Made by a program: the position numbers and the translations under genes. Below the pieces are notes generated by a model. The model worked only from the letters and a program-made list of their open reading frames with translations, ran no database searches and was not told where the DNA came from. A stretch of DNA of 64,000 nucleotides from Pseudomonadota bacterium (GTDB taxonomy: Bacteria; Pseudomonadota; Gammaproteobacteria; Pseudomonadales; JADFDG01): NCBI GenBank assembly GCA_049324495.1, contig JBMOOP010000136.1:2136-66135 (forward strand), given 5' to 3'. Positions 1-64,000 of this stretch are shown in pieces. The number at the start of each line of letters is the position of its first letter. Position 1 is the stretch's first letter.

Positions 1-861
1 GTTGCCGTGACCCGTTTTGCGGAGGGCACCATTACGGATTCACTGTTTGCCAGCGGCAAGCGTGCGGGCATTAGCGACACAGTGATACTGAAGATGGCCG
101 ACGTGTTCGGCTATGACATCGATTTCGCGCTTGAAGTGCAGGAAGGTGACACTTTTCACGTACTGTACGAGGAAGTGCTTGTTGATGGCGAGAAAGTACG
201 CGATGGCGATGTGCTTGCTGCAGGGTTCACCAATCAGGGCAAAACATACCGCGCGGTGCGCTATACCACATCAAATGGTCAAACCGGCTATTACACGCCG
301 GACGGTCTTGCAATGCGCAAGGCGTTTTTGCGCACACCAGTTGACTTCGCGCGCATCAGCTCCGGATTTTCGCTGCGAAGGTTTCACCCTGTGCTGCACA
401 CTTTCCGCGCGCACAAGGGCGTCGACTATGCTGCTGCGCGCGGCACGCCAATCAAAGCAACTGCCGATGGGCGCATTGAATATGCGGGCAATAAGGGCGG
501 CTACGGTCGTACAGTCATCATCCAGCACGGCAACAGTCAATCGACGCTTTATGGGCACATGGATCGCTATGCGAAGAACATCCGATCCGGCGCACGCGTT
601 TCCCAGGGCCAGGTCATTGGTTACGTCGGCTCTTCCGGCCTGGCGAGTGGCCCGCATCTGCATTATGAATTCCGCGTCAACGGCGCACACGTCAACCCAC
701 TGAAGGTGAAGACGGCGCAGGCTTCGCCGATCGCCAGCGCCGAAAAGCCGGCATTCATGGCAGAAGCATCGCGGCTCGTCGCAATGCTGGACAGCTTCTC
801 CGGACGCACGGCGGTCGCGCAGGCTACGCCGGTGAGAAACAACAACACCGCCGATTTCTGA
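1..861 (+). CDS. M23-family murein endopeptidase (MepM/YebA-like), 5'-truncated by the window edge
   Basis: The reading frame is open from nt 1. The C-terminal LytM/M23 motifs are present: HKGVDYAA, GYGRTVIIQHG and GPHLHYEFRVNG. Confidence 0.85.
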   Translation, partial: VAVTRFAEGTITDSLFASGKRAGISDTVILKMADVFGYDIDFALEVQEGDTFHVLYEEVLVDGEKVRDGDVLAAGFTNQGKTYRAVRYTTSNGQTGYYTPDGLAMRKAFLRTPVDFARISSGFSLRRFHPVLHTFRAHKGVDYAAARGTPIKATADGRIEYAGNKGGYGRTVIIQHGNSQSTLYGHMDRYAKNIRSGARVSQGQVIGYVGSSGLASGPHLHYEFRVNGAHVNPLKVKTAQASPIASAEKPAFMAEASRLVAMLDSFSGRTAVAQATPVRNNNTADF

Positions 862-868
862 GTAGCCC

Positions 869-1999
869 ATGGCTACCGCACTGTTCATTGGCCTGATGTC
901 GGGCACCAGCGTAGATGGCATTGACGCTGCGCTGGTCGCCCTGTCTGGCGACTCCATCCCTCGCCTGCTCGCGGCACGCTGCATGCCCATGCCGGTGGAT
1001 CTGCGGACAAGAGTTCTCCTGCTCTCGCAACCTGGCGATAACGAAATTGACAGGCTCGGCGAGCTTGATGTCGATATCGGCAAGCAGTTTGCGCAAACCG
1101 CCTTGCACATGCTGTGCGACGCTGGAATCGCTGCACATCAAGTCACCGCAATCGGTAGCCACGGGCAAACCGTGCGGCACCGACCAGGCGCGACAACACC
1201 ATTCACAATGCAGATTGGCGATCCGAACACGATCGCCGCAATAACAGGTATCACGACTGTTGCCGACTTCCGGCGGCGGGATATGGCCGCTGGTGGTCAG
1301 GGCGCGCCACTGGTGCCTGCTTTTCACGATGCTGTTTTTCGCTCGCAATATGACGATCGACTGATCATCAACATCGGCGGAATGGCAAACATCACTCTAT
1401 TGCCGGCGGCACACGACAAACCTGTGCAGGGTTTCGATACCGGTCCCGGCAACGTACTGCTGGACGCCTGGAACGAACGGCATCATGGCTCTCCGCTGGA
1501 TCGTGACGGCACATGGGCGCGCACGGGCACTGTCGATCAACAATTACTCCAACAGTTGCTGGCGGATCCTTACTTCTGCGAACCGCCGCCGAAATCGACC
1601 GGTCGGGAGCGTTTCAGCCTCGCTTGGCTGGACGAAAAACTGGCGATGTGCAACCGTGCGGTGGCGAGCGAGAATGTGCAGGCCACGCTGGTGGAACTCA
1701 CCACGCGCACCATCGCCGACGCGGCCAGCAGATGGAGCCCATCGTCAGGTGGCGTCTATCTTTGCGGTGGCGGCGCGCACAATGCGTATCTGTGCGAACG
1801 ATTGGCTGTCGCAATGCCTGGCTGCCAGGTTGCATCAACAGCCGAATTGGGTGTCGATCCGGACTGGGTCGAAGCGATGGCATTTGCCTGGCTGGCACAG
1901 CGTACGCTGGCCGGACTTGCCGGCAATCTGCCGGCGGTTACCGGCGCCCGGCAGGCGGTGGTTCTGGGCGGGATTTATCCGGGCGCCACACCCAACTGA
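869..1999 (+). CDS. anmK: anhydro-N-acetylmuramic acid kinase
   Basis: 376 aa. It has the N-terminal GLMSGTSVDGIDAALV motif typical of AnmK and sits in a cell-wall recycling context next to the M23 peptidase. Confidence 0.9.
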   Translation: MATALFIGLMSGTSVDGIDAALVALSGDSIPRLLAARCMPMPVDLRTRVLLLSQPGDNEIDRLGELDVDIGKQFAQTALHMLCDAGIAAHQVTAIGSHGQTVRHRPGATTPFTMQIGDPNTIAAITGITTVADFRRRDMAAGGQGAPLVPAFHDAVFRSQYDDRLIINIGGMANITLLPAAHDKPVQGFDTGPGNVLLDAWNERHHGSPLDRDGTWARTGTVDQQLLQQLLADPYFCEPPPKSTGRERFSLAWLDEKLAMCNRAVASENVQATLVELTTRTIADAASRWSPSSGGVYLCGGGAHNAYLCERLAVAMPGCQVASTAELGVDPDWVEAMAFAWLAQRTLAGLAGNLPAVTGARQAVVLGGIYPGATPN

Positions 2000-2019
2000 A
2001 AGCGAAGCCCAGGCGATCA

Positions 2020-2373
2020 TCAAACAGAAAACGAAGAGCCGCAGCCGCAAGTGCTGCTCGCATTGGGATTTTCAATGACAAATCGCGCGCCTTGCAGGCC
2101 TTCAACATAATCAACCGTCGAACCGGCGAGGTACTGAATAGAAAGCGGGTCAATAAGCATAGTCACGCCATCACGCGCTACCGCCGTATCGTCGTCGTTG
2201 ACTGCTTCGTCGAACTTGAACCCGTAGGAGAACCCTGCGCAGCCACCACCAGTAATGTAAACGCGGAGCTTGAGGTTGTCGTTGCCCTCCTCAAGGCGCA
2301 ACGCCCGCAACTTGCGAGCAGCGTTTTCGGTCAGCGCCATGGCAGCGCCGTCAGCAGAGGCACTCACAATCAT
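2020..2373 (-). CDS. erpA: iron-sulfur cluster insertion protein ErpA (A-type carrier)
   Basis: 117 aa of the HesB/IscA family, with GCAGFSYGF and the C-terminal CGCGSSFSV cysteine motif. Confidence 0.9.
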
Positions 2374-2448
2374 GATCTCGCAGGTTGGGCAGGACGACGC
2401 CGGATTGATGCATAGCCGGTATCATAGCGGAACATCCTACCTCTACGG

Positions 2449-2826
2449 TCAACTATTGGCAGGGGCCTCTGCGGACGCGTGCTGCAACACACCATCAATC
2501 CGGGCACCAACGACTATCTCGATCAGCCGATAGTGCACGTTGCCCCTGACCACCGCCTTCGCCGCGAGCTCCAGCCGCCCGTCAACGTGAACGTCGCCAC
2601 GCACCTCGCCGTTGATTACCACGTGTGGCGCACGGATTTCGCCTTCGATCAGGCCTCCTTCACCTATCACCAGTTCACCCCCCTCGGGACCAGCCAGCAC
2701 ACTGCCCTGCACATGGCCCTGCACGTGCAGGGCGCCGGTAAAATGGATATCACCGACCACGCGGGCATTGGCAGCGATCAACGTGTGACCGCCCGCAGCA
2801 CCCTTACTTTTAGCCTTGCCCAGCAT
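2449..2826 (-). CDS. bactofilin-family polymer-forming cytoskeletal protein
   Basis: 125 aa with a repetitive beta-helix pattern (VVGDIHFTGALHVQGHVQGSV ... IEGEIRAPHVVINGEVRGDVHV) characteristic of bactofilin/CcmA. Confidence 0.8.
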   Translation of the reverse strand: MLGKAKSKGAAGGHTLIAANARVVGDIHFTGALHVQGHVQGSVLAGPEGGELVIGEGGLIEGEIRAPHVVINGEVRGDVHVDGRLELAAKAVVRGNVHYRLIEIVVGARIDGVLQHASAEAPANS

Positions 2827-3568
2827 TGGCGGGGGTCTCCTGTGGTTTGGTAATGGCCCGGCGGTGCCAGGATTTCTCGATCCGATCCGGGCGCGGCGCG
2901 GTCAACACGACGACGAGATCGACACGCAGCGGCCTCGTCCCCGGCGGTAACCTCAGCTCAGCCTTGATATCTTCGACATAACGTACACGGAACTGCTGCC
3001 CCCCGGGAGGCAACACCTGCGCGATCAACAGTTCGTCACTGCCTGACGGACCCTCGACGATCACCCGACCCTCGAAGCGCCCCTCCACCACGCCATCGGT
3101 TTCACCGGTGCGCACCAGCAACGCCTCAAGCAACCACACCGCCGGCGTACCTGCCGAGGAGAGGGCCAACCGCTCGACCCGCAGTCCCTTGCCACTGCGA
3201 TCAGGAATGGCGACTCGCCGGTAATAGGCGATTGCCTGTTCCAGCTCGGCCACTCGATCCTGAAGCTCGCGATTCTCGATCCGCACCCGCTCCTCAACGG
3301 CGTGCGTAACCTCGCCACCACTGCGGTATACCGCCAGCTCATCGCGCAACACCCGGTTTTCGTCGATAACGCGCCCAAGATCGATCGCCACATTGATATC
3401 GGCACCGGTGCCGGCCATGCTCATCAGCGTCGAGTAACGGCCGCCAAACCAAGCACCGACAGCGATCAAGCCAACGCTCAGAAGCAGCAGCGCCAGCAAC
3501 GCACGCCGCCGACCCAATCGATCGGCAATGACCACCATCGGATAAACGCGCGGACCCTTGACCGTCAC
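2810..3568 (-). CDS. hypothetical membrane-anchored coiled-coil protein (bactofilin partner candidate)
   Basis: 252 aa with one N-terminal TM segment (ALLALLLLSVGLIAVGAWFGG) followed by a heptad-like region (ENRVLRDELAVY ... IENRELQDRVAELEQAIAYY). Its 3' end overlaps the bactofilin start by 17 nt. I recognise no catalytic motif. Confidence 0.6.
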   Translation of the reverse strand: MTVKGPRVYPMVVIADRLGRRRALLALLLLSVGLIAVGAWFGGRYSTLMSMAGTGADINVAIDLGRVIDENRVLRDELAVYRSGGEVTHAVEERVRIENRELQDRVAELEQAIAYYRRVAIPDRSGKGLRVERLALSSAGTPAVWLLEALLVRTGETDGVVEGRFEGRVIVEGPSGSDELLIAQVLPPGGQQFRVRYVEDIKAELRLPPGTRPLRVDLVVVLTAPRPDRIEKSWHRRAITKPQETPANAGQG

Positions 3569-3579
3569 GACAGCCGACC

Positions 3580-4614
3580 TCAGGGCAACAGCGCGACCTG
3601 CTCAAGACCGGTGGTCTCGGCAAGGCCAAACAGCAGGTTCATGTTCTGTACCGCCTGGCCGGCCGCGCCCTTGACCAGATTGTCGATCACCGACAGCACC
3701 ACCACAGTGTCGCCATCCTGTGGCCGGTGCACGGCAATCCGGCAAACGTTCGCCCCCCGCACGCTGCGGGTTTCCGGATGCGAGCCGGCAGGCAGCACAT
3801 CCACGAATGGCTCGTTGGCGTAGCGCTGCTCGTAGATTTTCTGCAGATCACCGTGCGGATCCCTGAGGGTGGCGTAAAGCGTGGCATGGATGCCCCGCAC
3901 CATCGGCACGAGGTGCGACACAAACGTCAGCCCCACACTGACTCCGGCCGCCACACCCAGCCCCTGGCGAATCTCCGGCAGGTGACGATGCCCGGCGACT
4001 CCGTAGGCCTTGAAGGACTCGGACGCTTCGCTGTAGAGGATATCGACCCGTGCATGGCGCCCGGCACCGGAGACACCCGATTTGGCGTCGGCAATCAGAC
4101 GCTGCGGATCGACAAGGCCCTGCTCAATGAGCGGCAGGAAGCCCAATTGCACAGCAGTCGGGTAACAACCGGGGTTGGCAATCAGCCGCGCCTTGCGGAT
4201 CTGCTCGCGATTGACCTCCGGCAAGCCATAAACGGCTTCGGCGAGGAGCGCCGGGCACTTGTGCGGCATGCCGTACCAGCGCTCCCAGACAGCCGCATCC
4301 TTGAGACGGAAGTCGGCGGCAAGATCAATGACCTTGACCCCGGCAGCAATCAGGGCGGGGGCCGACTCCATCGCAATCCCGTTGGGGGTGGCGAAGAACA
4401 CCACGTTGCACTGGCGCAGCACATTGATATCCGGCGCGCTGAACGCGAGATCAAGATGACCACGCAGATTAGGGTAGGCATCGGTTACTCGCTGACCGGC
4501 ATCGGAACGGGACGTAATCACATCAAGACGCACCACCGGGTGCTGACTCAGAAGCCGCAGCAACTCGACGCCGGTGTACCCGGTACCACCTACCACACCC
4601 ACGCTGATCGTCAC
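3580..4614 (-). CDS. argC: N-acetyl-gamma-glutamyl-phosphate reductase
   Basis: It carries [18 protein letters not shown] (NAD-binding) and the catalytic NPGCYPT motif. I chose the GTG start at 4614, which gives 344 aa. The track ORF extends to 4725 with a non-homologous, Arg-rich extension. Confidence 0.9.
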
Positions 4615-4781
4615 GGCAAAACTCCCGAATCCACTCAAACTCACGCAAGGGCCGATCAATCTACCGGCGCGCCGGGACAACGGCAACCGCCGATTGCCGC
4701 CGCACGCAACCGGACGAACCCGCATGGCATCGTTGCTTCTGCGATAATCGGCGTCCCTCAGCGCACCGGAGAGTACAAACC

Positions 4782-5222
4782 GTGTACCTATGGCTCAAGG
4801 CCCTGCACATCATCGCCGTTGTGACCTGGTTCGCAGCACTGCTTTATTTGCCGCGCCTGTTCGTTTATCACGCACTGACCGACGCGACAGATACCGTCGG
4901 CCGCGAGCGCTTCAAGATTATGGAACGCAAGCTATACCGCGGCATCATGACACCCTCGGCAATCGCTGTGCTGGTGCTTGGTGTCTGGCTGCTGGCGCTG
5001 AACTGGGATTTCTACAAAACCCAGGGCTGGATGCACGCCAAGCTCACGCTCGTGTTCCTGCTCTATGGTTATCACGGTATGTGCGGCCGCCTCGTGCGCG
5101 AGTTCGCCAATGATCGCAATACGCATTCGCACGTCTTCTATCGCGTCTTCAACGAAGTGCCGGCGCTGCTGCTGGTTGCTGTGGTAGTGCTGGTCGTGGT
5201 GCGGCCATTCGCCGGCGGCTGA
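4782..5222 (+). CDS. hemJ: protoporphyrinogen IX oxidase HemJ (UPF0093/CopD-like membrane protein)
   Basis: 146 aa with about 4 TM segments and the N-terminal signature [23 protein letters not shown]. Confidence 0.85.
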
Positions 5223-5223
5223 G

Positions 5224-6060
5224 ATGAATTTCGCCAAATTGCCCCCGAAACCGGTCGTTGTGGTCTTTGCCGGCCACGACCCCACCGGTGGTGCCGGCAT
5301 CCAGGCTGACAGCGAGGCAATCGCCTCGCTCGGTTGTCACGCGGCCACTGTTGTGACCGCATTGACCGTGCAGGACACGCGCAATGTGGTGTCGTTTGAG
5401 TCGATCCGGCCCGCGCTGCTTGCCGCGCAAGCGAAGACGTTGCTCGACGATATCACCCCGACGGCATTCAAGATCGGCATGATCGGCAGTACGGAAAATG
5501 CACGCACCATTGCTGCAATACTGAAAAAACATCGCGGCGTCCCGGTGGTGCTCGACCCGGTGCTCACCGCAGGCGGCGGTAGTGTACTGGCCGACACCGC
5601 CTTGCGGCGCGCATTGCTGGACGAGCTTTTCCCGCTTGCCACCCTCGTAACGCCGAACGGCCTCGAGGCGCGGGCGCTGGCACCAATGGCAGATACGCTC
5701 GCCGCCTGCGCGCAGGAACTGCTTGCGGCCGGTTGCCGGCATGTGCTCATCACCGGCGGTCATGAAGCCGGCCCGGAAGTGGTGAGCCGACTCTATGGCG
5801 GACACACTGCGCTGGCGCGCCACGCCTGGCCACGACTGCCCGGCGAATTCCATGGCTCCGGCTGCACGCTTGCCAGCGCCATTGCCGCCTTGCTGGCGCA
5901 GGGCGCGGACATCGCCAGCGCGGTTGACGAAGCGCTCGCCTACACCTGGCACGCATTGGGCAATGCCCAGACCCCAGGACACGGGCAGGCGATCCCCGAC
6001 CGTTTTTTCTGGGTCCGATCTTTCGACGCCAAGGAAGGTCGCTGGCAGCGCAGCAACTGA
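5224..6060 (+). CDS. thiD: hydroxymethylpyrimidine / phosphomethylpyrimidine kinase
   Basis: 278 aa with the GHDPTGGAGIQAD motif and the ribokinase-like C-terminal GSGCTLASAIA. It starts 1 nt after the hemJ stop. Confidence 0.9.
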   Translation: MNFAKLPPKPVVVVFAGHDPTGGAGIQADSEAIASLGCHAATVVTALTVQDTRNVVSFESIRPALLAAQAKTLLDDITPTAFKIGMIGSTENARTIAAILKKHRGVPVVLDPVLTAGGGSVLADTALRRALLDELFPLATLVTPNGLEARALAPMADTLAACAQELLAAGCRHVLITGGHEAGPEVVSRLYGGHTALARHAWPRLPGEFHGSGCTLASAIAALLAQGADIASAVDEALAYTWHALGNAQTPGHGQAIPDRFFWVRSFDAKEGRWQRSN

Positions 6061-6061
6061 G

Positions 6062-6703
6062 ATGCAAACCTTCATGCAACTCATTGGCCTCTATGCCATT
6101 ACCGATCCTGATCTGTTGCCCGGCACGCAACTGGTCGAGGCCGCCGCTGCCGCAATCGACGGGGGCGCCACCATCGTCCAATACCGCAACAAGCGGGCCG
6201 ATAGCGCAACCCGGCGGCGCGAGGCGGAAATTCTCAACACCCTGTGCCGCGAGGCGGGCGCGCTGTTGATCATCAATGACGATATCGATCTGGCGTTGAG
6301 TTGCGGCGCGCATGGCGTGCACCTGGGCCAACAAGACGGCACCATCGCCGAGGCACGCGCCCGACTCGGCGAGGACGCCGTGATCGGCCAGAGCTGTCAC
6401 GCCTCGCTCGAACGTGCGATCACGGCACAGGCAGCCGGCGCGAACTACGTTGCCTTTGGGCGTTTTTTTACTTCGCACACCAAACCGCAGGCAGCGCCGG
6501 CGGAGATCGCACTGCTGGCCGAGGCACGCGCGGTCATCGACATCCCGATCGTCGCCATCGGCGGCGTGACGGTTGCCAATGCGCCCGCGCTGATTCATGC
6601 GGGCGCTGATGCTGTTGCCGTCATTCACGGCCTGTTCGGCGCTACCGATGTCACTGCGCGGGCGCGCGAATTCACCGCTCTGTTCAATCGAGGACCTATT
6701 TGA
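6062..6703 (+). CDS. thiE: thiamine-phosphate synthase
   Basis: The ATG at 6062 gives 213 aa beginning [15 protein letters not shown]. It has the TMP-TENI motifs VHLGQQD and VAIGGV. The track ORF from 5795 is an upstream extension that overlaps thiD. Confidence 0.9.
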
Positions 6704-7983
6704 TGAGCCGCTCCGAAGAACTGTTCGCTCGTGCCCGGCAATCAATTCCCGGCGGAGTGAATTCGCCGGTGCGGGCCTTTCGGCAAGTAGGCGGCGCGCC
6801 GATATTTTTTGTGCGCGGCGCAGGCGCATACGTCACCGACGCAGATGGAAAACGCTACATAGATTATGTGCAGAGCTGGGGGCCTCTGGTGCTCGGGCAC
6901 GCGCATCCGGCAGTGCTTGATGCAGTCAAGCGCACTGCCGAGAGCGGCCTTTCGTTCGGTGCGCCGACCGAGCTGGAAGTTCGCATGGCCGAGCGCGTCA
7001 AAGTAATCGTGCCGTCGATGGATCTGCTGCGCATGGTCAACTCCGGCACCGAAGCAACGATGAGTGCAATCCGGCTGGCGCGGGGTTTTACCGGCCGCGA
7101 CCGTATCGTCAAGTTCGAAGGCTGCTACCACGGTCATGCCGACTCGCTGCTGGTAAAAGCCGGTTCCGGTGCGCTGACCCTTGGCGTGCCGAGTTCCGCC
7201 GGCGTGCCCGCCGATCTCGCGCAGCACACCATCACCCTCGATTACAACGATGCGCAGCAGGTGCGCGAATATTTTGCACGCGAAGGCAGCAAGGTTGCGG
7301 CGCTCATCGTCGAGCCGGTTGCCGGCAACATGAACTGCATTCCGCCGGCAGCGGGCTTTCTCGAAACGCTGCGCGAGGTATGCGATAACCACGGTACGGT
7401 GCTGATCTTCGATGAAGTCATGACAGGTTTTCGCGTCGCCCTCGGCGGCGCGCAGGCACACTACAACATCAGGCCGGATCTGACCTGCCTGGGCAAGGTG
7501 ATCGGCGCCGGATTACCGGTTGGCGCATTCGGCGGCCGGCGCGACATCATGGAAAAAATTGCGCCGCTCGGCCCTGTTTACCAGGCCGGCACGCTCTCCG
7601 GAAATCCGCTGGCAATGGCCGCCGGGCTGGCGATGCTCGACGCGATCGAACAACCGGGCTTTTATGCCGGACTGACGCGGCACACCACAGCGTTCATGGA
7701 CGGCCTCCGTGCCGAGGCGGAAAAAGCCGGGGTGCCGCTGACCACCAACCAGGCCGGCTCAATGTTCGGATTCTTTTTCACGACCGAACAGCAGATTGCG
7801 CGTTTCGCGCAAGTGACGCAGTGCGACATCGAACGATTCAAACGTTTCTTCCACCTGATGCTCGCTGAAGGTGTCTATCTGGCACCGAGCGCCTATGAAG
7901 CAGGGTTCATGTCCGGCGCGCACACCGACGCCGATATCGCCGCCAGCGTGCAGGCGGCCGGGCACTGCTTCGCGCGACTTTGA
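6703..7983 (+). CDS. hemL: glutamate-1-semialdehyde 2,1-aminomutase
   Basis: Class III PLP aminotransferase with [22 protein letters not shown] and the Lys in CLGKVIGAG. Its ATG overlaps the thiE stop (TGATG). Confidence 0.92.
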
Positions 7984-8005
7984 TCAACACAGGCACCCAC
8001 CCGGC

Positions 8006-10366
8006 TCACTCAACCAGGCGACGAAAGAAACCCTTGACCCCCTCAACGGCTTCGAACGTCGCCCCGCACAACGTCGCCCGCTCCGGCACCGTGCCGGCGA
8101 TCACCGGCACACGCACTGCGGCGCCGCAGCCTTCTGCGGCCCGAACCTCACCGCCAGGCACCAGCCACGCCCACTCGACGCCAATCGGGGCAACTGGGGA
8201 CAACGCCAGCTGCGGCAAGCGGCCCATGAAATCAGTCCAGATCCGCAGGGCACCGGTTGCACCCGATAGCGCTGTCGCGCGGTTGTCGTCGTAACCGACC
8301 CAGGCGACGGCCAAATGACTGCCGGTAAAGCCGGCAAACCAACTGTCGCGCGCATTGTCGGTCGTCCCGGTTTTACCGGCAGCGTCGATTTCCCGCGGCA
8401 AAAAATTGTAGACGCTGCGCGCCGTGCCGCGCCGCACAGTTTCCTGCATCGCATGCGTCAGCAGGAAGGCGGCCGCTGGCGACAACACACGTTCAGTGCG
8501 CGTTTCCCGCACCAGCAATACCGTGCCGTCGGCAGCCAGCACCCCGCGTACCGCACGCGGATGAACGCGCAACCCGCCGGAAGCCAACGGCTGGTACATC
8601 CCCAGCACCTCCAACGGCGACAGCGTGGCACTGCCGAGCAGCAGCGCCGGATAAGGCGGCAACTCCGCTTCAACACCGAGCGCACGGGCCTGACGGATGA
8701 TTGTCTCGATGCCAAGCTCGAGTCCGAGCTGCGCCGTCGCCTGATTCCAGGAATTGACAAGCGCGTCAACCAGCAGCACCCGATGATCCGGTGCCTCACC
8801 GTGACTGACATGATCGTAATTGGCAGGCCGCCAGGGCGGGCTGCCCTTCACGTTCACGCTGATCGGCGCGTCGCTGATGAAACTGGCCAGTGAATAACGC
8901 TGCGGCTGTTGCAGGGCGGCGAGAAATACCACCGGTTTCATCAGCGAACCGATGGTGCGCCGCGCATCGACAACGCGATTGAACCCGGCGAAATCGACAT
9001 CGCGACCACCAACCGCCGCCTCGATCTCGCCGGTCTGCGGCACCGCTACCACCAGCGCACCTTCAAGACCGGTCATTCCGCTGTCTTTTTCAATTTGCAC
9101 CAGCGTTTGTGCAAGCGCCGCCTCGGCAGCCTGCTGCACCCCAGGATCAAGCGCGGTAAATACCGCCAGACCGTCGCCGGTCAATGCCTCATTGTCGAGC
9201 CGCGATTGCAGTTCCGCGCGCACGATGGCCATGTACGCCGGATAACGATTCAGACGCAGACGCGGCGTCGGCACAATATTCAGCGGCAGATTTTTCGCGG
9301 TCCCGGCGCGCACTCGGTCAACGCCGCCGGTGGCAACCAGCGCATCGAGCACGGTATTGCGTCGTTCGCGGGCACGCTCCGGATGCCGCCAGGGATTCAG
9401 TTGACTGGGCCCCTTGATCAAACCGACCAGCAAGGCAACCTCATGCAGTTGCAGCTCCGCCACCGGCCGGCCGAAATAGTACAGGCTGCCGAGCGCAAAA
9501 CCGTGGACGGCGCGCTGGCCGGCCTGGCCAAGATAAATCTCGTTGCAGTAAGTTTCGATAATCGTGTTCTTGTCGTAATGAACCTCGAGCAACACCGCCA
9601 TGATCGCTTCGACCAGCTTGCGCGCCAGCGTGCGTTCGTTGTCGAGATAAAAATTCTTCACCAGTTGCTGGGTGAGCGTGCTGCCGCCCTGCTGCACTTC
9701 GCCGGATTTCACATTGACCCACAAAGCGCGCAGCATGCCGCGCGGCGAGATGCCGATGTGCTCAGGGAAATTCCGGTCCTCAACCGCCAACAACATCTCA
9801 AGCAGAAAGGGCGGCCGCTCGCCGAGCCGCATCAGCACGCGATCCTCAGCGTCTTTCGGGCGAATGGTGCCGATCACGACCGGCTCCAGACGCAGGATGC
9901 GATCCGCCGCAGTCAGCCGTTCGATGCGTGCCGCAGAAAAAGAGAGTGTCGCTTTCTGCGGACGCGTCCTCCCTTCCGGAAAAACAAACCCGCGCGTCAC
10001 CAGCTGCACCGTCAAGCCATCGGCACTGATCGCGAATTCGCCCTGCGCTGCCGGCGCCGCAACTTCTCGATAACCGAGCTCACGCAATTCGCCAAGCAAT
10101 GCCGTCACAGTGAGTGGCCGGCCGGCGTAAAGATCAAGCGGACGGGCATAAACGCGCGCCGGCACCGTCCAGCGATGCGCATCGAAGGTTTTGGTCACTA
10201 CCGCATCAAGGTAGGCGACATACAGTGTGCATACCGTCAATCCGGCGATCATTGCCCGGAGCAGGAAACGGCGCGCTGCAGGCCAGGGCCCACCGCGCAG
10301 GCGCTTACGGCGCCCGGCGACCGGGCCTGAGGAGTTATTGCGGGCAGGTTTCGACATGGCGCGCGA
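8006..10366 (-). CDS. mrcB: penicillin-binding protein 1B (bifunctional glycosyltransferase/transpeptidase)
   Basis: TM anchor followed by a UB2H-like region. GT51 motifs are EDRNF and GGSTLTQQL. Transpeptidase motifs are SLMK (SxxK), SWN (SxN) and KTGT. The ATG at 10366 begins MSKPARNN. The track ORF extension to 10843 has no homolog-like sequence. Confidence 0.88.
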   Translation of the reverse strand, partial: SRAMSKPARNNSSGPVAGRRKRLRGGPWPAARRFLLRAMIAGLTVCTLYVAYLDAVVTKTFDAHRWTVPARVYARPLDLYAGRPLTVTALLGELRELGYREVAAPAAQGEFAISADGLTVQLVTRGFVFPEGRTRPQKATLSFSAARIERLTAADRILRLEPVVIGTIRPKDAEDRVLMRLGERPPFLLEMLLAVEDRNFPEHIGISPRGMLRALWVNVKSGEVQQGGSTLTQQLVKNFYLDNERTLARKLVEAIMAVLLEVHYDKNTIIETYCNEIYLGQAGQRAVHGFALGSLYYFGRPVAELQLHEVALLVGLIKGPSQLNPWRHPERARERRNTVLDALVATGGVDRVRAGTAKNLPLNIVPTPRLRLNRYPAYMAIVRAELQSRLDNEALTGDGLAVFTALDPGVQQAAEAALAQTLVQIEKDSGMTGLEGALVVAVPQTGEIEAAVGGRDVDFAGFNRVVDARRTIGSLMKPVVFLAALQQPQRYSLASFISDAPISVNVKGSPPWRPANYDHVSHGEAPDHRVLLVDALVNSWNQATAQLGLELGIETIIRQARALGVEAELPPYPALLLGSATLSPLEVLGMYQPLASGGLRVHPRAVRGVLAADGTVLLVRETRTERVLSPAAAFLLTHAMQETVRRGTARSVYNFLPREIDAAGKTGTTDNARDSWFAGFTGSHLAVAWVGYDDNRATALSGATGALRIWTDFMGRLPQLALSPVAPIGVEWAWLVPGGEVRAAEGCGAAVRVPVIAGTVPERATLCGATFEAVEGVKGFFRRLVE

Positions 10367-10450
10367 GTATAGCCCGCGCGGTACGGCTAGAATGTGCGCC
10401 GTCGCAACCTGGCCTTTATGCCCCAACTGCTCTGCCACAGGAGACATCGG

Positions 10451-11452
10451 ATGGCCCGCTACGACATCTACGGCATGGGTAATGCCCTGCTCGATACCGA
10501 GGTTGAGGTCGATGACGCCTTCCTCGCCCGCATGGGCATTGAGAAGGGCATGATGACGCTGGTTGATGCTGATCGTCAGCGCACTTTGCTGAATGCACTC
10601 ACCGCGCATAGCCCGGCACACAAGCGCGCCAGCGGCGGTTCGGCGGCAAACTCCATCATCGCTGCGCAGTATTTCGGCAGCCGCGCGTTTTTTTCCTGCC
10701 GCGTCGCACACGACGATGCCGGCGATTTCTATCTGAACGACCTGGAAAAAGCCGGCGTCAGCGTCAACCGCAACGCGCGCGGTGCTGGCGTTACCGGCCG
10801 CTGCCTGGTGATGATCACGCCCGATGCCGAGCGCACCATGCACACATTTCTCGGTATTTCCGAGACCCTCTCACCTGTCGATCTCGACGACAACGCTATC
10901 CGCGATGCGCGCTGGACCTATCTCGAAGGCTATCTCGCATCATCGGCCACCGGCCGGGAAGCGGCGCTGCATGCCGGCCGGATTGCGCGTGCTGCCGGCC
11001 GCCAGGTCGCCATGACGTTCTCTGATCCGGCCATGGTGCAATATTTCCGTGACGGCCTGGCAACCATGCTCGGCGACGGCGTTGACCTGCTGTTCTGCAA
11101 CCATGTTGAAGCGCAGGCATGGACGGGCACCACGACGATTGCGGATGCTGCCCGCCTGCTCAAAAGTATTGCACGGTCGTTCGTCATCACCTGCGGCGGC
11201 AAAGGCGCGCTGGCATTTGACGGCACCGACTTCCACGATATCGCCCCGACGCCGGTGCATGCCGTCGACACCAATGGCGCCGGCGATATGTTCGCCGGCG
11301 CGTTCCTGCACGGCCTGATCCACGGTATGGCATTCGGCGAAGCCGGGCGACTCGCCAGCGCAGCGGCGGCCAAAGTGGTGTCGAACTTTGGCCCGCGCCT
11401 GCACCCGATGGAGCACATCGAAGTGCTCGACGCTGTCCGGCGCAGCGCCTGA
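10451..11452 (+). CDS. PfkB-family carbohydrate/nucleoside kinase (adenosine kinase-like)
   Basis: 333 aa from MARYDIYGMGNALLD. It has the PfkB motifs GGSAANS and the C-terminal DTNGAGDMFAGAFL. Confidence 0.75.
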   Translation: MARYDIYGMGNALLDTEVEVDDAFLARMGIEKGMMTLVDADRQRTLLNALTAHSPAHKRASGGSAANSIIAAQYFGSRAFFSCRVAHDDAGDFYLNDLEKAGVSVNRNARGAGVTGRCLVMITPDAERTMHTFLGISETLSPVDLDDNAIRDARWTYLEGYLASSATGREAALHAGRIARAAGRQVAMTFSDPAMVQYFRDGLATMLGDGVDLLFCNHVEAQAWTGTTTIADAARLLKSIARSFVITCGGKGALAFDGTDFHDIAPTPVHAVDTNGAGDMFAGAFLHGLIHGMAFGEAGRLASAAAAKVVSNFGPRLHPMEHIEVLDAVRRSA

Positions 11453-11488
11453 AATGCACGTTGTGTCCCCGTGTAGAAGGAAGCCCTC

Positions 11489-11824
11489 ATGACCCTCCTC
11501 TGCCGCGTCGACGAGGTGCCCGAGGAAACAGCGCGCGGCTTCACGTTCGGCGAACACGCGCTGATCGTGGTGCGGCACAACGGTCAGCTATATGTCTACG
11601 TCAATTGGTGCCCGCACCTGGGCATCGAACTTAACTACCAGCCTGATGAGTTCTTCGACTACGACCACCATTTTCTGCAATGCGCCAACCACGGCGCACT
11701 GTTCGAGGTACACAACGGCCTGTGCATCATGGGGCCCTGCAAGGGCAGCTCGCTGAAGAAGGTCGGGTTCGACGTTGAGGGCGGCGAGATCCATGTGCGC
11801 TCGGTGCCGATGCGCACCCGGTGA
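11489..11824 (+). CDS. small Rieske (2Fe-2S) domain protein
   Basis: 111 aa with the CPHLG ... CANHGALF (CxH ... CxxH) Rieske ligand pattern. Confidence 0.8.
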   Translation: MTLLCRVDEVPEETARGFTFGEHALIVVRHNGQLYVYVNWCPHLGIELNYQPDEFFDYDHHFLQCANHGALFEVHNGLCIMGPCKGSSLKKVGFDVEGGEIHVRSVPMRTR

Positions 11825-12093
11825 GCATCATGCCCGGGTTGCTGGCCGGCCCGGATCATGCGTGACGCTGGCCCTGCACCATATGGGTCTTCATAAGTCT
11901 TCGGGCTCACCGGCATCACGGCCCCGAGGTGTATGATGGCGCCCCCTGCTGCAGCCGTGCCCGGCGGCAGCCATTGCGGGGCATGACAAACCACAGAGGA
12001 CGGATTATTTTGTTGCGTCGATTTTCAGGGGTACGTCGCGCATTGAGCGTTTTGCTCGGCGCCGACAACAGTGAATCAGAGGGGGGGTCCGAC

Positions 12094-13038
12094 ATGGCCA
12101 AGGCTGCCAAGCATAAGGGCAAGGGCGACAAAAAGAAGGATGGCAAGCCGGCCAAGGCGCCCGTCAAAAAGGCGAAGGCTGCAAAGCCTGTGACAAAGCC
12201 GCTCAAGCCGGCCAAAGCGCCAGCCAAAGGGGCAAAAGCCATTAAGGCTCCGACAAAGGCCAAAGCTGCGGCAAAAGCGCCCGCCAGGGCTCGGCCGGCA
12301 AAATCTGTCAAACCGGCAAGCAAGGCAAAACCCACCGCCAAGCCGTTAAAAAGCGCAGTGCCGGCAAAGCCGGTTGCCGCCAGGACCGCGCCCAAAACTC
12401 CGACGAAAGCCCCCGTGACGGCACCCGCCAAAGTGCCACCGGCAACGGCTGCCAAGCCGGCTCCGGCCCGGATGGCTGCCGCCACCAAAGCCAGTGCACC
12501 CGCCAAGGTCGAGCCGCAGCCAGCCGAAGTCCGCAAACTCGCGCCGAAAAAAGCACCCGTTGTGAAGCTGCAACCCGTCAAACCGATCAATCCGCTCGAA
12601 CCACCGGCCAATCCGAACGCCCTGATTCATGGCCAAAAGCCATACATCGCCCAGACCGGTGAGCAATACATGAGCGATGGTCAACTCGCTCATTTCCGGC
12701 GCATCCTCCTCGCCTGGAAACAGGAACTGATGGAGGAAGTAGACCGGACTGTGCACCATATGCAGGACGAGTCCGCTAACCTGCCTGACCCGAACGATCG
12801 CGCTACCCAGGAAGAAGAATTCGCGCTCGAACTGCGTACCCGCGACCGTGAGCGCAAGTTGATCAAAAAGATCGACAAGACCCTCACCATTATTGAGGAC
12901 GGCGATTACGGCTATTGTCAGGCCTGCGGGATCGAGATCGGCATCCGCCGCCTGGAAGCGCGTCCCACGGCTGAACTTTGTATTGACTGCAAAACGCTTG
13001 CCGAGATCAAAGAAAAGCAGGTCGGCTCCGGCAGCTGA
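12094..13038 (+). CDS. dksA: RNA polymerase-binding transcription factor DksA with a long Lys/Ala/Pro-rich N-terminal extension
   Basis: The C-terminal ~140 aa carry the DksA hallmarks: YMSDGQLAHFRRILL, the coiled-coil tip DPNDRATQEEE, and the zinc finger CQACG-N17-CIDC. The ATG at 12094 is preceded by GAGGGGGG. The N-terminal ~160 aa are KPAKAP/AKAA repeats. Confidence 0.85.
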   Translation: MAKAAKHKGKGDKKKDGKPAKAPVKKAKAAKPVTKPLKPAKAPAKGAKAIKAPTKAKAAAKAPARARPAKSVKPASKAKPTAKPLKSAVPAKPVAARTAPKTPTKAPVTAPAKVPPATAAKPAPARMAAATKASAPAKVEPQPAEVRKLAPKKAPVVKLQPVKPINPLEPPANPNALIHGQKPYIAQTGEQYMSDGQLAHFRRILLAWKQELMEEVDRTVHHMQDESANLPDPNDRATQEEEFALELRTRDRERKLIKKIDKTLTIIEDGDYGYCQACGIEIGIRRLEARPTAELCIDCKTLAEIKEKQVGSGS

Positions 13039-13063
13039 CTCCCGGCACGCTTTCCTTGAGCAC

Positions 13064-13096
13064 AAGGGGCCGGGGAAAACCCGGCCTTTTGGTTTG
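13064..13096 (+). terminator. intrinsic terminator/attenuator between dksA and gluQ
   Basis: GGCCGGG (13068-13074) pairs with CCCGGCC (13080-13086) around a GAAAA loop. A run of TTTTGGTTT follows. Confidence 0.5.
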
Positions 13097-13135
13097 TGGA
13101 CACCCTGCCTGCCCATTCCCAGCCCCTGACAAAAC

Positions 13136-14062
13136 ATGTACTGCGGCCGCTTCGCTCCCTCGCCTACCGGGCCACTCCACATCGGTTCACTGACTTGCGC
13201 GTTGGCAAGTTTTCTTGATGCACGTGCCGCCGGTGGCCGCTGGTTGGTGCGCATCGAGGATCTCGATCCACCCCGCGAAAAACCCGGCGCCAGCGCCGGC
13301 ATTCTGCGCACACTGGAAGACCATGGCCTGGCCTGGGACGGCGAAGTCGTGTACCAGAGCCAGCGGCACGCGTTGTACGAAGCCGCTCTTGAGCGACTGG
13401 TGCAGGACGGGCACGCATTCCGCTGCACATTATCGCGCACCCAGCTCGATGCCCACGGCAGCAACCATCCCGGCCGCGCGCTCAGCGCGGCACTCTTCGA
13501 GCAAACACTGCTCGACAAAACGCCGCTCGCCGCCGAAGCGGCACCGCCCGATGAACCGCCCGGCTTTACTTGGCGGCTCGACGTGCCGACGGCCGATATC
13601 CACTTCGTCGATCGCATCCAGGGCGCGCAGCACTGCAACCTTGCGCGTGACGGCGGCCCCTTCGTGATCCGGCGTCGCGACGGGCTGTTCGCCTATCAAC
13701 TGGCCGTTGTCGTTGACGATGCTGCGCAGGGCATCACCGAGGTCGTGCGCGGTTCGGATCTGCTCGATTCGACCCCCCGGCAGTTGTTGCTTCAGGAGCG
13801 GTTGGGCGTGGCAACTCCTCGCTATGCCCATATTCCGGTACTCGCTGATGCACAAGGCCAAAAGCTCAGCAAGCAGGCTAGGGCTGCCCCGGTGATCGCG
13901 GCGCGACGGCTGACCAACATGAATCTCGCCCTGCGCGCACTCGGACAACCCGCTCAACCGGATGCCGACACACCTGCCGAACTGCTGGCTGCCGCCATCA
14001 CCCAGTGGTCAAGTGCCCATATCCCCCATCGCATGGCCATCGCTCTGACCTCGCTCGCCTGA
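13136..14062 (+). CDS. gluQ: tRNA glutamyl-Q(34) synthetase (glutamyl-queuosine tRNA-Asp synthetase)
   Basis: 308 aa truncated GluRS paralog with RFAPSPTGPLHIGS (HIGH-like) and KLSKQ (KMSKS-like). It sits in the classical dksA-gluQ neighbourhood. Confidence 0.9.
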   Translation: MYCGRFAPSPTGPLHIGSLTCALASFLDARAAGGRWLVRIEDLDPPREKPGASAGILRTLEDHGLAWDGEVVYQSQRHALYEAALERLVQDGHAFRCTLSRTQLDAHGSNHPGRALSAALFEQTLLDKTPLAAEAAPPDEPPGFTWRLDVPTADIHFVDRIQGAQHCNLARDGGPFVIRRRDGLFAYQLAVVVDDAAQGITEVVRGSDLLDSTPRQLLLQERLGVATPRYAHIPVLADAQGQKLSKQARAAPVIAARRLTNMNLALRALGQPAQPDADTPAELLAAAITQWSSAHIPHRMAIALTSLA

Positions 14063-14157
14063 GCCGGGCGGGCATGCCCGCCACATCATCTGCGCCTTCA
14101 CTTTCGCATTGCTCCACCGCTCCCGTATCCTCCGGTAACCGATCCGGAATCCACGCC

Positions 14158-14334
14158 ATGTACACCGACCGCCTGCTGCTGCTGTTCATTCTCGGCGGCT
14201 ACCTGCTGTCCCCGGCGCTCATCGAGTGGTGGAGCGACGGCGGCACCGCCTGGTACCGGCCCTATCTGATCTGGCTGGCCCTGATCATCTTCAGTTACTG
14301 GATCGGCAAGAGCCGCGACCTCGATGACGTTTGA
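14158..14334 (+). CDS. small two-TM membrane peptide overlapping the sensor kinase start (cbrX-like)
   Basis: 58 codons with two hydrophobic helices (LLLLFILGGYLLSPALIEWW and YLIWLALIIFSYWIG). Its stop TGA (14332-14334) lies inside the first codons of the downstream kinase gene (ATGACGTTTGA). Confidence 0.5.
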   Translation: MYTDRLLLLFILGGYLLSPALIEWWSDGGTAWYRPYLIWLALIIFSYWIGKSRDLDDV

Positions 14335-17314
14335 CCTGACCCTGCTGTTCGTCATCGGCATCAGCTACCTGCTGGTGCTGTTCGCCATCGCGTGGGCCGC
14401 CGACAGCGGCCGGCTGCCGGCAAAAATCATCCGCCATCCTGCGGTGTATGTGCTGTCGTTGGGTGTTTACGCCAGCGCCTGGGCGGTATATGGCGCGGTC
14501 GGTTTCGCGTTCAATCATGGCTACAACTTCCTGTCGTTTTACGTCGGCATCTCCGGCGTATTCCTGCTCGCACCCATCCTGCTCGCACCAATTCTGCGGC
14601 TGTCGCAAACCTACCAACTGTCTTCGCTCGCCGATCTGTTCGCCTTTCGTTATCGCAGCTCGATGGCCGGCGGGCTGGTCACCCTGTTCATGCTGCTCGG
14701 GGTGCTGCCCCTGCTCGCCCTGCAGATCCAGGCGGTGGCCGACTCGATCCACATCCTCACCAACGAAGCCAGCCGCAACAGCCTTGCATTCTGGTTCTGC
14801 ATGACCATCACCGCGTTCGCGATCCTGTTCGGTGCGCGGCACACCACCCCGCGTGAAAAACACGAAGGCCTGGTTGTTGCGATCGCGGCGGAGTCGCTGA
14901 TCAAGCTTGTGGCGCTGATCGCCATCGCCCTGTTCAGTATTTTCGTGGTATTTGACGGCCCGACCGACCTGCACGAATGGCTGCGCGACCGTCCGGAAAC
15001 CCTGACGATGCTGTATGCCCCGCTTGCCGACGGCACCTGGCACAGCCTGATTCTGGCGTTCTTCGTGTCTGCCGTGGTGATGCCACACATGTACCACATG
15101 GCATTCACTGAAAACCTGAACCCGCGGGCACTGCTCACCGCAAGCTGGGGCTTGCCGCTGCTGCTACTTGCGATGAGCCTCGCCGTGCCCTTTGTGCTCT
15201 GGGCTGCCATGAAAACAATGCCGGGGACCGACCCCGAATATTTTTCGCTCGGCGTGCCGCTGGCGATGGGTTCGCCAACGATGGCCCTGGTGGTGTACAT
15301 CGGTGGCCTGTCGGCAGCGAGCGGCGTCATCATTGTCTCCACGCTCGCGCTCGCCGGCATGTGCCTGAATCACCTCGCAATGCCGCTGTACAAGCCCGGA
15401 CAAAATGGTGACCTGTACCGCTGGCTGCTGCGGGCCAAACGCATCCTGATCGCGACGATCATCCTCGGGGCATACCTGTTCTATTACTTTCTCGACAACC
15501 ACAATACGCTGACCGAACTGGGCATGCTGGCGTTCGTCGCCACATTGCAGTTCGTTCCCGGACTGATCGGCGTCCTGTTCTGGCCCGCTGCCAACCGTGC
15601 CGGCTTCATCGCCGGGCTCATCGCCGGGTTTGTGGTCTGGTTTTTCGCGCTGCTGCTGCCCACCATCACTCCGTTCGCCGGCATTGCGCTGCCGTTTTTC
15701 GGTATCGATTTCGAACCGAACGCGACCAACTGGCACACTGCCGCCTTCACCGCAACCATCCTCAACGGCCTGCTTGGCAGTGTGGTCTCGATGATCACCT
15801 CTCGCAGTGACGCCGAGAAGCGTGCCGCCGAAACCTGCGCCGTCGATAATCTGCGTCGACCCTATCGATGGAAACTCGGCGCCGGGAGCGTCGAAGATTT
15901 CGTCAAGGCGCTGGCCTTGCCGCTCGGTGCCGCCACTGCACAGCGCGAGATCGACTTTGCGCTGCGTGATCTGAAGCTCGTTGATAGCGAAACGCGGCCG
16001 TACATGCTGCGGCGCCTGCGCGACCAGGTAGAGACGAATCTTTCGGGCCTGCTCGGCCCGTCGGTTGCGCACGATATCGTCGATGATGTGTTGCCTTACA
16101 AACCGCTGGCGGAAGGTCAGGGCGCCGAAGACATCCATTTTATCGAGAGCCGGCTTGAGGACTACCAGTACCGGCTCTCCGGTCTCGCCGCAGAACTCGA
16201 CAACCTGCGACGTTTCCATCGTCAGACGCTGCACGATCTGCCACTCGGCGTGTGCTCGCTGGGCACCGACCGCGAGATTCTCGGCTGGAATGCGGTCATG
16301 GAATCGCTTACCGGCATTCGCGCCAGCGAGATAATCGGCTCATGGCTACACAATCTGCCGGAACCCTGGCGCCAACTGCTGATGGATTTCGCCGGCAGCA
16401 GCACCCAGCATGTCCATCAGAAGGCGATTACCATTGATGCCCATACCCGCTGGATCAGTCTGCACAAGGCAGCAATCAATCTGCCGGCTGGTCAACAACA
16501 ACTGGGCGCTCAGGTGATCGTGATCGAAGATCTCACCGACATGAAAACACTCGAGGCGCGCCTCACGCACAATGAGCGCCTTGCTTCGATCGGCCGCCTG
16601 GCCGCCGGTGTTGCCCACGAGATAGGCAACCCGGTGACGGGCATCGCCTGTCTGGCACAGGATCTGGCTACGGAAAGCGAGAATGTCCTCGTGCGCGATT
16701 ACACGCAGCAGATTCTTGAGCAGACGCGCCGCATCGATCGCATCGTCCAGTCGTTGGTCAGCTTCAGTCATAGCGGCAAGCAGCGCGCCACCGCCACCGA
16801 TCCCGTAGAACTGCACCAAATCATCGATGAAGCCATCGCGCTCATTCGCCTGGGTCGCGACGGCCGCGAATTCAATTTCATCAATGAAAGCGATGCAACG
16901 CTGCGTGTTGTCGGCGATGCCCAGCGACTGCTGCAGGTATTCATCAATCTGCTGAACAATGCCCGCGATGCATCCGCCCCCGGCGACACGGTACGGGTAT
17001 TTACCGTACCCTCCGGCGATAACACAGTAACCGTCTGTATCGAGGACAACGGCAGCGGGATTCCTGTCGAGCTTCTGGGCAGGGTGTTTGAGCCTTTTGT
17101 CACCACCAAGGATCCCGGCAAGGGCACGGGCCTTGGCCTCGCGCTCGTTTACAGCATCATCGAAGACCACCAGGGGCACATCGCCATCGAGAGTCCCATC
17201 CACCCTGACACGCAACGCGGTACGCGCATCCTCCTGACGCTGGCGCGCTGGCACGAAGATTCCGCCGAGGCCGCCACCCACGCTGCCCACAAGTCCGGGG
17301 AAGAAAACGCATGA
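14324..17314 (+). CDS. cbrA: CbrA-type hybrid transporter/sensor histidine kinase (SLC5 sodium:solute symporter domain + PAS + HisKA/HATPase)
   Basis: 996 aa. The first ~490 aa are multi-TM and SSS-like. A PAS-like segment follows ([18 protein letters not shown]). The H-box is [12 protein letters not shown], the N-box is LLNNARDA, and the G-boxes are DNGSGIP and GKGTGLGLA. Confidence 0.85.
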
Positions 17315-18657
17315 GCCACATCCTGATCGTCGAGGACGAAGCGGTTATCCGCGCGTCGCTGCGCAAGTTGCTGGAGCGCAACGGCTACAGTGTCGCCGAA
17401 GCCGGCTCGGTGCAGGAAGTAAAGGAGAAGTACGAGATTACCGACTTCGACATGGTGCTCAGCGACCTGCGCCTGCCTGGCGAACCGGGCACCACGATGA
17501 TCAAACTGGCTGCCCCGGTGCCGGTATTGATCATGACCAGCTACGCCAGCCTCAAGTCTGCTGTTGAAGCCATGAAGCTGGGTGCCATCGACTACATCGC
17601 CAAACCCTTTGATCACGAGGAAATGTTGCTCGCAGTAAAACGCATCCTGAAAGAAAGCGCCCTGGAACGACAGGCAGCGGCACTCAAGCAGGATTTGCAA
17701 CGCAACTACCCGACCACCGGCATTATCGGCAGTTGTGCGCCCATGCAGGAATTGTTCAAGCGCATCGGCCGCGTTGCACCCACCAACACCACCGTATTGA
17801 TTCTCGGCGAGTCCGGCACCGGCAAGGAGCTCGTTGCCCGCGCCCTGCACGAGCAGGGCACTCGCCGCTCCGGGCCGCTTATCTCCGTCAACTGCGCGGC
17901 AATTCCCGAGACACTGATTGAAAGCGAGTTGTTCGGCCACGAGAAGGGTGCATTCACCGGCGCCAACACCATGCGCAAGGGTCTGGTCGAAGCCGCCGAC
18001 GGCGGCACGCTGTTCCTCGATGAGATCGGCGAATTGCCGCTTGAGGTACAGGCGCGTCTGTTGCGGCTGCTGCAGGAGAGGGAAATCCGGCGCGTCGGCT
18101 CAACCGAATCGCGCAAGGTCGATGTCCGCCTCTGCGCAGCAACCCATCGCGACCTGAAAGCTCTCGTCGGCGCCGGCAAGTTCCGGGAAGACCTTTTCTA
18201 CCGTCTGGACGTGTTCGAGCTGAAACTGCCGCCACTGCGCGAGCGCGGCGACGACGTGATTGAGCTGGCGCAGAAACTCATCGAACGTGCCTGTCGGAAA
18301 ATCAATCGCAAGACACTGGCCTATTCCGAGGAATCACTGCGCGCCATTCGCAGCTATGCCTGGCCTGGCAACGTGCGTGAATTGGAGAACGCCATCGAGC
18401 GGGCCGCGATTCTTTGCGACGACGACGAGATACTGCCGGAACACCTGGGCATTGAGGCCGCCCCCCAGGACCAGGGCGACACGATGGCGCCTGGCGATCC
18501 GTCGGTTGACCTGTCATTGGAGGACTATTTCGCCCGTTTCGTCATCGAACACCAGGACAGCATGAGCGAAACCGAATTGGCCCTGAAACTCGGTATCAGT
18601 CGCAAGAGCCTGTGGGAGCGCCGGCAGCGGCTGGGTATCCCCCGCAAGAAGGGCTGA
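17311..18657 (+). CDS. cbrB: sigma-54-dependent NtrC-family response regulator (CbrB-type)
   Basis: Receiver domain (ILIVEDE ... VLSDLRLPG). AAA+ domain with GESGTGKE, the GAFTGA motif and LFLDEIGE. C-terminal Fis-type HTH ([21 protein letters not shown]). Its start overlaps the cbrA stop (ATGA). Confidence 0.85.
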
Positions 18658-18676
18658 CCCACTCCAGGGTCTTGCG

Positions 18677-18771
18677 TGTTACCAAACGAAACAAATATAG
18701 AGTCGCTCATCGGCAATTAAGTAACAATACGTAGGCACTTTTCCTGGCCAAAATGCGGGAGTGTTCGTAAC
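18677..18771 (+). promoter_or_regulatory. candidate enhancer (UAS) half-sites for the CbrB-type activator
   Basis: TGTTAC (18677-18682), GTAACA (18721-18726) and TGTTCGTAAC (18762-18771) lie about 40-135 nt upstream of the -24/-12 promoter. An A+T-rich stretch between them (TAACTGTTTTAATTACTATTAATTG) could bend DNA or bind IHF. Confidence 0.35.
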
Positions 18772-18808
18772 TAACTGTTTTAATTACTATTAATTGTGGT
18801 CGCCGTGT

Positions 18809-18824
18809 TGGCACGCATCCTGCT
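18809..18824 (+). promoter_or_regulatory. sigma-54 (-24/-12) promoter
   Basis: TGGCACgcatcCTGCT. The GG (18810-11) and GC (18822-23) have canonical spacing. It lies directly downstream of a sigma-54 activator gene. Confidence 0.6.
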
Positions 18825-18834
18825 ACATTTCTGT

Positions 18835-19113
18835 TGCAATAAGAACAACAACAGATCCGGCTTCTGCACCCATAAAAACAACAATGCAGAAGAAAAAGAA
18901 CGACAACAGAAGCCAATGCAGTGCATGAACCGACGGAGTAAATCCCTCGGTTCTTTTCTTGGACAAGACGACCGGTATCCAAAAACAACAGCCGGCGCCT
19001 GCAAGACCGAAGGAACCCCATCGCCATTTGGTGATGTAACGGCTTCCTTTATAAAAAGAACAACAAAGATGTACAGAACGGCGGGCCGGGAAACCGGCCC
19101 GCCGTTCTGCTTT
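18835..19113 (+). ncRNA. crcZ: CrcZ-like A-rich (CA-motif) Hfq/Crc-sequestering sRNA candidate
   Basis: It holds five AANAANAA-type motifs: 18841-53, 18874-84, 18890-912, 18981-90 and 19053-68. Three of them sit in hairpin loops. It ends in a 13-bp GC stem with a GAAA loop (19077-19106). Its position between cbrB and pcnB matches Pseudomonas crcZ. The ORFs called here are mutually overlapping and low-complexity. Confidence 0.6.
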
Positions 19114-19226
19114 CAGGTTGCTTAAAAGGCCGGCCAGACCAAAAGCCGGCACCGGAAAAACTGCCGGAACCCCTCCCCCCTGCTAGACTTGCCGCCGTTT
19201 CGTCCCTGACCTGACCATCGAGCCAC

Positions 19227-20633
19227 ATGTCAAAACGCCTGGTCGGCTTCATCAGCCGCGTTCTGAATGGCAGCAAGGAACCCAAAGCCGAGCTGCGCGT
19301 CATCCCCCGTGAAGCACACCATGTCTCACGCAAGAACATCAGCCCAAATGCGCTGAAAGTGCTTTATCGCCTGAAGGATGCCGGCTACGAGGCCTACCTC
19401 GTCGGTGGTGGCGTGCGCGACCTGCTGCTCGACGGCCACCCCAAGGACTTCGACGTTGCCACCAGCGCGACGCCCGAACAGGTCAAACGGGTCTTCGGCA
19501 ACTGCCGGCTGATCGGCCGCCGCTTCCGACTGGCCCACATCCTCTTTGGCCGCGAGGTTGTCGAAGTCGCGACCTTCCGCGCCAATCATCTGCCGGACGA
19601 CCCGGGTGATGATGAGCACATCCCGGACGACGAAGACGCCAACGGCTCGGTACACGGCTCCACCGGCATGATTCTGCGCGACAATGTCTGGGGCAGTGTC
19701 GAGCAGGATGCCCTGCGCCGCGATTTCACCGTCAATGCGCTCTATTACAACATCGAGAACTTCGCGATCCACGACTACGTCGGCGGCATGAAAGATCTCG
19801 AGAAGAAACGCCTGCGGCTGATCGGCGACCCGGAAACGCGTTACCGGGAAGATCCGGTGCGCATGCTGCGCGCCATCCGTTTTGCCGCCAAGCTGGGCTT
19901 TACCGTCGAGGCCGGCACGGCAAAACCGATTGCCCAATTGAAGCCCCTGCTGCAACAGGTACCGCCAGCGCGCCTGTTCGACGAAATGCTCAAACTGTTG
20001 CTGGCCGGTTATGGCCACGCCAGTTGGGAATGGCTCGAACGCTTTGGCCTCGACGAAGTGCTGTTCCCCGATACCGCGCACCTTATCCGACGCGACGCCA
20101 ACGCGCGGAAATTCCTGTTGGTCGCGCTCGACAATTCCGATCGGCGTATCGCCGAGGGCAAAACCGTTACGCCCGCATTCCTGTTCGCCGCCCTGCTATG
20201 GCCAGAAGTCAGTCGTCGCTATCAACAACTGCTGAGCGAAGGCGTTAACGATCTCGCCGCCATGGCCCAGGCCGGCCAGCAGGTGCTCGACGAGCAGTAT
20301 CGCATCGTCGCCATTCCGCGCCGCTTCTCGGTACCGGCACGCGAGATCTGGGAGATGCAGTTGCGCTTGCCCCGGCGCAGCGGCAAACGTGCCGAGGTTC
20401 TGCTCGGCAACTCACGGTTCCGCGCCGCCTATGATTTTCTGCTGCTGCGCGAAGCTGCCGGGCCACTGGCCGGCGAGCCACCAGACATATTTACCGAGCA
20501 ACTCGGCAGTTGGTGGAACGATTACCAGCGTGTCGATTTCGATCAGCGTCAAATCATGTTGCGCGATCTGGAAGCCAGACGGCAGCCTGGCGACACCGCT
20601 GGCCGCAAGCGCCGCCGCCGGCGCAAGAGCTGA
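19227..20633 (+). CDS. pcnB: poly(A) polymerase I
   Basis: 468 aa with the nucleotidyltransferase motif YLVGGGVRDLLLDGHPKDFDVAT and a basic C-terminal tail (GRKRRRRRKS). Confidence 0.9.
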   Translation: MSKRLVGFISRVLNGSKEPKAELRVIPREAHHVSRKNISPNALKVLYRLKDAGYEAYLVGGGVRDLLLDGHPKDFDVATSATPEQVKRVFGNCRLIGRRFRLAHILFGREVVEVATFRANHLPDDPGDDEHIPDDEDANGSVHGSTGMILRDNVWGSVEQDALRRDFTVNALYYNIENFAIHDYVGGMKDLEKKRLRLIGDPETRYREDPVRMLRAIRFAAKLGFTVEAGTAKPIAQLKPLLQQVPPARLFDEMLKLLLAGYGHASWEWLERFGLDEVLFPDTAHLIRRDANARKFLLVALDNSDRRIAEGKTVTPAFLFAALLWPEVSRRYQQLLSEGVNDLAAMAQAGQQVLDEQYRIVAIPRRFSVPAREIWEMQLRLPRRSGKRAEVLLGNSRFRAAYDFLLLREAAGPLAGEPPDIFTEQLGSWWNDYQRVDFDQRQIMLRDLEARRQPGDTAGRKRRRRRKS

Positions 20634-20652
20634 CCCGAAGAGCGCACCGCTC

Positions 20653-21162
20653 ATGTATGCCTGGATCGGTCTTGGCAGCAACATCGGCGAGCCGCCTGTG
20701 CAACTGCAGCGCGCTGTCGATGCGCTCGCCAGCCTGCCTGGCACAAAGGTCATCGCCATCTCGCCGGTCTATCGCAACCCGCCGCTGCAACAGCCGGGGC
20801 AAGCACACCAAGGCCAGCCGGACTACCTTAATGCGGTTGCGCAGCTCGATACGGCGCTCACGCCACCGGCACTGCTCGACGCACTGCAGGCGATCGAACA
20901 GGCGCAAGGTCGCGTACGGCGCGAACACTGGAGCGCGCGCACACTCGATCTCGACCTGCTTCTGCACGGCAACACGCTGATCGCCAGCGCGCACCTGACC
21001 CTGCCACATCCAGGCATTACCGAGCGACGCTTCGTCCTGCAACCGCTGTATGACATTGCGCCGACACTCACGCTGCCGGATGGTCGCGCGATATGTGAGC
21101 TGCTGGCTCACTGTCCACCCTCACCACTGGTCCGCGAGGACGATCTGTGCCTGCCACATTGA
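20653..21162 (+). CDS. folK: 2-amino-4-hydroxy-6-hydroxymethyldihydropteridine diphosphokinase
   Basis: 169 aa from [12 protein letters not shown] with the HPPK motifs RTLDLDLLL and [13 protein letters not shown]. The track ORF from 20389 is an upstream extension that overlaps pcnB. Confidence 0.9.
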
Positions 21163-21223
21163 CCTGATCGATCACGACACCGACTATAGTGCAGCGCGTT
21201 CTTTGTATTCCGAGGTCAACGCC

Positions 21224-22042
21224 ATGTCCTACCTGAGCGAATCCACTCGCAAGCCTGTGACCATCGCAACGCTGCACAAGATGAAGGCAGCGCGCGAAAA
21301 GTTCACCGTGCTGACTGCCTACGATGCAAGCTTCGCAACCTTGCTGTCGCGTTGCGGTGTCGATGTGATCCTGGTTGGCGATTCTCTGGGCATGGTTCTG
21401 CAGGGCCACGACAGCACGCTGCCGGTATCGATCGACGACATGTGCTATCACGTCGCCTGCGTCAAACGCGGCAACGAAGCCGCGTTGATCATGGCCGACC
21501 TGCCGTTCATGGGCACTGCCACCATCCAACGCTGCCTTGACTGGTCTGGCCGGCTCATGGCGGCCGGCGCACACATGGTGAAGATTGAAGGTGGCGGCTG
21601 GCTTGCCGAGACAATTGTGGCGCTCAAGCGCAGCGGCATTCCGGTATGTGCCCACCTGGGGCTCACGCCGCAATCGGTGCACACTTTTGGCGGCTACAAG
21701 GTACAGGGGCGCGACGATGCACAAGCTGCAGCCATCATTGCCGATGCAAAAGTGCTGGCAGCCGCCGGCACCGACCTGTTTTTGTTCGAGTGCATTCCGC
21801 GGCCGCTCGCGCAACGGATCATGGCTGCTGTGCACAACCCGGTCATCGGCATCGGTGCGGCGCCGGAGTGCGACGGCCAGGTACTGGTGCTGCACGATAT
21901 TCTCGGCGTATCGCCCGGCAAGCCGGCGCGCTTCGTAAAGAATTTTCTCGCCGGCCGCAGTGATGGTGTCGAAGGTGCGGTACGGGCGTATGTGGACGCC
22001 GTGAAAAAAGGCGAATTTCCTGCTGCCGAACATTGTTTTTGA
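21224..22042 (+). CDS. panB: 3-methyl-2-oxobutanoate hydroxymethyltransferase
   Basis: 272 aa with [17 protein letters not shown] and VKIEGG. Confidence 0.92.
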
Positions 22043-22045
22043 ATC

Positions 22046-22903
22046 ATGCAAACCGTCCATACCATTGCTGCTGTACGCGCCCAGGTGCATGCCTGGCGGC
22101 AGGCCGGCGACAACATCGCCTTCGTCCCGACCATGGGCAATCTGCACGCCGGTCACATTGCGCTGGTCCACGAAGGCCGTCAGGTTGCACAGCGTGTTGT
22201 CGCCAGCATTTTCGTCAATCCGACCCAATTCGGGCCGAACGAGGATTTCGACAAGTATCCGCGCACGCTGGCTAACGACAGCGCCCAACTCGTCGCCGCC
22301 GGCTGTGATCTGCTCTTCGCGCCCTCGGTCGACGAGATGTACCCGCACGGCAAGACCCAGACGATCGTTCACGTCCCCGGCCTGGGCGATGCGCTTTGTG
22401 GCCGTTCCCGACCGGGCCACTTCGACGGCGTCTCGACCGTCGTCAGCAAACTGTTCCATATCGTGCAGCCGGACATCGCCCTGTTCGGCCAGAAAGATTT
22501 CCAGCAACTGGCCATCATCCGCCGCATGACCGCCGACCTTGCCTTCCCGATCCGCATTCTCGGGATCCCCACGGTACGGGAACCCGGCGGCCTGGCCCTG
22601 AGCTCGCGCAACGGCTTTCTTGACGCCAAACAGCGCGAGACGGCGACCGTGATCTATCAGGCCCTGTGCGCCACCCGCGACGCGATCCTGGCCGGGCGCC
22701 GGGATTACGACACCCTCGCTGCGGAGGCGGCCCGGACCATCAACGCCGCCGGGTTGACGGTTGACTACTGCGAGCTGCGCGATGGCCATGATCTGATGCC
22801 GGCGACGCCGGCCAGCAACTATCTGCTGATTGCCGCTGCCGCCCACCTCGGCACCACTCGCCTGATCGATAACATCGCGTTTTCTCTCGGGAAATCCGCA
22901 TAG
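22046..22903 (+). CDS. panC: pantoate--beta-alanine ligase
   Basis: 285 aa with the PTMGNLHAGH (HIGH-type) motif and FGQKDFQQ. Confidence 0.92.
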   Translation: MQTVHTIAAVRAQVHAWRQAGDNIAFVPTMGNLHAGHIALVHEGRQVAQRVVASIFVNPTQFGPNEDFDKYPRTLANDSAQLVAAGCDLLFAPSVDEMYPHGKTQTIVHVPGLGDALCGRSRPGHFDGVSTVVSKLFHIVQPDIALFGQKDFQQLAIIRRMTADLAFPIRILGIPTVREPGGLALSSRNGFLDAKQRETATVIYQALCATRDAILAGRRDYDTLAAEAARTINAAGLTVDYCELRDGHDLMPATPASNYLLIAAAAHLGTTRLIDNIAFSLGKSA

Positions 22904-23059
22904 CCTCTCTCACATAGCCGCTTACAATCGGGGCTGGTAACCGGCGCCATTGTCTGGCAAAGTCTCGCGCCTCTTTGGGTGAACCTGGGCTAGTATCCCC
23001 GTCGTTCCCAGCCCCAATCCAAAGAGGAGTGAGGGGTATAGACCGGCCAGGAGGTGAAC

Positions 23060-23440
23060 ATGCAGTCCATCATGCTGAAAGCCAAGCTGCACCGCGCCCG
23101 TGTGACGCACTCGGAATTGGACTACGAGGGCTCCTGCGCCATTGACGGCGACCTGCTCGACCTCGCGGGCATCCACGAGTACGAGCAAATTCAGATCTAC
23201 AACATCACCAATGGCGAGCGGTTCACAACCTATGCCATCCGTGCCGAAAAAGGCTCGCGCATGATTTCGGTGAACGGAGCCGCCGCCCACAAAGCGAAGA
23301 CTGGCGATCTCGTCATCATCTGCGCCTATGCGCAATACACCCCGGCCGAACTGCTCAACTTCAAGCCGCGCATGGTCTATTTCAGCGAAGGCAACGTGGT
23401 CTCCCACACAGCCAACGCCATCCCGGTGCAGGTTGCCTGA
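23060..23440 (+). CDS. panD: aspartate 1-decarboxylase (pyruvoyl-dependent)
   Basis: 126 aa with [12 protein letters not shown] and the self-cleavage site [13 protein letters not shown] lies 6 nt upstream of the ATG at 23060. Confidence 0.9.
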
Positions 23441-23464
23441 TGCCAGCTGCCTGATTACCGTCTG

Positions 23465-23494
23465 AAACGCCCGCCCTCCGCGGGCGTTTTTATT
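23465..23494 (+). terminator. intrinsic terminator after panD
   Basis: AAACGCCCGC (23465-74) pairs with GCGGGCGTTT (23480-89) around a 5-nt loop. A TTTTTATT tail follows. Confidence 0.7.
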
Positions 23495-23647
23495 AGTGCC
23501 CTCATCGGCAGCAATAGCAGGCGATTTATGTTGCCTGCTACAGCCCCCGCCTTGAGCAGCCCTCTTCTTTCAGGGAAAGTAGGCCTTCCCGCCGGCCACA
23601 CTGGCAACCTTCTCCACGATCGACGCGCCCAGCCAAGGAGTCCTGTG

Positions 23648-25585
23648 ATGAGCGAAGTCCACCTGTACCCTGTTCCGGAATCCTTCCAGCGCACCACGTT
23701 GATGACGCGCGAGAAGTACGACCTCTGGTACAAGGAATCCATCGAACACCCGGAGAAATTCTGGGCAGCACGCGCCACTGAATTCCTCACATTTTTCAAA
23801 CCCTGGACTACCGTGGTCAGCGCCGACTTCCACAAGGCTGAGGCCCGCTGGTTTGCGGGAGCCGAGCTCAACGTCAGTTACAACTGCCTTGATCGGCATC
23901 TGGAAAATCGCGCAGATCAGGTCGCGATCATTTGGGAAGGCGACGAGCCTGGCGACGCCGCGAAGATCACCTACCGTGAGTTGCACGAAAAAGTCTGCCG
24001 CCTCGCCAATGTCCTGAAGGCGCGCGGCGTGAAAAAAGGCGATCGCGTCTGCATCTACATGCCTATGGTGCCGGAAGCAGCCGTTGCCATGCTGGCCTGT
24101 ACGCGCATCGGCGCCATTCATTCGGTAGTGTTCGGCGGTTTCTCGCCGGAATCACTGAAGGACCGCATCCTTGATGCTGATTGCCGCATGGTAATTACCG
24201 CCGACGAAGGTTTACGCGGCGGCAAAAAGGTGCCACTGAAAGCCAATACTGACGCGGCGCTGCTGCAATGCCCGAACGTACATACCGTGATCGTACTCAA
24301 ACGTACCGGCGGCAACATCGCCTGGTACCCGGAACGCGATATCTGGTACCACGAACACAGCGCACAGGCATCCGCCGTTTGCGCGCCGGAGTCCATGCAG
24401 GCAGAGGACCCCCTGTTTATTCTGTATACCTCTGGCTCCACCGGAAAACCCAAGGGCGTTCTGCATACCACCGCCGGCTATTTACTGCAGGCGACAATGA
24501 CGTACAAGTACATCTTCGATTATCACGAGGGTGAAGTTTTCTGGTGTACGGCCGATGTCGGCTGGGTCACCGGCCACTCGTATATCGTCTACGGGCCGCT
24601 GGCCAACGGCGCCATCACGCTGATGTTTGAAGGCGTGCCCACTTATCCGGATGCCTCACGTTTCTGGCAGGTGATCGACAAATACCAAGTAAATATTTTC
24701 TATACCGCACCCACGGCATTGCGCGCACTGATGGCTCTTGGCGACGAACCGGTGAAAAAAACAAAGCGCTCGTCACTGCGATTGATCGGTTCGGTCGGTG
24801 AGCCGATCAATCCGGAGGCCTGGGAGTGGTATCACCGTGTGGTCGGTGATGGCCGCTGCCCCATTGTCGATACCTGGTGGCAAACGGAAACCGGCAGCGC
24901 GATGATCGCACCGCTGCCGGGGGCCTTCACGCTGAAGCCTGGCTCAGCCACGCTGCCGTTTTTCGGCGTCAAACCCGAACTGGTCGACAGCGAAGGCAAT
25001 ATTTTGCACGGCGCAGTCAGCGGCAATCTGGTCATTACCGCAAGTTGGCCGGGACAAATCCGCAGTGTGTACGGCGATCACCAACGCTGCATCGACACCT
25101 ATTTCTCCACCTACAAGGGGAAATATTTCACCGGCGACGGAGCCCGGCGCGACGAAGACGGTTACTGGTGGATCACCGGTCGGGTCGATGATGTGTTGAA
25201 TGTCTCCGGTCATCGCCTGGGCACAGCGGAAGTGGAAAGTGCGCTGGTACTGCATCCGCATGTCGCCGAGGCCGCCGTCGTCGGCTACCCGCACAGCATC
25301 AAGGGCCAGGGAATCTACTGTTATGTCACCCTGATGAAAGGCGTTGTCGTTACGGATGAATTGCGCAAAGAGCTTGCCGCTTTCGTGGCAAAGGAAATCG
25401 GCGCCATCGCCAGGCCCGACATCATCCAGTTTGCACCCGGCCTGCCAAAAACGCGTTCCGGGAAAATCATGCGGCGGATTCTGCGCAAGATCGCCGCCAA
25501 TGAAATTGATGCGCTGGGCGACACCTCCACACTGGCAGACCCATCGGTGGTCAGCGACCTGATCGCGCAGCGTCTGAACAAGTGA
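23648..25585 (+). CDS. acs: acetyl-CoA synthetase (AMP-forming)
   Basis: 645 aa from [11 protein letters not shown] with the AMP-binding motif [11 protein letters not shown] and the C-terminal [13 protein letters not shown] (acetylation-site lysine context). Confidence 0.93.
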
Positions 25586-25595
25586 GGATCAGACC

Positions 25596-26285
25596 ATGAA
25601 AAAACTACTTGCCGTCGCGCTCGTTCTCGGCGCGAGCATGGGCGCCAGCGCCGAGCCTCTGAACTACGACGTCATCAATCTGCAGGCCGATGCCCGTGCC
25701 GAAGTGGCGAACGATCTGCTCACAGCGACACTGTTCATTGAGACAAGCAATGCGAATGCCGCCACGCTCGCCGCCGATGTGAACCACGCGTTGAATCAGG
25801 GCATCCGGCTCGTGCACGAATTCCCCGGTGTGAAGATCGAAAGCGGAGCACAGTCAACCTGGCCAACTTACGACGTCAAAAACAAACTGACCGGCTGGCG
25901 TACCCGTGCCGAACTGCGGGTCGAGAGCAAAGATTTCGATGCCGCCTCCCGGGCCATTGCAAAAATTACCGGCAGCATGCAGCTCGCCGGTATCAGTTTT
26001 GTGCCGTCACCAGAGACGATAACTGCAACCGAAAATCGTCTGATTGATGCCGCACTCAAGGCATTCCGTACCCGCGCCGACATCATCAGCAAATCAATGG
26101 GCGCGCGAACATGGAAATCAGTCAATCTCAACATCAACACCGGCGGCGACGGGCCGATGCTCATGCCGAAATACCGGGCGGCACCTATGGCGATGGCTGT
26201 TGATGCGGTGCCGGCACAGGAGCTTGCGGCCGGCAACAGTGAAATCACGGTGTCGGTGAACGGGATGATTCAGTTGCAGCCTTGA
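25596..26285 (+). CDS. periplasmic SIMPL-domain (YggE-like) protein
   Basis: 229 aa with a signal peptide (MKKLLAVALVLGASMGASA). Its beta-rich composition and length match the SIMPL/DUF541 family pattern. It begins 10 nt after acs. Confidence 0.75.
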   Translation: MKKLLAVALVLGASMGASAEPLNYDVINLQADARAEVANDLLTATLFIETSNANAATLAADVNHALNQGIRLVHEFPGVKIESGAQSTWPTYDVKNKLTGWRTRAELRVESKDFDAASRAIAKITGSMQLAGISFVPSPETITATENRLIDAALKAFRTRADIISKSMGARTWKSVNLNINTGGDGPMLMPKYRAAPMAMAVDAVPAQELAAGNSEITVSVNGMIQLQP

Positions 26286-26334
26286 GGGTTGCCGGCAACG
26301 CGCCATCGGCAGCGCGCAGGCAAAACGCGCGGGT

Positions 26335-26360
26335 AAAAAAGGGGCCTTGCGGCCCCTTTC
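26335..26360. terminator. bidirectional intrinsic terminator between the convergent SIMPL gene and pnp
   Basis: AAAAAA-GGGGCC-ttgc-GGCCCC-TTTC. This reads as a stem plus T6 on the minus strand (pnp) and a stem plus TTT on the plus strand. Confidence 0.65.
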
Positions 26361-26395
26361 CATCACCCAATACCAGCAAGAAAAAACGCCGGGGC

Positions 26396-28486
26396 TTATG
26401 CCTCCTTCGCTTCCTTCATCGACAGCTTGATGCGACCGCGGTTGTCCACGTCCAGCACCTTCACTTTCACCATCTGGCCTTCCGAAAGAAAATCGGTGAC
26501 GGCATTGACCCGCTCGTCGGAAATCTGCGAGATGTGCAGCAAGCCATCAACGCCCGGCATGATCTGCACAAAGGCGCCGAAATCGACAATCCGCACCACC
26601 TTGCCTTCGTAAATCGCGCCGATCTCGGCTTCCGCCGTCACGCCTTCAACGCGCTTGACCGCAGCATCGGCTGATTCTTTGGTCTCACCGTAAATGCGCA
26701 CGGTGCCATCGTCGTTGATATCGATGGTGGCGCCGGTTTCTTCGCAGATTGCGCGGATGGTCGCACCACCCTTGCCAATAACATCGCGAATCTTGTCGGG
26801 ATTGATCTTCATCTGCACGAAGGTGGGTGCGTTGGCACTCAGTTCAGCGCGCGGGCTCGCCAGCACTTTGTTCATCTCGCCCAGAATGTGGATCCGACCT
26901 TCGCGTGCCTGGTTAAGCGCAACTTCCATGATCTCTTCGGTGATGCCGGTGATCTTGATATCCATTTGCAGGGCGGTAACGCCCCGGGTGGTGCCAGCCA
27001 CCTTGAAGTCCATGTCGCCGAGGTGATCTTCATCACCGAGAATATCGGAGAGTACCGCGAAGCGCTCGCCTTCCTTCACCAGGCCCATGGCAATACCGGC
27101 TACCGGTGCCTTCAGCGGCACACCCGCATCCATCAGCGCCAGCGATGAACCGCAGATCGACGCCATCGACGACGAACCGTTCGACTCGGTGATCTCGGAT
27201 ACCACGCGGATAGCGTACGGAAAGACATCTTCAGCCGGCAGTACAGCGGCAACACCGCGCCGGGCGAGACGACCATGACCGATTTCGCGACGCTTCGGCG
27301 TACCGACACGGCCGGTTTCGCCTACCGAGTACGGAGGGAAATTGTAATGCAGCATGAAACGATCGTTACGCGTGCCGGCAAGCCCTTCGATCATCTGCGC
27401 ATCGCGCATCGAACCGAGCGTGGCAACAACGATGGCCTGCGTTTCACCGCGGGTGAATATCGCCGAGCCGTGCGTCCTGCCAAGCGAGCCGGTCTCGACG
27501 AAGATGCGGCGTACGGTCTTGCTGTCACGGCCGTCGATACGCGGCTTGGCGTCGAGAATATTGCGGCGAACCATGGTGTATTCCAGGTTGCCAAACACTT
27601 CCTTCACTTCGTCGGCTTTCGGTTTGCCTTCTTCCTCACCGGAGAATTGGGCGATAGCCTGCGTACGCAATACGCCAAGTGTTTCGTAGCGCTTCTGCTT
27701 GTCGGTGATCAGGTACGCAGCAGAAATCGCGGCGGCAAAATTGGAATCAATCTGGGCCTTCAGCGTTTCGTTTTCTGCCGGCGCCTGCCAGTTCCACTTC
27801 GGTCTGGCGGCCTGGGCGGCCAGCTCATTGATCGCCTTGATCGCGGCCTGCATTTCCGTATGACCGAACAGCACGGCACCAAGCATTTCGTCTTCGCTCA
27901 GCTCTTTGGCTTCCGATTCAACCATCAGTACTGCGTCGGCAGTGCCGGCAACAACGAGGTCAAGATCGGATTCAGCAAGTTGTGTGTATGTCGGGTTGAG
28001 GATGTACTCACCGCTGCGGTAACCAACGCGCGCGGCACCGATCGGGCCCTGGAAAGGGATGCCGGCCAGCGTCAGCGCTGCAGAGGCGCCCAGCAACGCG
28101 GCGATATCCGGGTCGTTGTCCTTGTCGGCAGACATCACTGTGGCGATAACCTGGACTTCATTCTTGAAGCCCTCCGGGAACAGCGGGCGAATCGGGCGAT
28201 CAATCAAACGGGAGGTGAGCGTTTCCTTCTCGGTCGGACGCCCTTCACGCTTGAAGAAACCGCCCGGGATACGGCCGGCAGCGTAGGTACGCTCCTGGTA
28301 GTCGACAGTCAGCGGAAAGAAATCCTGGCCGGGCTTCGCTTCCTTCTTCGCCACGACCGTCACCAGCACGGCGGTATCACCGATGGTGGTCATCACCGCC
28401 GCCGTTGCCTGGCGGGCGATGTAACCGGTTTCCAGAACGACTTTTTGTGCGCCGTACTGAAACTCCTTGCGGACTTTGTTGAACAT
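26396..28486 (-). CDS. pnp: polyribonucleotide nucleotidyltransferase (PNPase)
   Basis: 696 aa with two RNase PH domains, a KH domain ([10 protein letters not shown]) and a C-terminal S1 domain ([15 protein letters not shown]). Confidence 0.95.
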
Positions 28487-28562
28487 TGCTTTTCTTCCTT
28501 TATTTCACTTTTGGGATATCGTGGTGACAATCACGTCGTCAGGCGACAGACAGAAAAGAAAA

Positions 28563-28606
28563 AGGGCGCGGGCTTTTCCACAGGCTGGAAAAGCGCTCGC
28601 GCCCTG
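28563..28606 (-). promoter_or_regulatory. long imperfect stem-loop in the pnp 5' leader (RNase III-type autoregulatory hairpin candidate)
   Basis: GGGCGCGGGCTTTTCCA ... TGGAAAAGCGCTCGCGCCC form inverted arms in the rpsO-pnp spacer. This corresponds to the position of the E. coli pnp leader hairpin. Confidence 0.45.
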
Positions 28607-28617
28607 ATCCTGTCGCT

Positions 28618-28639
28618 ACTGCGTTCGAGCGAACGCAGT
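28618..28639 (-). terminator. rpsO terminator/attenuator hairpin
   Basis: Near-palindrome ACTGCGTTCGAGCGAACGCAGT immediately downstream of the rpsO stop. It has no strong U-tract, which fits partial read-through into pnp. Confidence 0.45.
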
Positions 28640-28641
28640 CC

Positions 28642-28911
28642 TCAACGGCGCAAGCCGAGCGTCTGGATGAGTTTCTGGTAACTGGCTTCATCGGTGCGCG
28701 CCAGATAATCAAGCAGCTTGCGGCGCTGGTTGACCATGCGGATCAGACCACGACGTGAGTGGTGATCCTTGACGTGATCCTTGAAGTGACCCTGGAGTTG
28801 GTCGATCTGCGCTGACAGCAGCGCAATCTGTACTTCCGGTGACCCCGTGTCGCCGTCCTTGCGTTGAAACTGCTGGACGACCTTTGCTTTTGCTTCTGCA
28901 GTAAGAGACAT
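28642..28911 (-). CDS. rpsO: 30S ribosomal protein S15
   Basis: 89 aa from [12 protein letters not shown] with the conserved [15 protein letters not shown]. Confidence 0.93.
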
Positions 28912-28981
28912 GTTATTGCTCCGTTGATGCACATGTTTTAAACCGTACTGCCGCGCATCACTGCAGCAGCCGGCACTTTTG

Positions 28982-29932
28982 TTACCCGGTATTCACCAAA
29001 CGACGGGGCGCTACGTGTCCGTCGTCACTGACTTCACCAACTCCGAGGAAAATCCTGCGCCCCTCACCTGAATTCTCATACATGGCCACTTTCGTGCCCG
29101 GAGAAATGAGCGGCTCTCCCGCCCAGACCGCCTGACCGCGGCGCATATAGTACGCGCTTTCCGGTGACAGCGTGACTGCCGGCCATCCAGCCAAGGCCGC
29201 TTCGGGTGCCAGCAACAACCGGTCCAACCCCTCTTCACCCGCTGCCCCGGCTATCCGCTCCACATCCGCGAGGGTTATCGCCTGCGCCAACGTGAATTGG
29301 CCGGCTGCCAGCCGCCGCAACGCCGTCACATGCGCACCACAGCCGAGCGCCTGGCCAATGTCCTCGACCAGACTGCGGATATAGGTGCCTTTGCTGACGT
29401 GCGCCTCGATGGCGAATGTCTGCGTATCGAACGCCTCAAGAACCAGCCGACTCACATGTACCCTGCGCGCCTCACGCGCAACCGTCACACCCTGTCGCGC
29501 CAGCTCATACAGTGGCCGGCCATTTTGTTTCAGCGCCGAAAACATCGAGGGCACCTGCAATATCTCGCCGGTAAATTGCCTTAACAGCACTTCAAATGCC
29601 GCCCGCTCGGTCGCCGGCACCGGATGCTCAGCGAGCACCTTGCCGTCGGCATCACCGCTGTCTGTGACGATGCCCAGGCGCGCCGTGGCGAGATAAACCT
29701 TGTCGGCATCAAGCAGGTATTGCGAAAACTTGGTGGCCTCCCCGAAGCACAGCGGCAACACGCCGGTGGCAAGCGGATCGAGGCTGCCGGTATGCCCGGC
29801 CTTCGCGGCACCGAACAACCACTTGACGCGTTGCAGCGCCGCATTGGAGGTCATGCCCGCAGGCTTATCCAATACCAGCACGCCATTTACCGGGCGACGG
29901 CGGCGACGCGGTTGAGCGTCAGTCGTCACCAT
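28982..29932 (-). CDS. truB: tRNA pseudouridine(55) synthase
   Basis: It has [14 protein letters not shown] and the catalytic-Asp motif [12 protein letters not shown]. The ATG at 29932 overlaps the rbfA 3' end by 14 nt. Confidence 0.9.
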
Positions 29933-30368
29933 CGTAAACCGGTTTTGTCCTGGCCGATGCGGTGCTGTCCACGGCATCGCCATCATGCCGCGCAACGATC
30001 TGACGATCCTCCTCGCGCGCCTTGTCGATCAGCTCTGACATGGCAATGCCACGGGATGGCGCCGCATCGAAGCGAAACCGCAGGTGCGGCGTCATCCGGA
30101 ATTTAATCGCACGGCCGATCTGCGTCCGCAGAAAACCCGCCGCGCTGTCCAATGCCTTCTGCGAATTTTCCGGCTCACCCTTGAGTACGGTGTACCAGAC
30201 ATCGGCATAGGAAAGATCTTTCGCCACCTCAACACTGGTGATCGTGACCATGCCAAGCCGCGGATCCTTGACCTCAAACTGAAGTAACCGCGCGAGCTCT
30301 CTTTGCACCTCGTCGCCGACGCGTTGCGGGCGACTGGAACCGGGGCGCTGAAGGAAGTCGTGGGTCAT
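29919..30368 (-). CDS. rbfA: ribosome-binding factor A
   Basis: 149 aa with a KH-like core (RVGDEVQRELARLL ... DPRLGMVTITSVEVAKDLSYADVW) and an acidic C-terminal tail. Confidence 0.9.
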   Translation of the reverse strand: MTHDFLQRPGSSRPQRVGDEVQRELARLLQFEVKDPRLGMVTITSVEVAKDLSYADVWYTVLKGEPENSQKALDSAAGFLRTQIGRAIKFRMTPHLRFRFDAAPSRGIAMSELIDKAREEDRQIVARHDGDAVDSTASARTKPVYDGDD

Positions 30369-30420
30369 GATTCAACTCGCGGATCAGCTCGAAGAAATGG
30401 CATGCATGACATCGCCGCCA

Positions 30421-33132
30421 TTACAGTGTCCGGGCAATTTCCTTGACTTCATACACTTCGATCTTGTCGCCGGCGCGAACATCGTTGTAACCGCGCACGG
30501 CGATACCGCAATCCATACCAGCACGCACTTCGGCAGCATCATCCTTGAAGCGGCGCAGCGACTCGAGCGCACCCTGGAAGACCACGACATCCTGACGCAA
30601 TACGCGAATTGGTCGATTGCGGTACACCACACCCTCGACCACCATGCAGCCGGCGACATCGCCGAACTTCGAGGATCGGAACACTTCGCGCACCTCGGCA
30701 ATACCGAGAATTGTCTCACGCCGCTCCGGTGCCAGCAGACCACTCATGGCGGCCTTGACGTCGTCAATCATCTCGTAGATGACGCTGTAATAGCGCAGGT
30801 CGATGCCTTCACGCTCACACAGCTTCTTGGCGGTACTGTCGGCGCGCACATTGAAGGCAAGTACGACAGCACGGGAAGTTATCGCCAGATTGACGTCGGA
30901 CTCGGTAATCGGGCCCACACCGCTAGAAACGATATTGACCTTCACCTCGTCAGTGCCAAGATCGTGCATCGCACCCATCAGCGCCTCAAGCGAACCACGC
31001 ACGTCTGTCTTCAACACGATATTGACGGTTGGCTTCTCGGCCACACCCATGTTGGCAAAAATATTCTCGAGCTTGGACGACTGCTGGCGTGCCATGCGCG
31101 ACGTCCGGTCCTTCTCGATGCGGTGCTGTGCCACTTCGCGCGCGCGCCGTTCGTCCGGCACCACCATCATCTTGTCACCCGCCTCCGGCACGCCGGCGAG
31201 GCCGAGTATTTCCACCGGGATCGACGGGCCGGCCACCTTCAGCGGGCGACCGTGCTCATCATTCATAGCGCGCACGCGACCGTAATACTGCCCGGCAAGC
31301 ACCATGTCGCCGGGATGCAATTCGCCCTGTTGAATCAACAGCGATGCGACCGGGCCACGACCCTTGTCGAGACGCGATTCGACCACGACCCCTTCGGCGG
31401 GACCGACCGGCACAGCTTTCAGCTCAAGCACTTCAGCCTGGATCAGGATGGCGTCGAGCAGCTTATCGATGCCGGCGCCCGTATGTGCAGAAACCGGCAC
31501 GAACTGCGTGTCGCCGCCCCACTCTTCGGAAACAACGCTCTGCTGCGTCAACTCGGAGCGCACCCGCTCCGGATCGGCGGAAGGCTTATCCATTTTGTTG
31601 ATGGCAACGATCAGCGGCACGCCAGCAGCGCGGGCATGGTTGATTGCCTCAACGGTCTGCGGCATGACGCCATCGTCAGCAGCAACAACAATGATGACGA
31701 TATCTGTTGCCGACGCCCCACGCGCGCGCATCGCAGTAAACGCAGCATGACCGGGCGTGTCGAGGAAAGTGATCATGCCGTGGCCGGTATCAACGTGGTA
31801 GGCGCCAATATGTTGTGTGATGCCACCCGCTTCGCCGGCCGCTACCTTCGTGCGGCGAATGTAATCGAGCAGTGAAGTCTTGCCGTGATCGACATGACCC
31901 ATGATAGTAACCACCGGCGCTCGCGGCATCGGTGCCGCTTCACGGTTGATCGATTCGACGAGCGCCTCCTCGACTGCGTTGGCACTGACAAGCTTCGCCT
32001 TGTGGCCAAGCTCCTCGACAACGAGGACGGCAGTTGCCTGATCAAGAATGTGGTTGACGGTGACCATCTCGCCCATCTTCATCAGGGCCTTGATCAACTC
32101 ACCCACCTTCATTGACAACTTTTGTGCGAGCTCACCAACTGTGATCGCCTCGCCAATTTCGACTTCGTAAATCATTTTCGCTGTCGGTTTCTCGAATGCA
32201 TGCCCCTTGTGGAAGGAGCTCTTGAGCGTTCCCTCGAACGCCATTTTCTGCGTCTGTTTGCGGCGCTTGCCAATCAGCTTGCTCTTGTTGTCCTTCTTGA
32301 GGTTGTGCGCTTCCTCCTCGATGCTCTGCTCGAAGGCCCGCGCGACAATGCCGGCAGCAATCGTCGAGGACTCCTCGTCACCCGGAGCCGGTGCCACATC
32401 AGTACGGTGCGCCAACTCCTCGGCAAGACGCTGGGCACGCTCAACCGTTTCCTTGGCCGCCTTCTCCTCGGCCTCTTTCAGCACACCGGCATTCTGGCGC
32501 CGACGCACCTCGAGTTCTTCCCGCTTCTTGCGTTCTTCGGCTTCCAGCTTTGCCGCCTTTTCAGCGGCCTGTCGGGCGGCTTCAGTCGTGTGGTGCGGGA
32601 CCTTGATCACCTTGTGGCGATGCGCGACCTCGATCGTGTCGAGGCTCACCGGCGCCGATGACTTGCGGCGACGATCATCCTCGTCGCGACGCGCCTTGTC
32701 TTCAGCATCACGCCTGGCCTTTTCTTCGGCATCCCGCGCGGAGTGCTCCGCCGCAAGCCGAGCCTCCTCTGCGGCGATGCGTTGCGCCTCTTCGCTGGCA
32801 GCTTTCGTCTCCAGATCACCGCGCTTGACGTAGGTGCGGGTTTTCTTGACCTGAACCTCAACCGTCTTGGTCCGGCCAGTCGACGCACTCGCAGTCTTGA
32901 TGGTGGTGTTTTCCTTGCGCTTCAGCGTGATGCGCCTGGATTCCCCCTCCTCCTTGCCGTGAGCGCGCTTGAGATACCCCAGCAGCTGCTCCTTCTCGGT
33001 ATCGGACACACCCTCGTCAGCCGAGGAATGCGAAAGGCCGGCGTCGCGCATCTGCGTCAATAGCGTTTCCGCCGCGACGTTCAGCTTATCTGCCAGCTGC
33101 CTGACGGTTACCTCTGCCATACCGATGCTCAA
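30421..33132 (-). CDS. infB: translation initiation factor IF-2
   Basis: 903 aa with a charged, repeat-rich N-terminal region. The GTPase motifs are [17 protein letters not shown] and NKMD. Confidence 0.95.
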
Positions 33133-33212
33133 TCTCCGTTCGTCATGCCATCACCGCGACAAATTTGCCGTCGGCGCCTCATCAACAGCGATATCTCTGC
33201 GCCACCGACGCC

Positions 33213-34709
33213 TTAACCTTGCTGCGCAGCAAACCAGGGCTTGCGCGCTTCCATGATCAGGGAGGCGGCGCGCTCTTCAGTCATGGACTCGACATCACGA
33301 ATATCGTCGATCGCCTGCTCAGCCAATTCTTCCATCGTGCGCACGCCCCTTGCGGCAAGGGCAAACGCCATCGCGCGATCCATACCCGGCATGGAGAGCA
33401 GATCCTCGGCCGGCTCAGAGCCTTCCAGCTTTTCTTCGGAGGCCAGCGCGCGGGTGATCAGCGCATCCTTGGCACGCTGACGCAACTCGTTAACGATATC
33501 CTCGTCGAATCCCTCAATAGCGAGCATTTCCTCGATCGGCACATAGGCAATTTCTTCCAGTGTGCTGAAGCCTTCCTCGGCGAGCACCTGGGCGACTTCC
33601 TCATCGACATCCAGATCCTTCATGAACACCTGAACCACCGACTCGGATTCGGTTGCCTGCTTGGCGTTGGCGTCATCGAGCGTCATCACATTCAATTCCC
33701 AACCCGTCATCTCGCTGGCGAGGCGGATATTCTGGCCGCCGCGGCCAATGGCCTGGGCGAGCTGATCTTCTTCCACAGCGATATCCATCGCGTGGCGATC
33801 CTCATCAACGACAATAGAGGAAACCTCGGCCGGCGACATGGCGTTGATGACAAACTGTGCCGGATTGTCGTCCCACAACACGATATCGACACGCTCGCCG
33901 CCAAGCTCGCTGGAGACAGCCTGGACGCGCGATCCGCGCATGCCAATACATGCACCCTGCGGGTCGATGCGCTGATCATTGGATTTCACGGCGATCTTGG
34001 CGCGCACGCCCGGATCGCGTGCAGCGCCCTTGATCTCGATGAGCTCTTCGCCGATTTCCGGCACCTCAATCTTGAACAGCTCAACCAGCATTTGCGGATT
34101 GGTGCGCGAAATCATCAACTGCGGGCCGCGATTTTCGGTATTGATCGCGTAAAGGACGGCCCGGACACGATCATTGGTACGGAATACTTCGCGGGGCAAC
34201 ATCTCGGTGCGGGGCATCAGCGCCTCGGCGTTGGAGCCAAGATCGAGAATGACGTTGTCGCGTGTCACCTTCTTGACAGTACCGATCACCAGCGTGCCGA
34301 TGCGATTGCGGAACTGCTCGACAATCTGGGCTCGCTCAGCCTCGCGCACCTTCTGCACGATCACCTGCTTGGCGGTCTGGGCACCGATGCGGCCGAACTC
34401 TACAGACTCGATTTCCTCTTCCCAGATGTCGCCAATCTTCAGCGACGGATCCTTTTCGTGGGCTTCGTCCAGCGTCAACTGATGGCCGAACTCGAACAGT
34501 TCCTCATCCACAACGATGCGCCAGACGCGATAAGACTTGTACTCGCCCGTCTTCCGGTCGATCGCCACGCGAATTTCAACGTCTGCCTCTCGGAAGCGCT
34601 TTTTCGTGGCCGCCGCAAGGGCTGCCTCAATGGCTTCGAAGATGACGTCACGGTCGACGCCTTTCTCGTTGGAGACGGTTTCAGCTACGAGGAGAATCTC
34701 TTTGCCCAT
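33213..34709 (-). CDS. nusA: transcription termination/antitermination factor NusA
   Basis: 498 aa with an S1 domain, two KH domains ([10 protein letters not shown] and [12 protein letters not shown]) and C-terminal acidic repeats. Confidence 0.95.
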
Positions 34710-34757
34710 CGCCTTGTGCCCATCACTATCGTTGTTTCCGGCAATGCCTTCCCGGCA

Positions 34758-35228
34758 TTACCGCTTGTTATTGGGAAACTCCGGCTCGATCTGTGCCTTG
34801 TCGATACCCGCAAAAGCAAATACCTGTTCGCCGCCATCATCAAGCGCCAGCACGACACCGTCATCATTCACCGAAACCAGGCGGCCGCGAAAACGGCGGC
34901 GCCCTGAAACCGGAGCCTGTAACCGCAACACGAGCAGGCCGCCGACATAACGAGCGTATTGCGCCGGCTCGAACAGTACACGGTCGAGACCGGGCGAGGA
35001 GACTTCCAGCGTGTATTCACCATCAATCGGATCCTCGACGTCCAGCACGCCACTTACCTGATGGCTCACCGCTGCGCAATCATCGACCGTCACGCCCTCG
35101 GGCCCATCGATGTATATCCGCAGCAAACGATGCCGACCGCGGACCAGGTACTCAATTCCCCACAACTCGAACCCGAGCACACCCACGGCCGGCTCGAGCA
35201 GAGTCTTGAGGTCGCGCTTGCTGGTCAA
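34758..35228 (-). CDS. rimP: ribosome maturation factor RimP
   Basis: It has LGFELWGIEY ... LRIYID ... LEVSSPGLDR. I prefer the TTG at 35228, which is preceded by GGAG with 6-nt spacing and gives an N-terminus of E. coli-like length. The alternative ATG at 35279 would abut the upstream terminator. Confidence 0.8.
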   Translation of the reverse strand: MTSKRDLKTLLEPAVGVLGFELWGIEYLVRGRHRLLRIYIDGPEGVTVDDCAAVSHQVSGVLDVEDPIDGEYTLEVSSPGLDRVLFEPAQYARYVGGLLVLRLQAPVSGRRRFRGRLVSVNDDGVVLALDDGGEQVFAFAGIDKAQIEPEFPNNKR

Positions 35229-35288
35229 CCGCTGCTCCTGCGCCTTGCCCGGCGCATCAAATTCCAGACCGCACTGCATTCCAGGCCA

Positions 35289-35323
35289 TAAAAAACAAAA
35301 AAAAAGGGCCTGCAAGGCCCATT
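35289..35323 (-). terminator. intrinsic terminator/attenuator between tRNA-fMet and rimP
   Basis: On the minus strand: GGGCC-ttgca-GGCCC followed by T9GTTTTTT. Confidence 0.6.
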
Positions 35324-35369
35324 TCGCGAACGAAGCCTGAAGGCGGACCGCTACGCGAGACCACCTGGC

Positions 35370-35394
35370 AAAAAACCCCGCAGGGGGGCTTTTC
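35370..35394 (-). terminator. second, weaker hairpin plus U-tract downstream of tRNA-fMet
   Basis: On the minus strand: AAAAGCCCCCCTGCGGGGTTTTTT. This is a short CCCC/GGGG stem followed by T6. Confidence 0.4.
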
Positions 35395-35432
35395 CTGCAC
35401 AACGTGCAGCGGATCTTTGCCAAGACCCATGT

Positions 35433-35509
<77 letters not shown>

Positions 35510-35525
35510 TCAAAACCGGGCGCCG

Positions 35526-35554
35526 ACTATAGGGTGGCACCCTCTTACTGTCAA
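35526..35554 (-). promoter_or_regulatory. consensus sigma-70 promoter for the tRNA-fMet-rimP-nusA-infB operon
   Basis: On the minus strand: TTGACA (35554-35549), a 17-nt spacer, then TATAGT (35531-35526). It lies about 17 nt upstream of the tRNA 5' end. Confidence 0.65.
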
Positions 35555-35587
35555 CGCGGGAAACACCGCAAAAATACGAAAAATGCA

Positions 35588-35672
35588 TGGTGCCCAGGGT
35601 CGGACTTGAACCGACACGGCTTGCGCCACTACCCCCTCAAAGTAGCGTGTCTACCAATTTCACCACCTGGGC
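35588..35672 (-). tRNA. leuU: tRNA-Leu (anticodon GAG)
   Basis: The minus strand reads GCCCAGGTGGTGAAATTGGTAGACACGCTACTTTGAGGGGGTAGTG ... GGTTCAAGTCCGACCCTGGGCACCA. It has a long variable arm and is closely similar to E. coli leuU, which likewise follows secG. Confidence 0.93.
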
Positions 35673-35682
35673 TTAAAAACGC

Positions 35683-36084
35683 TTATTTACCGGTCTGCTT
35701 GTCCGTCGGTACCGAATTCGTAGCTGGTGCGGCAGGCACGTCGGCGGCCGGCACAGCAAGGGCCGGCGAGGAAGCCGGGGCCAGCGGCACGTCGCCGGTT
35801 GCCGCAGCCGGTGCGGACACCTCCGAAACGAGGGCGCCATTCTGCGCTTCCGAAGCGGCCCTCGCAAGGTAAGCCAACCCCAGACTGGTCGAGAAGAAAA
35901 AAATCGCCAGCCATTTCGTGGTGCGTGTGAGGAATGTTGCCGAACCGGCAGCACCAAAAACAGTCTGCGACGCGCCGGAACCGAATGACGCGCCCGCATC
36001 AGCACCCTTGCCCTGCTGCAGAAGAATCAAGCCGATGAGGGCCAAGGACAAAAGTACATGCACAACAAGAATCGCAACTTCCAT
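35683..36084 (-). CDS. secG: preprotein translocase subunit SecG
   Basis: It has MEVAILVVHVLLSLALIGLILLQQGKGADAGASFGSGAS (SecG signature) plus a low-complexity Ala/Pro tail. An alternative TTG start lies 6 nt upstream at 36090. Confidence 0.88.
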   Translation of the reverse strand: MEVAILVVHVLLSLALIGLILLQQGKGADAGASFGSGASQTVFGAAGSATFLTRTTKWLAIFFFSTSLGLAYLARAASEAQNGALVSEVSAPAAATGDVPLAPASSPALAVPAADVPAAPATNSVPTDKQTGK

Positions 36085-36097
36085 CTTCAATTACCTG

Positions 36098-36862
36098 TTA
36101 GCGCGCCGATGCGCAAATTTCGAGAAACTCGCGGGCATCCAGCGACGCACCGCCCACCAAACCACCATCAATATCCGGCATCTCGAATAACACCCGTGCG
36201 TTACCCGCCCTCACGCTGCCGCCGTAAATGATCCGGGTCGCGGCGGCAAGTCCTGCATCCTGTTGCGCAAGCCGGGCACGCAGCAATGCGTGAACTTCCT
36301 GCGCCTGCATGGGCGTCGCATTGCGCCCGGTGCCAATCGCCCAGATCGGCTCATAGGCAACCACGGCACCGGCAAAACCTTCTGCACCAACCCGCAACAA
36401 CACCGCATCCAATTGGTGGATAACCACCGCAGCAGTAACACCGGCATCCCGCTCTGCCAGTGTCTCGCCGACACAAAGTATCGGTACAAGCTGCGCTGCA
36501 CGCGCGGCAATAAACTTACCGGCAACCTGTACATCGGTCTCGCCTGCATGTGCGCGACGCTCGGAGTGGCCAACAATCACCGCTGCGCAACCGGCGTCAT
36601 GCAGCATCGCCGCCGATATCTGGCCCGTGAACGCACCGGCAGGGTGTTCGCTGACATCCTGGGACGCAACGCCTATCGACGATCCGCGTAATATTTCCGC
36701 AACCGCCGGAATGTGCAGGCACGGCGGCGCGACCAGAACATCACAGGTCAGGCCGGCCGAGCCGACCAGCAGCATCCGGACCCGGCTCCGGGCCTGCGCT
36801 TCACTGCCATGCATTTTCCAGTTGCCGGCCACCAGCGGGCGGCGCGTACCTTGCTGCACCAT
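36098..36862 (-). CDS. tpiA: triosephosphate isomerase
   Basis: 254 aa with GNWKMHG, VGHSERR and the AYEPIWAIGTG active-site loop. Confidence 0.92.
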   Translation of the reverse strand: MVQQGTRRPLVAGNWKMHGSEAQARSRVRMLLVGSAGLTCDVLVAPPCLHIPAVAEILRGSSIGVASQDVSEHPAGAFTGQISAAMLHDAGCAAVIVGHSERRAHAGETDVQVAGKFIAARAAQLVPILCVGETLAERDAGVTAAVVIHQLDAVLLRVGAEGFAGAVVAYEPIWAIGTGRNATPMQAQEVHALLRARLAQQDAGLAAATRIIYGGSVRAGNARVLFEMPDIDGGLVGGASLDAREFLEICASAR

Positions 36863-36968
36863 AAGCCCCCTGGCCGATCACCCCGAAGGACACCTCAAAA
36901 GAAGCACCCCAAAAAGGGAGCGCAATGTTAGCCGGTACCCTGCAGGAAGCCAACCGCGCCGCACAGGC

Positions 36969-38297
36969 TCAGGCCGATTCGGCCACCCTGCCCGCCAGCC
37001 AGCGGGCGAGCTCCTCGACCAGAACCCCGTCCTCACCCTCGACCATGACCCGCACCACGGGTTCAGTGCCGGAAGGGCGCAGCAATACCCGGCCGCGCCC
37101 GGCGAGCCTGGCCTCCACCTCGGCAACTCCCGACTGCACGGCGGGCCGACTGACCGCATCACGCGGCACCCGGACATTGATCATCACCTGCGGCAGCTTG
37201 TGCATGCCGCGCCGGGCCTCGTCGAGCGTCTGGCCACTGCGCGTCAACGCCGCCAGGACCTGCAATGCCGAGACCGTGCCGTCACCGGTACTCGTCTTGT
37301 CGAGACAAACAATGTGGCCACTGGATTCGCCGCCCAACAACCAGCCGCGCGATTCCAATTCCGCCATCACATAACGATCGCCGACATCGGCGCGCACGAA
37401 AGGTGCGCCGAGCGCACGCATTGCCAGTTCAAATCCGAAGTTGCTCATCAACGTGCCAACCACGCCACCGCCGAGTACGCCGCGTGCGTGCCTGTCACGC
37501 GCAATGATGTAAAGCAGTTCGTCGCCATCGACCACCTCGCCATGACGATCAACCATAATCAGGCGATCGCCATCGCCATCGAGCGCAATGCCGAGATCGG
37601 CACCGGTCTCACGCACTTTTGCCTGCAGGGCAACCGGATACGTTGAACCGCAATCGCGATTGATATTGTAGCCGTCCGGTTCGGTGGCGATCTTGGTGAC
37701 GCGCGCACCAAGCTCGTCGAAAACATCAGGGGCCGTGTTGTAACAGGCGCCATTGGCGCCATCCACAACGATATGCAACCCGGAAAGATTCAGCCCAAGC
37801 GGTACGGTTGATTTGCAGAATTCGATATAGCGACCGCGCGCACCTTCCACCCGTACAGCTTTACCGAGTCGCGCCGAGGGCACGGTGACCATTGGCTCAT
37901 CAAGCATATGCTCAATACGGTGCTCGATTTCATCCGCCAGCTTCCGTCCTTCGCCGGAGAAAAACTTGATGCCGTTATCGTCGAACGCATTGTGCGAAGC
38001 AGAGATGACGATTCCTGCCTGCGCATGAAAAGTTCGGGTCAGGTAAGCAATTGCGGGCGTCGGCATCGGCCCGAGCAGGCGCACATCGGCACCGGCAGCA
38101 ACCAACCCGGCTTCCAGCGCCGACTCGAACATGTAGCCGGAAATACGGGTGTCCTTGCCAATCAGGATTTTCGACTTGCCGCGCTCCTGAAACACCTTGC
38201 CGGCGGCCCAGCCCAGCTTGAGAACAAAATCCGGCGTGATCGGCGGCTCACCGACGCGGCCACGAATGCCGTCGGTGCCGAAATATCTTTTGGTCAT
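36969..38297 (-). CDS. glmM: phosphoglucosamine mutase
   Basis: 442 aa with YFGTDGIRG, the phosphoserine loop [13 protein letters not shown] and DGDGDR. Its ATG overlaps the folP stop (TAATG). Confidence 0.93.
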
Positions 38298-39199
38298 TAC
38301 AAAGTTTCCCCTGTCAGCGCCGCAACCACTGCGAGCGCGTCAACTGTGGCTGCGACATCATGCACACGCAGGATGGTCGCGCCCTTTATCGCCGCGATCA
38401 CGGCCGCCGCCAGCGAGCCATACAGACGGCCGGCAACCGGGCGATCGGCCCGCCCGTCGTTGAGCGCGCGACCAATCATCGACTTGCGCGACACCCCGGC
38501 GAGCACCGGAACGCCCAATGACGAGAACTCATCGAGCCGGCGCAACAACTGCAGATTATGCGTGAACGTCTTGCCGAAGCCGAAGCCCGGATCGATCAGC
38601 AACCGATCGTAACCGATGCCGGCCTCGACGCAGACAGCGATACGCTGGCGCAGAAAGTCGCTCACCTCAACCACCACGTCATCGTAATGCGGCGATTGCT
38701 GCATCGCGCCGGGTTCGCCCTGCATATGCATCAAGCATATCGGCAAGCCCGTATTGCGAGCCGCCACGAGTGCGCCGTCGCGACGCAGGGCGCGGACATC
38801 ATTGAGCAGGTGGGCGCCAGCCGCAGCGGCCGCGCGCATCAACTCTGGCGTGCCGGTGTCGACCGACACACAGGTATCAAGTTCGCGGACAATGCGCTCG
38901 ACCACTGGCACAACGCGATCGAGCTCTTCATGGACACTGACCGGACGTGCACCTGGCCGCGTGGATTCGCCACCCACATCAATGAGCGCCGCGCCTTCGT
39001 CCACCATACGACGCGCCTGCGCGAGCGCAGCATCCGGCGAAGTGAAGCGGCCACCATCGGAAAACGAGTCGGGCGTGACATTGAGGATACCCATCACTCG
39101 CGGGCGCGAGAGGTCGAGGTCACGGTTGCCGCAACGCAGGTTGCGCCGCATGAGTGCGTCTGCCGGGGTCGTTGGCCGAAAAAATGCGGGCTCGTTCAA
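38297..39199 (-). CDS. folP: dihydropteroate synthase
   Basis: It has [27 protein letters not shown] and GFGFGK. An internal ATG at 39151 (MRRNLRCG...) is an equally plausible start. Confidence 0.9.
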
Positions 39200-39225
39200 G
39201 GAGCCCGCTCAGGAAGCATGCTGCG

Positions 39226-41154
<1,929 letters not shown>

Positions 41155-41229
41155 GTCGTTCACGGGATTTGCCTCGCGAATTGCGGAAAATTCGCGCATC
41201 GCCAACAGACGACGCGGGGATATGTAACG

Positions 41230-41853
41230 TTACACCATTTCAAAACCCCGCCCCAGCAAATACACCTCGCTGGAACGGGCCCTGGAAGCACCGGGCTTGC
41301 GCACGAGCAACTGGCGGAAAGACTGCCGCATCTCCTTGCGGTAGGCGTCCACGCCCTCACCCTGAAAGGTCTTTAGCAGTAAATCCCCGCCCGGCCGGAG
41401 CACGCGACGGGCAAGCTCCAGGGCCAGTTCCGCCAGATACATCGCCCGCGGTTGGTCCACCGACCGCTCCCCAGACATATTGGGGGCCATGTCCGAGATA
41501 ACAAGGTCGGCTTGTCGATCGCCAAGCACCGCCAGCAGCGCCGCAAAGACAGCCTCCTCGCGAAAATCACCCAACACGAAGTGAACCCCCGGCAGCGGCT
41601 CCATCGGCAGGATGTCGGAGGCGATGACCAGCCCTTTGTCGCCGACGAGGCCGGCGGCAACCTGCGACCAGCCGCCCGGAGCAGCGCCGAGATCAATGAC
41701 CGTCATACCGGGGCGCAGGAGGCGGTCTTTTTCCTGTATTTCCAGCAACTTGAAGACCGCACGCGAGCGGTAGCCCTGCTCCTGCGCCTGACGCACATAA
41801 GGATCATTGAAGTGTTCTTGCAACCAGCGGGAGCTGCTTTTGGAGCGGGACAC
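41230..41853 (-). CDS. rlmE: 23S rRNA (uridine2552-2'-O)-methyltransferase
   Basis: 207 aa with [11 protein letters not shown] and the SAM motif [11 protein letters not shown]. Confidence 0.92.
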
Positions 41854-41965
41854 GGCTGTCGTCCATCCGTTCGTGAATATGGCAGGAGCGGGAAAGTCAT
41901 ACTAACGGGCGCAGCGCGAGCGCGGCTAGAATGGCCGCCCTTTGCGCTACCTGCCGGAGTTCGCC

Positions 41966-42283
41966 ATGGCGCTGTCCGCCGCCGAGAAAAAATACTTTCG
42001 TGGTATTGGCCACCACCTCAAGCCGGTGGTGCTGGTGGGCGGCGGCGGACTGTCCGAAGCCCTGCTCGCCGAACTCGATCGGGCGCTTGAGGATCATGAG
42101 CTGATCAAGGTGAAAGTACACGCGGAAGATCGCGATGCGCGGCGCGCCGTGTTCGATAGCTTGCCGACCGCCTGCGCTTGCGAGCTGATCACCGCCATCG
42201 GCGGTATCGCGCTGATTTATCGCGCGGCGAAAAAGCAGAACAGGAAGCTGTCGAATCCGGTGCGCTACGCGAACACACCGTGA
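41966..42283 (+). CDS. yhbY: YhbY/CRS1-type ribosome assembly RNA-binding protein
   Basis: 105 aa with LRGIGHHLKPVVLVGGGGLS ... HELIKVKV. It is divergent from rlmE, as in E. coli. Confidence 0.85.
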   Translation: MALSAAEKKYFRGIGHHLKPVVLVGGGGLSEALLAELDRALEDHELIKVKVHAEDRDARRAVFDSLPTACACELITAIGGIALIYRAAKKQNRKLSNPVRYANTP

Positions 42284-42298
42284 CTGCCGCATTTCCTG

Positions 42299-42780
42299 CT
42301 ATGCGTGGCGAACTTCCTCAATTTCATATTCAACGACACCACCCGGTGTCTGCACCGGCACCACATCGCCTTCTTCCTTGCCCATCAACGCGCGGGCGAT
42401 CGGCGACGTGTTTGATATCTTGTTCACTTTGATGTCGGCCTCATCTTCGCCAACGATGGTGTAGGTCACGCGCTCACCCGACGCAACATTGGCGATATCG
42501 ACGGTCGTGCCAAAAATCACCTTGCCGGTTTTGGCAATCCGACTGACGTCGATGACCACGCAATTCGAGAGTTTCATCTCGATTTCCTGAATCCGCCCTT
42601 CAGCAAAGCCTTGTTGCTCGCGCGCCGCGTGGTACTCGGCGTTCTCACGCAGGTCGCCATGCGCCCGCGCCTCGGCGATCGCGGCAGAAATGCGCTGCCG
42701 ATCCACGGTCTTGAGCCGTTGCAGTTCTTCGCGCAGCGCCTCGGCACCAGCGACAGTCATCGGGTAACGCGTTGGTGTAC

Positions 42781-42784
<4 letters not shown>
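42299..42784 (-). CDS. greA: transcription elongation factor GreA
   Basis: 161 aa with a coiled-coil N-terminus carrying the acidic tip ([15 protein letters not shown]) and the C-terminal globular domain [14 protein letters not shown]. Its start overlaps the carB stop. Confidence 0.92.
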
Positions 42785-46056
<3,272 letters not shown>

Positions 46057-46062
46057 GGTGTT

Positions 46063-47220
46063 CTACCGGCTTTGGCGGCGGGCTTGCATCAGTTCAATAA
46101 AGTGGTCGAACAACACGTCGGCCTCGTGCGGGCCGGGGCTGGCTTCCGGGTGGCCCTGAAAACTGAACGCCGGCCGGTCGGTGCGCTCGATACCCTGATT
46201 ACTGCCGTCGAACAGCGAGCGATGGGTGACGCGCAGGTTCGCCGGCAACGTCGCCTCATTCACCGCGAAACCATGATTCTGCGCAGTGATCATTACGCGG
46301 CCGGTGTGAAGAACCTGTACCGGGTGGTTGGCGCCGTGATGACCGAATTTCATTTTCAACGTCTGCGCGCCGGAAGCGAGCGCCAGCAACTGATGACCAA
46401 GGCAGATGCCGAACACCGGCAAGTCGGTGATCAGGAGTTCGCGGATCGCGGCAATGGCGTAATCACAGGGTGCCGGATCGCCGGGGCCATTGGAGAGAAA
46501 GACGCCGTCCGGCTGCAGTGCACGCACCTCGGCAGCCGTGGTTTGTGCGGGAACCACCGTGAGCTTGCAGCCGCGATCGACCAGCATGCGCAGGATGTTG
46601 CGCTTGACGCCGAAATCGTAGGCGACGACATGGAATGGTTGCTGCGTGGGTGCTTGCCGGTGGCCCTTGCCCAACTGCCAGGTGCCTTCATTCCACGGGT
46701 AAGCCGTCGTGCAGGTTACTTCCTTCGCCAAGTCCATACCCTGCAAACCCGGGAACGCCCGGGCGACGGCAACAGCTGCCTGCTCGTCGATCTGTTCGCC
46801 GGCGACGACACAGCCGTTCTGTGCGCCCTTGTCGCGCAAAAGGCGCGTCAGGCGACGGGTATCGATCTCGGCGATGCCAACGATGTTGCGCGCACGCAGC
46901 CAGCTCGACAGATCCTGTTTCGCGCGAAAGCTCGATGCCACCAGCGAGGCGTCACGAATCACCAGCCCGGCACACCAGGCGCGGACAGCTTCATCATCCT
47001 CGTCGTTCACCCCGGTATTGCCGATATGCGGATGCGTGAGCGTGACGATCTGGCGGGCATAGGACGGGTCGGTGACGATCTCCTGATAACCGGTCATCGC
47101 GGTGTTGAATACCACTTCCCCGACGGATTGCCCGCTGGCGCCCAGGGCGACGCCGCGGAACAGGCTGCCATCTTCGAGTGCGAGCAGGGCGGGTGTAACA
47201 GCCAAGGGACCTACCTCCAC
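46063..47220 (-). CDS. carA: carbamoyl-phosphate synthase small (glutamine amidotransferase) subunit
   Basis: It has the triad motif GICLGHQ and the HG.NHPV region. The track start is the GTG at 47220. A TTG at 47205, preceded by GGAGG, is a plausible alternative start. Confidence 0.9.
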
Positions 47221-47310
47221 TTAAGGTTGTGCGCAACCTCCCCGCAGCCAGCGGCGCTGCAGGGTCCACCGGGAATCCCGACGTTTGGACTTTGAAAGAT
47301 AGCCGACCAC

Positions 47311-47342
47311 AAAAAAGCGAGATGAAGCCGGCTTCATCTCGC
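47311..47342 (-). terminator. intrinsic terminator downstream of dapB
   Basis: On the minus strand: 13-bp stem GCGAGATGAAGCC/GGCTTCATCTCGC followed by TTTTTT. It lies about 150 nt after the dapB stop. Confidence 0.65.
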
Positions 47343-47495
47343 TTCGTGAATCTGTCTGATCATGGGGCCTGACCGTGCCGGGAAGACGCCCCCGCCCCGG
47401 GGCCGGGATTCTAGGCGCAAAGCCCTTCTGCCGCCACCCCGAATCGATCGGCCGGCAACCGGATCAGCCCCGATCCGCGCCAGCGCAAACAGCGC

Positions 47496-49456
<1,961 letters not shown>

Positions 49457-49521
49457 GATCTTCTCCGCTCCCTGTGAAAAACAAAGCGCCTGATGACAAA
49501 AAATTTTTCTGAAAAGTCCAT

Positions 49522-50676
49522 TCAGAATTGCGAAATAAGGAACGGCTCGCCCGTCACGCAGTACAGGTTTTGCCCCGTCCGGTTCTGGTATTTGCGCCGC
49601 TTGCGGTCGTAACTGCCGAAACCGCCACCGAACGCCTTGTAGTCCTGCACCTCTGCCAGTCGCTTTTTCGCGTAGGCGATATCTAGCGCCTCGATCGCAT
49701 GCCTGGGCGTAAACGACGCTGCCAGCTCAAGCTGAGTGATGGCTTCGTCGATTGCTGCAGCGTTGTCGACGTACAGCATCGCATTGGCATATTCAAAGCG
49801 CGTCAGCGCCACATCCGGCACCAGCGCAAAGGATGTCTCGAAACGCGTTTTCGCATCGTCGGCGCTGGTGCCGAACACCATCTTCGCGCCAAATGCGCCG
49901 CCGCGGCGGATGATATTGGCGCCAATTCCGGCCGAGAGAGCAAGACCCATCGGGTGCTCAGGATAAGCAGCGAGGATATCGTTACTGGCTTCCGTGACCT
50001 TGCCAATATAATCGCGCAGCAGTGCCGTGGGAATCGACACATCCTCGGCGACGCGGCCAACACCGTAGGCGTAACCCAGACGAATCATCGCGTAATCGGC
50101 ACGATACTGCGGATCGTCCGCCGGGCGCGGCTGAAACACCGTGCCATAGTAGATAATTCCGCCTACGGCATCCTGCAACAGCGCGTGTTTCTCCTTGAGG
50201 GTATCAGCAAGATAGATCGAATAAATAAGCTGCGAGAACAACGCGGGCACGCGCGCGAAGCCGCCGTACTCGTTGCCGAGCTCGCGCGCGGCCTGAAAAT
50301 CGCCACGGAAGAAAAGCAGCCAGACTTCGAGCGCGTTGCGGCTATGCAGCGCATAGTCCTCGTCCTGAAATTTCAGCTCCGTCCACAACTGCGGGTAGCG
50401 CGCATAGCGCTTGCGCAGATATTCGGGAGACGGGAACGGGATCAGGTAGCCGCGCAGCAAAGTATCCCAATGCGTCTCCATCTCCGCGAAGGTATAGCTG
50501 AACGATGTCGCATCGAAGGGCAAGGCACGCCATGGACGCCGGGTGTAGTCGGCGTCAGCAGTGAGCGTGTCGGCAAGCTCACTGTCATCATTGGCCCGCG
50601 ACCCAAACGGTGTCAGCAGGAGCGAGGCTGAGGCGCCGGCGAGGAATGCGCGCCGGGTAAAGCCGGATTTTGTCAT
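49522..50676 (-). CDS. Tat-exported protein of unknown function
   Basis: 384 aa with the twin-arginine signal FTRRAFLAGASASLLL ... SRA. It is predicted to be largely alpha-helical. I recognise no catalytic motif. Confidence 0.6.
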   Translation of the reverse strand: MTKSGFTRRAFLAGASASLLLTPFGSRANDDSELADTLTADADYTRRPWRALPFDATSFSYTFAEMETHWDTLLRGYLIPFPSPEYLRKRYARYPQLWTELKFQDEDYALHSRNALEVWLLFFRGDFQAARELGNEYGGFARVPALFSQLIYSIYLADTLKEKHALLQDAVGGIIYYGTVFQPRPADDPQYRADYAMIRLGYAYGVGRVAEDVSIPTALLRDYIGKVTEASNDILAAYPEHPMGLALSAGIGANIIRRGGAFGAKMVFGTSADDAKTRFETSFALVPDVALTRFEYANAMLYVDNAAAIDEAITQLELAASFTPRHAIEALDIAYAKKRLAEVQDYKAFGGGFGSYDRKRRKYQNRTGQNLYCVTGEPFLISQF

Positions 50677-50806
50677 TTATTGTTGTTCCACATCCGTGCG
50701 CACTGCCTCGAAGAGTACGGGAGGCTGCGCCAGCCAGGCAACGCAGACCCGCCCGGCGGCTGGGCCGCACACCCGAACTACGAAGAACGCACGAGCCGAG
50801 CACAGG

Positions 50807-51919
50807 TCAGATATCGCTGAAGAACTTCTTCAGCGAGTCGTACCAGCTCTGCCGCCGCGGCGAGTTGGACGCCTGCTTGAGCGAATCCTGGAATGCGCGC
50901 AGCAACTCCTTCTGCTTGTCATTGAGACCCACCGGCGTCTCGACCACCACACGGCAGATGAGGTCGCCCTGGCCGGCGCCCCGCACGTTCGGCACGCCCT
51001 TGCCGCGCACCCGGAACAGCTTGCCGGTCTGGCTCTCGGCCGGGATCTTCAGCTTCACGCGGCCATCCATGGTTGGCACTTCAAGCTCGCCGCCGAGCGC
51101 GGCGTCGACAAAGGAGATCGGTACCTCGCACAACAGGTCGTTACCCTCGCGCGTGAAGAACTCGTGCTCATTGACCGACACCTGCACATACAGATCCCCC
51201 GGCGCCCCCCCCATCGGACCGGCCTCACCTTCACCGGCCAGGCGGATGCGATCGCCACTGTCGACGCCGGCCGGGATGGTCACGCTGAGCGTCTTCGATT
51301 TCTGCACCCGACCCTGCCCGCGACAATCAGGGCAGGGATCCTTGATCGTCTTGCCGGTGCCGCGGCACGCCGGGCAGGTTTGCTGCAGCGTGAAGAAGCC
51401 CTGCTGCATACGCACCTGGCCGTGACCTTTGCAGGAAGCGCAGACGACCGGCGTCGAGCCCTTCTTCGCACCGGAGCCGTCGCAGGTGCCGCAGGCCTCC
51501 AGCTTGGGCACCTTGATCTGCACCTTGCTGCCACGCACCGCATCTTCCAGTTCAATCTCGAGCGTGTAGCGCAAATCGGCGCCACGCTGCGGAGCGCTAC
51601 GGGCGCGGCCGCCGCCACCGAAGATATCGCCGAATACGTCGCCGAAAATATCGTTGAAACTCGGGCCTGCACCGCCACCGGCGCCCATGCTCGGATCGAC
51701 ACCGGCATGGCCAAGGCGATCGTACGCAGCACGCTTCTGCTCGTCAGCAAGTATCTCGTAGGCTGCCTGCACTTCCTTGAATTTTTCTTCGGCGGACTTG
51801 TCATCCGGATTGCGATCCGGGTGATGCTTCATCGCCAGCTTGCGATAAGCCTTCTTGATGTCTTCTGCCGAAGCATCCCTGGCAACGCCAAGCACTTCAT
51901 AAAAATCACGTTTCGACAT
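50807..51919 (-). CDS. dnaJ: molecular chaperone DnaJ
   Basis: 370 aa with a J-domain carrying HPD (KHHPDRN), a G/F region and four CxxCxGxG zinc-finger repeats. Confidence 0.95.
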
Positions 51920-51978
51920 GGCGCCCAGACTCCGTGCTGCTCAATACAGCGATCAGGGATACATTCATCGGCCGCTGC

Positions 51979-52017
51979 GAAAAACACGAAAGCGCGGACC
52001 TGCGCCGCGCTTTCGTG
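51979..52017 (-). terminator. strong hairpin plus U-tract between dnaK and dnaJ (attenuator/partial terminator)
   Basis: On the minus strand: CACGAAAGCGCGG (7-nt loop) CCGCGCTTTCGTG followed by TTTTT. The stem is a perfect 13 bp. Confidence 0.6.
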
Positions 52018-52030
52018 AAAGCATTGCAGT

Positions 52031-53956
52031 TTACTGCTTGTCGTCGCCTTTCACTTCTTCAAACTCGGCATCGACGGCACCTTCACGTGCCTGCGGCTGC
52101 GCGCCAGCTTCACCTGCCCCGGCCTGCTGCGCGGCCGCAGCTGCTGCAGCCTGAACCTTCTGCGCAATTCCTTCCGATGCCTTGGCCAGCAACTCGGTCT
52201 TCGCCTCGATGGTCGCCTTGTCGTCGGACTTGATCGCCTCCTCAAGATCCTTGATCGCTTCCTCAACCTTGGCTTTCTCATCGGCAGTCGCGGTATCGCC
52301 GGCTTCAGCCAACATCTTTTTCGTCGCATGCACGATGCCGTCAGCCATATTGCGCGCCAGCACCAGTTCCTCGAACTTCTTGTCGGCTTCCTTGTTCGCC
52401 TCGGCGTCCTGAACCATACGCTTGATTTCTTCCTCGGTCAGGCCACTCGACGCCTTGATGACGATCGACTGCTGCTTGCCGGTGTTCTTGTCCTTGGCAC
52501 TCACATTGAGGATGCCGTTGGCGTCGATGTCGAAGGTGACCTCGATTTGCGGCGTGCCGCGCTGCGCCGGCGGAATATCGGCCAGATCGAAGCGGCCCAG
52601 CGTCTTGTTCTGGCTGGCCTGCTTGCGCTCACCCTGCAACACATGCACCGTGACCGCCGGCTGATTGTCTTCCGCCGTCGAGAACACCTGCGACTTCTTC
52701 GTCGGGATGGTGGTGTTTTTGTCGATGAGCGCCGTCATCACGCCACCCATGGTCTCAATACCAAGCGTCAGTGGCGTAACGTCGAGCAGCAGCACGTCCT
52801 TGCGCTCGCCGGAAAGAACCGAACCCTGGATTGCCGCGCCAACCGCGACGGCCTCGTCTGGATTCACGTCCTTGCGCGGCTCCTTGCCGAAAAACTCCTT
52901 CACCTTCTGCTGCACCAGCGGCATGCGCGTCTGACCGCCTACAAGAATAATGTCGGCAATCTCTGCGGCCGACAGACCGGCATCCTTCATCGCGATACGG
53001 CACGGCTCGATGGTGCGCGCAACCAGATCCTCGACCAGCGACTCGAGCTTGGCGCGCGTCAACTTCAGGTTGAGGTGTTTCGGACCGCTGGCATCGGCAG
53101 TGATGTACGGCAGGTTGATGTCGGTCTGCTGGCTCGACGACAATTCGATCTTCGCTTTTTCAGCGGCCTCCTTCAGGCGCTGCAGAGCCAGCGGGTCCTT
53201 GCGCAAATCAACCGACGAATCCTTCTTGAATTCTTCCACCAGATAGTCGATGACGCGCATGTCGAAGTCTTCGCCGCCAAGGAAAGTGTCGCCGTTGGTG
53301 GAGAGCACTTCAAACTGGTGATCGCCCTCGACATTGGCGATTTCGATGATGGAAATATCAAAAGTGCCACCGCCCAGGTCATACACGGCAATCTTGCGAT
53401 CGCCTTCCTGCTTGTCGAGACCGAACGCGAGCGCAGCAGCAGTCGGCTCGTTGATAATGCGCTTGACGTCCAGGCCGGCGATGCGACCGGCATCCTTGGT
53501 TGCCTGGCGCTGCGAATCGTTGAAATAGGCCGGCACCGTGATGACGGCTTCGGTCACCGGTTCACCGAGGTAGTCCTCGGCGGTCTTCTTCATCTTTTTC
53601 AACACTTCGGCAGAAATCTGTGGCGGCGCCATTTTCTTGCCGCGTGCTTCCACCCAGGCATCGCCATTGTCGACTGCGACAATTTTGTACGGCACCATCT
53701 TGATGTCCTTCTGCACGACATCGTCAGTGAACTTGCGGCCGATCAGCCGCTTCACCGCAAACACGGTGTGCTGCGGGTTGGTGACGGACTGGCGCTTGGC
53801 GCTCTGGCCGACGAGGATCTCGTCGTCGGTGTAGGCGACAACCGATGGCGTGGTGCGCGCGCCCTCGCTGTTCTCGATAACCTTGATGTTGTCGCCATCC
53901 AGAATGGCGACGCAACTGTTGGTAGTGCCGAGGTCAATCCCGATGATCTTGCCCAT
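52031..53956 (-). CDS. dnaK: molecular chaperone DnaK (Hsp70)
   Basis: 641 aa from [14 protein letters not shown] with the Hsp70 signatures DLGGGTFD and [11 protein letters not shown]. The track ORF has a 20-codon upstream extension. Confidence 0.96.
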
Positions 53957-54042
53957 GGTCATATGCTCCGTTTGTGGCAGCCGACGCACCTTTGACGGCG
54001 CCCCGGTAGGGTTCATGTGTTCAGTAACCTACTCGGTGACCT

Positions 54043-54071
54043 AGATGGGGCCACCAGGCGGCGATTCAAGG
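54043..54071 (-). promoter_or_regulatory. sigma-32 (heat-shock) type promoter for dnaK
   Basis: On the minus strand: CCTTGAAT, a 13-nt spacer, then CCCCATCT. This matches the CTTGAAA-N13-15-CCCCATNT consensus. It lies about 85 nt upstream of the dnaK ATG. Confidence 0.55.
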
Positions 54072-54094
54072 TGAAATGAGGATAGGTGCTGCAC

Positions 54095-54658
54095 TCAGGG
54101 TGCGCGCGCCACCACCACCATCGCCGGACGCAGCAGGCGGCCGGCAAGCTGAAAGCCTTTTTGCATCACCTCGATAATGGTGTTCGGGGCCAGATCGCCG
54201 TGTGGAACCTGCGCCACTGCCTCGTGAAACTGCGGATTGAACGGCTGGCCCACCGGATCGATTTCCTCGACCTCGAACTTGCGCAGGGTGTCCTTGAATA
54301 GCTTCAGCGTCAGCGCCATGCCGTCGCGGGCCGGCTGCTGGCCTGGGTCGTCGGCACTGAGCGAGACCAGGCCGCGATCGAGGCTGTCGACCACCGCAAG
54401 CAACTCACCGGCAAACTTCTCGAGCACATATTTGCGGCTGTTCTCGGCATCACGCTCCAGGCGTTTGCGGACATTCTGGAGCTCGGCATGGGCCCGCAAG
54501 GTGGCCTCGGCAGCTTCCTTGCGGGCCGCCTCAAGCTCGGTGCGCAGGACGGCGAGCTCGGCTTCGGCGCCGGCCAGGGCCGCTTCGGCGTCATAGGCAG
54601 GTGCTGCGCCAGAGCCTGCCCGTTGCGGCGGGGGCTGCTGCGTAACGTCGTCGGTCAT
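54095..54658 (-). CDS. grpE: nucleotide exchange factor GrpE
   Basis: 187 aa with a coiled-coil N-terminus (LRAHAELQNVRKRLERD), FAGELLAVVDSLDR and a C-terminal beta domain (VIEVMQKGFQL.GRLLRPAMV). Confidence 0.9.
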   Translation of the reverse strand: MTDDVTQQPPPQRAGSGAAPAYDAEAALAGAEAELAVLRTELEAARKEAAEATLRAHAELQNVRKRLERDAENSRKYVLEKFAGELLAVVDSLDRGLVSLSADDPGQQPARDGMALTLKLFKDTLRKFEVEEIDPVGQPFNPQFHEAVAQVPHGDLAPNTIIEVMQKGFQLAGRLLRPAMVVVARAP

Positions 54659-54724
54659 GTCGACTCCTCAGGACTTAAGGCGATAGGCGGCCGCAGGCTG
54701 TGACGTGCAGTCCGATGGGCTGGA

Positions 54725-54752
54725 TGGTGGGGGTCGGAACGGCGATTTCAAG
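54725..54752 (-). promoter_or_regulatory. sigma-32-like promoter candidate for grpE
   Basis: On the minus strand: CTTGAAA (a perfect -35), a 13-nt spacer, then CCCCACCA (5 of 8 matches to CCCCATNT). It lies about 67 nt upstream of the grpE ATG. Confidence 0.35.
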
Positions 54753-54885
54753 CGGCCCTGCGGACCGCCACAGGGCCGCCATGATGCCCAAAGGCCGCCG
54801 GACTGGCGAGGGGGAACCCGTCTTGCCGGGCACAGCAGGAAAAAACTGGCGATGCGCAGGTGCGGCCACCGAATATTATCAATAC

Positions 54886-55932
54886 TCAACCCTGCGACGG
54901 ATTCAACGCCGCCCCCAGCAGACGGGCGGTGATATCGACCAAAGGCACCACCCGCTCATATGCCATGCGTGTTGGGCCGACCACCGCGAGCACGCCGAGC
55001 GCATCGCCGCCCTTGCCATAGGGTGCGGTGATGATTGAGCAACCGGCAAAAGCGTCATAGCCCGATTCACTGCCGATAAAAACCGTAACGCCCGGCGCCG
55101 CACCGCAGCGATCCATCAGGTCAAGAATGTCGCGTTTGTGCTGGAACGCCTCGAAAATATCGCGCAGCCGCGACATATCGGCCTCGCCGGACAGCCCGGC
55201 AATCAGGTTCGATTCGCCAGCCAGCTTGAACTCCGGGCTCGACTCCTGCGCTTTGAGTGCCTTGTCGGCCATATCGAGCGCTTCCTGCATCAGCATATCC
55301 ATGCGCTCCTTGTCAGCGCGCATCAACTCGACGATGCGATTGCGAATGCCTTCGATGTCGTGGCCTGCAAAATGCTGATTGATGAAGTTTGCCGCCTGGC
55401 GCAACTCGATTTCCGAATACTCGCGTGAAGTATCAATGATCTGGTTCTGCACTTCGCGCTGATTGAGCACGAAAATCACCAGCACGCGATTACCCGACAG
55501 CGGCAGAAATTCGACCTGGCGCAGGGTGCCGAAACGACGCCGCGGCACGGCAACAACACCGGTCATGCGCGAGAAATCCGACAACAGCCGGGATGCCGCA
55601 TCGACCAGTTCGCCCGTGGTTTTTTCCGCCGTCAGCGCGCCGGACAACTGCTGCAACTGCCGCTGCTCCAGCGGCGAGAACGTGACCAGACTATCGACGA
55701 ACAACCGGTAGCCCTGCTCGGTTGGCACCCGCCCCGCCGAGGTATGCGGTGAGATGACATAACCGCGCTCCTCAAGCTCAACCATGATGTTGCGTACGGT
55801 CGCCGGACTCACGGACATTGCCGTCTCGCGCACCAGCGTTTTTGAACCCACCGGTTGGCCCTCGCGGATGTAACACTCCACGAGAGTCTTCAGCAGGCGC
55901 TGCGCGCGTTCGTTGATGATCGGGACGGACAT
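54886..55932 (-). CDS. hrcA: heat-inducible transcriptional repressor HrcA
   Basis: 348 aa with an N-terminal winged helix (RAQRLLKTLVECYIREGQPVGSKTL ... VSPATVRNIMVELEERGY) and a C-terminal HrcA domain (GVLAVVGPTRMAYERV). Confidence 0.9.
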   Translation of the reverse strand: MSVPIINERAQRLLKTLVECYIREGQPVGSKTLVRETAMSVSPATVRNIMVELEERGYVISPHTSAGRVPTEQGYRLFVDSLVTFSPLEQRQLQQLSGALTAEKTTGELVDAASRLLSDFSRMTGVVAVPRRRFGTLRQVEFLPLSGNRVLVIFVLNQREVQNQIIDTSREYSEIELRQAANFINQHFAGHDIEGIRNRIVELMRADKERMDMLMQEALDMADKALKAQESSPEFKLAGESNLIAGLSGEADMSRLRDIFEAFQHKRDILDLMDRCGAAPGVTVFIGSESGYDAFAGCSIITAPYGKGGDALGVLAVVGPTRMAYERVVPLVDITARLLGAALNPSQG

Positions 55933-56093
55933 CGGGTATCCCCGGTGGGCGGGTATGGGGGTTCAGGACGCTGGAGGCGAAGGTCGCCGACGAAAAATAG
56001 CTGCCAGCCGCAGTCTAGGCAGGCACTGGCGGCTTATCAATGCAATGGCACGGGGCTTATGATCCGGGCTTCCCGCCCGATGTTGTAACGCCG

Positions 56094-57767
56094 ATGCTCA
56101 ATGCCCTCTCGATCAACCATTACGCCATCGTCGACGCCCTCGAAATCGAGTTCGCGCCCGGCCTGACCGTCGTCACCGGCGAAACCGGGGCCGGCAAGTC
56201 GATCATGATCGACGCGCTGGCACTGACCCTGGGCGACCGCGCCGACGCCAGTACCGTGCGTCCGGGTGCCGAGCGCGCCGACATCATCGCCACCTTCGAC
56301 ATCAGCCGGCTGGCGGATGCCCGGGCCTGGCTGGCAGAGCGGGAACTCGATGCCGGCACTGCCGAACAGGCCGACTGCATCCTGCGCCGTACGGTCGGCG
56401 CCGATGGCCGCTCACGCGCGTTCATCAATGGCAAACCCTCAACACTGGCCGATCTGAAGAGCCTCGGCGAGTTGCTGATCGACATCCATGGCCAGCACGA
56501 ACACCAGTCACTGCTGCGGCGCGACATGCACCGCGTGCTGCTCGATCAGTACGGCGGCCTCGCGACACAGGCGAAGGCCGTCGCGCAGGCCTTCCGCGCG
56601 TTTCGCGACCAGCGCGACGCGCTTGCTGCACTCGAACAGGCAGTCACCGATCGCGATGCTCGCCGCGAATTGTTGAAATTCCAGGTCGATGAATTTGACC
56701 GCCTGGGGCTCAAGGCCGGCGAATATGCCAAGCTCGATGCCGAGCACAAGCGATTGGCGAACGTCGACGGTTTGCGCGCCGCCTGCGCACAGGCTTTCGC
56801 ACTGATCTATGAACACGAAGACGGCGCCGCCCGCGACCGTCTCGAACGCGCCCGTTACGCGCTGGAAAACCTCGAGGACGCGGAACTCAAACGCGCCGCG
56901 GAACTGCTGTCTTCGGCGATCGTTCACACCGAGGAAGCCGCCGATACCCTGCGCCACTACCTCGACCGGCTGGAAGCAGATCCCGCGCGCCTGAGTGAAG
57001 TCGAGGCGCGGCTGTCGAGCTGCTTCAATCTGGCGCGCAAGCATCGTGCGCAGCCTGAGGACCTCGCCGATATACATGCGCGGCTGGCGGCAGAATTTGA
57101 TCGCATGGAGAACCACGACACGCATCGCGCTGCACTGGAACACGATGTCGCCAGGCTACGCGAAGCATTTATCAGCGTCGCTCGCCAACTCGCCGAAGCG
57201 CGGCGAAAAGTTGCAAAGGAACTCGAAAATGATGTCGGCGAACAGCTTGCCCAACTCGGCATGCCAGGCGGCCGCCTCGTCATTGCCTTCGCGCCGCTTG
57301 CCGAAAAAGATTTCAACGCGGCCGGTATCGATGCCATCGAGTTGCTGGTCAGTCTCAATGCCGGTCAACCGCCGAAGCCGCTGACAAAAGTCGCGTCGGG
57401 TGGCGAGCTCTCGCGCATCAGCCTCGCCATCCAGGTGATATGCGCCGCGCAGAGTACGATACCAACGCTGATTTTCGACGAGGTCGATGTGGGCATCGGC
57501 GGTGGCACCGCCGAGGTCGTCGGCAAACTGCTGCGCCGTCTCGGCGAGCGCGGCCAAGTGATCTGCGTCACCCACCTAGCACAGGTTGCGGCCTGTGGTC
57601 ACCAGCACCTGCGCGTCGAAAAGCACTCGAATGGCAAGCAAACCGCGAGCGCCGTCGTTACCCTCAATCGCCAGGAGCGCGTGCAGGAAATCGCGCGCAT
57701 GTCCGGTGGGCTAACCGTCACGCCGGAGGCGTTGAAACACGCCGAAGCGATGCTTGCAGGCAGTTGA
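56094..57767 (+). CDS. recN: DNA repair protein RecN
   Basis: 557 aa from MLNALSINHYAIVD with Walker A GETGAGKS, a long coiled coil, the signature SGGELSR and Walker B LIFDEVD. Confidence 0.93.
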   Translation: MLNALSINHYAIVDALEIEFAPGLTVVTGETGAGKSIMIDALALTLGDRADASTVRPGAERADIIATFDISRLADARAWLAERELDAGTAEQADCILRRTVGADGRSRAFINGKPSTLADLKSLGELLIDIHGQHEHQSLLRRDMHRVLLDQYGGLATQAKAVAQAFRAFRDQRDALAALEQAVTDRDARRELLKFQVDEFDRLGLKAGEYAKLDAEHKRLANVDGLRAACAQAFALIYEHEDGAARDRLERARYALENLEDAELKRAAELLSSAIVHTEEAADTLRHYLDRLEADPARLSEVEARLSSCFNLARKHRAQPEDLADIHARLAAEFDRMENHDTHRAALEHDVARLREAFISVARQLAEARRKVAKELENDVGEQLAQLGMPGGRLVIAFAPLAEKDFNAAGIDAIELLVSLNAGQPPKPLTKVASGGELSRISLAIQVICAAQSTIPTLIFDEVDVGIGGGTAEVVGKLLRRLGERGQVICVTHLAQVAACGHQHLRVEKHSNGKQTASAVVTLNRQERVQEIARMSGGLTVTPEALKHAEAMLAGS

Positions 57768-57768
57768 C

Positions 57769-59610
57769 ATGGGCGCACCCGGCAGCAACTCGCGGCAGTT
57801 CGTTCTGCTTGGCTGCGTGGCGCTGCTGCTGATCGTCGCCGGCAGCACCGGCTGGTTGGCCCGTCTCGATCAGGCCGGTCTCGACGGGTTACTGCGGTTG
57901 AATGCACAGTCGCGCACGCTGCCGGCCGACATCGTGTTGATCGATATTGATCAAAGAAGTCTTGAAGACATGAACGCAATTGCCGGCAGCTGGCCCTGGC
58001 CTCGCGCGGTGCACGCGGAACTCATCGACGCGCTTGCACGCCAGCAACCCAAGGCGATCGTGTTCGATTTGCTACTCAACGAAGCCGACACCTTTCGACC
58101 GGAAAGCGATGCGCTGTTTGCCGACACCGTCGCCGCACAATCCAATGTCTATCTGCCGACCATGCTGCTCGCCGATGGCTCAGGCGCACGACTCGCCGAA
58201 TATCCACCGGCCATGCGCATCACCCGTACCGCCCAGGCCGACGCCGACGCAAGCGCTCCGCTGCTGGTGCCGCTGATCGTCGCACCGGAACACTGGCGCG
58301 GCGGTACGATCAATTTTCTTGCCGACGACGACGGCACCGGTCGCCGCTACAACCTGTATCGCGACATCGCCGGCTGGCAGGTGCCTTCGCTACCAAAACG
58401 CATCGCCGACGATTTCGGCTGGCCAACGCCACCGGCCGACCACTTCCCGCTCAACTGGTACAGCAGCCCGCGACAGCGTTACAGCTATGCCACGGTCTAC
58501 AACGATCTCACCAGCTCGGCGCCACAACTTGCCGACGCGTTCCGCAACAAGATCGTGATCATCGGTGCGGCGGCACCGGGCCTTGGCGATTTGCGGCCAA
58601 CCCCGATGGGCAGCACCTACCAGGGCATGCTGGTGCTCGCCACTGCGATTGGCAATTTACAGGCCGGCGACTGGCTCACCGACACGCCATGGGGCCTCGC
58701 ACTCTACCCATTGCTGCTCACGCCGCTGCTACTGGCTTTTCAGCGCAAGATCGGCCCGTTGCGCATTGGCGTCGGCTTGCTGGCGCTGTCGATTGTGCTG
58801 GTGGTACTTGAATACGTACTGCTGGCGAAATTGCGTCTGATCAGCCATACCGTCGCACCGGTCGCTGCAGCCTGGTTGATGTTCCTCGCACTGGCACTGG
58901 TGTCCTGGTGGGGAGAGCGCCAGCAACGCGAACAGGCAATAACAATCTTCGGCAGGTTTCTTGACCCGCGCGTGGTGCGTTCGCTGGTCGATGGCGGCGC
59001 TGTCGCCGACGCGCGCGCGACGCAGGCGCGCGAAATCAGCATCCTGTTTTCCGACATCCGTGGCTTCACGACGATGTCCGAGCGCAGCACGCCCGAACAG
59101 GTCGTCGCCCTGCTCAACGATTATTTCAGTCGGCAGGTACGGGTGATCTTCCACACCCAGGGCACGCTCGACAAATTCATCGGCGACGCCATCATGGCGT
59201 TCTGGGGTGCGCCCGCCAACGACCCGCAGCACGCCGTGCATGCGGTCGAGGCCGCACTGGAAATGGTCGACGTACTGCTGATGTTCAAAACCGGTCTGGG
59301 TGAGGCCGGCGAGTCCTTCGATGTGGGCATCGGCGTGCATTCCGGCCCGGCAGTGGTTGGCTTTATCGGCTCGCACGACCGGCTGGACTACACGGCAATC
59401 GGCGATAGCGTTAATCTCGCTTCACGGATTGAAGGCGCCACCAAGGGTATCGCCCGGGTACTTGTTTCCGAAGACACCATGCGTGCCTGCGGCGACACTT
59501 TCGATTTTATCGACCACGGCATTGTCCATGTGAAAGGACGCGAACAGGGAGTAAGGCTCTATGAACCGTTCCGAAAGAATACTGCTGCCGGCGCTGCTGC
59601 TCACGGCTAG
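57769..59610 (+). CDS. CHASE2-sensor class III adenylate cyclase
   Basis: N-terminal TM segment plus a periplasmic CHASE2-like region (IVLIDIDQRSL ... WPWPRAVHAELIDAL ... IVFDLLL), then about 3 TM segments. The cyclase domain has metal-binding Asp residues (FSDIRGFT and IGDAIMAFWG). The ATP-specifying pair is K in DKFIGD and D in LDYTAIGDSVNLASR. The ATG lies 1 nt after the recN stop. Confidence 0.85.
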   Translation: MGAPGSNSRQFVLLGCVALLLIVAGSTGWLARLDQAGLDGLLRLNAQSRTLPADIVLIDIDQRSLEDMNAIAGSWPWPRAVHAELIDALARQQPKAIVFDLLLNEADTFRPESDALFADTVAAQSNVYLPTMLLADGSGARLAEYPPAMRITRTAQADADASAPLLVPLIVAPEHWRGGTINFLADDDGTGRRYNLYRDIAGWQVPSLPKRIADDFGWPTPPADHFPLNWYSSPRQRYSYATVYNDLTSSAPQLADAFRNKIVIIGAAAPGLGDLRPTPMGSTYQGMLVLATAIGNLQAGDWLTDTPWGLALYPLLLTPLLLAFQRKIGPLRIGVGLLALSIVLVVLEYVLLAKLRLISHTVAPVAAAWLMFLALALVSWWGERQQREQAITIFGRFLDPRVVRSLVDGGAVADARATQAREISILFSDIRGFTTMSERSTPEQVVALLNDYFSRQVRVIFHTQGTLDKFIGDAIMAFWGAPANDPQHAVHAVEAALEMVDVLLMFKTGLGEAGESFDVGIGVHSGPAVVGFIGSHDRLDYTAIGDSVNLASRIEGATKGIARVLVSEDTMRACGDTFDFIDHGIVHVKGREQGVRLYEPFRKNTAAGAAAHG

Positions 59611-60100
59611 CGTCTTGCTGACACCCTTGGTGGGTGCCGCCGACCAGGCAACTCTCGCGCGGGACACCGAATTGCGCGCCAAACCCCTTGGCGATGCGGC
59701 CGTCATTGCGCCACTCAAGGCGAAAACTGCCGTGACGATCATCTCGCGTAATGGTGCCTGGGCAGAGGTCGCTGCCGCCAACGGTAACACCGGCTATGTT
59801 CGCATACTCAATCTGCGCACCGGCAGCACCCAGAAAGGCGACAGCGGCATCGGCGCACTGGCCAGCGTGTTCAGAACCGGATCAAGCGGCAACAACGTCG
59901 CTACCGGCGTGAAAGGAATGTCTGAGGAAGATCTCACCGGCGCCACGCCTTCGCCGGAGGCAGTCGAGCATCTCTCGCATCACCAGGCAAGCGAAAAAGA
60001 GGCTCGAAATGGCGCCAAGAATGTCGGCCTGAAAGCAAAAGAGGTGGCATATCTTGCCGCGCCGGGAAAAGACGCCATGCGCCAGGATAACGGGGAGTAA
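59561..60100 (+). CDS. secreted SH3b-domain protein with a disordered C-terminal tail
   Basis: 179 aa with a signal peptide (ILLPALLLTASVLLTPLVGAA) and an SH3_3-like segment (LRAKPLGDAAVIAPLKAKTAVTIISRNGAWAEVAAANGNTGYVRILNL). GGGAG lies upstream of the ATG. It overlaps the cyclase 3' end by 50 nt. Confidence 0.6.
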   Translation: MNRSERILLPALLLTASVLLTPLVGAADQATLARDTELRAKPLGDAAVIAPLKAKTAVTIISRNGAWAEVAAANGNTGYVRILNLRTGSTQKGDSGIGALASVFRTGSSGNNVATGVKGMSEEDLTGATPSPEAVEHLSHHQASEKEARNGAKNVGLKAKEVAYLAAPGKDAMRQDNGE

Positions 60101-60106
60101 ATTGCC

Positions 60107-61009
60107 ATGAAAAAGTTCTCCACTCTGCTGTATGCGTTGGTATGCGCTTCGCTTGCCGTCACACCAGCGCACGCCTTTGATCTCGGCAACCTCAAGGATC
60201 TGGATCGCGTCAAGAAGGCGATCAGCATCGGCGGCAAGGTCGTCAAGGCCAACCGCGAAATCAATCAGGAAGAAGAAATTGAAATCGGCAAGGGTGTGGC
60301 CGCCCAGGTGATGGGCGCGGCGCCGTTGGTCGAAAACACGGCGTTGCAGCAGTACGTCAACCAGGTTGGCCTGTGGCTGGCATTACAAACTGAACGTCCT
60401 GACCTGCCCTGGCAGTTCGGCGTCATTGCCAGCGACGACGTCAACGCCTTCTCGACCCCGGGCGGCACCATTCTGGTGACCCGCGGCATGTATTCACGCT
60501 TTCGCAACGAGTCTGATCTCGCTGGCGTGCTGGCGCATGAAATCGGCCATGTACTTGAGAAGCATCAGCTCAAGCAGATCCAGAAAGCGCTGGGCAACGA
60601 ATGGAAGATGGAACTGGTCAACGCCGCCGCCGAAGACAAGGGCAAACAAAGCGGGCAGAACCTTGCCAAGGCCTTTTCAGCCGGTACCGAGATATTCACC
60701 CGCGGTCTCGACAAGCAGGACGAGTTTGCCGCCGACCGCCTCGGCGTCGTGATCGCCGCGCGCGCCGGCTATAACCCGTACGGGCTCGTCAACGTGCTGC
60801 AAACATTGGACGAAATCGGCGCTCAGGATTCGGCCATGGCATTGATGTTCAAGACACATCCTTCAGCCGGCACGCGACTCGACACCCTTGCCGTTGCGAT
60901 GGGCGAGTCGCTGGATGCATATGCTGGCGGCGTCGAAAATACGAAACGCTTTATCCCGCTCAAGGCCGAAGCCGCCTCGGACGCTGCACGCGAAGCAGCG
61001 CAGAAGTAA
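60107..61009 (+). CDS. periplasmic M48-family zinc metallopeptidase
   Basis: 300 aa with a signal peptide (MKKFSTLLYALVCASLAVTPAHA), HEIGHV (HExxH) and a downstream DEFAADRLG third-ligand region. It resembles the YcaL/LoiP/BepA family. Confidence 0.85.
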   Translation: MKKFSTLLYALVCASLAVTPAHAFDLGNLKDLDRVKKAISIGGKVVKANREINQEEEIEIGKGVAAQVMGAAPLVENTALQQYVNQVGLWLALQTERPDLPWQFGVIASDDVNAFSTPGGTILVTRGMYSRFRNESDLAGVLAHEIGHVLEKHQLKQIQKALGNEWKMELVNAAAEDKGKQSGQNLAKAFSAGTEIFTRGLDKQDEFAADRLGVVIAARAGYNPYGLVNVLQTLDEIGAQDSAMALMFKTHPSAGTRLDTLAVAMGESLDAYAGGVENTKRFIPLKAEAASDAAREAAQK

Positions 61010-61040
61010 GAAGTCAAAAAGCTGGTAGCACAATAACCCG

Positions 61041-61070
61041 CGCGCCGACGGCTCAGGTCGGCGCGGTTTT
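61041..61070 (+). terminator. hairpin plus T-tract after the M48 gene, overlapping the fur 3' end
   Basis: CGCGCCGAC (61041-49) pairs with GTCGGCGCG (61057-65) around a 7-nt loop, followed by GTTTT. The fur stop codon lies in the loop. Confidence 0.4.
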
Positions 61071-61487
61071 CACGCAGTCGGCACAGATGCCATACAGATA
61101 GAGGCTGTGGTGTGTCAGCCGGAAACCGTGCCGCGTAGCGATTTCCTGCTGCCGCTGCTCAATGAGCGTATCACTGAACTCGGTAACGCGGTTGCAGCGC
61201 AGGCAGACCAGATGGTCGTGGTGCGCACCGGATTCGAGCTCGAACACCGCCTGGTCGGCATCGAAATTGTGCTTGATGACAAGACCCGCATCCTGAAACT
61301 GGGTCAACACCCGGTAAACAGTGGCAAGACCAATATCCTCGCCGCCGTCGCGCAGGGAACGAAATACGTCCTCGGCAGTCAGATGCCGGTTCCCGCGATG
61401 GGCCTCCTCAAGCAACCCAAGGATCTTGATGCGCGGTAAAGTGACCTTGAGGCCGGCCTTGCGCAATTCGTTGTCCTGCTGACTCAT
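61053..61487 (-). CDS. fur: ferric uptake regulator Fur
   Basis: 144 aa from MSQQDNELRKAGLKVTLPRIKIL with the metal-site motif HHDHLVCLRCNRVTEF ... C.DC. The track ORF has a 33-codon upstream extension. Confidence 0.92.
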   Translation of the reverse strand: MSQQDNELRKAGLKVTLPRIKILGLLEEAHRGNRHLTAEDVFRSLRDGGEDIGLATVYRVLTQFQDAGLVIKHNFDADQAVFELESGAHHDHLVCLRCNRVTEFSDTLIEQRQQEIATRHGFRLTHHSLYLYGICADCVKTAPT

Positions 61488-61609
61488 CGGTATTGCCGCC
61501 TCTCGTTGGCCGGTGTGCGAGTGATCCGCTACCATGGCGCTCCGCGAAGCTTGGGCCTGCGGTTCCGGCTGGTCATGGCCAATCAACCTTAGACGAAAAG
61601 CTCACTCCG

Positions 61610-62020
61610 ATGCAAAAGCGCCTCACCGCCCTGCTGATCTGCACGCTGCTCCTCACCGGCTGCAGCAGCCTGCGTTTTCCCGGCGTTTACCGGATCGATA
61701 TTGAGCAGGGCAATATCGTTACCGACGACATGCTCGCCAAACTCAAGGTAGGCATGAATGAATCGCAGGTTCGCTATGTGATGGGCACCCCGCAACTGAC
61801 CGACCCGTTCGAGCCGGGCCGTTGGGTTTATGCCTACCGGCTGCGGCGCGGCGACCGCAATGGCGAGATCGTCGAGGGCAAGATCGTGCTGACCTTCGAG
61901 AACAGTACCCTGGCGCATTGGGAAGGAAAGACGGTGCCAATGGCGGCACGCACCCGTATCGACACCAGCAGCAGTGGCGCCACCGGCAGCACCACACCGC
62001 CGGAACTGCCATCACCCTGA
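61610..62020 (+). CDS. bamE: outer membrane protein assembly factor BamE (OmlA/SmpA)
   Basis: 136 aa with the lipobox LLLTGCSS and the BamE core YRIDIEQGN ... GMNESQVRYVMGTP. It is divergent from fur. Confidence 0.88.
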   Translation: MQKRLTALLICTLLLTGCSSLRFPGVYRIDIEQGNIVTDDMLAKLKVGMNESQVRYVMGTPQLTDPFEPGRWVYAYRLRRGDRNGEIVEGKIVLTFENSTLAHWEGKTVPMAARTRIDTSSSGATGSTTPPELPSP

Positions 62021-62052
62021 TCAGCCGCACGATTGGCCGTGCCACAAACCTG

Positions 62053-62373
62053 TTACTCCCTGTGTGCGCGTTTTTGCCTGGCTTGCTGCGCGCGCTGCTT
62101 GCGTGAATCGTTCGGGCTGGCGGTAAGTGGCCGATAAAGCTCAACGCGCTCGCCATCGGCCAGTATGCGTAATTTCGGGCTCGTCTCGATCTGCGCGAAC
62201 ACCCCCATCGGGGTCTGTTCCGGGTCGATCATGCCCGGAAACTGAGTAGCGATGCCAGAGCGCACGACAGCATCGAACATCGTCACTCCCGCCTCCACCT
62301 CAAGGGCAATCACCACTTGCTTGTGCGGCAACGCATAGGCCACTTCAATATGAATTTTTTTAGCCTTGCTCAT
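62053..62373 (-). CDS. rnfH: RnfH-family ubiquitin-fold protein (UPF0125)
   Basis: 106 aa with IHIEVAYALPHKQ ... DGERVELYRPL, typical of RnfH/YfjF. Confidence 0.85.
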   Translation of the reverse strand: MSKAKKIHIEVAYALPHKQVVIALEVEAGVTMFDAVVRSGIATQFPGMIDPEQTPMGVFAQIETSPKLRILADGERVELYRPLTASPNDSRKQRAQQARQKRAHRE

Positions 62374-62382
62374 CGCTCACCT

Positions 62383-62823
62383 TCAGAGCCGCTTGCCGTA
62401 CAACCGGGCTGCCCGCTTCTGGAATGCATCGATCGCCAATGCTGCCGCCTCGTTAACCAGCACATTGACCGCCAAGTGCGCAAACCGTGATGCGATCTCG
62501 AACTCGATCGTGAACACCACCTTGCTGGCCGACGCGCCCAGCGGCTGAAAATCCCAGGCGCCGCGCAGCACCTCGAACGGGCCATCAATCAGCTCCATCT
62601 CAAGCCGATATGGCGCGACGTGACGATTGCGCGTCGTCACGCCCTGCCGTACCCCCGCGCGCGCGAATGCCATATGCGCCGTCACGCTGTTTTCATCACG
62701 TTGCAGCACGCGCGCTTCAACGCAAAACGGCAGGTACTGCGGATAGGCATCAACATCGCTGACCAGCGCAAACAACTCGGCCGGCGAGTAGGCAACCAGT
62801 GCGGTGCGGCTGATGATGGGCAC
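62383..62823 (-). CDS. ratA: SRPBCC-fold RatA/YfjG (Coq10-like) protein
   Basis: It has the START/polyketide-cyclase-like sequence VSDVDAYPQYLPFC ... GPFEVLRGAWDFQPLG. The GTG at 62823 lies 4 nt after the upstream transporter stop. Confidence 0.85.
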   Translation of the reverse strand: MPIISRTALVAYSPAELFALVSDVDAYPQYLPFCVEARVLQRDENSVTAHMAFARAGVRQGVTTRNRHVAPYRLEMELIDGPFEVLRGAWDFQPLGASASKVVFTIEFEIASRFAHLAVNVLVNEAAALAIDAFQKRAARLYGKRL

Positions 62824-62827
62824 CCCG

Positions 62828-64000
62828 TCAGCCCAACAAGCCGACAATCAACACAACGAGAATCAGCAACGGCGCTACAACGCGAACCGCCACGCGCCAG
62901 GCGAGATACAGCCCCATGTTTTTCATGGCGAGTTCTTTCATGACCCGCGTGTCCTTCATCACCCAGCCTGCGAAAATTGCCAGCAAAACGCCACCCACCG
63001 GCAACAAGACATTCGCGGTCACATAGTCGAGCAGTTCATACAGGGTGCGGCCGCCAACCTGCACCCCGGCCAGGATATTAAATGACAGCACCGTAACGAT
63101 ACCCAGCGCCCAGGCCGCAGCACACAACACCAGTGTTGCCCGCACTCTCGACGCGCCCCGTTCGACCAACCACGCCGCAAAAGGCTCCACCAGGCCAATG
63201 GCCGAACCCCAGGCGGCAAACAGCACCATCAGAAAAAATGCGCCGCCAAGGAAAATACCGCCCGGCATTGCTTCGAACACTACCGGCAAGGTCACGAACA
63301 TCAGGCCCGGGCCCTCCGCAGGGCTCAGCCCGCTGGCGAACACCAGTGGAAACATCGCCAGACCAGCGAGCAGCGACACCAGCGTATCAATCGCAATAAT
63401 CCAGACTGTGCTCACGGCAATCGATTGGTGTACGGGCATGTAGGCTCCGTATGCCAACAGTGCGCCCATTCCAATGCTCATGGTGAAAAAACTGTGCCCC
63501 ATCGCTACGATCACACCGTTCCATGTGAGCTGCGAAAAATCGGGGGTGAATATGAAAGCAACCGCTTCGGAAAAATTGCCATACATCGCGCTATAGGCGA
63601 CAACCACGACCAGCAGTATCAACAGGCCCGGCATCAGGATGCGAACTGCCTGCTCCAATCCGCGCTCAACGCCGCGCATGACAATCAATGCCACAACGAG
63701 CATGAACAGTGTGTGCCAGCCGAACATTTCGGCCGGGCTCGCAAAAAAATCATCAAGCGTTACCTTGGCCGTTGCCGTATCTGCCGCCGGCGCCAAGCCC
63801 AGCGGAAATTTCACCAGCCAGGCCAGCACCCAACCACCAATCACACTGTAGTAGGAAAGAATCAGAAATCCGGTGAGCACCCCAAGCAAACCAACCCAGC
63901 GCCACTTTGACGATGCCTTCGCTTCAATGGCCAGAGCGGCAAACGAATTGACCGGCGATTGACGGCCACGGCGACCGATCATGATCTCGGCCATCATCAG
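62828..64000 (-). CDS. sodium-dependent NSS (SNF) family transporter, 5'-truncated by the window edge
   Basis: A multi-TM protein with NSS-like segments (GRRGRQSPVNSF ... LSYYSVIGGW ... FFTMSIGMGALLAYGAYM). The frame stays open to the end of the window. Confidence 0.85.
   Translation of the reverse strand: MMMAEIMIGRRGRQSPVNSFAALAIEAKASSKWRWVGLLGVLTGFLILSYYSVIGGWVLAWLVKFPLGLAPAADTATAKVTLDDFFASPAEMFGWHTLFMLVVALIVMRGVERGLEQAVRILMPGLLILLVVVVAYSAMYGNFSEAVAFIFTPDFSQLTWNGVIVAMGHSFFTMSIGMGALLAYGAYMPVHQSIAVSTVWIIAIDTLVSLLAGLAMFPLVFASGLSPAEGPGLMFVTLPVVFEAMPGGIFLGGAFFLMVLFAAWGSAIGLVEPFAAWLVERGASRVRATLVLCAAAWALGIVTVLSFNILAGVQVGGRTLYELLDYVTANVLLPVGGVLLAIFAGWVMKDTRVMKELAMKNMGLYLAWRVAVRVVAPLLILVVLIVGLLG

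Follow-up and report, generated by a model that had tools for sequence, protein, structure and literature searches.

A predicted CrcZ-like A-rich RNA between cbrB and pcnB in an uncultured gammaproteobacterium outside Pseudomonadaceae

Introduction

The closest described counterpart of the RNA considered here is CrcZ, a CbrB/RpoN-driven decoy for Hfq (with Crc), known from Pseudomonas aeruginosa, P. putida and Azotobacter vinelandii. The crcZ gene lies downstream of cbrB in all Pseudomonas genomes (PMC5113210), and an upstream architecture of three CbrB subsites (F1, R1 and R2) plus IHF has been shown experimentally, with an IHF requirement reported for crcZ and crcY (PMC6296734). Published P. 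aeruginosa CrcZ carries six (A-R-N)n>=4 clusters, and its first 151 nt, holding three motifs, are enough for binding to the Hfq distal face (PMC4063720). The small gene cbrX has also been described (PMC6591292, PMC8871633). Two reviews present CbrAB and the cbrA-cbrB-crcZ synteny as exclusive to Pseudomonadaceae (PMC6296734, PMC8871633).

Here we describe a predicted RNA from a 64-kb stretch of DNA (hereafter the window) belonging to an uncultured gammaproteobacterial MAG whose lineage is equidistant from Alcanivorax and Pseudomonas. A first-pass annotation, made from the sequence alone, had proposed that the cbrB-pcnB spacer encodes an A-rich sponge RNA resembling CrcZ and transcribed from a sigma-54 promoter of its own. 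All 15 of the strings it quoted were recovered at the positions it gave, and the observation is real. Its central claim is supported, having passed every in-silico test that had been proposed for it except a search with Rfam covariance models.

Genomic context

The genes surrounding the RNA are as follows:

14158..14334, plus strand: cbrX-like small ORF of 58 aa with two TM segments, overlapping the start of cbrA by 11 nt
14324..17314, plus strand: cbrA orthologue, sensor kinase with a transporter-like N-terminus, 996 aa
17311..18657, plus strand: cbrB orthologue, NtrC-type sigma-54 activator, 448 aa
19227..20633, plus strand: pcnB, poly(A) polymerase I (TIGR01942, 509 bits)

The spacer between cbrB and pcnB was correctly located by the first-pass annotation and spans 18658-19226, making it 569 nt long rather than 568 nt. 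It was also rightly described as the most A+T-rich stretch: the 300-nt windows poorest in GC lie here, at 0.43-0.46 compared with 0.607 for the 64 kb as a whole, and the next-lowest lies near 49251 (0.467).

The neighbours CbrB, CbrA and CbrX were found to be true orthologues of their Pseudomonas counterparts, with gluQ upstream and pcnB downstream. CbrB, with Response_reg, Sigma54_activat and AAA_lid_14 domains, is 63-64% identical to Pseudomonas and Phytopseudomonas CbrB in matching synteny. CbrA is 56% identical to Pseudomonas CbrA over 982 aa, and its residues 1-492 contain about 12 hydrophobic segments, forming an N-terminus of about 12 TM segments. Pfam recognizes PAS, HisKA and HATPase_c domains in CbrA but no SSF domain at E<=1e-3, so the SLC5 assignment is based on the full-length alignment to CbrA. 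The CbrX-like ORF is 48% identical over all 58 aa to a P. fildesensis ORF in the same position (E 6e-20) and 57-84% identical to its counterparts in loci L088-L091; in relatives it is called as a 58-aa gene. The locus thus combines a multi-TM CbrA fused to PAS-HisKA-HATPase, an overlapping cbrX and an NtrC-type CbrB, as expected of a CbrAB two-component system. The order gluQ-cbrX-cbrA-cbrB-[RNA]-pcnB-folK-panBC agrees with that of Pseudomonas, and the RNA occupies the crcZ position directly downstream of cbrB in the cbrA-cbrB-crcZ-pcnB synteny.

A scan of genome contigs for CbrB was saturated by the generic FGHEKGAF sigma-54-activator pattern, and six of the 80 loci listed hold true CbrB. No second, CrcY-like copy of the RNA was found in the 64 kb. 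Neither hfq nor crc was found in the window using approximate probe sequences, and a stretch of 64 kb is uninformative as to their presence in the genome.

Promoter and upstream sites

The putative regulatory elements of the spacer are listed below, relative to a predicted +1 at 18836, which was placed 27 nt after TGGC, as is the 5' end of Rfam CrcZ in the Pseudomonas-type control locus L001:

18677..18682, plus strand: predicted CbrB subsite F1 (TGTTAC), at -158
18698..18703, plus strand: decayed CbrB subsite R1 (TAGAGT; GGTAAC in relatives)
18721..18726, plus strand: predicted CbrB subsite R2 (GTAACA), at -115
18768..18780, minus strand: IHF-like box AAACAGTTAGTTA, matching WATCARNNNNTTR at 12/13 positions, at -68
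18809..18824, plus strand: predicted sigma-54 (-24/-12) promoter TGGCACgcatcCTGCT, TGGCAC-N5-CTGCT
19181..19189, plus strand: TGCTAGACT, candidate extended -10 promoter of pcnB

The canonical -24/-12 element noted in the first-pass annotation is unique, as a strict TGGCAY-N5-YTGCW pattern matches only at 18809 when both strands of the 64 kb are searched. Its TTGGCACGC.T.CTGC core is invariant in the clade (11 distinct relatives), and the window promoter, a GG-N10-GC box, has a single mismatch to the Pseudomonas crcZ promoter TGGCACGCACCCTGCT. The first A-rich motif begins 29 nt after TGGC both in the window and in Pseudomonas crcZ.

Upstream, the F1 sequence GTTACC is invariant in all eight aligned spacers and lies at -158 to -163 in every clade member (-150 in Pseudomonas). 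The R2 sequence GTAAC, likewise invariant in the spacer alignment, lies at -115 to -120 throughout the clade (-106 to -109 in Pseudomonas). A middle subsite, R1, reads GTAAC or GTTAC at about -139 to -142 in L082, L083, L084, L086, L087, L146 and L149 and is missing from the window, L081, L085 and L159. The two half-sites that had been picked out as CbrB enhancers, F1 and R2, therefore stand at family-standard positions, and their spacing, which had seemed too wide, is the family norm with the middle site decayed. A third string, TGTTCGTAAC at 18762, had been grouped with these half-sites and is better assigned to the IHF-like box, which it overlaps. In 14 of the 18 loci the sequence closest to the IHF consensus is on the minus strand at -68 to -70, with a score of 12-13/13 in 13 of them and 11/13 in L081; Pseudomonas-type loci have it at -59/-60. 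The clade plan is thus about -160/-139/-117 with an IHF-like box at -69, and the Pseudomonas plan is the same, shifted by about 10 bp. At the level of sequence, the window carries the RpoN promoter, CbrB subsites and IHF site expected of crcZ, with R1 decayed. Aligning the spacers of the 11 distinct relatives, as the first-pass annotation had suggested, showed that the promoter, half-sites and A-rich motifs are kept while the flanks drift.

At the far end of the spacer, nearly all members keep a TGnTAGACT box some 38 nt before the pcnB ATG, whichever form of the RNA they carry.

A-rich motifs

Five A-rich CA motifs had been reported downstream of the promoter, and all correspond to (A-R-N)n>=4 clusters (criterion from PMC4063720) lying within 230 nt:

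18838..18855, plus strand: motif 1, (ARN)6, P(unpaired) 0.89, with invariant AA.AA.AA.AA columns
18874..18885, plus strand: motif 2, inside stem P1, P(unpaired) 0.95
18888..18901, plus strand: motif 3, inside P1, P(unpaired) 0.75
18981..18992, plus strand: motif 4, in the 14-nt loop of a 3' module hairpin
19053..19067, plus strand: motif 5, single-stranded, in the 3' module

On the plus strand of the window, the RNA holds five of the 19 such clusters in 64 kb, and 11 of the 31 plus-strand matches to AANAANAA fall in 18838-19059. None of 2000 composition-preserving shuffles of the RNA reached five clusters (mean 0.31). On average the motifs have an unpaired probability of 0.85, compared with 0.36 for the rest, so the RNA has the several single-stranded AAnAAnAA/(A-R-N)n>=4 tracts that characterize CrcZ. 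Every long-form relative also has five clusters and the short forms have two or three, and the Pseudomonas control returned six.

RNA architecture

The predicted RNA was divided into a core and an optional 3' module:

18836..18960, plus strand: predicted core RNA, 125 nt, with motifs 1-3, stem P1, an invariant 13-mer and terminator T1
18859..18914, plus strand: stem P1 (GGCUUCUG at 18859-66 with CAGAAGCC at 18907-14), enclosing motifs 2 and 3, from the RNAalifold consensus
18912..18924, plus strand: invariant 13-mer GCCAAUGCAGUGC
18927..18960, plus strand: predicted internal intrinsic terminator T1, hairpin 18927-53 with one C.C mismatch, then UUUUCUU at 18954-60
18961..19116, plus strand: optional 3' module with the motif-4 hairpin, a variable hairpin, motif 5 and terminator T2
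18972-76/18991-95, plus strand: motif-4 hairpin CCGGU/GCCGG with a 14-nt loop
19074-89/19094-109, plus strand: predicted terminator T2, 16-bp stem, GAAA loop and CUUUC tail

The core has 80% mean column identity across 11 sequences, and a clade covariance model built for it scores 102-137 bits in all members. In L084, L085, L087 and L159 the core is the whole RNA. P1 is paired in 98.9% of cells, with G-U changes only. Of the hairpins proposed in the first-pass annotation around motifs 1 and 2, the second (UCUGCA/UGCAGA, CUUCUGCA/UGCAGAAG) competes with the better-kept P1 and is paired in only 84.9% of cells. The first (18831-36/18849-54) was rejected as part of the RNA, given that nearly all of it precedes the predicted +1 at 18836 and that it is unconserved in relatives.

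The 13-mer GCCAAUGCAGUGC is identical in 11/11 distinct members and is found neither in Pseudomonas nor in the L088-L091 units. Some of its bases are predicted to pair, within the P1 3' arm and a 3-bp mini-hairpin. A pure sponge model offers no explanation for its invariance.

T1 had been missed by the first-pass annotation, and a simple terminator scan missed it too because of the internal C.C mismatch. It shows compensatory changes at four pairs, and its covariation score was reached by 0/500 shuffles; its hairpin has a predicted stability of -14.8 kcal/mol (z -3.7). Judged by its sequence, T1 has the stable GC-rich hairpin followed by a U-run of an intrinsic terminator, and four relatives have no other terminator. 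Among these four short forms, three have a T1 predicted at -22 to -25 kcal/mol, and the U-run of the short forms is good. We considered whether the C.C mismatch marks the long, read-through forms and rejected this, as the short-form L159 is also mismatched; only a trend in hairpin stability is left between the T1 of long and short forms.

The 3' module is present only in the window, L081/L144, L082, L083, L086 and L146. The loop length of its motif-4 hairpin is constant, and L083 has a compensatory change in the stem. The module closes with the GC-rich stem and GAAA loop of T2, which the first-pass annotation had seen as 13 bp and which extends to 16 bp. T2 is predicted at -38.2 kcal/mol (z -7.6) and has a poor U-tract (CUUUCAGG). 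The earlier estimate of an RNA of about 280 nt agrees with the full unit of about 281 nt, whose fold has z = -7.4, and is refined here to a 125-nt terminator-bounded core plus the optional module. The core parallels the 151-nt, three-motif fragment of P. aeruginosa CrcZ.

Comparison with CrcZ and other RNAs

No match to the Rfam CrcZ, CrcX or CrcY models was found in the window at the gathering threshold. When the spacer was searched alone, CrcZ (RF01675) aligned end to end with 23.6 bits (E = 2.8e-4), where the gathering score is 95; the positive controls L001 and L004 scored 349.6 and 234.4 bits. Reciprocally, the clade model gave Pseudomonas CrcZ 16-17 bits (E about 0.4-0.8), no higher than chance loci. 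With a score so far below threshold and a silent reciprocal model, the RNA does not belong to CrcZ by sequence model, and homology of the RNA body would rest on position and promoter, not on RNA sequence. The label "CrcZ-like" therefore holds for synteny, promoter and motifs, and not for membership in the Rfam family. Among other lineages, the clade model reaches the units of L088, L089 and L090 (E 7e-6 to 9e-4), and Rfam CrcZ yields only a partial 22.8-bit match, in Ketobacter, when run on the intermediate lineages.

The RNA resembles CrcZ in its site between cbrB and pcnB, a near-identical RpoN promoter with an equal distance to the first motif, the F1/R1/R2 subsite plan with an IHF-like box, and multiple unpaired (A-R-N)n>=4 or AAnAAnAA tracts with a terminal stem-loop. 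It differs in length, with window-type RNAs of 125 or about 281 nt against about 400 nt (407 nt for CrcZ), outside the roughly 370-410 nt and conserved secondary structure typical of CrcZ. It also has five (or three) motifs instead of six, a covarying internal terminator dividing core from optional module, an invariant 13-mer peculiar to the clade, an RNA body without significant similarity, an enhancer about 10 bp farther from the promoter and a host outside Pseudomonadaceae.

CrcY and CrcX, the paralogues in P. putida and P. syringae, are CbrB/RpoN-dependent A-rich decoys, as is predicted here; they are encoded elsewhere in the genome, whereas the window unit is the cbrB-linked copy. That family tolerates fast divergence and changes in copy number (compare the two tandem units in L088). 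CsrB, RsmY and RsmZ share the broader logic of a two-component system that drives a non-coding RNA whose repeated single-stranded motifs, placed in loops and linkers, titrate a global translational repressor, but they use GGA motifs for CsrA/RsmA and sigma-70 with GacA/UvrY, where the present locus has (ARN)n tracts suited to the Hfq distal face and a sigma-54 promoter with a CbrB enhancer. Outside Pseudomonadaceae, Acinetobacter baumannii sRNA99 is another RNA with A-rich motifs, its AAN motifs being called reminiscent of CrcZ on Hfq by its authors (PMC12802169). It has no reported cbrB link or sigma-54 promoter, in contrast to the whole cbrXAB-RNA-pcnB module kept here.

The same layout downstream of orthologous cbrX-cbrA-cbrB was found in 11 distinct relatives, and the module also occurs in Ketobacter, Amnimonas and Gilvimarinus. 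Its presence in these genera and in the host contradicts the exclusivity to Pseudomonadaceae stated in the reviews (PMC6296734, PMC8871633).

Proposed function and alternatives

Taken together, we consider it probable that the RNA corresponds to CrcZ in function as well as being its orthologue by position, and so acts as a CbrB/RpoN-driven decoy for Hfq, perhaps with Crc. Under this proposal, exhaustion of preferred carbon sources would activate CbrX/CbrA/CbrB, and CbrB would bind F1 (18677) and R2 (18721), R1 having decayed. An IHF-type bend at about -68 would then let CbrB meet RpoN-RNA polymerase at 18809-24, with the transcript beginning near 18836. Termination at T1 would yield a 125-nt RNA carrying three (ARN)n motifs, and read-through to T2 near 19113 one of about 281 nt carrying all five. 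The single-stranded (A-R-N)n>=4 tracts would bind the distal face of the Hfq hexamer, together with Crc if the lineage has crc, and the U-rich 3' end could bind the proximal face. Hfq would thereby be titrated off the A-rich ribosome-binding sites of catabolic mRNAs and catabolite repression would be relieved. The finding extends a known system and adds no new mechanism.

The RNA could instead be a base-pairing, Hfq-dependent sRNA in which the 13-mer is the seed for mRNA targets and the A-rich tracts just load Hfq. The invariance of the 13-mer amid varying flanks favours such a role, as does the 3' end of the core, a classic sRNA hairpin and U-run of the kind that binds the Hfq proximal face. 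We nevertheless regard it as unlikely, since three to five (ARN)n>=4 tracts are a decoy signature far above what sRNA loading needs (PMC4063720) and part of the proposed seed is predicted to be paired. Base-pairing and decoy roles are not mutually exclusive. It is quite improbable, in our view, that the sigma-54 promoter mainly drives pcnB, with the A-rich region acting as a long regulatory 5' leader and not as a free-standing decoy; CbrB would then govern the synthesis of poly(A) polymerase through attenuation at T1/T2 or through Hfq binding. The unit does share the pcnB strand about 110 nt upstream, and some read-through is plausible given the modest T1 of the long forms and the weak U-tract of T2. 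Yet one or two terminator hairpins always intervene, T1 being strong in most short forms, in nearly all members the extended -10-like box separates the RNA from pcnB, and the same arrangement in Pseudomonas gives a separate CrcZ RNA (PMC5113210, PMC4063720).

A further alternative is that the conserved block is no independent gene at all, being either the cbrB 3' UTR, produced only by read-through and processing, or a small protein-coding gene, which the annotation pipeline may have taken it for. No terminator was seen between the cbrB stop (18657) and 18809, and in P. putida read-through from cbrB followed by processing yields a CrcZ-sized RNA (PMC5113210). Such read-through would supplement promoter-driven transcription, not supplant it, and without a promoter nothing would explain why the -24/-12 box is invariant or why the enhancer and IHF elements are conserved at fixed positions. 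As for coding, an NCBI protein accession appears between CbrB and PcnB, seemingly on top of the RNA. The stop-free segments of the spacer, however, change strand, frame and length from one relative to the next, and the RNA itself has 2-nt indels, so a protein-coding reading was rejected and we hold this alternative as a whole to be highly improbable. The accession and the miss by Rfam at gathering threshold bear out the earlier remark that no ORF-based annotation would detect the RNA.

With the decoy reading preferred, a wider joint reading can be offered, tentatively, as it is less likely than not that all of its parts hold together. The combination of cbrX-cbrA-cbrB with a sigma-54-driven A-rich decoy may be ancestral to a wide range of Gammaproteobacteria and not an invention of Pseudomonadaceae, and may extend over Ketobacteraceae, Moraxellaceae (Amnimonas), Cellvibrionaceae and several uncultured families. 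Its RNA may turn over quickly, with only the promoter and ARN tracts kept, leaving per-lineage "CrcZ" families invisible to Rfam. A leaky T1 may make the ratio of 125-nt to roughly 281-nt forms a device that sets the number of Hfq sites per transcript, and the 13-mer may give the RNA a second, sequence-specific role such as base pairing or recognition by Crc or an RNase.

If the RNAs work as predicted, "reverse" catabolite repression by Hfq titration would be far commoner than assumed among environmental and hydrocarbon-degrading Gammaproteobacteria. Rfam annotation would systematically overlook such regulators, pipelines may place spurious ORFs over them, and the 125-nt core would be a natural minimal CrcZ for defining what a functional Hfq decoy needs.

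A metagenome scan with the pattern GGCTTCT-N(30-55)-GCCAATGCAGTGC added few sequences but served as an internal negative control. It returned 67 matches, three of which are A-rich and all three of these have a sigma-54 box; the other 64 are chance matches with neither.

Genomic context and loci compared

The cbrB-pcnB spacer of the window is flanked by the following genes.

13136-14062, gluQ
14158-14334 (+), cbrX orthologue by comparison with Pseudomonas cbrX, a 58-aa two-TM ORF overlapping the cbrA start by 11 nt
14324-17314, cbrA orthologue, 996-aa sensor kinase
17311-18657, cbrB orthologue, NtrC-type sigma-54 activator
18658-19226, cbrB-pcnB spacer, 569 nt
19227-20633, pcnB, followed by folK, panB and panC

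In direct comparison with the Pseudomonas fildesensis locus, CbrB is 63% identical, CbrA 56% over all 982 residues (its roughly 12 N-terminal hydrophobic segments included) and CbrX 48% over all 58 residues (E = 6e-20). The 58-aa ORF corresponds to P. putida cbrX (PMC6591292, PMC8871633), and an ORF of this type is conserved in all related loci. The three genes upstream of the spacer are therefore true cbrX-cbrA-cbrB orthologues. Relatives of the window's PNPase at 85-100% identity are MAGs only; among named genera it comes closest to Alcanivorax (74%) and Pseudomonas (72-73%), which places the host outside the pseudomonads as usually understood.

Other features were noted nearby. The ORF ahead of gluQ (11929-13038, +) has its DksA domain confined to residues 233-365 of 369; at the same position the gene calls are 322-329 aa in the nearest relatives, L081 and L082, and an ordinary DksA of 156-163 aa in L083 and L084, so that the long form is either a genuine N-terminal extension in a subclade or a start-codon artefact. 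Rfam also places a ribosomal S15 leader at 28855-28974 (-), upstream of rpsO-pnp (46 bits, gathering score 39.5), and two tRNA genes at 35436-35509 (-) and 35591-35672 (-).

For comparison, ten contigs (L081-L087, L146, L149 and L159, with L144 nearly identical to L081) were chosen by CbrB 79-98% identical to the window's or by DNA pattern, and with the window form a clade of 11 distinct members. More distant loci came from two MAGs (L088, L089), Ketobacter alkanivorans (L090, Ketobacteraceae), Amnimonas aquatica (L091, Moraxellaceae) and Gilvimarinus agarilyticus (L003, Cellvibrionaceae), and Pseudomonas-type loci from Pseudomonas (L001) and Phytopseudomonas (L004). The order gluQ-cbrX-cbrA-cbrB ... 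pcnB is kept in all of them.

A predicted sigma-54 promoter followed by A-rich motifs

The first-pass annotation had proposed that the spacer encodes a CrcZ-like sponge RNA with its own sigma-54 promoter, and all of its quoted strings lie at the coordinates it gave. The spacer does contain the lowest-GC 300-nt windows of the 64 kb (0.43-0.46 vs 0.607 overall), in keeping with its description as the most A+T-rich stretch. The canonical -24/-12 element reported at 18809 is, with both strands of the window searched, the single match to the strict pattern TGGCAY-N5-YTGCW. Within 18838-19059 lie 11 of the 31 plus-strand matches to AANAANAA in the 64 kb, and the criterion used for P. aeruginosa CrcZ, consecutive A-R-N triplets with n>=4 (PMC4063720), recovers five clusters where five A-rich motifs had been described.

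18838-55 (+), motif 1
18874-85 (+), motif 2
18888-901 (+), motif 3
18981-92 (+), motif 4
19053-67 (+), motif 5

Five clusters occurred in none of 2000 composition-preserving shuffles (mean 0.31). Mean unpaired probability is 0.85 at motif positions vs 0.36 elsewhere in the RNA, and the fold of the 281-nt transcript has a z of -7.4 relative to dinucleotide shuffles. Taken with the unique promoter match, these results show that the observation is real and far beyond chance.

Aligning the relatives' spacers, a check the first-pass annotation had suggested, bore out conservation of the promoter: TTGGCACGC.T.CTGC is invariant across the clade while the sequence drifts on both sides. The Pseudomonas crcZ promoter TGGCACGCACCCTGCTA is one base apart from the window's TGGCACGCATCCTGCTA, and in both the first AANAANAA begins 29 nt after TGGC. 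Since the Rfam 5' end of CrcZ in L001 falls 27 nt after TGGC, the predicted +1 is by analogy 18836 (+/- ~3 nt).

Predicted CbrB enhancer and IHF-like box

In P. putida, the CbrB sites at crcZ, crcY and PP2810 comprise three subsites, F1 TGTTAC, R1 GTAACA and R2 GTAACg, with an IHF site located between them and the promoter (PMC6296734). GTTAC/GTAAC pentamers occupy fixed positions in the clade, at about -160, -139 and -117, spaced two helical turns, and the best match to WATCARNNNNTTR lies on the minus strand at -68 to -70 in 14 of 18 loci (12-13 of 13 positions in 13 of these, 11 of 13 in L081). Pseudomonas-type loci share the enhancer plan, their subsites lying at about -150, -130 and -108 and their IHF-like box at -59.

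18677-82, predicted CbrB subsite F1, at the family-standard position
18698-703, CbrB subsite R1, decayed to TAGAGT, as also in L081, L085 and L159
18721-26, predicted CbrB subsite R2, at the family-standard position
18768-80 (-), candidate IHF-like box, a consensus match backed by positional conservation only

With F1 and R2 at standard positions and R1 decayed, the half-site spacing, earlier judged too wide, is the ordinary F1-R2 distance. Likewise, TGTTCGTAAC at 18762, previously counted as an upstream enhancer element, is instead the edge of the IHF-like box.

Anatomy of the RNA

An alignment of the transcripts of the 11 distinct members (A2) defines a conserved core of about 120-125 nt (18836-18960 in the window), followed in some members by a 3' module.

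Core, 5' end: motif 1
Core, 18859-66/18907-14 (+): stem P1, GGCUUCUG/CAGAAGCC, enclosing motifs 2 and 3
Core, 18912-24 (+): 13-mer GCCAAUGCAGUGC, invariant in 11/11 distinct members
Core, 18927-53: hairpin T1, the predicted internal terminator, with UUUUCUU tail at 18954-60
3' module, part 1: hairpin carrying motif 4 in a 14-nt loop in all cases, with a compensatory stem change in L083
3' module, part 2: variable hairpin
3' module, part 3: motif 5, single-stranded
3' module, part 4, 19074-109: terminator T2, 16-bp stem, GNRA loop, -38.2 kcal/mol, poor U-tail

T1 shows compensatory changes at four pairs; its covariation score was reached by 0 of 500 shuffles, and slid controls collapse. P1 is paired in 98.9% of cells, with G-U changes only. 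The competing hairpin CUUCUGCA/UGCAGAAG, the second of the first-pass annotation, is populated thermodynamically, as is P1, but it is less conserved (84.9% paired) and broken in L086. The first hairpin proposed there (18831-36/18849-54) lies upstream of the predicted +1 and is unconserved, and was dropped as an RNA element.

L084, L085, L087 and L159 have a short form, with T1 as the end of the RNA and no further motifs before pcnB, while six members (the window, L081/L144, L082, L083, L086, L146) carry the 3' module. Long forms tend to have a less stable T1: -14.8 to -17.1 kcal/mol, against -22.4 to -24.7 kcal/mol in three short forms out of four. The tendency is no strict rule, since the fourth short form, L159, is intermediate (-17.3 kcal/mol) and also has the C.C mismatch. 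In the window organism the RNA would thus exist as two isoforms, of 125 nt and about 281 nt. The core model described below also picks up motif 5 plus T2 in the 3' module of the window itself (19050-19112, +; 23.6 bits, E 0.012) and the 3' module of L146 (27 bits, E 0.002). Possible explanations are that an internal duplication of the core gave rise to the module, or that the resemblance is just the generic one of an 'A-rich tract plus hairpin'.

Distribution and relation to CrcZ

Each collected spacer has exactly one TGGCAC-N5-(C/A/G)TGC(T/A) box, except L088 with two, and about 30 nt past the box come successive A-rich motifs, with a terminator after them. In the named genera the sigma-54 box and A-rich RNA between cbrB and pcnB are as follows.

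L003 Gilvimarinus, 5703-6110, 8 (ARN)n>=4 clusters
L090 Ketobacter, 5245-5680, 6 (ARN)n>=4 clusters
L091 Amnimonas, 4998-5215, 1 (ARN)n>=4 cluster

In L088 (CbrB 72% identical), two sigma-54 plus A-rich units (4961-5235 and 5850-6112, +), forming a tandem CrcZ/CrcY-like pair, flank an EVE-domain gene (5232-5699, -) between cbrB and pcnB; the clade model gives each of them 29-37 bits. The exception to the otherwise universal cbrB-RNA-pcnB arrangement is L005 (3143-7143), a MAG labelled Pseudomonadaceae (CbrB 60% identical), where the 4 kb after cbrB contain no A-rich RNA, no convincing sigma-54 box and no pcnB.

The Rfam CrcZ model RF01675 reached its gathering score in the Pseudomonas and Phytopseudomonas loci only (350 and 234 bits), and fell below it in the window and 14 other loci searched (13 non-Pseudomonas lineages, plus L005). 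The covariance-model check that had been recommended thus missed the threshold; the spacer searched alone aligned end to end at 23.6 bits (E = 2.8e-4). Among the distant lineages the sole partial match was in Ketobacter (22.8 bits). The reciprocal search used a covariance model of the clade core (model R1, distinct from the CbrB subsite).

Clade members: 102-137 bits (by construction)
L088, L089 and Ketobacter units: 28-37 bits, E 7e-6 to 9e-4
Pseudomonas CrcZ: 16-17 bits, E ~0.4-0.8, like chance loci

By these scores the RNA lies outside the curated CrcZ sequence/structure family, and its body evolves too fast for direct demonstration of homology; what makes it a CrcZ is its location, its promoter, its enhancer plan and the motifs it contains. 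According to two reviews, Pseudomonadaceae alone have CbrAB and its synteny (PMC6296734, PMC8871633), and in the searchable literature the only CrcZ-like RNA found outside that family is an sRNA of A. baumannii that has been likened to CrcZ (PMC12802169) and for which no cbrB linkage is reported. The window RNA and its counterparts in the named genera are thus new there: a compact, modular regulator of known kind, in a lineage and several named genera without earlier description, whose mechanism is not new.

Alternative explanations and proposed mechanism

A coding element or a pure 3'-UTR is excluded or unlikely. Stop-free segments in the spacer vary in strand, frame and length among relatives and the RNA alignment contains 2-nt indels, so the region is not coding; the relatives compared have no spacer ORF in common. 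NCBI protein accessions run from GluQ (...304) through CbrB (MFZ5699307) and PcnB (MFZ5699309) to PanC (...312), and the intervening MFZ5699308 suggests a hypothetical ORF called over the non-coding RNA; in L089 the gene caller placed a 54-aa ORF in the spacer. That the A-rich unit is instead a pcnB leader is disfavoured by the intervening terminators and by a TGnTAGACT box (19181-89, +) that almost every clade member keeps some 38 nt ahead of the pcnB ATG. This box, a consensus match backed by positional conservation only, is probably an extended -10 promoter, which would give pcnB a transcription start past the sRNA terminators. The GCCAAUGCAGUGC 13-mer, not in Pseudomonas CrcZ, has no explanation under the Hfq-sponge model; an sRNA acting by base-pairing through it is a less likely alternative to the sponge, and such pairing may also be an additional function.

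[quoted passage not shown] Neither hfq nor crc was found within the 64-kb window. The first 151 nt of P. aeruginosa CrcZ, with three tracts, are enough for distal-face binding (PMC4063720), which makes the 125-nt three-tract core a credible decoy. In P. putida, read-through from cbrB feeds the CrcZ pool (PMC5113210); as no terminator was seen between the cbrB stop and the sigma-54 promoter, such read-through may add to the RNA pool here as well.
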